This document shows, piece by piece, positions 1 to 64,000 of a DNA stretch of 64,000 nt. The notes beneath the pieces were generated by a model. It did no database searches. It was not told the origin of the DNA and was given only the letters and a program-made list of their open reading frames with translations. The first letter of the stretch is position 1; each line of letters starts with the position of its first letter. Source of the DNA: Octopus sinensis (lineage: Eukaryota); contig NC_043003.1 in assembly GCF_006345805.1 (NCBI RefSeq), forward strand, positions 107,570,001 to 107,634,000, written 5' to 3'. Both the position numbers and the translations under genes were made by a program.

Positions 1-429
1 TTGTTTCTGAATGTTTTCTTAAAAAGAAATATATGAACAAAGGATACAGGAGTGACGATTAGTTGAATGGTCTTATTCGCAGCCGGAATCATTGTCGAAA
101 AGAGAACAATGGTGATGTATAGTATTAATATTAAAGTTATCATCTGGTCTTTCGAGAAGGGTGAGTGTAAGCCATTCTTACGAACAAACCCTTCCTTTTT
201 CTCACTTGAATGGCACATAAATAACTTCTTTACACTTGACATTATCGTAAACTGGAAAAAAAAAAAAACAATTAAAAAGTAAAAAGGAAACATTGTTAAA
301 TATAATAATTATTTAGACATGAACCTCATTAGATTTTAAGAACTGAATTTATTTATTCGTTTATTTATTTATTTTTGGTCGATAACCTAAGATTGTTGTC
401 ATTGTTTAACTCAGAGATCATATCAACAT

Positions 430-1378
430 CAGCTGCTAAAATTAGACAGCACACAAATGTCAAGAAATCTGAATACATACCTTTCAACCAATCAAGTGAT
501 GCTGTTTTGCTTTGAGTAGTTCCAAATTGAATGTTGCTGAAGACTTCAAGTACTCAGATGGTAGGATGAGCACTTTGAGAGCAGACATCAAGAGCAAGAA
601 GGCACAAGCACGGACTACCTGTCACAAACTAAAGAAGGTCTGGAACTCCAAATTGTCCAAGCACTTCATTGCAACTGTTGAATCAGTGCTATTATATGGC
701 AGTGAAAAATGAACACTGCCAAAGAAATTATCAAATGGGCCAAATGGATGCTGTGGAGGTACATGGCCTAGTGGGTAGAGTAGCGCACTTGCAGTTGAGG
801 GATTGCAGGTTCGAATCTCAGACTGGGCAATGTGTGTGTTTATGAGCGAAACACCTAAACTCCAATTGGCTCTGGCAGAAAGTAATGGCGAACTTCTGCT
901 GACTCTTTTGCCACAACTTTCTATCATTCTTTCCTCCTGCATCTTGCAGCTCACCTGCGACGGACTAGCGTACTGTCCAGGTGGGGAACCTATACGCCAA
1001 GGAAACTGGGAAACCGGCCCTATGAGCCAGGCATGGCTTGAGAAGGAACAACAACAACAAATGGATGCTACGAATGGCTCTAAATTTGAAATGGCAGCAA
1101 CATATGACAAACAAATGCCTTAAAGTAAACTTCTGAAAGTTAGCAAGAAGATCAGGCAAAGATAGCTGTGACTATCTGGTCACTGCATGCACCACCCTGA
1201 ATTGGAAGCATCCAAATTAGTCTTGAAGAACCTAAGAAGAAGCAAGAAGAGGAAAACATCGTCACACATACATCAACAACTTGATTGCAGACACTGGCCT
1301 GGACCTCAAGGCAGTGATGACGGTGCTAAAAGTGTGGTGGTTGGACTTTGTTGCTGCATCCCAAGTTGGAACCCAGCC

Positions 1379-1380
<2 letters not shown>
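430..1380 (+). mobile_element. Degenerate RTE-clade LINE 3' fragment (RT C-terminus), interrupted by a SINE
   Basis: Translation fragments LRADIKSKKAQARTTCHKLKKVWNS and FIATVESVLLYGSEK resemble the RTE RT C-terminal region (YLG..RK.AW..C..L.K.W.S / VESVLLYGSE.W). Many stops and frameshifts; ends at the (AAT)n run. Confidence 0.7.
753..1057 (+). mobile_element. tRNA-derived SINE with 12-bp target-site duplication
   Basis: A-box TGGCCTAGTGG, B-box GGTTCGAATC, (AAC)n tail. CAAATGGATGCT flanks it at 741-752 and 1058-1069. A related headless copy lies at 63020-63258 (-). Confidence 0.85.
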
Positions 1381-1432
<52 letters not shown>

Positions 1433-1434
1433 TA

Positions 1435-1475
<41 letters not shown>

Positions 1476-1476
1476 A
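1379..1476. repeat. (AAT)n-(GAT)n compound microsatellite
   Basis: Seen directly. Confidence 0.95.
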
Positions 1477-2439
1477 ATCTCTGATTGAGCAAAGGTGCCC
1501 TATATTTGACCATTCAACTTTTTATTTATTTAATTCCCTGTGCACATAAGTGAAAACAGAGTATTGTAATCACTCATCTTAGTTTCTTTGCTTGTATGTT
1601 AGCAAAATTACTGGAGAATGACTAAACAGATTTTCACCAACTTCGGCAGAAATACTCATTGGGTGAGTGGCTTGAAATGATGGAAATTTTTTTTGATTAT
1701 CTTCAAACATACATAAATACATACAGAGATATGCAACTGTGTGTGTATATTTGTGTGTACAGTGATGGATTTGAAGGTTTCCTTTATTTACGAGGTTAAT
1801 TTCTTAATTTCACCGGAGTATAAATACCTATAATGGTGATATTTAAAAAAAATAATAATAATTCAGTTCAATTAAAAAGCATGGGTAAGCAATGCATTGT
1901 AAGCCACATTAATTTGCGAAAAAAATTATCTGGGCACAGGGCATGCATTGCCCCTCTGATGCCTTTTGTTCATTTATTTACTTATCAATGTATATCATAT
2001 TCTATTTTTCATTTGTTTCTGTCAGTGCACTGCAGCCATGCTGGAGCACCACTTTTGATGGTTTTGTCAAACAAACCAACTACCACTTATTTTTAAGTCT
2101 GGTACTTATCCTATTGGACTCTTTTGCTGAACCATTAATGTACATGGATGTAAACAAACCAACACCAGTTGTTAAGCAGTGTCAAACACAAAGACATACA
2201 CCACACATATACACACACACACAATGAAGCAGCCTTCGGCTTTTTTCTATCCAAAGGTCTTTTTAAACCCAATATTTACATGCTATTATTTTTATTTATT
2301 GCTTCGTCTGCTTTGAGATTCTTTTGTATATTTGTATACAAAAGAATTTCTGTATACATATGTATACAAAAAAGCTTTGTCAGGCAGCAAGTCAACAAAT
2401 ATGCTGGCAGTTAGGAACCACTCTTTGCACAGGTAAAAA

Positions 2440-2700
2440 GATGAAAGCTTACCTGGTATGGTCATCTATCCCACCACAACTCCCTGTACAAAACCATTCT
2501 TCAGGACAAAGTCGAGGGAGGATGAAAGATAGGCAGACAGAGAAAATCCTGGTTTGACAACATCAAGGACTGGACAGGTCACAGCACAATGAACCTGATA
2601 TGCAAAACAGAGAACAGAGACCAACGGTGATGGCTCACTATGAAATTGTCTAAGAGTGGCACCCCAACAACTGGCTGCATCAGTTAAGGGATCCTGATTA
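2440..2700 (+). mobile_element. RTE LINE 3' end fragment
   Basis: Reads HNSLYKTILQDKVEGG..GRQRKSWFDNIKDWTG, the typical RTE ORF C-terminus (ILQG.VEG.R.RGR.RK.W.DNIK.WTG). Confidence 0.6.
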
Positions 2701-2718
2701 TATATATAAATGTATATA

Positions 2719-3423
2719 CAGGTTGGCCACAAAGTCATGCACCATGGGAGATATCAAGTACACTTTATTAGCAGTGAAGTAGGTAATCCATTACAAATGT
2801 TCAAAGTGTTGGTCATGTAGCTCTAAACAAGTGTACATATGGAATTTGAAATTGCGATGATCCCTCTCAAATAGCTCTCCATTGCCCTCGACTTGTTCAT
2901 ACGCTTCAACAATTCTTTGAAGAAGAGTCCTTGATCATGAATGAATCTTTTCAGAATACACTAGGGATTTAATGTAATCTCAGATGAAAAAGTCCATGGG
3001 GAGTTACATCAAGTGACTGTGGTCCCCATTCAATTGGCCCACGATAACTGAGCCATCTCTCTGGAAAATGGCCATTCAGAAAATCACAAACCTGTAATGC
3101 ATAATTGGGCAGAGCCCCATCCTGCTGAAAAACCAGACAGGATTTCCCTTCCAAGTGAATGCACATGAGGCATCATCTTGTTACCAAGCATGTCCAGATA
3201 CAAATCACCTGTCACAGAGCTCTCAAAATAAAATGGTCCAATTACTTGACTGTGTCAAATCCCACACCACACCATTACCTTGCCCCCATCTTGTTGATTA
3301 TCTGCCTCCATCCATTGAGGATTGGTTTGTGAGTAAAACCGGCAGTTGTGAAAAAGGATAAAAAAAGAGAATGTTAGCAATTTCACATATTGCAGGATGG
3401 TGTGTGACTTTATGGTCACCCTG
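2719..3423 (-). mobile_element. Internally deleted Tc1/mariner element
   Basis: Imperfect TIRs CAGGTTGGCCACAAAGTCATGCACC / GGTGTGTGACTTTATGGTCACCCTG in TA context. Transposase motifs VMVWCGI and FQQDGALPNYALQVCDFLNGHFPERW...IEWGPQSLDVTP. Confidence 0.85.
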
Positions 3424-3439
3424 TGTATATACATATATA

Positions 3440-3483
<44 letters not shown>

Positions 3484-4466
3484 CAATGGGCTTCTATAAA
3501 GTTTTTGTTTATCAGCTTATTTCTTCACATGGCATTGGTTGGTTCAGTGCTATAGCAGAAGTCTAAGGTGTTGCACAGTGGAACTGAACCTGAAACAATG
3601 TGCTTGCAAAGCCATGCATGTACCTGTATCTAAAACCTGAAATACTTGCTGATGATAGGAGTGGGTTTCCAACATTATGATGTCTTTAGTCACAGGCCAA
3701 GGAAGAAGTTGTAACATCTTTCAATAGCTTCTGCAGTTTTTTGCATTGGGCAAAGCATCTCTAATATTTATTTCACCTATCTACAATCACATGTATCCCT
3801 TCTTTTTAAAGAAAGTCAGAAAGTGATGTTCAACCAATTCGCTGCAGATTTTTTAAAAGCAGAATTTAAGGCTTTAATAAATCTGTAGCAGGAATATTCA
3901 GCAATCACCCATTGTCATGATTTGCTAGAATATTATCCACGTGATCAACAGAATCTGACCAATCACTAATTCGTGTTGACTAGGCTCCAGCTATAATTAT
4001 ATTTTTCTTTTGGTGCGTTTCCTTCGGAGCCTATCAGCCATTATAAATTGAGTACATCGTGACTATTAGACAGAGCGCTTTGGGATGCAGCAAAGAGAAT
4101 ATTGACAAACACTGTAAAAGTTGGCCAACAGAAACAGTGAACAGCATTAGAAGTCAGTAGAAGTCAATAGCTAGCAACTAACAACCCTTTATCTGCTGCT
4201 ACAACTAAACCAAGAACAAAATGCTCTTGACATTTTGACATTCATAGTAAGGACAACTCATTTTTCTTTTTGTTTTTTGTACGAAAAGAATAAAATTTTG
4301 TTTATCAAAAATCCCAACAGACTTCAGTGTTCTTCGGACAACTGTCTTGACTAATAATGTTTGAACAGCATGGGAAATCTTATTCTATTATACACGATTT
4401 AAAAGAGACGAGCTGGCAGAATCGTTAGAGCATTTGTCTTGTCACTTTATGTACTTTAAATTCTAA

Positions 4467-4701
4467 TACCTATTTCTTTATTACCCCCAAGGAGCTAAAC
4501 ACAGAGAGGACAAACAAGGATAGACAAACGGATTAAGTCAATTACATCGACCCCAGTGCGTAACTGGTACTTAATTTACCAACCCTGAAAGGATGAAAGG
4601 CAAAGTCGACCTCAGCGGAATTTGAACTCAGAACGTATTGGCAGACGAAATACAGCTACATATTTTGCCCGGCGTGCTAACGATTCTGCCAGCTTGCCGC
4701 C
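4467..4701 (-). mobile_element. tRNA-derived SINE (family A monomer) nested in an older SINE
   Basis: Minus strand GGCGGCAAGCTGGCAGAATCGTTAG ... GAGTTCAAATTCC ... GTCGACTTTGCCTTTCATCCTTTC; same family as 12247-12730 and 13601-13989. Older SINE halves at ~4405-4466 and ~4710-4840. Confidence 0.85.
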
Positions 4702-5934
4702 TTGAATCACCTTTGAATTCTAATATCATTGAGGTTAGCTTTGTCCTGCATCCTTCTGGCATTGATAAAATAAGATAGCAGTCTAGTATAAGTATTGATG
4801 TAATCGGCTAAGGTCCTCCATCTAAATTGCTGGCCTTGATCCTAAATCAGAAATCATCCAACACGGAGGTAAGCAATTCAATGAATGCAATTGAAACAAC
4901 ACTAAATTTGATTTTGCCATCTGTCAATCATACCAAATATATATACACCATTGAAAGGTATGATGCTGTGGTTTTTCTCTGAGAGAAAATGTCTTCATAC
5001 ACATTATGTTAAAAACACAATATATATCAGAGCAAAGCGAACATCGTTGCAGCAGTGATTCACAAGAATGACAGACGTGTTTCTCCTTACTCAGGGCTTG
5101 TAAATGTTGTGCCTCTCTAATTTAATGTCCTTTCAATTGCGTTCACTGAGTTTATTACAGCCTGGCCAGCTTTCTACAATATCAGTGAATGTATTATTCA
5201 ATGTTTCCTATATATATCGAAGCATGAATTTAGTCTAAGCAAGTGACAAATGGATGCATGGCACTGGCAAATTCTAAGTAGGGCGAAACGTACCTGCTAT
5301 TCTTATGAATTACTGCAACAACAAGGTTCGCCTCACTCCCATATAAATTTCATTTTTAACACAGCATGTCTACGAAGAGATTTACCCTCCAGCAAAACCG
5401 CAGTATCATGCCCTCCAAGGATGTATATACATTCCATATGATACATAGATAGCAATTTTAAGATAAGCATGACTTTCTATATACATTGTGAGGCAAAAAA
5501 AAAACGTTTGCATTTTACAAGTTGAAAAATGTTTCATCTACAAATACACGGTATGCACCAATGTAAATCATGATGGTAACTAAGAAGAACGGTAAAACAA
5601 TGGAAACACACTATCTGCATACCTGTACTAGTGGCACACTAATGGCCGTGTAAAATATGGGAGCTTCTTCTACAGTGTCCTGTATTCATTTTCTAAGTGC
5701 AGTGTTAAAAACGAGGAGCGTGACAGTAATCTGTTATTTGATGACATATTATACAGTGCTCAGTGCAATACAACTAGTTGAAAAAGGACAAAGGGGAGGT
5801 GACAGAAAGCAACAACAAGTTAAGAATGACAGCAATGGTAGCCGACAATTCATGCACAGTACACACGATGAAACATAAAGCAGAAAAGTGAACAGTAGAT
5901 CTATAAAGAGGAAAGGTGTAATGTTGGTAAATTT

Positions 5935-6143
5935 GGGAAAGCATGGAGTTTTTGAAGGATGCAGTGTCCTGACAGTGAATGTGGATAGTTTCATCCATGT
6001 TTCGACAATTCTGAGCATGAAGAAAATGAATTTCTGAAAGTCATGCTGCTGTGCTGTTTTTTGATTTTGTAAGTATGTGTAGCAAGGCTCCAGCTGAGTT
6101 TTGAACCATAACTCTCAGATCCATACTGCAAGTGAAGAAGTAC

Positions 6144-6209
<66 letters not shown>

Positions 6210-6610
6210 GAGAGAGAGAGAGAGAGAGGTTTGAACAAATAGTTGGTGAGTGGCTGACAAGGCTCTTACAGAGTGATGTTAAAACACCTTCAGCCTTTTA
6301 GACAACTGTAGGAAAGTGGTTCGTTCAAAGCAGATCGTTGTTGACAATAATGTCTAGGCTCCGTTCACCAGTAGACGTCTTAAGGTTTATATGTGAAGGG
6401 TGTTGGCAAATTGCAAGACATTCTATGCAAAATGTACATTTGTCTACTGTCAGTTTTAATCAGCAGTCAACAATTCATTGCTGCATTATGTCCAGGTCTG
6501 ATTGCAAGCAAGAGCTATTTTCGTATAGGATCTGTTCTTTTATTTCAAGGTATAGCTGCTTATTTTAATTCAGTTACGCACTTCAAGTTAGCATTTATTT
6601 CATTAACACA
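5935..6610 (-). mobile_element. Old CR1/L2-type LINE fragment split by a (TA)n(GA)n microsatellite
   Basis: 5940-6090 and 6470-6570 align by eye with 9850-9990 and 10520-10610 of the younger copy. Confidence 0.7.
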
Positions 6611-7399
6611 TGCAACAACAGTAAGTAAGCTGCATGCAAATCTTATCTAGTCTCCATTTTATACCCATTATCACAAAACAATGGAGTTGTACTATTAGTG
6701 TGAGCTTCCACTTTTTGACTCCAAACTTTCACATCCTGGTTTCGTGGTTGTGTGCTCTTGGGATACAGGACAAGGTGACCTTCTCCTTGGATTCTGGCAT
6801 TGTGACTGGTGGTGCTACAAGAATAATATCCTTGGTTCCTCTATTTTGTGCTTCTCTGTCTTTTCTAGACAGAAGGTAATGACCCTTATGTCCTTGTGTT
6901 GATGCTGGGGTCACGAGGACATGTCCATATAAGCCCCATTCCAACAAATCATTACTGGGTCAGATAGGTCCTATTGAGGAGGTGCCTGGGAACTCTATTC
7001 TCACAGTCCTGCAGAGAATACTGGGTTGGGAGGATGATTGGATGGATAGCATTATATCTCTGTCATTATGCAACGAGGATTCAGTTTTTCCATCAATTGA
7101 ATTACTTGCCCCTGAATTAATGTGTAAGTGGTTGTGCGCTCCATACATGTGTACCCTTAATGTAAGTAGGGGTACACGTCAAGATCACTATATGGGACAA
7201 ATCTGCATCTCTGGAATTACAGTTTCCACCACTGCGGTTATAGAAAATGACAGTTACCCAAGATGCTACACAGTGGAATCGAACCTGGGACTTCGTGGTT
7301 CGAAATGAACTTCTTAACCGTTCGTTCAGCACCTATATAATACACAGTAGTATGCTACTGTAATGTTGTACAGGTATAGTGGTGAAATTTCCACGAAAA

Positions 7400-8968
7400 A
7401 ATAAAAATGGTTACTTTAAGACAGAGTTTTGCAAGAGAGGTCATCGAAGTGAGGAATGTAGGACCTCGGGACAAGTATGGAGTACAAAATTTCCTCTGGC
7501 TCATCATGCCAGTGTACAGAGTGAATAACGTGGTGAATATGAAAGATGCCGGGATCCCAAAATGGCACAGTCGAAGACAAGTGTTCATTAAAAAAAGAAG
7601 CACCAAAGAGTAGAATGCAGTTCGATTTGCAGGAGCAGCAGTGGCGGTCGTGACAAGGCGTCTAGTTGAGAGGTACCGTTCAGTGGCATTGCTTGAAAAT
7701 GCTGTCATATGGTACCAACAAACTGGTGGAGCAGTAAGAGCGCGTCCGCGCGAGAAAGAGCAGTGCCTGGTCCGCCCTGCAGAATAATTCCATGAAGACG
7801 AACGGTCCATGCACATGCGTGAAGTCAGACGGGTCAGTTCACTCATGGCCCGAAAGGTTTCGGAGGATTGTTTGTCGTCCGGAGCAGAAGAAGTACAAGC
7901 ACGCGAGAAAGACGAAGGACTCATCTTTAGACGATAATAGGAAACGGAATGCCTCGAAAAACAAGCTGGTTGAAGGAAATGCCGCTAGAAATAGCAATCA
8001 AAACACCCTAGTTGAAACAAGACACGGCGAGCATCGAACTAGGAATTTTTTCAGCAGCAGAGGATGAAATGCGAGAAGTCCTTGCCAACGGATAAAGAAC
8101 AAAACAATGGCCAACACATGGATAATTTGGGTAGTGTTGAGAGAGGGAAACTCATACCTGGCACGTAGGAAAAATTGTTATCCATGTGAATTCCGGATAA
8201 AATTTTCTTCTTCTAACATTCAAGAAGAAAATTCCCCTGGAAAGCTGTGTCTTCGAAGGACCAAGTTGTAAATTCAGTTACAACACGAGGGAAAAAAAAG
8301 ATGTGCAGCTCCTGCTTGGAAATGGCGCCAAAATTTTTTGATGGAGAAAACAATATGGGACGAGAGAGACATCGGTAGTGTATCCTTATACAATGAATGG
8401 CAGCTTGATTGCGTAGACGAAGTCGAGAAGGAGAAAAAGGAATACGTTTCCACATGTCAGGAATTCGTCCAAGGGTCACCATTTCAGAAGGAATTGTGAT
8501 CTAGAACGTCATAGTTACCATTTTAACTGGTGGTGCGTGTGCTGCGTCGGGGTCAGCATTTTAGATTGGTGGTGTTCTCAGGTTGTGAAGCCATCTAATG
8601 ATGACTCTGTTCAGAAGGCTGTAATATGTCATTCGATAAAGAAACACGGTACAGTGAATTCATAGAACAAAGCTGTAACTTTATATACCTTTACTCTCGG
8701 TCTCAGATATATACAAATTGAATAAGAATGGAAAGAGTTTGATGAAAAGCGGCCATGTTCATCTTCTCTGTATTACCTCGTGTTTGCTTGATGCCTGCTA
8801 GCTGCCGCGTGTATCTAGTAACAGAGCTGGTGAGGTCATGTCTTTACGCTCCGGTGCCTCAATGCGAAAGAAGTGCCAGGATCTAGCATCCGAACCTTAG
8901 CGCTGCTTGCGCCATCGAGTGGCGAGCTATTTTAAACAGCCGCTGTCGAGAGAGGTAACTGCGCCTAC
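7400..8968 (-). mobile_element. Degenerate Gypsy-like LTR retrotransposon remnant (putative LTR ~8570-8968, PBS 8545-8558)
   Basis: Minus-strand TGCTGACCCCGACG matches the complement of the tRNA-Trp 3' end (TGGTGACCCCGACG) at 13/14. Upstream segment starts TGTAGG and carries a TATATAAA box. Weak integrase-like text LRLCHFGIPASFIFTT. No second LTR found. Confidence 0.45.
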
Positions 8969-9044
8969 ACACACACACACACACAACTATATACATAAAC
9001 GTATATATGTAAATATATATATATGTATATAGTTATGTCTACAT

Positions 9045-9068
9045 CTATCTATCTATCTATCTATCTAG

Positions 9069-9155
<87 letters not shown>

Positions 9156-9215
9156 GCTGGCTATCTGTGTGGGTGTGTGTGTGTGTGTCTGTATGTATGT
9201 GTGTGTGTGAGTGTG
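9045..9215. repeat. (TATC)n plus (GT)n microsatellite
   Basis: Seen directly. Confidence 0.95.
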
Positions 9216-9744
9216 TAGTGGATCTTGCATGCATGAAGTGGATTCGATCCACCATAGCCAAATTTAAATTAACACTGCAACAGAACCTTTCCCACAGTGG
9301 AACAATGGTTTTTCTGTGACAGCAGTTTGACATTCGCCAGATTGCCTTTAGCTAGGCCGAAATGTCTTCACCACTTGACCCTTTCTAACCTCTTCTACAA
9401 GACCACCAACTAAATCTATTGTTTTCAATGATATATCTATCCTTCTGGATAGTTATAAAAGCAAGAATACCCCAAGCAAAAATCAGTCAGTGACGATTCA
9501 ACCAGTTAGTCACCTCGGCGACAACAAAGTTTGGCTGACCAGCTAGAACCTTGGTCAGAGGGAGAAATGAAGTTTACTGTCAGCAACTGTGAGACAACGT
9601 CCTACACCCTACAACTCTCACAACAAATTTTTATCGTTACAACTGTTGACCCCGACTTTTCATATTATTGTGTATCTAATCAATCTTACCCGTTACAATT
9701 GGTGACCCTCGACTTCAATTAAAAATATTATCGCTATATAATAA

Positions 9745-10725
9745 TAATAATATAATAATAATAATAATAATTGTGTACAGTGCTCAGGTGCACTACAACT
9801 CACCTAAAGTGTATATATAATCAGGTGTAGTTTCGGCGGATTTCGGAAAGCATGAGGGCCTTAAAGGATGCAGTGTCATGGCAGTCAACAACTGACGCAG
9901 GCAGTTTATTCCATGCTTCAGCGTGAAAAAATGTTTCCGAAAGTCATGGGAGCTGTGTTGTTTTCTGACTTTGTAGGCATGTCCACGTGTGTTAGACACA
10001 TGGAGATCAAAAAGGTGTTCAGTGTTGTTGTTGGTGAGGTGGTTGATAACTTTGTGGGTGTTTACCAAGTCCGTCGTCAAACGCCGGAGCTTCAGTGAAT
10101 CCATGCCCAGGGAAACAAGGCGCTCAGAATATGGTAGGTGTCTGATGGAGGGTATGCGTTTGGTTGCACGTCTCTGGACAGATTCCAGGAGGTCAATGTT
10201 CTGAGCAAGATAGGGGTTCCAAACTGATGATGCGAATTCCAAGTGTGGTCGTACCATAGCTGTATACAGTTTTAAATAGATGGCTGGAGAGCGGCTAACA
10301 AAAGTCTTGCTGAGTGATGCCAAGACACCCTCGGCCTTCTTGACAATTTTAGAGATATGCTTTGTCCAACGCAAATCACTGCTGACAGTGATGCCTAGGT
10401 CACGCTCGCAAGAGGATTTCTTGATATCAGTGTTGTGGAGGGAGTATGTGGACGCAGGGTTTTTTCTCCCAAAATGCATGGTGGTACACTTGTCCACAGC
10501 CAGTTTCAGTTGCCAGTCAGTGATCCATTGCTGCATTGTGTCTAGGTCTGATTGCAAGAAAGAGTTGTAGACATCAGGATCTGTCCTCTTGATTTCAAGG
10601 TACAGCTTGATGTCGTCTGCATATTTCAATACTGTGGCATTCTTTAAATTGGCATCTATGTCATTAATGTATGCCACAAACAAGAGGGGACCAAGGACAG
10701 ATCCCTGTGGTACACCCGATGACAG
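9745..10725 (-). mobile_element. 5'-truncated CR1/L2-type LINE (RT C-terminal half) with (TTA)n tail
   Basis: ORF 10683-9793 plus upstream [13 protein letters not shown]; YADD catalytic motif; YTAMVRPHLEFASSVWNPY and LESVQRRATKRI motifs; 3' end GTAGTGCACCTGAGCACTGTACAC followed by (TTA)n. Confidence 0.92.
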
Positions 10726-10764
10726 TATGTGTGTGTGTGTGTGTGTGTATGCATGTATGTATAT

Positions 10765-10798
<34 letters not shown>

Positions 10799-10967
10799 AT
10801 GTTATATATATATATATATATATAATATATATAATATATATATGTATATTATATATATATATGTATATATATATAATATATATATATATTTATATGTACA
10901 TATATATTTATATGTACATATATATATGTATATATATATGTACATATATATATATATATATTATATG

Positions 10968-10998
<31 letters not shown>

Positions 10999-11315
10999 GT
11001 ATATATATATATATGTATGTATATATATGCATGTATGTATGTATGTATATATATGTATATATATATGTATATGTATATATATACGTATATGTATATATAT
11101 GTATATATATATGTATATGTATATATATACGTATATGTATATATATGTATATATATGTATATATATAATATATATATATGTATATATATATAATATATAT
11201 ATATATATGTATTATATATATATATATATATATATAATGTATATATATATATATATATATATATATCTATATATATATATGTATACATATATATATATAT
11301 ATATATATAATATAT

Positions 11316-11397
<82 letters not shown>
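10726..11397. repeat. Long imperfect (TA)n/(TATG)n microsatellite
   Basis: Seen directly; produces spurious YIYI ORFs. Confidence 0.95.
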
Positions 11398-11399
<2 letters not shown>

Positions 11400-11590
11400 C
11401 CATGATAGATCGCTAGTCACTAAACCTTTTTCTATTTTCTGTCCCTGTTTATTTCTGTGTTCCTTTCTGTCGAAGAGCATAGGCTCGAAGTGTAAAACGA
11501 GCGTTAAACTAATACATCTGTATATTGTTTACACACCCGTCTTAGTCTTTTGTTGGTTTTTTTTTTGTAAATTCTCACTATATATATATG
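11398..11590 (+). mobile_element. Penelope-like terminal-repeat remnant
   Basis: TGTCGAAGAGCATAGGCTCGAA resembles the PLE pseudo-LTR hammerhead-type motif also seen at 50861-50893; embedded in TA repeats. Confidence 0.45.
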
Positions 11591-12246
11591 TATGTATTTA
11601 TATGTACATATATATTTATATGTACATATGTGAGTTTCTATGTGAATATGTGTGTGCATACACACGCATACATTATTATGCTGATATTTTCAAACATGAC
11701 GTTACAATCGTATTTAGTTCTTTAAGTGCTTCAATTCTGTGTATGTACATATATTTACTAGATTTATGACATTTATTAATGGTTTCCCCCATTGTGTTGA
11801 TGTGCCATTTTCTATCATTAATAAAACTGTCAGCATTTTATATGACACGGGTATGCTAGTACAACAAAGAATAATGTTAAATACAAACACAACTCAACAC
11901 TCTCAGAGGTCAATGCTGTATGCCCTTCTAGAAGGTGTAGAAGAAACTTATAGTAATGATATTTCGAATTTTGACACAAGGCCTGCATTTTAGGTGGGGA
12001 GACAGTCGACTACTAATATAAAAGGTAAAGCTGACTTCAGCAGAATTTGAACTCAGAAGAAATGCTGCGAATCATTTTGTCCGATGTGCTAAGGTTTCTG
12101 TCTGTTTGTATTCAAATTTTCGCTCAAAGGCTGCAATTTTAGAGGAAAAGGGTTAGTCGATTACGTTGATCCCAGGACTTAACTGATTCCTTAATTTTTC
12201 GATACTGAAAGGTAAAGCTTACTTCGGTGGTATTTCAACTTAGAAA

Positions 12247-12730
12247 GGCGACGAGCTGGCAGAACCGTTAGAATGCCGGGTGAAATGCGTAGCCGTATTT
12301 CGTCTGCCGTTACGTTCTGAGTTCAAATTCCGCCGAGGTCGACTTTGCCTTTCATCCTTTCAGGGTCGATAAATTAAGTACCAGTTACGCACTGGGGTCG
12401 ATATAATCGACTTAATCCGTTGTCTGTCCTTGTTTGTCCTCTCTGTGTATAGCCCCTTGTGGGTAGTAAAGAAATAGGTATTTGAACTTAGAAAGGCGGT
12501 GGGCTGGCAGAAACGTTAGCACGCCGGGCGAAATGCGTAGCCGTATTTCGTCTGCCGTTACGTTCTGAGTTCAAATTCTGCCGAGGTCGACTTTGCCTTT
12601 CATCCTTTCAGGGTCGATTAAATAAGTACCAGCTACGGACTGGGGTCAATATAATCGACTTAATCCATTTGTCTGTCCTTGTTTGTCCTCTCTGTGTGTA
12701 GCCCCCTTGTGGGTAGTAAAGAAATAAGTA
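12247..12730 (+). mobile_element. Two tandem family-A SINE monomers (12247-12480, 12495-12730)
   Basis: Each has a tRNA head, the GTCGACTTTGCCTTTCATCC core and an AAAGAAATA(G/A)GTA end. TATTT(C/G)AACTTAGAA occurs at 12231, 12479 and 12729. Confidence 0.9.
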
Positions 12731-13600
12731 TTTGAACTTAGAACATAAAAAGCCGGAAGAAACATCGCAAGGCATTTTGTCCAACGCTCTGCCAATCTAA
12801 CATTTTTTTTTTTACTTGTTGCGTAGGTCTCAGGCATAGAAAAAAAAGTTAACATTTTGTACAAGTACGCTTGGGTATACACAAACAATAAAGCGGGGGA
12901 GAGATAACGTTAAGGTTAAAAACTTATAACAATAGAAAAAAGTCAATAATGTCAACAAGTAAAGGTCTGTACATCATTTTACAAAAATATTGTTCAAAAT
13001 ATCTAGAAAAAATGCAAAAACTTACAACTAGATATATCAAATGGTCGAGGATTTGAGGATTGAAGTGAGATTAATCCAGTTTACAAGTGAATCACTCGGC
13101 AATTCTGAGCTAGGTCTGAAGATTGAAGTCTCAGAAGTTCTCAGATTATACAATAAATAGAAGATTGCCTGCTTTACTTTGCGCCTCGCCATATATTGTA
13201 TGGAAGGTGAATATGTAAGGCATATGTATAATACAATGGATACTGATCTTGCAACTTATTGCACAGTAATAAAACTCACGTGTACTTTGGTTTAGTCTTT
13301 GGGTACAACTAACGAACTAAACAGGCACATGAAAGCTCATTTATAAACTGGGAAAAGAAAAATAGAATTTACCGTTAATCGGCTATAAACTAGGCATTTT
13401 TGATACTTATAATGGCCCGTGACTTGTGAAGAGAAAATTTTATATTTATTAAATTGTAACGTTGTATTTTATTATGACATCACTCATTCGTTGACGGCAA
13501 CCTAAATCTTCATAAAGGAAAATGCGGGAAAAATATGTATCTATATAAAAAATGGTTTTTGAAATATTTTATTTATGTATTTGTTTCCACTTGGTTCGTT

Positions 13601-13989
13601 ATTTTTTACTCTAGGCACAAGGCCCGAAATTTTGGGAGAGGGGCCAGTCGATTAGATCGACCCCAGTACGCAACTAGTTCTTAATTCATCGATCCCGAAA
13701 GAATGAAAGGCAAAATCGACCTCGGCGGAATTTGAACTCAGAACGTAGCGGCAGACAAAATACCTATTTCTTTACTACCCACAAGGGGCTAAACACAGAG
13801 GGGACAAACAAGAACAGACAAACGGATTAATTCGATTATATCGACCCCAGTGCGTAACTGGTACTTATTTAATCGACCCCGAAAGGCAAAGTCGACCTCG
13901 GCGAAATTTGAACTCAGAACGTAACGGCAGACGAAATACGGCTACGCATTTCGCCCGGCGTGCTAACGTTTCTGCCAGCTCGCCGCCGC
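13601..13989 (-). mobile_element. Dimeric family-A SINE with 14-bp TSD
   Basis: Full monomer followed by a second B-box/core unit with a different tail; CCACTTGGTTCGTT at 13587-13600 and 13990-14003. Confidence 0.88.
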
Positions 13990-14180
13990 CCACTTGGTTC
14001 GTTCTGACAAACTTATCCCATCTACTCATGATTGCATAAAACCGCCAAGTGGAATTAAAAATTAAACGTTATATTATTTAAACCCAACTCAACATACTCC
14101 CAGTTCATGACAACATTATGTTGCAGTCACAGCGGATGGGGGCTAAAATCGGCAAATTTCAAAATATTAGCAATGAATAA

Positions 14181-16265
14181 CACTAGGCAAAAAAAAAAAA
14201 AAGGCTGGTGCCTGGAATATTGAACGAATTCCTGAATGATTTTCCCTGCTAAATTCAAAAATAACTTCAGTTTTTCTCTATCAGGTCTAGTTTTCTGACT
14301 AGACCTGATAGAAAAAGTGTTTTATTCATACGAGATATATAATATGAATCAATAAGGACAGCATAATACAAAACAAAACAAAACTACAAATAAAAATTGA
14401 AAATTGAAAATGCACACTGGCAAAGGTTTTTGGTGGAAAATCCAAGGAAGAAATTTACGCTTCTTTGAGCACCGTGAATGTTGAGCAACAGGAGTATCTC
14501 GTTTTAAGCACCATCATCCCAGCCTCCCAACGTCCTTGGTACTGAGTTTCCATTTGCTCGATGTCCTGATGGAATCGTCTGCCTCGCTCATCGCTAACAT
14601 CTCCGAAATTTTCAGGAAAGTGATCAAGATGACTAAAAAGATAATACATTTTGATGCTCATATTCGCGCCAATATCAAGAAAAGTTGATATCAAATTGGT
14701 AACAAGATCTTTATAGTTTTCAATTTTCTGTTTCTCAAAAACAGTTTGCACTATTTCTGCAAAGGCTAGTCAAGCTGGTGCTTCATTTTCGCTCATCGTT
14801 TTCACGAAATGTGTGCCCTTCAAGAGTTTACGGATATGTGGTCCATCAAAAATCCTTGCTTTAAGTTTTTAAATCGTCAAGTCTGGAAATACACTGCAGA
14901 TATACTTGAAGCACTCCCCATTTTTGTCAAGAGCTTTGACAAATTACTTGATCAATCCGAGTTTGATGTGCAAGAGGAGGGGGGGGGGCAAATGATTTTA
15001 TCTCGCTCACCTAAACGTTCTTCCAATATATTGGCAGCTCTATATGGAACCATATTTGTTCGAGGCGACCAGTCTTTCGTAATATGTAAAGAAAGCATGG
15101 GTATTTGGTATAACAAGATTGCTGTCCCATGAGAGAATTCACGATCTTTAAATCAACGCTGACAACCTATTTATGACCATGATACAGTATCTTCTCTAAA
15201 ACCAACTTAATTTCTTCATATTTTCCCTTTAGAGTTGCTGAGTGGGACAGAGCCACATACATTTCCGTTCCGTAACAATACACATGTTAAACTACGCTTA
15301 GAGCTGTCTATGAAAACACGCCATTCCTCTGGTTTGTATTCTTCAATGTCAAGTTTATTCAGAACCCCACTGACATCTCTGCAGTAAACCAGCGCTTCCT
15401 CTTTTGCGAAGAAAGAAAGGAACTCTTCATGCCGTCCCGATAGCAGCTTATACGGACACCATTCTCTAGAACATTCTTCACTTTCGGTCGGGCAGCCAAC
15501 AGTTCTGCAGAATATTTTGGGAGGTCGAAGTCACGAACCTACTTGGGAGAATAGCTGAGGTAAAGTCTGAACTGAAAGGTCTTGATCTCAAGTGTCTTCT
15601 TCAGGTGATGAATCTTCTTTGGTTGAGGGAAAAGTTATCTGAGACAAGACATTGAAGACCGGTCTAATAGCAGGGGCAAGATTAGGGTAGACAAATGTTT
15701 GTCGATTTTTCCGGTTAATACCCTTCAAATTTAGGTTACAAAAATAGCAGGCGTCCACGTGATTATAGGGCTCCCGCCATATCATTGCTGTATAAAACCC
15801 CATACTTTTCCTTGTCCCTTTCGTCCATTGTCGCAAATGTTCTGTACATTGTTTGCAGACTCTATGTGGTGCCCAATATTTATCTGGGTCTTCCAGCTTG
15901 ACCCCAAAATATGCCATATACGCCCTTTCAACAAAATCAGTGATATTTTTTCGATTTTCAGGTAATGTGTATTCTCCACAAATATAATAAAACACATTTG
16001 GAGAATTAATGCAACACTTTCTTGAAGAGGACATCTTGCTCATTTTCTATTGCTTAGTTCACCACAACATCTAAAAAGTATGGAAAAGGAAAAATAAACT
16101 TAGAATTAGAATAAGGTAACGAACACTGCGTACTTACTATGGGGATGTTCAATAACTTAAAAACTAGATCTGATAGGTCAAAAAGGTTATATTTGGATAC
16201 AGGAGACCGATTTTGTATAGGAATGATATCTATTTCCTAAACACCAAAAACCTTATAGATCAGTG
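14181..16265 (-). mobile_element. Chapaev3 (CMC superfamily) DNA transposon, pseudogenised transposase
   Basis: N-terminus SRKCCINSPNVFYYICGEYT...WAPHRVCKQC...WREPYNHVDACYFC and C-terminus SIKMYYLFSHLDHFPENFGDVSDERGRRFHQDI..METQYQGRW are diagnostic. Termini CAC...GTG flanked by TAA on both sides; subterminal ACTAGA(C/T)CTGATAG motifs at both ends. Confidence 0.9.
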
Positions 16266-16599
16266 TAATCATAGGAAGTTGTTCCAACCGAATGTATAAA
16301 GGATATAGACAACTGCGTGGAGGAAACTCCGGGGTCACTTGAAGTAGCAGCGAAATATTCCTCGAATCGTATTCAACCTTCTTAAGTATGGACACAGTGA
16401 ACATTGGTTTCAAATTTTGGCACAAAGCCACTAATTTCAGGGGAGGGGTAAGTCGATTACATCGACTCCAACTGCTCAACTGCTACTTATTTTATCGACC
16501 CCGAAAACATGAAAGGCAAAGTCAACCCCGGTGGAATTTGAACTCAGAACGTAAAGACGAACGAAATGCCGCTAATCTTTATAAAGAAGTGCCGATCTC

Positions 16600-17635
16600 T
16601 GAAAGTGGACGGTGCCCGTGGAAGATGGAAACCCAGGAAGACATGGGATGAAGTGGTGAGAACCGATCTCAGGTAGTTGACAATGGATTGAGATGTCTGA
16701 TGATATGAGGTTCTTGAGAAGACCCGCCCATGTCAGCCGAACTAAGTTCTAGAAGTGCTGTGTTCCACCCACACGTAACAATAAAACTTTCCACACATCT
16801 TACATGCACTAGGCTTATCTCTCACGGCCCTGCCCACTGTATCATTGCTGTCCCGTAGTCCCCCACCCGCTCCATATACCCAGATTTTCACCAGTCACTA
16901 TACTACTCTTGGCCCTTATGCTTCTTTGGTAATACCCTGCCACTTACATTAAGACTTCCATACCTTGAGCATTTGCCGCCATCTATCTCTCCCTCCATTT
17001 ACTCTACCATCCCATTTATATTCTGATCTGCGTTCCTTGTGAGTATACCCTAGCATTTCGCCACCATGTTTCTCTTGCTATCTCCCACTCTCTCTTTCTC
17101 TTCCCTCAGGTTGGATCGCCATGTATCCCCTTTATACCTATTTTTGCCCTCATTCTTGATCCCTCTTTGTCCGGGTAACCATGTACCTCTTCTACAATAA
17201 GACACTTACTTCTACCTCTTTGTCTCTCCGTCACACTCGAACCTTTCATCGTCTGACACAAAATCACCTCCTCCAATTCCCCCTCTCCTCTCAAAGGATC
17301 TTTGTCTTCCTCTTCCAATGCCCTCTCTTCTCTCAAATGATCTTTGTCTTGCAAGTTACTTGGTGACCCTGCCAGTGTTGGTGCCACGCAAAAAGCATCC
17401 AGTCCACAGTGTAAAGTGGTTGGCGTTTGGAAGGGTATCCAGCTGTAAAAACCATGTCAAAACTGACTTCTCCTGTGCCACGTAAAAAGCACTCAGTCCA
17501 CTCTGCTGGGTGGAGGGTATCTAGCAGTAAAAACCGTGTCAAAACAGATAAATCTGGTGTAGGCCAGTTTCTGTCAAACTGTCCAACCCATGCCAGCATG
17601 GAAAGCGGACGTTAAACGATGATGATGATGTTTTA
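16600..17635 (+). mobile_element. RTE LINE 3' end/UTR-derived repeat with (GAT)n tail
   Basis: GR.KPRKTWDEVVRTDL near 16615-16670; tail TGGTTGGCGTT..GAAGGG.ATCCAGCTGTA...GCATGGAAAGCGGACGTTAAACGATGATG shared with 22805-23160 and 28380-28708. Confidence 0.65.
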
Positions 17636-17709
17636 TGCATTCTCATGCAATATAGCTGCATGTCGAGACATGCGCATATATACGTAAATGGTAAACTTCT
17701 AGAAAATAT

Positions 17710-18420
17710 TAGGAATTTTTAGTTGCAGTAATGGTCTGGATTTGTAGTCTTTGAATCAGCTTTCTTTCTGGTTTTGAGAAGTCCAATTCCCCAAGATTGA
17801 CGCTTAGACAGTTTGTTACATATCCCAGTGCCCCAATAATTAGAGGTATAAACTTGAACTTGTTATTCAGGTATAGTAACTGCAAATTCCTCAATAATTC
17901 AGCGTAGTTTTTTGGTTTTTTTTTACTGATTTTTAGCTTTATGTTAACATCCTTTGAGTAGCTGATTTCCACTACCGTACACATTTTCTCTTCTCCATCC
18001 CATATGACTATGGTTTATTATATTTACATTTTATTGAGGATTTCACTGGGACATTCCACTAGTATTCTTTCAGATCATGAGTGGATATTGCCTCTCCCAT
18101 ACTGTGGGTTCTTATGTGTTTGGCTTCAGTATTATCCTTCCGATGGATCTCATTATAGAGTGTCTTTGCTACAATAGTGTCTCATCGGTAGATAATACAG
18201 CGACAGCATTTCTGGACAACTGCTTATGATGTGGGTGATATCTTTGGTGTTAACTCCACAAAGTCTGCATCAGTTATCACATTTTGATGTTTTTTTTTTG
18301 CATCTCTGTCCCTTTTATGCATCAGGTATTTGGTTCATATTTCCTGTCCCTGGATTGAAAGCGCAAACCTTTCAAAGTGAGTTAGTAATCCCGCTATAAA
18401 TACTAAAAGTTCCACTCTTT
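17710..18420 (-). mobile_element. Non-LTR retrotransposon C-terminal fragment with CCHC finger and restriction-like endonuclease (R4/HERO/NeSL-like)
   Basis: Minus-strand reading IQGQEI.TKYL..RD...CRLCGVNTKDITHIISSCP..RH..VA, then WWNVPVK and CTVVEISYSKDVN...FIPLIIGALG (PD..D/E.K-type RLE region). Confidence 0.8.
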
Positions 18421-19017
18421 TTCGAATCTTTAAAATCAGAGTTTAAAATAGACAATCCGAAGTTTTTGCATAAATCATAGAAATGGACTACCTTTGGATG
18501 CATTATCATTCCATCAAATGTGTTTATGGCGTGAAAAATATTGAAAACCATCGATACATGTCAGTGACTAAGAAACGAGGAAGGTCTCAGATGGTCATAT
18601 GATGTGCTAAAAACAACAGCTAAGTCACCCTTAAATCTTACATATTTTTTTTACATAATTGTACGAATTCCCATGTGTAGAATACAAATTCGCCAAAATA
18701 AAAAAGGTTACGAGTTATATGGGGTGCTTGAAGCAGAATTCCGCCCCAACAAATAATACTAAAAAATCATATCCTTCACTGAGATTGGGGACCAAAATTA
18801 CTAATCTAAAATATTACTACTAATAGTGGAAGTATAATTGTTTCTACTTTCATTAGACGTAAGTCTAATAGTTTCAAGAAATTTGAAGAAGTGACAGCAC
18901 TGATCATTAGACATGTATTTAATTGAGAACATTAGGAATTCGAAACGCATCGCTAAGATAAGCTAAAGGGTGAGGGGTACTGTGGCCATCTTTCGGTACG
19001 AGTATCATAACTGCCAC

Positions 19018-19363
19018 GTGCGTTTGTTTACATTTGAAGAAGATCGTCACTCTCCGTAAAGTTTTTTTTATATATATATGGGGGATTAGGGTTAGGGTTA
19101 GGGGTGGGAGAAAAGGGTTTCTTTTTTTCTTCAGAAATGTAAACAAACTCACGCAGTGGTCCCGGTACGCGCAGTCGAGTATCCGCGCTAGCTAATCGTA
19201 AGTAGTCGATCCTACAACGACTACCTAGCAAAGTAAATAAAACACAAAATAAATAATTTTTTTACACAAAGTGAATAACTTTTTAAACAAAATAACACAA
19301 AGTAAGGATCGACTAGTCATGACTAGCTGGCGCGGATGCGTGAGTACGCGCACCGGGACCACT
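19018..19363. repeat. Two adjacent MITE-like inverted-repeat structures upstream of RPS10; the first contains (TTAGGG)3
   Basis: IR1 arms 19018-19042 / ~19128-19155; TTAGGG x3 at 19086-19103; IR2 arms 19155-19215 / 19302-19363 (GC-rich, imperfect). Confidence 0.7.
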
Positions 19364-19469
19364 CTTCTCAAGTACTGCTTATATGTAATATACAAAAAGA
19401 CGAGATGGTCACACCTGGAATGCAATAGAACTCTCCTTAACAATAAAGTCTAAGAGTTACTGATCTTGA

Positions 19470-19514
19470 CTTCCCTTTTCTTCCGGTTTGTGCGGTTCTA
19501 ACGTGTATTACTAG
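19470..19514 (+). promoter_or_regulatory. RPS10: RPS10 putative non-coding exon 1a with 5'-TOP tract
   Basis: CTTCCCTTTTCTTCCGG pyrimidine tract, then donor AG|GTAAGT at 19515; ribosomal protein mRNAs typically start with a TOP. Confidence 0.7.
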
Positions 19515-19693
19515 GTAAGTTCCTCTTGAAATGAATCTGTTTGTACTTTATGCTCATCCAAGACAAAATTTTATTAATGAAATTTTATTCTATTTCTGTT
19601 TCGCTCAGAAAAAAAACAAAAAAACGATTTTGTTCTTTAATGAATCCAATTTGTATTGAGTTATCTTTCCTTACATTCTCTGCGGCCGTTAAA

Positions 19694-19731
19694 CTTCCTT
19701 TCCGGTTTGTAATCTCTTACTGACAGCACAA
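19694..19731 (+). promoter_or_regulatory. RPS10: RPS10 putative alternative non-coding exon 1b with 5'-TOP tract
   Basis: CTTCCTTTCCGGTTTGT followed by donor AA|GTAAGT at 19732. Confidence 0.6.
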
Positions 19732-20840
19732 GTAAGTTTGCTTTCCACCTTTATCTATTTAATTATGTTTTTAAAAATGTTCATCGAGCTTTCATTATGC
19801 TTTAGATATTTAATTTAATTCTTTCTCTATCGTTTGTATGAGTTTTTGATTCATTTAGAATGTTTATTTAGCATTTATATTCAATAGTTTATCATCGATT
19901 ATGTTATACTATATATAATCCGTGTTCTTTTTTTTGCTAAAATGGGTCTTAGATATTTTCTATATTTTACTGCTTTTATATTTCATTACATGTTCAGTTT
20001 TATTAGTCAGCATTGATTGTAAATCACTGATCTCTTCAGAATAATTGTTATTCGGAGAAATCTGTCCACACGTGTCTTCTCTCGAAATAAAGTTATTTCG
20101 CATTCTAATTATAGAACTAATTGCATCACTCTTAATTAATTACGGTAAAAGTTAACGGTTATTCTACCAATTAGAAGTAATTATTTCTTTTTAAAATTCA
20201 TTTTATCAACATTATTAAAAACTCGACGAATTTGAAAGTTAACTCTGCTATTTTTCCTGTTTCCTGAGAAATTAAGGCTCAAAGTCAATTAATGAGAAAC
20301 TTAAAATATTAACCGTTAAAAGCGACTTTTTTGCTGTGAATTTTCCTTCAATTCTCGATCGAAATGAAGAAAATAATAAAAACCTGGTTGAAGGAGAGAT
20401 TCTTTTGGCTCTTAACAAAGAATTATCAACTTCTTATGTTTGCTCGTCTTTGGTTTCGTTTTCGGTATTTGAAGTAAACTTGTGATATTTTAATACTTCA
20501 CTCACTTTTAATCGGAATTTCGCCAAATTAAGAAAAAGTGCTTTTGAGTGTTATATTAAATTCTTCAAATAGCTTTGTAATGTTTTAATAATTCAAACGG
20601 ATTCTATTTGAATGGTTGATTAGCAACTTTACTGTTAAAAATCGTTGTTCTATTAAAATCCCTGGTTTCCTTTAGGTTCTTCACAATCTCTCCCACATTT
20701 CCCAGAAACTAAGAAGTTTTTAGAATTATTAATATAAATATAAGTTGTTGAATGTTTCTTTTTCATCTCATTTCATGGAAAGAATTTTTTTTTGTTTCAA
20801 CTCGATTCTTAATTCATTTTTTTCGTCTTCCTTTTACAGG

Positions 20841-20981
20841 ATGTTGATGCCCAAAAAGAACCGCGTTGCCATTTATGAACACCTCTTCAAGGAGGGTGTG
20901 ATGGTAGCCAGAAAAGACTTCACTGGTGTGAAGCATCCAGAAATTGATGTTTGTAATATCCATGTAATTAAAGCTCTACAG
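20841..20981 (+). CDS. RPS10: 40S ribosomal protein eS10, coding exon 1 ([26 protein letters not shown]...IKALQ)
   Basis: Conserved eS10 N-terminus; acceptor TTTTACAG|G ATG; donor GTTAG at 20982, phase 0. Confidence 0.97.
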
Positions 20982-21173
20982 GTTAGAATATCCATTTATT
21001 TTCTTATGTTCTCATTATTCTGCTTGTTACTGTGGAAACGCATGAATGATTCTATGGCTAAATTACCCAAAATTTTCAAACTAATTGCTCATAACTCTTT
21101 ATTGATTTGTATATAGCGGAAATGATTTCAATATCATTTATTAGCCTATAAAAGTGGGTCATTATAAAAACCC

Positions 21174-21606
21174 AGCCTGGGGGTGTTAAGTGCACGGAAA
21201 ACGAATATGAAAAAAGAAATGCGCGCTGACGGCCCTGGGGTGGGGATTACGATTCTGAAAAACGTTTGTTTGTAAAATTTCAATTTTTCAACAAGAAAAA
21301 TATATACCCTCAGGCCTTCAAGCCGGCTATCCACATGCTAGAAATAACAGCCAAATTTCAAAAAACTGCGATAATGAAATTTCGAAAATACGATTTTTGA
21401 AAATTCTTTTTTCAGAATCGGTTCTTCCATAACCAAAAACGTGGGATTCCGTAAAAAAAAAAATCAATATATATCCATTTTACCCGAATTTATGACGAGA
21501 AAATCGGATCTTATGAATTTTCCTAAAGACCCCCCCCCCCGAATCATCAGCGCGCATTTTTTTTTTCATATTCGTTTTCCACACACTTGTTAACACACCC
21601 CAGGCT
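21174..21606. mobile_element. MITE in RPS10 intron
   Basis: About 55-bp imperfect TIRs AGCCTGGGGGTGTTAAG...AATGCGCGCTGA / TCAGCGCGCATT...CACCCCAGGCT; no ORF. Confidence 0.75.
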
Positions 21607-21961
21607 AGTTATTTATTTTTTTTATGTGCCCGGTGAGGATCTTTATATTGACATACAAATATATCATTACACTGAATATGAAATCAGCTTGAACAGAATT
21701 GGTGCTGGCAGTCAAACCGAATAAATCCAAATTTTGTATTAGCCCTAGTAATAAGGAATGTTATGAAATTTCGGAGACCTAATATAAAATGACTGGAAGT
21801 AACTGTTAATAACAAACTCACTAGGTTATCTAACCATGTAAAGCAGGTGTGTTTATATATATATCATGCTAGCATGGAAAACGGACGCTAAACGATGATG
21901 ATGATATTAAGAACAAACTTAGAAATGGATGCGTGCGTTCTGTCATGTAATAACAAATTAA

Positions 21962-22200
21962 TAAATAAAACATGCATATATACATACATATATGTACGTA
22001 CCTACCTCTACATGTATATATACATGCATATATGGGTACAGGACACCAAAAAAAAAACCGTCAAACACAATGAAAAACAAAAACATAAACACAAAACCAA
22101 GGAACTGGACATTTTTCTTAAACAACGAAAAAATAGAGTACAGGACAAATAACACAAGGAAGATTCCCCTTCTTCAGTCGCCATGGTTTCATCTACTCTG
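21962..22200 (-). mobile_element. Penelope-like terminal-repeat remnant; second copy at 56290-56530 in opposite orientation
   Basis: The two ~230 bp segments are near-identical reverse complements; GGCGACTGAA(G/A)AAGGG motif. Confidence 0.6.
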
Positions 22201-22804
22201 CGTTTTGAAGGTGAAAGCGAGATGCAACTTCGACTGAAATATTCCTTCCTGCGAAAAGCAAATTAAATAAAATTTGAGATTTTTTTGCGGAGGGGTAAAA
22301 ATGGTAACAAAAACAGGACAGTAACGACAGTACAAAATATAAACAGTAAAAGACAGGACAAGGTGAATAACAAGACAAGAAGGGCTGTTAAGCCAAATGA
22401 GATAAAGTATTACGAACGCTATTTTTGAGATCGGCAAAGGAGCAACAGAAAATGCCGTCTACACTCAAGGTCAGAAAAGACTAGTTTCCTCATCGCTGAC
22501 CAGCGACGGGACAGGGGAGGAGAAAGGGAAGGGGAGAGAAGAAAGAGGAATGGTTGTAGAGAAAATCAGAAAGAAAGAGAGGGAGGGAGAGGCAGTAAGG
22601 TAGAAGAAAAGGAAACCAGAAAGAAGAAAGGGTTAAGAGTGCACATCAGTAGTAATATTAAGAACAAACTTACTTAGAAATGGATGCGGGCGTTCTGTCA
22701 TGTAATAACAAATTAATAAATATGTATTCATACATATTTTAGAAGTATTGGGGGTGATGTACAGATTTAATACATATGAAAGAAAAAGATGTTCAGAATG
22801 CTGG

Positions 22805-24012
22805 ATCATCATCATCATTTAGCGTCCGTTTTCCATGCTAGCATGGGTTGGACGGTTCAACTGGGGTCTGAAGCCAGAAGGCTGCATCAGGCCCAGTCTG
22901 ATCTGGAAGTGTTTCTACGGCTGGATGCCCTTCCTAAAGCCAACCACTCCGCGAGTGTAGTGGGTGCTTTTTACGTGCCAGACAATGCTGGCAAACGGCC
23001 ACGAACGGATGGTGCTTTTTACGTGTCATCGGCACGGAGGCCAGGCGGGGCGGGGCTGGCAACGGCCACAATCGGATGGTTCGCTTACTTGTCACCGGCA
23101 CTAGTATCACAGTCGCAATTTCTATTGATGTTGATCGACTTCGATTTTGGTTCTGCTTTCTGATATCTGATTTGATTTTGATTTTTTGATTTTCACTTGC
23201 CTCAACGGGTCTTCACAAGTGGAGTTTTGTGTCCCAAGGAGGAAAGGTATGTATAAGTCGACTGGCTACATACCAGGTAGAGGCCATGGGTTATGGTCTC
23301 ACTAATCTTGCCGGGTCTTCTCACGCACAGCATACTTCCATAGGTCTCGGTCTCTAGTCATTTCCTTGGTCAGACCTAAAGTTCGAAGGTCGTGCTTCAC
23401 CACCTCGTCCCAGGTTTTCCTGGGTCTACCTCTCCCACAGGTTCCCTCAACTGCTAGGATATGGCACTTTTGCACACAACTATCTTCAGCCATTCTCGTC
23501 ACATGACCATACCAGCGCAAACGTCTCTTGCACACCACAACTGATGCTTCTTAGGTTCAACTTTTCTCTCAAGGTACTTACACTCTGTCGATTATGAACA
23601 CTGACATTTCACATCCATCGGAGCATACTGGCTTCATTTCTTGTGAGCTTACGCATATCCTCAGCAGTCACAGCCCATGTTTCACTACCATGTAGCATGG
23701 CTGTATGTACACATGCGTCATACAGTCTGCCTTTTACTCTGAGCGAGAGGCCTTTTGTCACCAGCAGAGGTAAGAGCTCTCTGAACTTTGCCCAGGCTAT
23801 TCTTACTCTAGCAGTTACACTTTCAGCACACCCACCCCCGCTACTGACTTGGTCACCTAGGTAGCGGAAGCTATCAACTACTTCTAGTTTTTCTCCCTGG
23901 AACGTGGTAGAAGTTGGTCTTTGCACATTTCCAGTGTTTATTGCTCCTGAGCATCTGCCACAGACAAAAACTATTTTCCTAGTTAGTCTTCCTTTGACAT
24001 TGCTGCACCTCT
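22805..24012 (-). mobile_element. 5'-truncated RTE LINE with long 3'UTR and (GAT)n tail in RPS10 intron
   Basis: EKLEVVDSFRYLGD...ARVRIAWAKFRELLPLL...YDACV.TAMLHGSETW; RRLRWYGHV.RM; GRGRPRKTW. Confidence 0.92.
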
Positions 24013-24172
24013 GGATGGTTGTAAAAATATATATTTATTTACATATCACATTATTTCTTCATATTAGGGCTTTCATCGACTGTAGTTTCATCAGAAGAAA
24101 CTACAGTAGTTGAAGGCGCTAATATAAAGAAATATGTGATATGTAAATAAATATATATTTTTACAACCATCC
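24013..24172. repeat. 160-bp fold-back palindrome with hammerhead-like centre
   Basis: GGATGGTTGTAAAAATATATATTTATTTACATATCACA ... TGTGATATGTAAATAAATATATATTTTTACAACCATCC; the minus strand carries CTGATGA...GAAAGC near the centre. Confidence 0.85.
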
Positions 24173-24258
24173 GGCATTCTGAAGCTCTTTTTCTTTTATA
24201 TATATATCTATATGCTATTTTGTCTCTTGTGACTCTAGTTTTCAATTTCTTTGTTTAG

Positions 24259-24436
24259 TCCCTCAAGTCTCGTGCTTACGTGACAGAGCAGTTTGCTTGG
24301 AGGCATTATTATTGGTACTTAACCAATGATGGTATCCAATACCTTAGAGATTTCCTCCACCTGCCATCTGAAATTGTGCCTGCCACACTGAAGAGGCAGA
24401 CCCGCACAGAAGCAGTTCGTGGACCAAGACCAAAGG
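24259..24436 (+). CDS. RPS10: eS10 coding exon 2 ([46 protein letters not shown]...PRPK)
   Basis: Diagnostic eS10 core; TTTAG acceptor, GTAAG donor, phase 1. Confidence 0.97.
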
Positions 24437-24775
24437 GTAAGCATTTTTCGTCCTCTTCAGTTTAAAGAAATGGCACTGTAGTAGTGTGTAACTTTATATT
24501 TGCTATTACTGTAATGCATACACAGAAATGCTCAAATTTTCAAGTTTGAGGCAAGTAACTGGATTATTTGCACTTTGCTTGAGGTATGTGGTAAGTGATA
24601 TCCTTTTATGTTGCTTGTAACTAGAAATTGCTTCTTGTTCTAGCACTGACTTTTGTCATTGAAAATTTTTATTGAATTGTCTGACTGCATAGAATTGTAT
24701 GAGACGAGTGAATGATGGTGGTTCACTTCTAAAATAGCTTTTAGTGGTGAACTCTGGCTTTTCATCCCTCTGAGG

Positions 24776-24900
24776 CAGTGGTTCCCAAACTTTTTCGGGC
24801 TGCTGCCCCCTCGACACCCAGGCCACATTCCTAGCGCCCCCACCCCGACTATCTATCAGACACATAAACCTCTTTCTGCAGCAAATTCAAAGCATCTGTA
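24776..24900. mobile_element. hAT (Charlie-like) MITE end
   Basis: CAGTGGTTCCCAAACTTTTT terminal motif; the partner end was not found. Confidence 0.45.
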
Positions 24901-27508
24901 TTTCACAAATAAAACTTAATCTAATGAACTCGTTACTTTGTTATTAGATGAATTGCTACCCCATCAGAAATCAGTTTTAGTAATTAACTTAAAAGTTGCA
25001 AGTAATTTTTTTTAATGTTTAGAGTTGAACACTTTTGTTACCATATTTCTGTTGGAATACATTGCTTTCTTTCAATTTTGAAAGGAAAAAAAAGTATTTA
25101 GTAAAAGAAGCTTTCTTGATTTGGGGTTTGGAATAAATTAACATGAACTTTTAATGTAGATCATTTTAACCCTTCTGATACCAACCTGTTTGAAATTGCC
25201 TCTGGTTCTTTGTTTTAAAGTGACCTAAATTGAAATAGATCAAAATATGTTAATTTACATTTCTAAACACCACTTCAATAATGAGTTATTTTATTAAATG
25301 GTTAAAACAGGAAGTTTGTATCATAGGACCTAGGATAGTCTTTATGTGGGTTGATATTGAAAGTGTAAATGATCTTGGCCTTTTGTGCTTAAACAAACTG
25401 GTTGGTTTAGCAAACAAAAGTCTTTATGGATATGTGATTAAGATTATAATTATGTATGTTGTATAAAAAGGAAATCTTGAAGCTGTAAGTTGACAAGAAA
25501 TTCTCAAATAAGATCTGGATCTAATCTGAATAGCCATCTTATGTTGACAGTTTCATATATCTTTCATAGGAGAAATCTATAACTCCCGTAGATAAATATT
25601 GTTGTATTTGTTGGGTGTAAATAAAGCCCCCAATGAATGAACCCTTTTGTTACCAACACTGCTTCAGGTTCTGATACAGGCTTCATTTAATCTAAAATCC
25701 TCCTTCAAAATATGTTTCATATATTGGCTTCATTATCATTTAATGTCTGTTCTTGCTGAACAGACATTAAATGATACGTAATTTTGTTTTTTATTGTCTG
25801 CGCTAAGATTCCCCTTTCGATACCAACCTACTTGAGACTGAACTAAAACATTCCAGCCAAATTCCATGTTAATTTATGTCCCAAATTCCAGATTATTAAC
25901 AACAGAATTATTTTAAATTCATTTTCAAAAGTAATTTCAACAAGAATATAACAAAAAGGTTAATGGTTTTTCTAATGTTTCTTCTTACTCTAGAAGAAAC
26001 ACTTAAAAATCTTTTATGGAGACAAAAACAATCTGTATCTTGTTTCTGCTAGGAATGCCAGACACAAGGTAAATAAAACCCTCTTTGAGTGTTCTGTCAA
26101 AATGAAAACCATGCTACCTGAGTATCACTTTTCCTTTTAATACTTTTTGAAATTATGAAATCAAACTTTTCAGATTAAAAGAAGCATCACAGCAAAGTGA
26201 CATCAGAATGTTAATCTTTTGGGAATAACATTGGCTGAGCATGCCCAGCTGGGTTAAAAGTTGGTGGTGGTTTACTGTCAGCCGCAACAAAACCTCGTGT
26301 GCATTATTTATCATGTATTTTGTGTTGAAAGTGTTAAAGTCATAGTAATGAATGGAAATGTGAAATATTGTGCAAAGCAAAAGATCATGAATATCCATAC
26401 CACTTTGGGCTGAAGATCATAATGTGAGCAAAAAGCTACACTGACTTGAGCATCAACATGTCTTAGTCATTGGACCGTGGCCATTCTGGGACACTATTTC
26501 GAAGGGTTTTTAGTCAAATGAATTGATTCCAGTGCTTATGTTTTAAAGCCTGGTACTTTGTCAGTCATTTGCCAAACTGCTAATTTAAGGGGACAGAGTG
26601 GTGATGCGGGGAGGACAGGTATATACATACGTATTTAGAACAATGGACTTCTTGCAGTTTACATCCATCAAATCCACTTACAGGGCTTAAGTTCACCCCC
26701 TGTACTGTAAAAGACACTTGAGATGCCATGCCAGAACTTTGTGGTTAGGAAGCAAATTCTTCACCTGCACCCAAGTGTTTGTGAAATTATTAAAATTGCT
26801 TTTAAATTCACTATATAGTATATAAGGTTTATATAAAACTACCTCCATAGTATACTGGATTACATGTTTAGTCTTATCCAATCACACACATGTTCACAGA
26901 TGCAAATATACCATCAGTCCAAAATGCTAAATTTTTAGGATTTGAAATTTAAAGTTTATCAAATTCTTGAAAATTAAATTATTTGAGTGAATTTGAAGAA
27001 AAAAGTCTTGATTTGGAATGTCTTGGAATTTCATTCCTATTTCATTTCCTAGTTTTGGTCTTATATTGATAGATAATGCAGTAATTTGCACAATTCTTCT
27101 GTATTAAAATTTTGTTCAATAGTCATTGAATATTAATTCATTTTTGACAGATTTATCAAAATAATTTTATATTTTGAATTTATTACCTGTATGTAGATGA
27201 GGCTTGAGACAAAAAATTGTGAAATAAATTTAAGAACTTTTTGTTAAATCGTGTTCCAAAACTAACATTATGTTGATAGATAAATGTTTTTATGGATAAA
27301 TTCATGATTATTTTAGAATTCAATTCAATTGCAACACACTTTAGGGGTGCAGTTTGGTAAGCAATATAGTAATGGAAGAGTTAGGAGAAAAGCAAGGGCC
27401 AGTTTTTTCTTTTTCGTTGTTAGCAATCTGTTTTGATGGCACATTGAAAAATTTAGAAATGCATTTTTAAAATATTTTCTTAAATTTGTTTTTTATTTAT
27501 TTTTTTAG

Positions 27509-27568
27509 CACCTGAATTGTCCCGTGGTGGCCCTTCATCTGACCGTGAATACAGGAGAGCACCTTCTG
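27509..27568 (+). CDS. RPS10: eS10 coding exon 3 (APELSRGGPSSDREYRRAPS)
   Basis: DR..YRR motif; TTTTTAG acceptor, GTAAGT donor; frame consistent. Confidence 0.9.
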
Positions 27569-27857
27569 GTAAGTGATGTATTTAGTAATGTAACAATAAT
27601 TGATATGGGAAATTGGCTTTTAGGCAAGTATAACGAAGGCTCAAGACCAAAACATTTTTTGGTTTTTTCTGTTCTTGTCAGTATAATGGAAATCATAAGT
27701 TATTGGTTAATGTTGCTTATTTCTTCCTGTATATTTATGATTCATATAAACTATAAGAAATTTATAGGTATCATTTGAAACTTATCACCATGTAGGGAAT
27801 TAGCTTTACTAAAAAGAAATGTAATTTCTTGATATGCAATTCTGATTTAATGCTGTT

Positions 27858-27986
27858 TTGCTATGATGATAAGCGCAGGGGTCCTGAAAGCAACCAGAGA
27901 TGTGGGTTGTCAAATCTTTGATTTTAAGAGTTTAACATGTGGTTAACTCTTTATCGTGGATTTGGATTCTGCTTTATTCTGAGCAA
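27858..27986 (+). ncRNA. Box C/D snoRNA, SNORD94/U94-like (predicted guide for U6 Cm62)
   Basis: Terminal stem TTGC/GCAA, box C ATGATGA 27863-27869, D' CTGA 27884-27887, box D CTGA 27979-27982. D' guide GCGCAGGGGTC pairs with U6 G58-C68 (human numbering); intronic in a ribosomal protein gene. Confidence 0.8.
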
Positions 27987-28176
27987 CATGTACTTTGAAT
28001 TGTGGGTTTTAGTATTACTTGAACTACACTTGATAATATTTATATTACCCTATTTTCCAATACTTAAAAGTTGGTTCAATTCTCTTCTTAAAATAAGTGA
28101 TTGAAATTTGAAATTTCTCAGTTTTGGCATATTTAGAATGGTGACATTGTTATTATTTTTGCTTTTTTTTTTACAG

Positions 28177-28235
28177 GAATGGGTGGTGATAAAAAGACTG
28201 ATGCTGGTCCAGGCAGTTTAAGAGACATTCAATAT
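28177..28235 (+). CDS. RPS10: eS10 coding exon 4 (GMGGDKKTDAGPGSLRDIQY)
   Basis: DKK...GPG motif; TTACAG acceptor, GTAAGT donor; frame consistent. Confidence 0.92.
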
Positions 28236-28379
28236 GTAAGTATTTTGAGCAATCACTCATTGTTTTAACCTCCACTTTTTTTTATGCATACATTTTGATA
28301 GATATTTTGTGTATTTAATAGTCCACTGTTTTCAGTATTAATGTTGGAAACACATGCTGAAAGATTTACGTAAAATGTC

Positions 28380-28708
28380 ACGGCTATCTGGCCTCCGTGC
28401 CTCTGGCATGTAAAAGACACCATTCGAGTGTGATCGTCACCAGCATCGCCTGACTGGCACCTGTGCCGGTGGCATGTGTAAGAGATTCGAGCGAGGTTGT
28501 TGACAGTACCACCTGACTGGCCCCCGTGCCAGTGGCACGTAAAAGCAACCACTACACTCTTGGAGTGGTTGGCGTTAGGAAGGGCATCCAGCTGTAGAAA
28601 CACTGCCAGATCAAGATTGAAGTCTGGTGCAGCCATCTGGTTTGCCAGCCCTCAGTCATTCGTCCAACCCATGCTAGCATGGAAAGCGGACGTTAATGAT
28701 GATGATGA
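28380..28708 (+). mobile_element. RTE-3'UTR-type SINE/truncated LINE end
   Basis: Same tail as 22805-23160 and 17360-17635; ends CGGACGTTAATGATGATGATG. Confidence 0.8.
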
Positions 28709-29441
28709 AAAGTTGTGCAGTGGTACTGAACTGGAGACCATGAGGTTGTAAAACAAACTTTTAAACTAGTCATGTCTGTCCTATGCTGTAGAAAAGACAC
28801 CATGTTATTGTTTCTTGCTTTGCTGTTTTTATAAAATAGGCTTTTGCCCTAAAGTATGTGACCTATGAATAAAGGCTGTAGTTATTTTGACAGAATGGAA
28901 TCGTTTATGTCTCTGAATTACTAGAAAAAGCTTGTTAGCTTCACTGAATTTTATACATTTTTTTCTGCTGTCAATAACAATGTACATAAACAATTAAATG
29001 AAACTATTGTATGTCTGGCATAAACTATCCTACTGTTTATGCTAGACACTACTAATTACTTCTAATTATAATCTGCTGTATAATATGAAAATTGACATGG
29101 AGCTGTCTGTTAGATTTTGAATCTCAAAACAAACAGTTGCTGCTTCTGTCACCAGAACTCTTACTACCAATATCATATATCATTGATAATTTCCAAATTT
29201 CAAATGACGAAACATGCTTTCATAAATAGAAAATAAAAATAGGAAAACAAAAAAAAAAAAGATTGAGCTTGAATTGAAATTCAATTATCTTGATTGAGAC
29301 TTTCACTTTTAGTCTTTTCAGTTCATTCTTTGCTTCATGCATACATCCTGATTTTATCATTAAAAGAAATAATTATGTAAATTGTTACATTTATATATTT
29401 GTTTTGCAAGATTTTTGATGTGAAATCATGTGTTGAAACAT

Positions 29442-29837
29442 ATATTGTTGTATTTAGGAATGGTCATTTTGCCAGTTTAGCCAATAAAAACACACGCACT
29501 ATATATTTGGTGTTACTTTGCTTCAGTGTTATTTATTTTTTACATTAATCTTAATCTTATTTCGGCCAGAGTTCTTTCGTCACACTCCTGTGACCTCATC
29601 AGTCGTCCTTTGCTTTCTTCTTTCTTATTTGTGTGTTAGTAAGGAGAGACACACAAATAAGAAAGAAGAAAGCAAAGGACCACTGATGCGGTCACAGGAG
29701 TTTGACAAAAGAACTCTGGCCGAATTAAGATTAATATAAAAAATAAATAATGCTGAAGCAAAGTAACACCAAATATATAGTGCGTGTGTTTTTATTGGCT
29801 AAACTGGCAAAATGACCATTCCTAAATACAACAATAT
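29442..29837. repeat. ~396-bp fold-back palindrome in the last RPS10 intron with hammerhead-like motifs in both arms
   Basis: Arms of ~190 bp, short spacer near 29635-29648. Left-arm minus strand reads CTGATGAG GTCAC aggagt GTGAC GAAA; the right arm has a mutated copy. Confidence 0.9.
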
Positions 29838-29929
29838 GTAAATTGTAACTTGTCTTCTCAGTACTGTTTACAGTTTTTCAATCATATACACAATTTCTAA
29901 TCAGATCTTTAATTTTTGTCATCTTTCAG

Positions 29930-29962
29930 AGAGCTGGATTTGGCCGAGGGAATGTAGAGTAA
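29930..29962 (+). CDS. RPS10: eS10 last coding exon (RAGFGRGNVE*)
   Basis: Conserved R.GFGRG C-terminus; TTTCAG acceptor; AATAAA at 29974-29979; spliced product 156 aa. Confidence 0.92.
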   Translation, partial: RAGFGRGNVE

Positions 29963-30379
29963 TGGATTTTGGAAATAAATAATTTACTGAGTTTAATATT
30001 TTCTTTTGTGTTGCATTTATTAACCATTGTTCACATTACATTACTGTTCAGATTTTATTTTTTTGGTATTGTATGATCAAAATATTGTCTTGTGCTGTTC
30101 ACTTATACTGCAGTTATATACCTTGTTCATCTTGTTGCTGCATGAAGGGTTATTTTTTCTCTTTCTTTATACAATGATGGAAGAATATTTGGTATTTCAG
30201 AGTTTCTGAATGTTTAAAATATGCAATTGAATGATCAAAACTTCCTTTTGAAACAGAGCAATGTTGAGTGAAAACATTACATAAAATTTAACAATTTCTA
30301 TTCATTCTATCATCTTTAAATCAATATAATTATCTGTCTTGTTGGTGAAACGAATAGAACATGATAGCATAAAAAATGA

Positions 30380-30860
30380 GTACCTGCTACAGACATGAAA
30401 AATGGCACCATCTAGGAAACTTGTCTGAATGTAGCCGTCCTCAGCTTCCACAACGACCTGAAGGCACCGGAATCTGGCACATGGGAGTAATCTTCAAGCA
30501 CTATTCTTAGCCACCTGCATGGCCTTGGTGTTGCAGACAGCGGTTGGATGAATTTTGGTGTGTGGACGCTCAGAACACTTCACCACGACTTCGTAGTTTC
30601 TGCTGCAGCTGTTCATGTCACGTCTTACAACTTTTACACTCTTCACAGTGAACAGTAGTCATTTTCATACCCGGCGCAAGTACAGCTTTAAATCTTCATG
30701 CTCTCCAAAGCAGAAATAGTCAAATTTAATTTGAAAACCCATGTACCATAACACTCGAGAGATAGATCAGACGGGCCAAACTATTAAAAACATTGAATTT
30801 AATTTTTCGTTTAGACGTGCCATTCAAAAGGTGCCGCAGGTTTGTGACGTGACTGTATTA
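30380..30860 (-). mobile_element. Degenerate Tc1/mariner C-terminal remnant
   Basis: Minus-strand reading CARFRCLQVVVEAEDGYI resembles the mariner/Tc1 transposase C-terminus. Confidence 0.4.
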
Positions 30861-31621
30861 CAAAGTGTTTGCCTCATTTTTCTCATATTTAGTAGATAGA
30901 CTAATGGAATATTTATGCCTAGGCTAGAGTAATGTCCCTTTTATAAATATTTTTTCTATAAGAAATCTCATTTAAAAAATATTTTGAAATTCATTTCAAA
31001 ATCTGTATCTCAGTAGAAAATTATTAGATTTCCTTTTCTCCAAATAAGTTTAATCGTTAGAATATAAAAGCAATATGTGGATTCTCATTATTGGCAATTC
31101 CTCCAGCGATTTCTAAACTATAGCAGCCTTCTATAACATTATCGCTTTTCATTTATTATAAATTGTCAGAAATTAATGGTTTTAAATTTTGGTACAAAGC
31201 CAGCAATGTTAGGGAGAGGATTAGTCGATTACATAGACTCCAGCGCTCAGAATCGGATCGAGAAAATGCCGCTAAGCATTTTGTCTATCGTGCTGACTTT
31301 TAGATTACTGGAAAATAATACTCCATATATAATCATACTAACGGATTAGGTTTCCTTTGATCTATGATTATATATATTTTATTTGCAATTATTCACTCCA
31401 GCAGTGTTACGTTTGTTTTACAAATTCGTTTCTTTTCCAGTAAGATCAGTATAGATATACATGATGGAACTTGATTATTCGAGTATCTGCACTAGTGATA
31501 TGCTTGCTGTTCTGCGTCATGCAAAAACCACTGAACCATTAGAAGAAACAAAAAAAAAGAACAGAAAAAATACTCTTTATAGTTTTCGCTCTGCTCGTAC
31601 ACGACTCTATTCACAAGTACT

Positions 31622-32800
31622 ATCCTCGATGATAGTGATGCTGTTGACATCGTTTTATTGGACTTTGCCAAAGCTTTTGACTCGGTAAACCACCGCCTAT
31701 TACTTGTCAAGCTTCAAGCATAGTTTCCATCCGGATATTATACGATGGGTTGGTGCCTTCCTCTCAGATCGCTCCTTCCAAGTCCAAGTTAATGGTTCGC
31801 GGTCCGACGTCTCCAGTGCGAGCAGTGGCGTGCCTCAAGGTTCAGTGCTTGGGCCCTTGTTGTTCTTAGTCTTCATAAATGACTTGCCCGACGACTTCAC
31901 GCAACACACCCTTCTATTTGCCGACGATATCAAACTGGTCGCTCCTCGCGGTAATATAGAGGATCTTCGTCGATGCCTCCACCAAATTTGGAAGTGGTCT
32001 AACGATTGGGACCTGTGTCTGAACGTGTCAAAGTGCTGTCATCTGCCTGTCGGCTCTACTCCTGCAACTCAACTTGATTTCGAGCCGGGTCGTCTGCTGC
32101 TGGAGAGGACCGATCAGGTAAAGGACTGGGTATCTTGGTGGATTCCTCCTTTTCGCCTTCGGCCCAGTGCGTCCATGCTGCCAACAAAGCACGCGGAATT
32201 CTGTTCTTGATTCGACGGTCATTCGGAATGCTCACAGCAGCCATATTCCTACCACTCTATGTCACGCTGGTGAGACCCATATTGGAGTATGGGATTCAAG
32301 CCTCTTCTCCTTATCTCCTCAAAGACATACAGCATCTCGAAAGAGTCCAGAAGCTGGCTACCCGCATGGTTCATGGTCTCAAAAATTTGTCCTACGAAGA
32401 AAGGCTGAGGACGCTCGACCTTTATTCTCTTGAAAAACGCCGCCGCCGTGGTGATCTCATTCTCGCCCACAACATTATAAGCGGAAAGTGTAACCTCTCG
32501 AAAGAGCTGTTCTTCACTCCTGCTCCGGAGCGTCGGCTGCGAGGTTATTCCGAAAAGCTCTACCTGCGACGATTTCATCTCAATCGAAGGAGAGGAGCTT
32601 TCTCCGTCCGGGTTGCGGATCCGTGGAACAAGCTGCCAGACGAGATGGTGAAGATGCCGACGACCGCTTTGTTCAAAGCCTCCCTGGACCTCAAGTGGCC
32701 TGAACTCTTTACATGAACACCACCCTGTACTTAACTCCATGTCCCCCTACATGGCCTTGCTATTTGCTTTTGAGCCAAATTAACTAACTAACTAACTAAC
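31622..32800 (+). mobile_element. 5'-truncated CR1-type LINE, near-identical to 36825-38012
   Basis: [34 protein letters not shown] motifs; (TAAC)n tail; constant 5203-bp offset to the full copy in the 3' part. Confidence 0.95.
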
Positions 32801-33441
32801 ATAGTCGGCCCCTCCTTGATTTTTCTCAAAGTCAAGGTCACTGTTCGCAAATTCCATCAACACTATTGCAGACAATTTGAACTCTCTTTGACCGATCGTT
32901 CTTCATCTCACTTAATGAACTATTGCTACTGCTGCTATCAGAATTTACTGCTGTTACTACTATCCCTACAATTAGAAACATTCAAGTTGACGATGACACC
33001 GAGATGTCTTTCCCCGTGTCTGAATTATACCGTTGGTGTCTGGCACCAACGAAAAATCCCTTTCTTTCTCTGTGTTGGGAGAAAAGAGAATTTACAATAA
33101 AAACACACCCTCAGCCCTCCCTCCAACGTATAAATTACTATAAAAATAAATACTTTAAAAGGGAAAAACGTGAGAAAAAAAAGAAGAAAAACTTAATAAT
33201 CTAAATTAACGATAGACAAAAACATGTGCCTTCTCGCACATAAACACAGTATTCACACATGTACAAACATGCGCAGACACAATTATTGAAGTACTAAATG
33301 GCACGTCAAATGATATTTAATCGTGTGGAACATGTTACATGCATATCAATATTCTAAAGTTGGACCTACTATCCCTTATCCTAAAGCTGCTTCAGACAAT
33401 TAGGAAGGTTTCCCGACTCGTTTCACCGTCTGCTTTCAATC

Positions 33442-35039
33442 TTGGATTGTGATTCGGCTCAGCCCAAACTCTCAGATTTTGTCTGCTGTTGCCTACTCCT
33501 ACAAGGATTGCAGCTGTTTTTTGTTCCTGATTTAACTCAGATTTGTCCTAGAGCCCATAGAAGATTGTTTTTAGTCAACCATCCATCATGTCAGCTACCT
33601 ACGGATCGAAACAGATCTGCAAGAAGGGCTTCTCATCAAGTTGATGGTCCTACCAATAGTCAGCTCAACGAGCAGTTGCTGTTGCTCAAACAAGAGGTCG
33701 AGCACCTAAAGTCTGTTGTTGCTCTTTTACTGAATAAACAGTCTCCTGTTGACGCAGAGTCACCCTTGGTTTTTTCCCTGGAGACGTCCAAACCGAAGGG
33801 AACAAAATCGAAGCGGCCAAAGAAAGCGAAGGAACCGGCGGTCGTTTCTGCACATGATCGTTCCTGTGCGGATTCTTCCTCATCTGCCTTTTCGGTCCCG
33901 GAGGTTCCCCAACCTAATTTGAGGTGCGTAGACTCAAACCCACCTGAAGACCGTTGTTCTCCCCAAAAGAAGAAACGTAGTCAAAACTCCAGTGGGGCAG
34001 ATTTAGCTATGAAACCTGACCACGATAAACAGTCGACGCAGAGTCACCCTTGATTTCTTCCCTGGAGACGTCCAAACCGAAGGGAACAAAATCGAAGCGG
34101 CCAAAGAAGGCGAAGGAACCGGCGGTCGTTTCTGCACATGATCGTTCCTGTGTGGATTCTTCCTCGTCTGCCTTTTCGGTCCCGGAGATTCCCCAACCTA
34201 ATTTGAGGAGCGTAGACTCAAACCCACCTGAAGACCGTTGTTCTCCCCAAAAGAAGAAACGTAGTCAAAACTCCAGTAGGGCAGATTTGGCTATGAAACC
34301 TGATCACGATAAAATCTGTTTGGATTCTCCCTCACTTGTCCTTCCCATTAATGCCATTGCTCAACCAATTCTGAACGATCTCGATGTGAGTTCATCTGGG
34401 GAGTGGTGCTCCCCCAAACCGAAGAAGAGGCAGTGCAGTTTCAAACCAGGCGGGAAAATTATGACCACTAAACCCATTCCGATCGACCCCACAGGCCGAC
34501 ATAAGTCTGATGGCTATGAAACCACCCTTTCGAAATCATCCAATGAAGAATCGAATACCGCAGCTCATAGTAGAGAACATTTTGCCCACTCAAGATCAGC
34601 AATCATTTATGGTAAAGCTGAATCCACCTGTGATACAGGCATAAACCGCCTAAAAGATGACATTAATTTTGTTTCCATTTTAGTTGGAGAATTGTTCTCT
34701 GTGAACGAAAATGTCTGTGTCCATAAGGTCGCTCGGCTAGGAAGATTCCAAGCGAACCCAACCTCAGATGCCAGACCACGCCCAATAAGGGTAATCTTTT
34801 CTTCCAATCGGGAGGCTTCAGTCTTTCTGAACAGAGCTCAGACGCATGCCTGGGAGGACCCCAATATGGGTTTTCGCGAGGAATACTCACTAAGAGAGAG
34901 AATTCGCCAGAGAAACCTAATATCCGAACTAAAGATGAGGAAACAAATGGGAGAGAAGAGTTTACGCATCCAAGATGGACAGATAATCAAGTCCTACCTC
35001 TGGTCCCATGCTGTAGTGCTGACAGGGAAAGTGAAGTGA
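33442..35039 (+). pseudogene. CR1 ORF1, broken by an internal ~284-bp tandem duplication
   Basis: ORFs 33442-34053 and 34050-35039 share the duplicated peptide SLETSKPKGTKSKRPKK...MKPDHDK. Confidence 0.8.
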
Positions 35040-35129
35040 GGGCAAATCGAAGTGAAGTTGATACCCCCGTCAACGATGCTATCTCTGATACCCCTTATTC
35101 TGCTTGTTCCCCAACTCCCGCCCCTCAGA

Positions 35130-37919
35130 CTTCACAGCTCAGCATCGTCTATACCAACTCGTGCTTCTTATTCCCAAAGTTCAGTGAACTATTTACACTG
35201 GCCATACGTGACTCCCCTGATGTGATAGCTATCACCGAGACTTGGCTGACTCCAGCAGTAAAGGACTCAGAAATCCACCTGCAAGGCTACGTCCTTTTCA
35301 GATGTGACAGGAAAAAGGCGAGGTGGAGGTGTTGCTGTGTATGTTAAGTCTGAGCACAAACCGTCCAGCGGTATTCTACCCACTAATGCTCAACCTACAA
35401 CAAAATTCGATGCCGTCTATTGCAAGCTGAGCCTATCCGAGTTTTGCCTGCCCGTGTTAGCTGTCTACAGGCCGCCTCTTGCCGACCCCAGGACGATGCT
35501 CATTTACTCGAAGCGATAAGATTCGTTTCAGCTTTGCATGACTGTTTGGTACTAGGAGACTTCAACGCTCCCACGATCGATTGGCCCGCATCAATTTGTA
35601 CAACATCTTCCCGGTTCGGCCAGGCCCTTCTTGACGTGGCTGAAGATTGTTTTCTATCGCAACATGTTGAATATCCGACAAGGCATCGGTCTGGGCAGCA
35701 GCCATCTATGCTAGATCTTGTATTCTCCCGCTATCCAAGATCAGTGTCAGACGTATCTGTGTGCGCCCCTCTTGCCAAGAGTGATCATGCGGTCCTGAAG
35801 TTCGTCATGCACACAACTTTTTCTACGCCCACGACTACTTCGCTGCCACGTAGAGTCTTCTCTGCAATTAATCTTGAAATTCTAACCGAGGCTTCCGCGC
35901 TTCTGGACTGGCGATCCCTGATGACGTTGTCCTCAGTTGACGAACTATGGTCATCCCTCAAAGCATATGTAATCTGGTTGACTGACCAGGCAGTTCCCGT
36001 TGGGCTTCCCAAGAAGAAGAAACACAAGCCCTGGGTGACGAAGAAGGTTAAACGAGAACGTCGACTCAGAGATATTGCTTGGGCTGAATTCAAAAATCTG
36101 GATTCGACTGCAGCTTTTGAGGTGTACAAAACTCAACGAGACCGAGCCGTGAAAATTGAAAAGAAAGACCGCTTCAGTTATGAATACAAAATCGCGGCAA
36201 ATGCCAGTAGCAATCCAAAAACCTTCTTTGCCCATGTCCAGTGGAATTCCCGCTTGAACAACCAGATTGCAACGTTGGTAGACTCAACAGGCGTATCGAT
36301 TGAGGACCCTTATCAACAGAGCCAATTATTTGCCGAGGCTTTTTCAACTATTTTCAAACAAGATGATGGTCGTGAACCCCCTCCATTTGATAGATCGGTA
36401 CCTCCAATGCTTCGATTGGTCATCACGCGGGACGAAGTCAAACTTGTTATTCAAGCCTCGATGTCAACAAGGGTCATGGCCCTGACGGCATACACCCACG
36501 GGTTATCAAAGCGTTGGCTCCGGTCATCTGCGAGCCCTTAACACGTCTATTCAATATGTCATTGGCGACGGGTGTTATACCTGCAGACTGGAGAACAGCG
36601 ATAATCTGCCCAATTTTCAAGAAAGGGAGCCGCGAAGACCCGCTTAACTACCGACCGGTTTCCCTTACATCAATAATCAGCAAGATGTTCGAAACCATCC
36701 TTAAGAAAAGTATGATGCTCCACCTCCTAAACACAGCCTCTATCTCTGATTCCCAACACGGCTTCGTGCCGAAGAGATCATGTTTGACCAACTTACTAGT
36801 AATGGAAGAATTGGTGACGCGCATCCACGATGATAGTGATGCTGTTGACATCGTTTTATTGGACTTTGCCAAAGCTTTTGACTCGGTAAACCACCGCCTA
36901 TTACTTGTCAAGCTTCAAGCATATAGTTTCAATCCGGATATTGTACGATGGGTTGGTGCCTTCCTCTCAGATCGCTCCTTCCAAGTCCAAGTTAATGGTT
37001 CGCGGTCCGACGTCTCCAGTGCGAGCAGTGGCGTGCCTCAAGGTTCAGTGCTTGGGCCCTTGTTGTTCTTAGTCTTCATAAATGACTTGCCCGACGACTT
37101 CACGCAACACACCCTTCTATTTGCCGACGATATCAAACTGGTCGCTCCTCGCGGTGATATAGAGGATCTTCGTCGATGCCTCCACCAAATTTGGAAGTGG
37201 TTTAACGATTGGGACCTGTGTCTGAACGTGTCAAAGTGCTGTCATCTGCCTGTTGGCTCTCCTCCTGCAACTCAACTTGATTTCGAGCCGGGTCGTCTGC
37301 TGCTGGAGAGGACCGATCAGGTAAAGGACTGGGTATCTTGGTGGATTCCTCCTTTTCGCCTTCGGCCCAGTGTGTCCATGCTGCCAACAAAGCACGCGGA
37401 ATTCTGTTCTTGATTCGACGGTCATTCGGAATGCTCACAGCAGCCATATTCCTACCACTCTATGTCACGCTGGTGAGACCCATATTGGAGTATGGGATTC
37501 AAGCCTCTTCTCCTTATCTCCTCAAAGACATACAGCATCTCGAAAGAGTCCAGAAGCTGGCTACCCGCATGGTTCATGGTCTCAAAAATTTGTCCTACGA
37601 AGAAAGGCTGAGGACGCTCGACCTTTATTCTCTTGAAAAATGCCGCCGCCGTGGTGATCTCATTCTCGCCCACAACATTATAAGCGGAAAGTGTAACCTC
37701 TCGAAAGAGCTGTTCTTCACTCCTGCTCCGGAGCGTCGGCTGCGAGGTCATTCCGAAAAGCTCTACCTGCGACGATTTCATCTCAATCGAAGGAGAGGAG
37801 CTTTCTCCGTCCGGGTTGCGGATCCGTGGAACAAGCTGCCAGACGAGATGGTGAAGATGCCGACGACCGCTTTGTTCAAAGCCTCCCTGGACCTCAAGTG
37901 GCCTGAACTCTTTACATGA
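35130..37919 (+). pseudogene. CR1 ORF2 (endonuclease + reverse transcriptase), split over several frames
   Basis: Overlapping ORF pieces 35036-35347, 35304-35519, 35420-36541, 36514-37413 and 37338-37919 give continuous APE-RT homology. Confidence 0.92.
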
Positions 37920-38261
37920 ACACCACCCTGTACTTAACTCCATGTCCCCCTACATGGCCTTGCTATTTGCTTTTGAGCCAAATTAACTAACTAACTAACT
38001 AACTAACTAACTAGTATAGGTGGTTTTGTTGATTCCGAAATTGTGTCTCGTACATATTGATTTTATAAGGGATGAAACGAAATTCAGCTTTAACCTTAAG
38101 GGATGTAACTAAGTACGACAACATAACGTTGTTCGTCCCACATAATTAGATATTCGAGCATGCATTGCTGGGAGGTAAGAACTTTGGTTACCAATAGCCT
38201 GGTTTCGGATTCAATTCCGGTGCGTGGTACCTTGGAGAAGTGTCTTCTTAAGCCCCTGTGG

Positions 38262-38308
<47 letters not shown>

Positions 38309-38440
38309 TATATAATTAATTAATAAGGGTGAGAGAATTAGATACTAATTTAATAGTATATCTATTCAACACCAAGTGGCCCAGTGCCTCGAGAAACCTG
38401 GATTATTATAATATTTTATAATATATTATAATATTTATAC

Positions 38441-39131
38441 AAAAATAAATATAAGAGAATGGTCACTATGTGGCTCATTCTAGCACTAGCAAATCCAAAA
38501 GGTTTCAACCACAAAAATACATGTTTCCCATGAAAGTCAGTACGATTGTTAGCTCACACGAACAGGGCAAATAAAAAATAACAAAAATACAGATTATTTT
38601 GGGACAATTGTTTCGCTATTAATGAATTAAATGTAATTTTACTTACAAAAAACCCACTTGTAGCTCCTCAGCCAAAACTATCTGGATGAAATCCACTCAA
38701 TCACACGCCAGATTTTACCATAACGATAAATACACGTGTGGTTCAATTGATTACATCCGACGTTCCGTGAAAGTTTGGCGCGCTGTTGGTAGGGGCATTT
38801 GAATTATAACGTCGGATGTAATCAATTGAACCACACGTGTATTTATCGTTATGGTAAAATCTGGCGTGTGATTGAGTGGATTTCATCCAGATAGTTTTGG
38901 CTGAGGAGCTACAAGTGGGTTTTTTGTAAGTAAAATTACATTTAATTCATTAATAGCGAAACAATTGTCCCAAAATAATCTGTATTTTTGTTATTTTTTA
39001 TTTGCCCTGTTCGTGTGAGCTAACAATCGTACTGACTTTCATGGGAAACATGTATTTTTGTGGTTGAAACCTTTTGGATTTGCTAGTGCTAGAATGAGCC
39101 ACATAGTGACCATTCTCTTATATTTATTTTT
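38441..39131. repeat. Inverted repeat, 324-bp essentially perfect arms with 43-bp spacer
   Basis: 38441-38764 is the reverse complement of 38808-39131; no mismatches were noticed by eye. Confidence 0.95.
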
Positions 39132-39314
39132 ATATATATATATAAACACATACACACACACATATATATATATATATATTATAATTTAGAGTATCTAAGA
39201 GATACCTCCACGTTGAAAATAGCAGCCAAAACTCTAAAACCGCATTAAATGTTCATACAGCACCAGGAGAGAAGACAACAGGACAAAATAAACTAGCAAA
39301 AAATTACTGGATAG

Positions 39315-39369
39315 TTCCAGATCCCGGATTTCTGACTTGCATAAGAAATGCTTTACCTCATCAGTGGAA
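39315..39369 (-). ncRNA. Degenerate type I hammerhead-like motif (Penelope-type)
   Basis: TTCCA CTGATGA ...GCAT ttctt ATGC... GAAA TCCGGGA TC TGGAA. Stem I is 5 bp and stem III near-palindromic, but the base of stem II is mispaired. Confidence 0.5.
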
Positions 39370-39550
39370 TATGCACAGATAGTAACATAAATACACACAT
39401 ATATATATATATACATTTAAGGATATAACATACGAATACATATGCACACGACCAGTTTAAATTGCCCTCCTATAACTCCTCGTGCGATATGGTCAAAACA
39501 TCACCGCAGTAAATACAATGACGAAATAAATGTAAAAAATTATATATACA

Positions 39551-39840
39551 TACTAGCAGTATCGCCCGGGTTTGTAAGGGAAATAACTATATAAACATTT
39601 TTAGAGAGTTACTTCCCTTATATAATAGCAAAAAATCCATTAAAAATGGGAAAAAATGATAGTAAATTTTTTAAAAATCGTAGACTCATCGTAGACGCGC
39701 GCTAATACCCAGAAGGGCTCGATATGAATTACGACTATAAGATACCCACTTTTGGCTAAACTGCACCGCAAAATGTGGGAGTAGTTAGGAATCTAAATCG
39801 TAGCAGACAGACACTCACACAACTTCACTTTTATATATAA
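39551..39840 (-). mobile_element. Non-autonomous Helitron-like element
   Basis: Minus-strand 3' end ...CCCGGGCGATACTGCTAGTA (GC motif + CTAG); 5' TATATATAAAAGTGAAGTTGTGTG..TGTCTG. Confidence 0.65.
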
Positions 39841-40147
39841 AGTTATATATATATATACACACTTCATGCTCAGCATATGAATTTTTCAGCCCATTCGTGT
39901 GTGTGTGTGTGTGTGTGGTGTGTGTACGCAAAGGTGAGCTGAAAAGTTCATAGGTTGATTTGGAAGAAGTGTTACTAGAGATGTGAAATATTGCATTCAT
40001 TAATTATCACTTCAAACAGCTCCATTTTATACCGACAAAACAACATTAGTTCTGAATGAATATTTAAGTGGAACAATAAAAGGAAAGCAACTATTGTTAT
40101 CCTGATTATATGGCTTGTCATGATCTTATATTTTTCAAATATTTATA

Positions 40148-41330
40148 CGAGGGTGGACCGAAAATTTCATAGGCTGACTGTGAAGGAGAGATGTTAAAGC
40201 TGTGGAATCTTGCAAGCATTAATTTTAAATCTTCTTATTAATAATTGCATAGTTTCTTTCCAGCTAGACTGACATCTGACTGTTCAAAGAAGACTTCAAA
40301 AGTAACTAGTAGCGACTTCTCTTGAAAATGGTTAGAATTTGGCATCGTGGTGTTATTAAGTGCCTGTAGAGAAAGGGTTTAACCTTCAAGGACATTCATG
40401 CTGATGTGCTTGATATATTAGGGGAAGGGGCTCCAGCAAAAGTAGACAGCTGAATTTAGGAGGGGAAGAGAAAGTGTTGAAGATGACTCAACACCACAAC
40501 CGAGGAAAACATAGATCATGTTCATCACATGGTGATGGGTGACAAGCGATTGACTACAAATCAAATAACCAATGCTATTAGCATATCCCGTGAGAGAGTT
40601 GAGAATACTTTGCACAATGAAGTTGGCATGACGAAAGTTTCTGTTCGGCAAGTGCCACATCTGACTCCCGTTCAAAAAGCATACCGGGTTGATCACATCA
40701 CAGGATTATGTGACATTGTTTGAAGCAGCTCCAATTGCTTTCCTTGAACTCAGGATGAGTGCTGGGTTCATCACTTTGAATCCGAGAAAAAGAGACAATC
40801 CATGCAGTGGAAATACTGCTCCAAAGAAGGCCAAGGTGATTTTTGCAGAGGAGAGTTTTGGGGGATGCAAAAAGCAATATGCTTATTATCTTCAAAAGGG
40901 CCACACCATTAATGGAGAGTACTCTGCCAACTTGCCGAGGCAGTCGGTAAAGGCTATGAAGACCAAGCACCCAGGAAAACGGAAGAAAGGGGTCTTGTCT
41001 CATCAGGTATCAGCACAGAACTCCTCCGTTTCAATGGTTGCTGTGCATGACTGTGGCTTTGAACCGGTTATTCTCTTGAATCTGACTATCATCTGTTCCC
41101 CAATATGAAAAAAACAACAAAGAAAACCCTTGGCTGGTTACAAGTATCACAGTGATGATGACGTCATATCTGCTGTTGATGACTTTTTTGATCTACAGGA
41201 TGAAAGCTTCTTCACCAATGGAATGTAAGCACTGCAATACCGATGGAAGAAGTGTTTGGACCACAAGGAGTACTATGCTGAAAAATAAACCTCACTTTGT
41301 CACATTCTGCGAGAGTATCATGGTCGTATA
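40148..41330 (+). mobile_element. Mariner transposon, pseudogenised
   Basis: TA-CGAGGGTGGACCGAAAATTTCATAGG TIR (similar TIR at ~39930). Fragments TTEENIDHVHHMV..DKRLT, GHTINGEYSANL, DDVISAVDDFF..QDESFF.NG...L.YRWKKC. Confidence 0.88.
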
Positions 41331-41631
41331 TATAAATGAGCACTAGAAGAGGTGGACTACTTCCTGACCTTTATGATATTTATATAAACACACACACACA
41401 CATATAGGTGTGTGTGTCTGTCCGCGGCACACCACTTGACCGATGCTGGTTTGTTTATGTTCCCATATGTATGTATATACATATGTGCATATACCCATAC
41501 GTATCTGTATATATATATTTTGTGCGTTTATAGTGATGTTGCATCTCTTTTATAACTAACAAGATTTTGAAACAGCTATAAACGTATGGAATAAATATCT
41601 ACTCTCGCACATCACTTCTCTTATCTGCCCC

Positions 41632-41696
<65 letters not shown>

Positions 41697-42133
41697 AATA
41701 CAAAGATGTTCTCTAACCGGTAAATTGACTGCTGTAGTTCAATAACTGCAGAGTAATTTCCGATCTCAGCACGCCAAAGTGAAGGCATTTGAAAGATACA
41801 CATAAATATAATTTGTGGAACTTTATACAATGCTGGATTTCAGTCGAGCGCCCTGTATCTAGTTCTAGAAATTGTGTTTCGTAAACGACAGACTATGCTG
41901 ATGATCTTGCAGATGTTTACGTATCTATATACGTAAATATTAACAAGTGAAACTAATTAGTACATAGGTAATCGTTTTTTATTTCGTATATTTTCATTTG
42001 TCTTGCTTATTTTTACTCTTTGTTTTTTTGCTGAATTTTTTCTTGAGAACACATTCTTCGTGGAAAATGGTGATTTTGACGTCTATATCTAGCATACAAG
42101 CTGTCCACTTCTAGTGGTCAGTCCTCTAAATTT

Positions 42134-42169
<36 letters not shown>

Positions 42170-42170
<1 letters not shown>

Positions 42171-43140
42171 AAATATTAGGGAATAAATCCAAACTTACTG
42201 GGAAAAATCAGATTTAGGATTAAATCCAATTTTATAGTATAAATATATTATATTATATTATAATAAATTAGAGATAAAACCACTATTAGGCAAATCAAAC
42301 AATGAAAAACATAAGCCAATACATAAAATTAATTTAATTTATATTATTTTAAATATATATCAAAAGTATTAAAAGTTTAATAAAAGATAAAGAGTAAAAC
42401 ACTACGATCGTTTCATGGCTGTACGATTCGAATAACAACAATTCAGAGTCAATCTTCAAATTAATTGAAATATCTAAAAAACAATCAGAAATATTTAAAC
42501 AATATTTTAAAGATATAAATAATATAATAATTTTACTCATAATAAACTCTATCATCAAACTAGAAATATAACTTAACAATTATGGTTATATCAAAATCGA
42601 CTATAATGTTAAATATTAATTTTAATTTATAAGGTAGGAAACCCACCAATAATCTAATATCGGTATTAATCTATATCTAATTACATAAATATTTTAAAAT
42701 GTTTAAAAATGACTATTATATATAAATTATCAATGAAAATATATAAATGTATATAAATATTATAATTAAGATCTAAAATAATCTCTATAAATAAATGTAT
42801 ATGCACATATAATAAAAACCTAATAAATTAATTTTTCATATTTAAAGATGAAATAGCTAATTTCAAAATACAAATAAACAAATTTAAACGAACTTTCGGA
42901 AATCTTATGTAAAATACTAATAGAAATAATCAATTCGTAGTAATATAGTATCGAATAAATACTATAAATACTATAAATATAATTATCAATGGGAATAACT
43001 AGCGAATTAAAAAATAAACAATAGCTAAGTTATGTTATTAAATTAGACATGGCCTGGACCAATCTTTAGTCGAAACATATCTAAGTTAATCAAAGTTTAT
43101 CTAATTTAATTATAAGAAATTTAAAACTACAATTAATACT
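42170..43140. mobile_element. Very AT-rich Penelope-like remnant
   Basis: Begins inside (TA)n; 3' part has AGTCGAAACATATCTAA, sharing GAAACATAT with the hammerhead at 53447. No recognisable protein. Confidence 0.35.
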
Positions 43141-43252
43141 ATTAAAACATGTATATACAAAAGCCTAACTTTATACACCTCGTATACTTGTTATCAAACA
43201 ACAGATCTATCGCTAAGTATATATATATATATATATATATACATACACACAC

Positions 43253-43285
<33 letters not shown>

Positions 43286-43329
43286 CATATATATATATAT
43301 GTATGTATATATATGTATATATATATGCA

Positions 43330-43700
43330 GGTCACTTTCGTGTGCTACTGGTAACATGTAACCCAGTACTACCTGTTGCATGGTCGGGTCGTCGGCGACT
43401 AAACCGGCAACACCACCAAGCTTGCTTGGTGAGGTGGGTGTTTATTGGACACCCTGCGGGATGAAAAACAAAACCCGTCAAAGGGCGGAGGAACTCTTGA
43501 GAGTCAACGGCCATCCAATAAATGTCTTAAGGCTGTATCATGCGCGGGGACATAGAAATAATCGGACTGAATACCCGATCGCGCGGTTAAACCATTGGAA
43601 GTGAAGGACTCCTAGCCTTTGTTTGGGCATCCTTCTAGGAGAAGGTAACTCAGGTAACTGGGATAACCTGCGGCTCAGTGGTTACCGATGATGTTGACTT
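43330..43700 (+). mobile_element. Isolated GC-richer, structured segment resembling an RTE 5'UTR
   Basis: GGGCATCCTTCTAGGAGAAGGTAACTC resembles the RTE 5'UTR motif GGGCAACC..CTAGGAGAAGG.AAACTC (recalled); several hairpins; no ORF follows. Confidence 0.4.
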
Positions 43701-43972
43701 GTTCTTCTTTTCGGATTATGGCTGCTGTTGCTTAGTGAATGGGATTGACTCAGTGCAGTCTTTCCTCACTTTAAAAAAAATCTTCCTGCACAGGCATTGC
43801 ACGGTGACAACATTGTTCATGATTGTTGATGGTGCTGTGAGTCTCAACTGAATGGCTGGCTGTAGCTTTAAAAAGCAAATAAATGTCACACTCGATCTCA
43901 GCACCAATAATAGTTAAGCTATGGCCATACTCAATAAGGAGGGGGCAGCCAGCCTGTATACATATATGTAAA

Positions 43973-44172
<200 letters not shown>

Positions 44173-44356
44173 TATGCCATTTTGTATTTCTATTGTATGT
44201 GTCTTCATTTGCGCATGCGTATATCTGTATGTGCGTCTATGTTTAGTGAGTATGTGTGTGTGTGGGGAATGCCTATAATATTTGTATCTCCTGTTTATAT
44301 ACGTTCGTGTAATTTGTTTTTGTTTATTTTTATTTTGTTCATGTGTTTACACCCAC

Positions 44357-44395
<39 letters not shown>

Positions 44396-44396
<1 letters not shown>

Positions 44397-44887
44397 GAAG
44401 CCCAGTATACCCATCATGACTACCCTCTGATAAGGGTACACTAGGCACATGCATCACATCCATATGTGCGCGACATGGTGATCTCATATCAAGATAAACA
44501 GCACATGACCTTGCAGGTGGGGCCCAGTTAGAATCTTCTTCAGGTCGAGTAACCCATCCCACTCGAAAGGTCCCTGAATAAGGGTTGTTTAAGGATGTTG
44601 AACGAAACACCCATGTTTCCAGAGGTGAATTATTCAAACCCCAAAGAATCCCTCTCAACACACGGCTATGATGTTCCCCCACTACTTCTGCTCGTGATCA
44701 GAGATGCACATATCGTCATCCACTAAGGGAAATGCTCAACTGGTTAAGGTCAAACAACTGACAAGCAAATCTGTGGTATTGAGCAGAATATTTGCTGTAG
44801 CCCATGTTTTATATCAAGACAAAACAATGTACATGATAACACTTCCAATCAGTTAAGATCAGAAGCCATGAGAGCCACTGCCTGGTG

Positions 44888-44890
<3 letters not shown>
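44396..44890. mobile_element. Unclassified ~0.5 kb interspersed repeat inserted within a (TTA)n tract
   Basis: Complex sequence bounded on both sides by (TTA)n; no tRNA boxes or ORF recognised. Confidence 0.45.
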
Positions 44891-44950
<60 letters not shown>

Positions 44951-44979
44951 GTATAATAATAATCATAGTAATAATAATA

Positions 44980-45900
44980 ATAAAACCTATGGCCTCCAAA
45001 TACTTGATTCACTGGAACTCAGCTATCACGGACAATCCCAAATTCAATATTTTGATGGCAGACCTCGTCAGAATAATGCGAAATGTGTCCCGCATGTGCG
45101 AGCCTACAGAGTTAAAGAGACACATACAACATTTCGTTCACCGCATGCAGTTCTCAGGTTACAGCCATAACGAAAGGATCAGAGTATACAAAGGAGCCAT
45201 GAAGAAATTTGATGCTATATTATGTAATGTTAGGAATGGGATTTGCCCACTCTATAGGAGCAAGTCATGGAACACTATTGAAAGGACAAAGAAGAAAATA
45301 GGGAAGGCCAATTCTTGGTATGATAGCCACAAATACCAGAGTGTCATGTTCGTCGACACTACTCCTAGAGGTGAACTGGCGTACCGCTTTAGAAGGGCCC
45401 TAGACAAACTTGAGCTAAGGATTAAGGTTGTTGAACGGCCAGGCAACCCTATCAAATCCATAATCGGTAGAACATACCCTTTTAGTAGAACCCCCTGTAC
45501 GGATTAGGAACTGTACTGTGTGTAGATTTAGCCCACAAACAAACTGTAAAGCCAGAAATATAGTCTATAGTATAAGATGTATAGAGGGACGATGCAGTAA
45601 CAAGACAACGACATACGTAGGGGAAACGGCACGGAGCATAGGAGAGCGGGTAAATGACATTGGAGAGAACTTAAGGAAGGAAAAAGCTCATCGGTTCTGT
45701 ACCAACACGCTGAGCAGGAACACGGGGGCTCAATCAACAACATAGAAGTTAAAATCTTGTCCACACATAAAACAGACGCAACAATCAGACAAATTACGGA
45801 AGCTACACACGTAATAGAAGATAAACCTAGCCTAAATAGGAAACTGGAATGGAACACTAGCACACACCACAACATATGACAGAAGATCTCCATAAACTGG
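44980..45900 (+). mobile_element. Penelope-like element (Neptune type): RT thumb, Cys-rich linker and GIY-YIG endonuclease, pseudogenised
   Basis: KPMASKYLIHWNSA...FSGY...PLYR..W...VMFVDTTP.GELA..KVVERPG; C..C..CR..P..NC..NIVYSIRC...YVGETARS..ER; after a frameshift EH...S.LYQH..QEH...RQITEA...LNRKLEW. Confidence 0.9.
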
Positions 45901-46068
45901 TTACAATATAAACAAAACTGAAAACACAATAAAATAAAATACACAGATAAATAAACAAATGGAAGTAAATAAATATATACATTTAAAAGTTTATTATTAT
46001 TATTATTATTATTATTATGATTATTATTATACATACATACATAATAATAATAATGATAATAATAACAA

Positions 46069-46155
<87 letters not shown>

Positions 46156-46273
46156 GTGGGTGTAAACACATGAACAAAATAATAATAATAAGTGGGTGTA
46201 AACACATGAACAAAATAAAAATAAATAATTTAGGGTAGGTTTTGGCTGCTAGAGAGAGAGAGAAAGAGAGAGG

Positions 46274-46309
<36 letters not shown>

Positions 46310-46313
<4 letters not shown>

Positions 46314-47860
46314 GAGAGAACAAAGCTGTGAAAGTATAAAACAGATCTCAAAGTTTTCTATAAATTCGCAAAGGAAACAGCCACAATACAATATAAAATA
46401 GGACCATTGTTCCAAGGGAATGACTCACTGATCGCGGACCCAGAGAGGATAGTGAGATACTTAGTGAACAATTTAAAAGTGTCTTTATTTCCCTCCTTGG
46501 ATATGCAGATAAAAAATCCAGCTGAATTTCTTAATATTGGAGGTCTAAAAAAGGTGGCGTCAGCCAACGGTTACATCAACATTGAAGAGACAAATGTAAC
46601 AGTGGCCATCAATGAAATGAGCTCAAGCTCCGCAACTGATCCTGATGGCTTCCCAGCTATTCTCTTGAAGTCATATAAGTAGGCTTTAGCGAAACCACTT
46701 CAGATACTTTTCTAAAGTTTCCTTGCAAGTGTAAACTTTCTAAAAAAAAGAAGGCATTATATTCCTTATGCACAACGGTGGAAGCAGAGCAGAGGCCAAA
46801 AACAACAAGACAATTTCTTTGACTTCACATATCAGTAAAGTTACGGAGCGAATCCTCAGAAAGAAGTTGATAATGTTCCTAGAGAAAAAGAGCTACTGAA
46901 CAATACATAGCATGGAACTAGGGCCATTACTGTTAATAATAGCCCTCTTAGACATGCCCACGATTACTCAAACAGTCACTGTCACTAGCTATGCCGATGA
47001 TAAAAAATTACTACAAGCAATAAAAAATCAGATGACGTAGTAAGCTTACAGCGGGACCTGAGTTTGATATACAAGTGGGCCGAAATAAACAACATATGCA
47101 GTTTAATACTGGAAAATTTCAAGCACTGCACTATCAACTCACGAATGCTCTACAACCTGCATATACACGACCCGAAGGTACTACAATCCCAGAGTCACAA
47201 GCAGTGAAAGAGTTGGGGATCAGTATGTGCACTGACACATCAATTTATATGCACATTGCCAAAATGGCAGCAAAGTACAGACAACTGGCAGGATGGATAC
47301 TGAGGTCTTTCAAGACAAGAGACCAAGAAAATTTGTTGATCCTGTGGAGAACCTTTGTTCTCAGTCGCTTCGACTACTGCTCCCAGTTGTGGTCACCACA
47401 TTGTGACAAAATAACACCGGAGTTTGAAGCAGTCCAACGCCACTACACTAAAAAGATTGAAACTGTGCAACGGATGAGCTACAGGGATAGGCTGAGAAAA
47501 CTGCAACTTTACTCCCTGGAGCAAAGGCGCGACAAATATGTAATAATCTACATATGGAAAACTCTAGAAGTACCTAATTTCGGTATTGTACGAAAAGTAC
47601 CATCTACTCCATGTAAATTCAGGACAGGTACTGGAGCAGTCTAGGGTTCAAAAGCCTACAACTCTTCACTGTCCTGTCACAAAAATTAAGAAATCTGCAT
47701 AAGGTGGAAGCAGATGTCTTCAAAAAGGAACTAGATATCCTCCTCTCCACAATACCGGATGAACCAACAGCTCGACATGAGGTACACAAAATGGACCAAC
47801 AACTGGGAGAAAGGCACATACAGAAGTGGTGATGTGAAACATTCCAGACTGAGGAAATCA
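46310..47860 (+). mobile_element. Old CR1/L2-like LINE remnant (RT region)
   Basis: SSATDPDGFPAILLK..LAKPL; YADD-like AGCTATGCCGATGAT near 46990; NNMQFNTGKFQAL; LWRTFVLSRFDYCSQLWSP; LQLYSLEQRRD. Confidence 0.85.
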
Positions 47861-48407
47861 GAAAGACCACGGTGGTGCTCTACATAGCTGAAACGAACAA
47901 AAGAATATATATATATAAATGGCAATTTTTGTCTGTCTGTTTCCATCTTAGTGCCTAAACCAGCGAACCAATATTCACGAAACTTTGCATACATCTGATA
48001 CTAGCATCCAGTTAAATAATAGGCTAATTGAATTTCAATAAAAATCTATAATGTGCTCCCCAAGGGCATTGGGCGAATTATATGATAAAATGAGAAGGTT
48101 GCAAAAAGTATCAGTCTGAGAGAAAGGTAGTAACAGAGAAAAGTGAAGGCGAGAATAGCGGTGCCAATGGAATGAAAACGTTAAAACAGCTGTCATATAC
48201 ACGTGACGCTGCATACATACTTTCGTGAATACATAGATACAACACACACACAACTCACGCACAAACACACAACAACAACAACATACACACAACACACATA
48301 CACACGTAGAAAGGTAGATGTAAGGAATACGTAGCTTTAAGGAGAGAGGGGGTAGGTGGATTTTCTGATGTCCATCGCAAAGAAACACCCCACACATGCA
48401 TATATAC

Positions 48408-48474
<67 letters not shown>

Positions 48475-48847
48475 CAAGCGTACATACGTACATACAAACA
48501 TACATATGTCTATTATACACCATTCTAAACTCGTGATTACGTGTGTGTACGTTTGTAAATGTGTGTACGTCACGTCCTATTACCGTCTGTCTCTCTCTAC
48601 TTTTGTAGGGTTTCCTCTGTTGCTGTCACATATTCTAAGATTTTAAAATTACACAAAATTTCGAAATTTGTTATCTTGAAGTAATTGTCCACGTTAAATC
48701 CGATTTTGTTATTTATTTATTTCAGGAAAATTGCAGAAGATGTTACTGAGGTTTAAAGTTTAATCACTTTTATCTAATCAGAAAACAAGGTTGGCATTTT
48801 CTGCATGATAGCTGTCTATCACGAAATGAAATTAAAATCATTAGGAG

Positions 48848-49727
<880 letters not shown>

Positions 49728-50779
49728 AGAATATGTGACAGCAACACATATTCTACTATGTATGTACCACATAGTAGAATCGAAACCAGAATTTCGTGAT
49801 CGCGAAGTAACCTTTTAAACTGTATAACCATGTTTCGCCTCTCTATATATATTGTGTGTGGTTTACAACTGATCCGGTGCTTGAACTCTACAGACATTGT
49901 ATGTATGTATGTATGTATGTATGTATGTATGTATGTATGTATTTATGTATGTATGTATGTATGTATGTATGTATGTATGTATGTATGTATGTATGTATGT
50001 ATGTATGTATCTATCTATCTATCTGCATACAGACATAAACGCACACGTACAAGCGAATTATGAAGCAAATTTGCAACAGAAGAGTGAAAATATTCCGCTG
50101 TATCAAGGTCAATAGGAGAAAAACATCCAGTTTGCATCTATACCAGCTCAACACCATCATCCATTTCCCCCTGATGAAAAGGTCTTAACTCTGAAATATT
50201 GAACTAACAAAGCGTGAACTGTTTTTTGTTTCTAACTTCTGTTATCACTCTTTTATTTCACTTTTGTATTTTATTGGACTTTAATGAATCTATACTATAA
50301 TGGAGAAAGCTGCTTATTAATTAGGTATGTAACAATTACTAAAAGTACTAAAAGATAGCAATTATTAAAGGGTTGACCGTCTGTAAATATTTTTATAAAT
50401 TCATGTTCCAAGAAATTTCCTATAATTTCGATTTCTCAAGTTTATTGAATATTTTAAAATTCCAATTTCTCGCAAATTTAAATATTCACTGCATCCAATT
50501 CACCACAAATTTAAATATTCATTGCACTCATTTCGGAGCATTCCGTTTTCATTTGCAAAGTCTCTCACTTTCTCTTTTAAGTTTTAATTCGCTATTAATG
50601 TATACGTAATGTAAAAACATTATTTATTGAATGAAAATTTAAAAAATACACGTATAATATTTGAACGCGGGATAACTGTGAGAAGGGCCTAGAAAGTTGA
50701 GTAAATACTATTAGAAGACGAGGAGAGAAAAACCGAAAAGTTACCGACAAGTATTCCAAACTTGCACCTTATTCTATAT

Positions 50780-51100
<321 letters not shown>

Positions 51101-51169
51101 ATATATATTATATATATATATATATATATATTATATAATATATATATATAATATAAATATATAATATAA

Positions 51170-51237
<68 letters not shown>

Positions 51238-51248
51238 TTATGTATATA

Positions 51249-51389
51249 TACTAGCTTAAAAGCCACACTTCGTACGGACTTTTAAGCTAGGTCCAGTGGA
51301 TCGTTAATTGGGCATTCGGCCCAAAACAAAAAGAAAGGCAAAAATAATAAAGCATTTAAATAATAAAGATAATAATATAATATAATAAA

Positions 51390-51423
<34 letters not shown>

Positions 51424-52290
51424 TAATAATAATAATAATAATAATAAAAATAATAAAGATTTATATCACAGAGTATCAAATTTGGAGAATTTTGTATCAC
51501 TGTAAAACAGCAGGATAAACAACATTCTTGGTTTTACCATTTGATGCGAGTATGAAGAGATTGTTGCCATTTCTAAATCTGGAACAACAAAAACAGAGCT
51601 AGTTGGGAAAAGCACTGCTGCATGAGGTGAAGTCCAACCATTTTCAATGACTTTCTTTGACTCTTGTAAGTTGACATTGCATGACTAACTCACACTGAAA
51701 ATTAAAGTCACTTGAATTCAAAGGGCATGTTTGTTGAAATCAGTGAAATTCTTTGAACAAGCACATTTTCTACCATTCCTTGTTCAGTGAAGATTGTTGT
51801 TTCCAAAAGATGTGGATGCATTTGCCTGACAATCAATCTTGTTCTATTGCACAGCTTTGGCAGATCCAGATTCCTCAAAAGCATGATTGGAACTCCTTTC
51901 TTCAATGTCAGTTTGTGGGAAGGCATTCCAGGTGGATCCAAAGAGTTATGAAACTCAGGGTAATTCACAGCCTCATTGGGGTCCACAACAGTATCAGTTG
52001 AGAGATAATTTGTTTCCTCAGTATTGATTGATTGCATAAGTTTCCAACTGACAACCCGGACCGTTTCATTCTTTGGTGCTCTTTCACAAAATCAAACATG
52101 ATCATGAAAATTATGTCCAATATTTAGGTAAACCTTAGTAATCAACTCTTCTACAGTTTGGACCAAAATACCACAGCCATTTGGAAGTGATGTTTCCGTT
52201 ACTGTCTTGCTGAATTCTTCCATTCCCCAGATCCATTAGTTGAGCTGCAAATCTTCCAGCATCCAAATTTCTGAATAAACTAACTCTGCT
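51249..52290 (-). mobile_element. Helitron 3' portion with PIF1-type helicase pseudogene
   Basis: YLSTDTVVDPNEAVNYPEF.NSLDPPGMPSH.LTLKKGVPIMLLRNLD.PKLCN.TRL..; KTKNVVYP.VL; 3' end ...GCTTTTAAGCTAGTAT. Confidence 0.9.
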
Positions 52291-52685
52291 GAATGCCTGA
52301 TCAGGCCGGAAGTCTGGTCAGGCTGAAAGTTCTATCTGGCCGAAAGTCCAATTTGGGCTAAAAGTTCGAGTTCTTCAATATTTTCTTCCGAGCGCTTCAA
52401 TTCACAAATTCGGCAGAACTTCGAAACCTCTCTAACTTGGATCTAATTTTCAATGAACTGAAATGAAACTATTTTTTAATTTCACAAAGTTTTGGTACTT
52501 TAAATTCAGTTTGAAAATTTGTAGATCTACATATTTTTAGAGTTCTTTTAAAATTTGAATTTTCAACTGTTGGCATATAACAAATCGTCATCCAGATCTG
52601 ATCCCAATGCTGGATGTTCAAGAACCAAATGAAGGGCAGATTTTCAATCCTGGGACCATCCTGATTCCTAAAAGGTATGATATGT

Positions 52686-52723
<38 letters not shown>

Positions 52724-52946
52724 TCAATATAGGGTGGCAAAAAAAATTTTGTAGAATTGTTTTGCCACCAGCGGCCTAGTGGGAAAAAATTAAATAGTCA
52801 TAGACCATTTATAAGTTCAACATCACAATCAAGGAACGGCCATAATAGGCCATTCACCCACTAGAAATAACAGCCAAAGCTTCAACCGCAAAATAACATT
52901 AATTCCGCAAACCAGGAGAAAATTAAAAAACATTTACCCTACATTT

Positions 52947-53348
52947 ATTCTACGTTGGGGATGCAAATCCTCTCATTCGCGTACGACATAATGCGGCAAC
53001 AGCACAAAAATGAAGCGTCCATCTCGTCCTTCTCTCAATGTAGAATGAGGAAGTTTGGATGTTGAGGTAATATAAATAAATGAATAAATAAATATATACA
53101 TATATAAATACAGACAGACGTGAAGGAATCTGGTAATAAGAGTAAATATTTACTCTTATTACCAGGTTCCTTCACGTCTGTCTGTATTTATATATGTATA
53201 TATTTATTTATTCATTTATTTATATTACCTCAACATCCAAACTTCCTCATTCTACATTGAGAGAAGGACGAGATGGACGCTTCATTTTTGTGCTGTTGCC
53301 GCATTATGTCGTACGCGAATGAGAGGATTTGCATCCCCAACGTAGAAT
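52947..53348. repeat. 402-bp spacerless near-perfect palindrome
   Basis: Centre GAGTAAAT|ATTTACTC at 53147/53148; 201-bp arms with one mismatch noticed. Confidence 0.95.
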
Positions 53349-53384
53349 TTTTGATGTAATACGTCCTTGAGGTAGTAATTGTGC

Positions 53385-53462
53385 GCGGCTGAAGAAGGCC
53401 ATAGACACACATTATGCATTGTTATAAATCCGTCTAATAATGGCCCGAAACATATGTACCGC
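53385..53462 (+). ncRNA. Type I minimal hammerhead ribozyme (Penelope-type)
   Basis: Stem I GCGG/CCGC; core CTGAAGA 53389-53395; stem II GGCCA/TGGCC plus TAGAC/GTCTA; GAAA 53447-53450; palindromic stem III ACATATGT; predicted cleavage after GTA at 53458. Confidence 0.7.
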
Positions 53463-53563
53463 TGAATCCTTGGCATCATGTTTTTATTTTGATTATTTAC
53501 TCCACCACCTACACCACCAAACGGTATATACAGGTGCTTACAATTATCAAGTACTCACCCTGA

Positions 53564-53632
<69 letters not shown>

Positions 53633-53646
53633 TATATATATATGTA

Positions 53647-53695
<49 letters not shown>

Positions 53696-53711
53696 TATAT
53701 ATTATATATAT

Positions 53712-53745
<34 letters not shown>

Positions 53746-53776
53746 ACACACACAGACACACACACACAGACACACA

Positions 53777-53815
<39 letters not shown>

Positions 53816-54639
53816 TATATACATGACGAGCTCCTACGCAGTTCCCCTCTACCAAATTCATTCACTCACAAGGCTTTGGTCGGCCTGGGGTTATAGTGGG
53901 ACTGAATCCGATACATCGTGGTTGTGATGGCAGTTTCTTAACCACGAAGCTATGCCTTCGACTACATCTGCGCATTTGAATTTAAAAGAAAATCTTCAAT
54001 TATTTAAATTATTATCTGTTAGCTAAACGATAAATATTTTACACAAAAAGGAAGAACAAAACAAAGTACATATTCCTCACCCCCCCCCCATCCGTCTGGC
54101 TTCTATCAGGCCCTTTTTACACCAGACTGCTTTTTAGAATTGGTATCTGCTAATGAAGCTGAAAACAACACGCTCTCAGCTCGGTTCGGTTCGAACTTCG
54201 AATATGATAAAATAGATTGATTTAAGTTGCAATTTAGTTAGAATCAAGATAAGAAAGACTAACAGATTGATATTGCTCCTTGCTTCTTTTTTTTCTTTTT
54301 CTTTTCTTACTTTTTCTTTATTTTATTTTGTACTTAGCTTTCACTTGTTTATTAATTAAAATGAGCGGCAGATAGATAGAGAGAAAGAAAGAAAAAGAGC
54401 GGCAATGTGGGGGTGGGGGGTGGGGGTGAGAAAATATTGTTGATTAATGGGAAGCTATGTAACCGTTAATATCAATATTTTGAACGATTCCAGAATGGAG
54501 GCGCCGTACTTTTGATGATAAAACCTAAAAATATAACCTTTTCAGTGCAAAATATATCAATCAAATGCGATGTTGTATAAGAGTTTGGTTTTCGTAAACT
54601 GTCGCCGCCCCCGCCGCCGCTGCTACTGTCACAGCTTCC

Positions 54640-55440
54640 ACAAGCACCTTCTCCCCCTCTTCATCCTCCTCCCCTCCTCCTTCTCCTCCGTCTCTTCTTT
54701 CTCCTCCCAAACCTTCCCCTTCCACTCACCTCATCCTCATCCTCATCCTCATCCTCTTCCTTCTCCTGCTCACCCCCTTTCTCTTCCTTTTCCTTCTCCT
54801 CTGCCTCCTCCCCTTCCCCTTCCTCTTCTTCTCTTTCTCCTCTTCCTCCTCTTCCTCCTCTTCCTCTTCCTTCTCCTCCCCCTCATCATCCTCTCCTTCC
54901 TCCCCTCACCTCTTCCTCTTCCCTTTACTTCTCCTCCCCTCCTCCCTTTCCTCTTCCTTCTCATCCCCTTTCCTTCTCCCTCCCATTCCTCCTCCCTCCC
55001 TTCCCCCCTTCCTCCACTTCATCCCCTCCCCTCCTCTTCCACCTCCTTCATCTTCTCCTCCTCCCCTTGCTTCCTCTTCTCCTTCCCTTTCTTCCTCCTC
55101 GTCCTCCGTTTCCTTCTCTTCCTCCTCGTCCTCCGTTTCCTTTTCTGCCTCTTTCTTTTTCATGCCCCCCTCCTCCTCCGCCTCCCCTTGCTCCTCTCCC
55201 TGAATCTCTTCGACCCATTTCTCATACAACTAAGACGATATCCAACAAAACACGGACAACGACTACCACCACCACCACCACCACCACCACCACCACCGCC
55301 ACCACCACCACCAACGTCATCCTCTTCATCATCATCATCATTAACACCATCATCATCAGACGACGACGACCAGTAACACGCCCACACCTTTACCATCATC
55401 ATCATCACCATCATCATCATCGACATCATATCATCATCAC
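54640..55440. repeat. CT-rich low-complexity tract and (CCA)n/(CAT)n repeats
   Basis: Seen directly; polypyrimidine/polypurine asymmetry. Confidence 0.9.
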
Positions 55441-55879
55441 AAGGATCAACATGAATTTAAAAGCCGTGCTCATACTTAATGCAAACTTGAACTTTGACAC
55501 TCGAAATAATCTGTAATGTCTAAACATGAAAAGAGACACAACTCATCTCATTTGCCGAGTTCTGCGAACATTTCTCCAGCTTCAGGTTTAACAGAGAAGT
55601 CAATCAAATGAAAGACAAAAGGAAATGAAGAGGAAGAGGAAATGGACTTAATTTGTTAACCCCGAAATCTCCAATAAACAAATATAACCCGAAATGTCTC
55701 GAGGCAACGATGTGCATCAAATATATGTAACTTGTTATTAATGTTTTTGTATGAAGAATTCTGAGAAGACTTGAATGTCAACAGTTAGGTGGCGAGTAAC
55801 TTTGCAAGTATACATTTGCCTCCACGGGCAGCAAACAGTCAGCATTTAAAATACTATGTACATTTTCGTATGCGCGCGC

Positions 55880-55888
55880 GCGATGTAC

Positions 55889-55959
<71 letters not shown>

Positions 55960-55972
55960 ACATACATGTATG

Positions 55973-56018
<46 letters not shown>

Positions 56019-56087
56019 CATGTATGTATATGTATATATATACATGTATACTATATATATATATATACATGTATACATACATGTATG

Positions 56088-56140
<53 letters not shown>

Positions 56141-56184
56141 TACATGTATGTATATATATATATACATGTATACTATATATATAT

Positions 56185-56222
<38 letters not shown>

Positions 56223-56237
56223 AACATATAGGTATGT

Positions 56238-56289
<52 letters not shown>

Positions 56290-56290
56290 G
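55880..56290. repeat. (TA)n/(TACATG) microsatellite
   Basis: Seen directly. Confidence 0.9.
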
Positions 56291-56539
56291 GAGTAGATGA
56301 AACCATGGCGACTGAAAAAGGGGATTTTCCTTGTGTTATTTGTCCTGTACTCTATTTTTTCGTTGTTTAAGAAAAATGTCCTGTTCCTTGGTTTTGTGTT
56401 AATGTTTTCGTTTCTCATTGTGTTCGACGTTTTTTTGGTGTCCTGTACCCATATATGCATGTATATATACATGTAGAGGTAGGTACGTACATATATGTAT
56501 GTATATATATATATGCATATGTTTTATTTATTTATTATT

Positions 56540-56577
<38 letters not shown>

Positions 56578-56959
56578 TATGTATGTATGTATATATATAT
56601 ATGTGTGTGTCTCCCCCCCTCTCTCACATTTCTTTGCCTTTCTTACTTTGCACTTCACTGTCCCTGTCTTTCTTTTTTCTCGCCAAGCCTTGACAAGCTC
56701 TCTTTCTTCTCCCCCTCCTTAATTCCTTGTTCCTCTTTTTCTCTCTCTTCTCCCCCTCTTTAATTCCTTTGCCCCCTCTTTTTCTCTCTCTTCTCTTCTC
56801 ACGTGACCGCTGGCCAACTATAGCCCTTTCGCTTCGGACCGCCGTCACGATAACAGCACACCAGTTATGATATCTTTCCTCAGCGTTTCTTCTAAGTTTC
56901 TAACCAAATTTCCTTCTATTCTATTTCTTTCTATCAACGACACCTTATAAATCTTAATA

Positions 56960-59900
56960 TATTCTATTCTATCTGCCATTTTCAGGCCAAACACCATTGG
57001 GGATTGACGCTATCAACACCCACTTAACCAATTCACTAATTCGGTCTCTGTAAGCTTGGCACACCGAGAGTGACGTGTCCAGCTTATAGTAGGTCGACCG
57101 TGCAGATTGCAAATTTGTAGCCTGTGTAACCGATGATTTTAAAAAGTGGACAACTTATGCTATCCTTATTTACTTGCATACAGACTACTCTATCTAGATT
57201 CGACCTAGATTATCTGATGCAATTCGTCCATGTCCTCACTGGCACAATTAGGAAATCCAGGCGTTACCTGTCAGACAGTTGAAAACGTATGAGCAGCTTT
57301 GTGAGGCTTTTGCACCCTCCTCTTCTAACAGTTAGCCCCACACAATATAAACGAGCATCCATGATGGCGTTCTAGTCACACTAAAAATCGAGACTTTCTC
57401 AAGAAATATTTCTAGACTTCTGAAGAAGTTCGGCTGTCCTACCTCTGTTGGAACATAGACAGTCACCAGTCGGAAGACAATCTTCACGTTACTGTTCACA
57501 TCCAAGATCACCAACTTACCTTCTGAGTCCTGGAAGATGGTCCTTATCTTGAGATCCAGGCATTTCTGGAAGGACATCGTAGTCCTCACTCCCATTCCCG
57601 GGTGACATGGAGATAAGTAAATCCCGTTTCAGTCGAAAATTGGTTTGAAAGTTTCTCGATGGAAAGTCTGGTCTTACAGATAGCCACGACATCTATACTT
57701 AGTGACCTGAGGATATTGAGTAGGTGGTCCTGCTTCCAAGGCGACCCTAAGCCATGACATCTATACTTAGTGACCTGAGATTATTGAGTAGGTGGTCCTG
57801 CTTCCAAGGCGACCCTAAGCCACGACATCTATACTTAGTGACCTGAGGATATTGAGTAGGTGGTCCTGCTTCCAAGGCGACCCTAAGCCACGACATCTAT
57901 ACTTAGTGACCTGAGGTTATTGAGTAGGTGGTCCTGCTTCCAAGGCGACCCTAAGCCACGACATCTATACTTAGTGACCTGAGGATATTGAGTAGGTGGT
58001 CCTGCTTCCAAGGCGACCCTAAGCCACGACATCTATACTTAGTGACCTGAGGTTATTGAGTAGGTGGTCCTGCTTCCAAGGCGACCCCAAGCCACGACAT
58101 CTATACTTAGTGACCTGAGGTTATTGAGTAGGTGGTCCTGCTTCCAAGGCGACCCTAAGCCACGACATCTATACTTAGTGACCTGAGGTTATTGAGTCGG
58201 TGGTCCTGCTTCCAAGGCGACCCTAAGCCACGACATCTATACTTAGTGACCTGAGTTATTGAGTAGGTGGTCCTGCTTCCAAGGCGACCCTAAGCCACGA
58301 CATCTATACTTAGTGACCTGAGGTTATTGAGTAGGTGGTCCTGCTTCCAAGGCGACCCTAAGCCACGACATCTATACTTAGTGACCTGAGGTTATTGAGT
58401 AGGTGGTCCTGCTTCCAAGGCGACCCTAAGCCACGACATCTATACTTAGTGACCTGAGGTTATTGAGTAGGTGGTCCTGCTTCCAAGGCGACCCTAAGCC
58501 ACGACATCTATACTTAGTGACCTGAGGTTATTGAGTAGGTGGTCCTGCTTCCAAGGCGACCCTAAGCCACAACATCTATACTTAGTGACCTGAGGTTATT
58601 GAGTAGGTGGTCCTGCTTCCAAGGCAACCCTAAGCCACGACATCTATACCTAGTGACCTGAGGTTATTGAGTAGGTGGTCCTGCTTCCAGGCGACCCTAA
58701 GCCACGACATCTATACTTAGTGACCTGAGGTTATTGAGTAGGTGGTCCTGCTTCCAGGCGACCCTAAGCCACGACATCTATACTTAGTGACCTGAGGTTA
58801 TTGAGTAGGTGGTCCTGCTTCCAAGCGACCCCAAGCCACGACATCTATACTTAGTGACCTGAAGTTATTGAGTAGGTGGTCCTGCTTCCAAGGCGACCCT
58901 AAGCCACGACATCTATACTTAGTGACCTGAGGTTATTGAGTAGGTGGTCCTGCTTCCAAGGCGACCCCAAGCCACGACATCTATACTTAGTGACCTGAGG
59001 TTATTGAGTAGGTGGTCCTGCTTCCAAGGCGACCCTAAGCCACGACATCTATACTTAGTGACCTGAGGTTATTGAGTCGGTGGTCCTGCTTCCAAGGCGA
59101 CCCTAAGCCACGACATCTATACTTAGTGACCTGAGGTTATTGAGTAGGTGGTCCTGCTTCCAAGGCGACCCCAAGCCACGACATCTATACTTAGTGACCT
59201 GAGGTTATTGAGTAGGTGGTCCTGCTTCCAAGGCGACCCTAAGCCACGACATCTATACTTAGTGACCTGAGGTTATTGAGTCGGTGGTCCTGCTTCCAAG
59301 GCGACCCTAAGCCACGACATCTATACTTAGTGACTGAGGTTATTGAGTAGGTGGTCCTGCTTCCAAGGCGACCCTAAGCCACGACATCTATACTTAGTGA
59401 CCTGAGGTTATTGAGTAGGTGGTCCTGCTTCCAAGGCGACCCTAAGCCACGACATCTATACTTAGTGACCTGAGGTTATTGAGTAGGTGGTCCTGCTTCC
59501 AAGGCGACCCTAAGCCACGACATCTATACTTAGTGACCTGAGGTTATTGAGTCGGTGGTCCTGCTTCAAGGCGACCCTAAGCCACGACATCTATACTTAG
59601 TGACCTGAGGTTATTGAGTAGGTGGTCCTGCTTCCAAGGCGACCCTAAGCCACGACATCTATACTTAGTGACCTGAGGTTATTGAGTAAGTGGTCCTGCT
59701 TCCAAGGCGACCTAAGCCACGACATCTATACTGAGTGACCTGAGGTTATTGAGTAGGTGGTCCTGCTTCCAAGGCGACCCTAAGCCACGACATCTATACT
59801 TAGTGACCTGAGGTTATTGAGTAGGTGGTCCTGCTTCCAAGGCGACCCTAAGCCACGACATCTATACTTAGTGACTGAGGTTATTGAGTAGGTGGTCCTG

Positions 59901-62760
59901 CTTCCAAGGCGACCCCAAGCCACGACATCTATACTTAGTGACCTGAGGTTATTGAGTAGGTGGTCCTGCTTCCAAGGCGACCCTAAGCCACGACATCTAT
60001 ACTTAGTGACCTGAGGTTATTGAGTAGGTGGTCCTGCTTCCAAGGCGACCCTAAGCCACGACATCTATACTTAGTGACCTGAGGTTATTGAGTAGGTGGT
60101 CCTGCTTCCAAGGCGACCCTAATCCACGACATCTATACTTAGTGACCTGAGGTTATTGAGTCGGTGGTCCTGCTTCCAAGGCGACCCTAAGCCACGACAT
60201 CTATACTTAGTGACCTGAGGTTATTGAGTAGGTGGTCCTGCTTCCAAGGCGACCCCAAGCCACGACATCTATACTTAGTGACCTGAGGTTATTGAGTAGG
60301 TGGTCCTGCTTCCAGGCGACCCTAAGCCACGACATCTATACTTAGTGACCTGAGGTTATTGAGTCGGTGGTCCTGCTTCCAAGGCGACCCTAAGCCACGA
60401 CATCTATACTTAGTGACCTGAGGTTATTGAGTAGGTGGTCCTGCTTCCAAGGCGACCCTAAGCCACGACATCTATACTTAGTGACCTGAGGTTATTGAGT
60501 AGGTGGTCCTGCTTCCAAGGCGACCCTAAGCCACGACATCTATACTTAGTGACCTGAGGTTATTGAGTAGGTGGTCCTGCTTCCAAGGCGACCCTAAGCC
60601 ACGACATCTATACTTAGTGACCTGAGGTTATTGAGTCGGTGGTCCTGCTTCCAAGGCGACCCTAAGCCACGACATCTATACTTAGTGACCTGAGGTTATT
60701 GAGTAGGTGGTCCTGCTTCCAAGGCGACCCTAAGCCACGACATCTATACTTAGTGACCTGAGGTTATTGAGTAAGTGGTCCTGCTTCCAAGGCGACCCTA
60801 AGCCACGACATCTATACTGAGTGACCTGAGGTTATTGAGTAGGTGGTCCTGCTTCCAAGGCGACCCTAAGCCACGACATCTATACTTAGTGACCTGAGGT
60901 TATTGAGTAGGTGGTCCTGCTTCCAAGGCGACCCTAAGCCACGACATCTATACTTAGTGACCTGAGGTTATTGAGTAGGTGGTCCTGCTTCCAGGCGACC
61001 CTAAGCCACGACATCTATACTTAGTGACCTGAGGTTATTGAGTAGGTGGTCCTGCTTCCAAGGCGACCCTAAGCCACGACATCTATACTTAGTGACCTGA
61101 GGTTATTGAGTAGGTGGTCCTGCTTCCAGGCGACCCTAAGCCACGACATCTATACTTAGTGACCTGAGGTTATTGAGTAAGTGGTCCTGCTTCCAAGGCG
61201 ACCCTAAGCCACGACATCTATACTGAGTGACCTGAGGTTATTGAGTAGGTGGTCCTGCTTCCAAGGCGACCCTAAGCCACGACATCTATACTTAGTGACC
61301 TGAGGTTATTGAGTCGGTGGTCCTGCTTCCAAGGCGACCCTAAGCCGTGTGCATTTATACTGCTTATTCCGAGCAAGGCCATGTTTGTCGGAGAGAAGGT
61401 GAGTGAAGAGAATCGCCCTATTTCTTTGGAGAGATAGGTGTTCCCTCCTGGCTATTTGTGGATGTCTCCACAAGCATTTCTATGTTGGGTTTTTCTGTAT
61501 ACTGCTCCATTGGAATCTTCCATTTCTTTGGGATATTTTGCTTTCAGTTTGTTGTTTTTATCAATTTTAGGTGAATAGGAGTGTTATGCGGGTGTTCCAT
61601 GGATTCATTTAGAGTAATATTTGTGTATTTTTGAATATGTTTTATTAAGTTTTTATCGTTTGTGCCTATGACCGTGTAACTAGTGCTGTCTTGGAAGTGC
61701 TGTTCATGTTGTTGGTCTGGATTGCTACGTGTTTTCGTTTGTTGCGGTGTTTGAAGCGTTGATGTTGGTTTAGTGTGTGTGGGCGTGTGTTGGTTCGTTG
61801 GTTTCTGTGTCACCTCTTCTAATCCCTTTTTTGGTCTTGTACCGCATTGTTCATTTTGTAATTGTTTTCATTTTCCTTTCACCAGGATCCATTCTTGTGA
61901 TTTTTTCAAAATTACTTTCCTCACTAGACGAGTTTTCACAGTCGGAGAAATTTGTGGCAGGAGAGAGAAGAAAGCCGGTGATCTGTTCGGTTGGTGTGTG
62001 TGAGACTTCTCTCAGTTGCAACAGTGTAGGAGGTTGTTATAGTTTTTCTCAGGTGTAGTGCCGTTGCTTGCTGCTGACGTTGTTGAGTGGATCACTCCCG
62101 CTGCTCCTTCAGTTGATGTTGTTTTAGATGTTGCTGCTCTTGGCACTGATGCTGTTGGTGTTGTTGTTGGTGCTGCGGCTGTTGCTAATGTTGTTGTGTT
62201 AACGGTGTCGATTTCTGTGCCTAACTAACATTCCTTTCCATTTTGTGCACTTGGAGAATTGATTTATTCACTATGCCATATAATATGGCTGCCATCAGCA
62301 AAGAGCTATCCATGTCTGGTGGTGCCTCTGCTACCTTTATTCAGTCCTTCTCCGACCGAGGTATGTCAAAATTGGCCCCTATTCCCCACTTTTGAAGGTT
62401 GTTGCACCTTCTTTCGCTTTTTCTTCAGTTTGGAATCTCACCTCAACTGTGCCAAAGCATCTCGCACGGGAGAGATAAGTTTCTATTCACCAGATTGGTT
62501 TTAGGCATTTTTCAATCTTGGCCTGCTTCGCTCTCTCCAGTCTCCTGGTTATTGATGTAGATAATAGTTTTTTTTGTAGTATATTTTTGTATTTCCTTTG
62601 GCGTGTTTAAAAATATTGTTCTTCCATTCTTTGGTAAGTGCGATTTGGCATCACTTAACGTTTTTCCGACGCATTAACTTTCTCCTGTCGACGACTCACT
62701 TATGCGAAACCGTTCCCATTTTGTTTAGAAATAAGAACGGACATTGTTTCCGTTGTATTC
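56960..62760 (-). mobile_element. Degenerate Tx1/L1-clade LINE (5'UTR, ORF1, APE domain of ORF2; RT missing), split by a minisatellite
   Basis: ORF1 fragments IEKCLKPIW...RARCFGTVEVRFQTEEKAKE...LTYLGRR (62260-62600). ORF2 starts at 61382 MALLGISSINAHGLGSPWKQDHLLNNLRSLSIDVVAICKTRL, then DSEGKLVILDV...FRLVTVYVPT...FF and WTWT..SRS.LDRV. Confidence 0.85.
57683..61346. repeat. 68-bp tandem minisatellite, about 54 copies
   Basis: Unit GCCACGACATCTATACTTAGTGACCTGAGGTTATTGAGTAGGTGGTCCTGCTTCCAAGGCGACCCTAA; period 68 (e.g. 57955 to 58023); no spacers. Confidence 0.98.
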
Positions 62761-62769
62761 TTTTCTGCT

Positions 62770-62888
62770 CTAGGCACAAGGCCCGAAATTTTGGGGGAGG
62801 GAGCCAGTCGGTTAGATCGACCCTAGTACGCAAATGGCACTTAATTTATCGACCCCGAAAGGATGAAAGGTAAAGTCGACCTCGGCGG
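62770..62888 (-). mobile_element. Family-A SINE 3' fragment
   Basis: CTAGGCACAAGGCCCGAAATTTTGGGG...GTCGACCTCGGCGG as in 13610-13730. Confidence 0.8.
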
Positions 62889-63019
62889 GGTGTTTCTGTA
62901 ATATATTGTGTTGGTGATGGTAGTGGTGGTGGTGGCGGTGTATTTGCTGTTGTTGCTTCCTTTTCACATTGCTCTCTTTTGTTGTTCACGTGATGGCGAT
63001 GTTGAAACTTACGATAAAC

Positions 63020-63258
63020 GTCACCCTTTTCAAGCCTAGCCAGACTCATGGGCCCGGTTTCCCGGTTTCTGTGGCGTATGTGTTCCCCCCAGCTGGACGG
63101 GACGCCAGTCTATCGCAGCGTTACTCAAGAAACAGGAAGAGAGCGTGAGAGAAAGTTGTGGCGAAAGAGTACAATAGGGGTCACCACTGTACCCGGCCAG
63201 AGACTCGTGGAGCTTTTAGGTGTTTTCGCTCAATAAACACACACAACGCCCGGTCTGG
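63020..63258 (-). mobile_element. SINE body (same family as 753-1057)
   Basis: Shared GTGTTTAT.GAGCGAAA.CACCTAAA and GA.AGACTGGCGTCCCGTCCAG segments. Confidence 0.75.
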
Positions 63259-63419
63259 GAACTACAGATGAAGAAAACTAACCAGTTCTCCAAGCTTATG
63301 GTTAGTTTATCTATAAAACGATAACAAATGTGCAATACATAACCTTGTGTAACAATAGAAATAATAACAAACTTACAGGAGTGATGTACAATATACGTTG
63401 ATAGACGAATAAAATAATA

Positions 63420-63620
63420 ATGGTTTCCAATTTTAGCACAAAACCAGTAAATTCAGGGGAGGGGGTAAATCGATTACATTGACCCCAATGTTTAACTAGT
63501 ACTTATTTTATCGACTCCGAATGGATGAAAAGCAAAGTCGACCTTGGCGAAATTTGAACTCAGGACGAAACGCTGCCAAGCATTTTACCTGGCGTTTTAA
63601 CTATTCTGCTAGCTCACCAC
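63420..63620 (-). mobile_element. Diverged family-A SINE
   Basis: GATGAAAAGCAAAGTCGACCTTGGCGAAATTTGAACTCAG core and head remnants. Confidence 0.75.
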
Positions 63621-64000
63621 CCTCACCATCTTCTTGATAATAATAGTAATAATAATAATAAGCGGATAAAACGATTTCATTTTGTACAAGAGAAAAAAAT
63701 GGGATGTAGTTGTTCAACAGGTAATGCAGTGTGTGTTGCTTCAAGCGATTTACTGGGCGTTTATCAATTACTGTGCAGAGTTGGTACCAGTCAGTGTTAC
63801 AGTTCGGTCTTGTATCTGGTTATAGTAAACCAGGGTAGTGATAAATGCTGTTACATAAGGCGCTAGTTCTGGGCAACTCGGGACCTCGAGGCAATTTCAT
63901 TTCGATGTTGAATTCACAATACTAATTATTTCTCGAACATTAAACTAAATTACATCATACTTTGATTGCCATTGAAGTTAACGTTCTACACTCCAATAAA

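What the first reader, a model, noticed from the sequence alone, without database searches (positions are those of the whole stretch)
57683..61346. A 3.7-kb minisatellite born from the endonuclease coding sequence of a dead Tx1 LINE
Seen: on the minus strand the 68-bp unit encodes (L)GSPWKQDHLLNNLRSLSIDVVA. Collapsing the array to one unit restores a continuous N-terminus MALLGISSINAHG-LGSPWKQDHLLNNLRSLSIDVVA-ICKTRL, which resembles L1/Tx1 APE endonucleases. ORF1 lies on one side and the rest of the APE on the other. Both edges share a 4-bp microhomology AGCC (gatAGCCacg, taAGCCgtg). 68 is not a multiple of 3, so this is not a protein repeat. Units are almost identical while the host LINE is heavily decayed. 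Inference: a recent microhomology-seeded tandem amplification (rolling-circle or slippage/unequal exchange) captured at its birthplace, giving a clean example of satellite origin from a TE.
Basis: partly seen in the sequence, partly recalled or inferred. Interest (0 to 1): 0.75.

Follow-up and report, generated by a model that had tools for sequence, protein, structure and literature searches.

The report
Minisatellite born inside a dead LINE
A 68-bp piece of the endonuclease gene of a long-dead L1/Tx1-type retrotransposon copy has been copied head to tail 54 times at its original site. It is a clean but ordinary example of how tandem repeats arise from transposable elements.

Summary
Window 57682-61346 is a 68-bp tandem array of 54 units plus 4 bp, and the units differ from their consensus by 1.2%.

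The core interpretation is also supported. With the array collapsed to one unit, the minus strand reads MALLGISSINAH-GLGSPWKQDH(L/R)LNNLRSLSIDVVA-ICKTRLS. This is colinear, without gaps, with the ORF2 N-terminus of every relative recovered. Those relatives include an intact 232-aa AP-endonuclease domain (P0065) and a nearly full-length element (L005). Each carries exactly one copy of the segment.

The host copy is dead. It has at least 4 stops and 2 frameshifts, the catalytic E, D and H are lost, and there is no reverse transcriptase.

Both array edges carry AGCC. Variants recur in multi-unit blocks (P=0.0004), which favours slippage followed by unequal exchange over a single rolling-circle burst.

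Three points remain unproven:
- Tx1 rather than L1 in the broad sense. The relatives' RT is closest to human L1 ORF2p, and a relative's ORF1 has a CCHC knuckle.
- The ORF1 remnant, for which the evidence is only positional and marginal.
- The true array length, and whether the unit has spread in the source genome, which is not in any collection I could search.

Satellites and minisatellites derived from transposable elements, including from LINE ORF2, are well documented. This is a new member of a known kind, of modest interest.

The parts
57682..61346 (-). 68-bp tandem array: 54 units (43 of 68 bp, 11 of 67 bp) plus a terminal 4 bp. It is derived from codons 13-35 of the LINE ORF2 (AP-endonuclease N-terminus).
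   Evidence: TRF; unit segmentation and variants; tblastn of P0065 residues 11-35 onto every unit.
61347..61382 (-). ORF2 start codon (61382-61380) and first 12 codons, MALLGISSINAH. This is the upstream flank of the array.
   Evidence: Sequence; collapsed translation; alignment to the ORF2 starts of L005, L003 and L004, including the conserved sequence 5' of the ATG.
57093..57681 (-). Remainder of the AP-endonuclease domain, decayed: at least 4 in-frame stops, at least 2 frameshifts, and the catalytic E (ICKTR where relatives have ITETR), D and H (YTGYKF where relatives have YTDHKF) lost.
   Evidence: tblastn with P0065; tblastx with L001 and L002; tblastn with the L005 endonuclease.
57332..57595 (-). 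Longest surviving ORF of the endonuclease (87 aa), used as the query that recovered the family.
   Evidence: the ORF listing. The full HMMER search gave 64 hits at E up to 0.001, the best at 2e-13; all but three are short fragments of the same family.
56848..57092 (-). Post-endonuclease linker remnant. Detectable LINE homology ends here, and there is no reverse transcriptase in this copy.
   Evidence: tblastx and tblastn with L001, L002 and L005 end at about 56845-56851. The L005 RT matches only an unrelated LINE at 36466-37089.
61418..62549 (-). Probable ORF1 remnant: an upstream reading frame with a T/P/N-rich tail. Its stop at 61420-61418 lies 35 nt before the ORF2 ATG.
   Evidence: The stop-to-ATG layout matches relative L004. 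Window 62549-62324 gives a marginal RRM-like match to the ORF1 of L006 (2 of 1000 shuffles). There is no Pfam hit and no significant tblastn or tblastx hit.
57682..57685 (.). AGCC: first 4 bp of the array, one arm of the 4-bp direct repeat.
   Evidence: Sequence.
61343..61346 (.). AGCC: the 4 bp after the last full unit, the other arm of the direct repeat. The two arms were 68 bp apart in the ancestral sequence.
   Evidence: Sequence. Relatives have only GCC in common at the two sites.

Best explanation
A 5' fragment of an L1-superfamily (Tx1-like) LINE lies on the minus strand of this window. It comprises a probable ORF1 tail and about the first 290 codons of ORF2, and it has no reverse transcriptase.

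Inside its already inactive endonuclease coding region, a 68-bp segment was duplicated in place. The segment spans codons 13-35, between the first beta-strand motif (INAHG) and the catalytic-Glu motif. It was bounded by two AGCC tetranucleotides 68 bp apart. The most likely cause is replication slippage or microhomology-mediated misrepair between those short direct repeats, as in the Haber and Louis model of minisatellite birth.

Once two units existed, out-of-register pairing expanded the array to 54 units and kept it homogeneous. This could be unequal sister-chromatid exchange, repair synthesis or further slippage, each event involving one to many units. The array is non-coding and has no demonstrated function.

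Shown: the array, its colinearity with single-copy relatives, the dead state of the host copy, the 4-bp repeat, and the block-wise variant pattern. Inferred: the order of events, the molecular mechanism and the recency.
For: **Array.** It is real and highly regular.

**Colinearity with relatives.**
- The collapsed locus is colinear with the intact endonuclease domain P0065 in three frames: residues 5-42, 45-130 and 141-232, 45-60% identity, E about 1e-49.
- It aligns with L005 at 73% nucleotide identity over 727 bp.
- The alignment crosses both junctions without gaps for the three closest relatives.
- Eleven independent relatives have a single copy of the segment.

**Family identity.** Relatives carry PF03372, and L005 also has RVT_1 and zf-RVT.

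**State of the host copy.** It has stops and frameshifts and has lost catalytic residues.

**Microhomology.** AGCC lies at both edges. The chance of a continuation of 4 bp or more is about 0.4%.

**Variant structure.**
- Of the 43 differences from the consensus, 32 are variants shared by several units.
- Three-unit motifs recur 7 times against 0.9 expected (P=0.0004).
- The left-edge units carry private variants.

**Divergence.** The unit is as diverged from L005 (78% identity) as the flanks are (66-75%), while the units differ from each other by only 1.2%.

**Literature.** The model is set out in PMC6947457.
Against: - The microhomology is only 4 bp, shorter than the 5-10 bp of the classical model. 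A longer imperfect repeat next to it is not significant (P=0.09).
- All relatives are at most about 80% identical in DNA and probably come from other species. Paralogues from the same genome that might carry the array could not be examined.
- No reads were available to confirm the array length.
- The unit shows no unusual single-strand structure that would favour slippage.
Confidence: 0.78

Rival explanations
1. Rolling-circle amplification. A 68-bp (or few-unit) circle excised at the AGCC microhomology was replicated as a concatemer and re-integrated by homology at its own locus, producing most of the array in one burst.
For: The units are very homogeneous: 21 of 54 are identical to the consensus and mean divergence is 1.2%. 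A 4-bp junction microhomology is also compatible with circle formation.
Against: Three quarters of the differences are shared variants that recur in ordered multi-unit motifs (P=0.0004), and one edge carries private variants. A single burst followed by independent mutation predicts mostly singletons. A 68-bp circle is very small. Nothing in the sequence specifically calls for this route.
Confidence: 0.1
2. The array is not native to this locus. It arose earlier in a (non-autonomous) LINE subfamily or as a dispersed satellite, and this is one of many copies carrying it.
For: Same-genome paralogues could not be searched. The source genome is absent from the collections: no self-hit, no exact protein on record, and no megablast match.
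Against: All eleven relatives examined have one unit. The array destroys ORF2, with stops in every frame, so no autonomous element could carry it. The unit is absent from the other 60 kb of the window. The flanks are seamlessly LINE on both sides.
Confidence: 0.07
3. Assembly artefact. The true locus has far fewer, or a different number of, units, and a long-read assembler mis-sized the repeat.
For: Eleven units have 1-bp deletions at short runs, for example CCAAGG to CCAGG. That is the error type of noisy long reads, and tandem arrays are often mis-sized.
Against: The units are not clones of one another. Substitution variants are ordered in reproducible blocks, and the same deletion recurs in clustered units. 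This looks like real sequence. Even a shorter array would leave the interpretation unchanged.
Confidence: 0.05

Closest known systems
TE-derived minisatellites formed by slippage or unequal exchange between short direct repeats (Haber and Louis 1998 model, as reviewed in PMC6947457; survey of the human genome in PMC3389668)
   Same: A segment of tens of base pairs inside a transposable element, bounded by a short direct repeat, is amplified in place into a homogeneous head-to-tail array. Expansion proceeds by local duplication of units.
   Different: The flanking repeat here is 4 bp rather than the 5-10 bp usually quoted. The donor is the coding N-terminus of a LINE endonuclease in an invertebrate-like, microsatellite-rich genome, not an Alu, B1 or LTR.
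Satellites derived from LINE ORF2: PROsat (Phodopus roborovskii, L1 ORF2), Pvc20 (Phoca vitulina, L1 ORF2) and chicken HinfI/SCR1 (CR1 3' UTR plus part of ORF2), listed in PMC9659126
   Same: The repeat unit is homologous to part of a LINE ORF2 coding sequence.
   Different: Those are abundant genome-wide satellites whose locus of origin is no longer visible. Here a single 3.7-kb array is still embedded, in register, in the donor element, so both ancestral junctions can be read.
Tandem monomer arrays of LINE 5' ends (for example mouse L1 A/Tf monomers)
   Same: Tandem repeats physically inside a LINE.
   Different: Those lie in the 5' UTR, act as promoters and are carried by every member of the subfamily. 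This array interrupts ORF2, is non-coding and is absent from all relatives examined.
L1-superfamily / Tx1-clade LINEs
   Same: In relatives, ORF2 has an N-terminal AP-endonuclease, an RT closest to human L1 ORF2p and a C-terminal zf-RVT. The ORF1 of a relative has a CCHC knuckle, which makes it type I. PMC5203782 describes type I as consistent with Tx1.
   Different: No Tx1 reference sequence was available for a phylogeny. The window copy has neither RT nor a 3' end, so target specificity cannot be assessed.

Membership tests
TE-derived minisatellite born in situ | Head-to-tail array with a unit of tens of base pairs | tested here: met
   Period 68, 54 units, 97% matches.
TE-derived minisatellite born in situ | The unit corresponds to a segment that is single-copy in other members of the TE family | tested here: met
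   Eleven relatives have one copy each. In the DNA alignment the three closest relatives have no gap at or near either junction.
TE-derived minisatellite born in situ | Both flanks continue the TE sequence in register | tested here: met
   The collapsed locus reads through in one frame and matches P0065 residues 5-232 in order.
TE-derived minisatellite born in situ | A short direct repeat bounds the ancestral unit (5-10 bp in the classical model) | tested here: inconclusive
   Only 4 bp (AGCC) are exact. The longer imperfect similarity is not significant (P=0.09).
TE-derived minisatellite born in situ | Length polymorphism between individuals | not testable with these tools
   No reads or other individuals are available.
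L1 superfamily, Tx1 clade LINE | ORF2 begins with an AP-type endonuclease | tested here: met
   Relatives carry PF03372 and the window aligns with them. The window's own stitched sequence gives no Pfam hit and only weak matches to APE1 (E 0.6-2).
L1 superfamily, Tx1 clade LINE | RT of the L1 group | tested here: inconclusive
   The RT of relative L005 matches human L1 ORF2p at 1.5e-41 against 1e-22 for R2, and L005 has zf-RVT. The window copy itself has no RT, and other LINE clades have no solved structure to compare with.
L1 superfamily, Tx1 clade LINE | Type-I ORF1 (RRM plus CCHC knuckle) rather than Transposase_22 | tested here: inconclusive
   The ORF1 of distant relative L006 has zf-CCHC, and L007 shows a degenerate knuckle. 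In the window there is only a marginal RRM-like match and no intact CCHC motif.
L1 superfamily, Tx1 clade LINE | RT phylogeny groups with Tx1 references rather than L1 proper | not testable with these tools
   No Tx1 or Repbase reference sequences are available. No hit of either profile search that belongs to this LINE family carries a source name.
L1 superfamily, Tx1 clade LINE | Sequence-specific insertion site (many Tx1 members) | not testable with these tools
   The 3' end of this copy is missing.
Genome-wide satellite DNA family | Many long arrays at several loci | not testable with these tools
   There is one locus in the window. Exact 25-mers of the unit are absent from the JGI metagenome and GTDB contigs, but the host genome is not in those collections.
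Protein-coding tandem repeat | Unit length a multiple of 3, with an open frame through the array | tested here: not met
   68 bp; the longest ORF in the array is 21 aa.
LINE 5' monomer (promoter) array | Array in the 5' UTR and shared by the members of the subfamily | tested here: not met
   The array starts after codon 12 of ORF2, and the relatives lack it.

The most novel reading that the evidence does not exclude
This locus is the still-recognisable progenitor of a 68-bp satellite that has begun, or is about to begin, spreading to other chromosomal sites in the source genome, or that feeds small-RNA production against the LINE family. That would make it a rare case in which a satellite's birth site and its later dispersal can both be read. 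Nothing here excludes this, because the source genome could not be searched.
Probability: 0.06. Interest if true: 0.55.

Novelty: new member of a known kind. Interest (0 to 1): 0.25.

Why it matters
This is a tidy, fully resolved example of minisatellite birth. The donor element, both ancestral junctions, the 4-bp repeat at the break points and the internal history of block duplications can all be read from one locus. That makes it useful for teaching and for repeat annotation, because a repeat masker would otherwise split one LINE fragment into two pieces with an 'unknown satellite' between them. It does not change the current view of how such arrays arise. About a quarter of human minisatellites and satellites derive from transposable elements (PMC3389668), and satellites derived from LINE ORF2 are already described (PMC9659126).

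Tried and rejected
**Searches with the window's own decayed endonuclease.**
- Pfam on the stitched endonuclease and on all three frames of the upstream region found nothing.
- The word-indexed protein search with the stitched sequence found nothing.
- Only the exact 87-aa window ORF worked.
- Three long hits from that search (P0012, P0013, P0027) are repeat-driven false positives from bacteria-like proteins.

**Solved structures.** The stitched endonuclease gave only weak, consistently placed APE1 matches (E 0.6-2). P0081 gave none.

**Looking for the unit elsewhere.**
- Two exact 25-mers of the unit were scanned against JGI metagenome contigs, and one of them also against GTDB genome contigs. 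There were no matches.
- This is uninformative about spread, because the host genome is not in those collections.

**Identifying the source organism.**
- An exact-protein lookup of a window ORF was not on record.
- Paper searches for the assembly and run accessions of the relatives (GCA_024449705, SRR118693xx) found nothing useful.
- No locus gives a megablast match to the window.

**Ideas tested and dropped.**
- A longer imperfect direct repeat as the seed of the first duplication: not significant (P=0.09).
- Hairpin-driven slippage: the unit folds no better than shuffled sequence.
- A known RNA family in the window: no Rfam match.

**ORF1.** tblastn and tblastx with the ORF1 regions of L006 and L007 were not significant. 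There was one marginal local alignment.

**Tx1 references.** No supplementary sequences are held for PMC5203782.
Full report
**1. The observation**

Tandem Repeats Finder reports one array at window 57682-61346 with period 68, 54.1 copies, 97% matches, no indels at its resolution, and score 7043. Cutting it unit by unit gives 54 units followed by the four bases AGCC. Of the units, 43 are 68 bp and 11 are 67 bp with a single-base deletion. The only correction is that the array starts at 57682.

On the minus strand the consensus unit encodes GLGSPWKQDHLLNNLRSLSIDVVA. No reading frame in the array stays open for more than 21 codons, so it is not a protein repeat. The unit has no copy anywhere else in the 64-kb window.

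**2. What the array sits in**

I removed all but one unit: left flank to 57681, one unit, then AGCC and the right flank. The minus strand then reads, in one frame, MALLGISSINAH-GLGSPWKQDH(R/L)LNNLRSLSIDVVA-ICKTRLSIEKL… from an ATG at 61382-61380.

The window's own sequence is too decayed for direct annotation:
- A frame-stitched translation hits no Pfam family.
- It finds nothing in the word-indexed protein search.
- It gives only weak matches to human APE1 (E 0.6-2). These are placed consistently at the start of the nuclease fold.

The longest surviving ORF is 87 aa (57332-57595, minus strand). A full HMMER search with it found 64 proteins at E up to 0.001, the best at 2e-13. Nearly all are short fragments of one family from short-read assemblies. 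Three long hits are repeat-driven false positives.

Profiles built from these fragments recovered hundreds more relatives. Many carry Pfam PF03372, Exo_endo_phos. Two are especially useful:
- P0065 is an uninterrupted 232-aa endonuclease domain that begins MAIRVGCLNVRGLGSAWKQGHLLNDLRSLNMDVVAITETRIS.
- L005 is a 3.9-kb contig whose ORF2 begins MAELKIGCINARGLGSPWKQGRLLNDLRSLDIDVVAVSETRIS. It continues through the endonuclease into RVT_1 and zf-RVT domains.

**3.

- tblastn of P0065 against the collapsed locus gives three ordered pieces: residues 5-42, 45-130 and 141-232. They lie in three different frames at 45-60% identity, with a joint E of about 1e-49.
- At the DNA level the collapsed locus aligns with L005 at 73% identity over 727 bp.
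- A multiple alignment with L005, L003, L004 and L001 runs across both former array junctions. The three closest relatives have no gap at or near either junction.
- Eleven relatives carry a recognisable copy of the segment, and each has only one: P0065, P0067, P0069, P0061, P0054, P0045, P0070, P0076, L005, L007, and P0010, where it is partly deleted.

So the flanks do join in frame and intact relatives do not carry the array.

**4. State of the host element**

Relative to P0065, the endonuclease region contains at least four in-frame stops and at least two frameshifts. The catalytic Glu is lost (ICKTR where relatives have ITETR). The Asp-His pair is lost (YTGYKF where relatives have YTDHKF). 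The roles of these residues come from established knowledge of APE1 and L1-EN.

Homology to relatives stops at about 56848, roughly 290 codons into ORF2. After that the sequence turns into simple repeats. The reverse transcriptase of L005 finds only an unrelated LINE at 36.5-37.1 kb. This is therefore a dead 5' fragment, which is unusual for a LINE, since copies are normally truncated at the 5' end.

Upstream, a reading frame with a T/P/N-rich tail ends at 61420-61418, 35 nt before the ORF2 ATG. Relative L004 has the same layout. Further up, 62549-62324 gives a marginal RRM-like alignment to the ORF1 of relative L006 (2 of 1000 shuffles). Ordinary searches find nothing significant there. An ORF1 remnant is probable but not proven.

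**5. Which LINE**

- The RT of L005 matches human L1 ORF2p at 1.5e-41 and R2 proteins at 1e-22 or worse.
- L005 has the zf-RVT domain.
- The ORF1 of L006 has a CCHC knuckle, and L007 shows a degenerate one.

Ivancevic et al. describe RRM/zf-CCHC (type I) ORF1s in non-mammalian animals as consistent with the Tx1 clade (PMC5203782). In a gastropod survey the L1 superfamily is represented by Tx1 (PMC11203168).

The label 'Tx1' is therefore reasonable. I could test only L1-superfamily affinity, and only in relatives. No Tx1 reference sequences were available for a phylogeny.

**6. How the array grew**

- Units differ from their consensus at 43 of 3672 positions (1.17%), and 21 units are identical to it.
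- Of the 43 differences, 32 are variants shared by two to eight units.
- These recur in ordered motifs: [67C, consensus, 41C] three times and [42A, 19G] three times.
- Units 1-5, at the edge next to the downstream flank, carry private variants.
- Shuffling the order of the units reproduces the observed recurrence of three-unit motifs (7 pairs against 0.9 expected) in only 0.04% of trials.

This is the signature of repeated out-of-register duplication of blocks of units, that is, unequal exchange or slippage. It does not fit one rolling-circle burst followed by independent mutation.

The first duplication plausibly used the two AGCC tetranucleotides 68 bp apart. Relatives share only GCC at these two sites. 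A longer imperfect repeat beside them is not significant (P=0.09). The unit has no unusual single-strand fold.

The unit is as diverged from L005 (78% identity) as the flanks are (66-75%), while the units differ from each other by about 1%. This agrees with amplification, or continuing homogenisation, long after the copy diverged from its family. An absolute date cannot be given without a mutation rate and an outgroup locus.

**7. What could not be tested**

The source genome is not in any collection I could reach:
- There was no self-hit.
- No exact protein was on record.
- No locus has a high-identity match to the window.

Exact 25-mers of the unit are absent from the JGI metagenome and GTDB contigs. 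This says nothing about the host. Whether the unit exists at other loci, whether same-genome paralogues carry the array, and whether reads support 54 units all remain open.

The 1-bp deletions could be long-read errors. However, the commonest one recurs in clustered units, which looks like real inherited variation.

**8. Comparison with what is known**

Minisatellite birth by slippage or unequal exchange between very short direct repeats inside transposable elements is the standard model (Haber and Louis, as reviewed in PMC6947457). At least 23% of human minisatellites and satellites derive from transposable elements (PMC3389668). Satellites derived from LINE ORF2 are listed for Phodopus (PROsat), harbour seal (Pvc20) and chicken (HinfI/CR1) (PMC9659126).

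This locus differs only in being caught in place with both junctions legible, and in coming from the endonuclease N-terminus of a Tx1-like element.

**9. Verdict**

The locus is a new member of a known kind. I put interest at about 0.25.

Noticed in passing
window 31704-37919 (+): A second, unrelated LINE is nearly intact. Its ORFs carry Exo_endo_phos_2 (35420-36541) and RVT_1 (36514-37413). A partial second copy lies 5 kb upstream, and the 193-aa ORFs at 32135-32716 and 37338-37919 differ at two residues. This looks like a recently active family or a local duplication.
   Followed up: partly
window 33751-34313: A 284-bp segment is present as two tandem copies (96% identical) inside the ORF1-like region of that second LINE. 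This is another young tandem duplication within a LINE coding region, at the two-unit stage.
   Followed up: no
window 56848 and downstream (lower coordinates) to about 55000: The Tx1-like copy ends abruptly about 290 codons into ORF2 and is followed by CT-rich and (TA)n simple repeats. It is a 5' fragment without RT or 3' end, the opposite of the usual 5' truncation of LINEs. This implies a later deletion or rearrangement.
   Followed up: partly
window 62758-63621, with copies at about 816-1046, 4534-4694, 12253-12662, 13599-13987 and 16405-16554: A short interspersed repeat of about 80-240 bp (72-89% identity between copies) lies just upstream of the LINE fragment and recurs elsewhere in the window. 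It resembles a SINE or MITE and was not classified.
   Followed up: no
window 51708-52037 (-): An ORF fragment with a Pif1 helicase 2B domain (E 1.3e-16), typical of Helitron-type elements.
   Followed up: partly
window 10756-11397, 43957-44175, 49136-49386, 50994-51250, 53569-53813, 55892-56289: The window has very many long (TA)n and (AC)n microsatellites, up to 640 bp. This is a microsatellite-rich animal genome. The organism could not be identified.
   Followed up: no
P0068 (relative, not in the window): A 73-aa fragment of this LINE endonuclease family is deposited in NCBI and UniRef as a hypothetical protein of Escherichia coli, on a 313-bp contig. It is almost certainly eukaryotic contamination of a bacterial assembly.
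   Followed up: no
window 15588-16043 (-): A 151-aa ATG-initiated ORF, cysteine-rich and resembling a transposon-associated protein, with no Pfam match.
   Followed up: no
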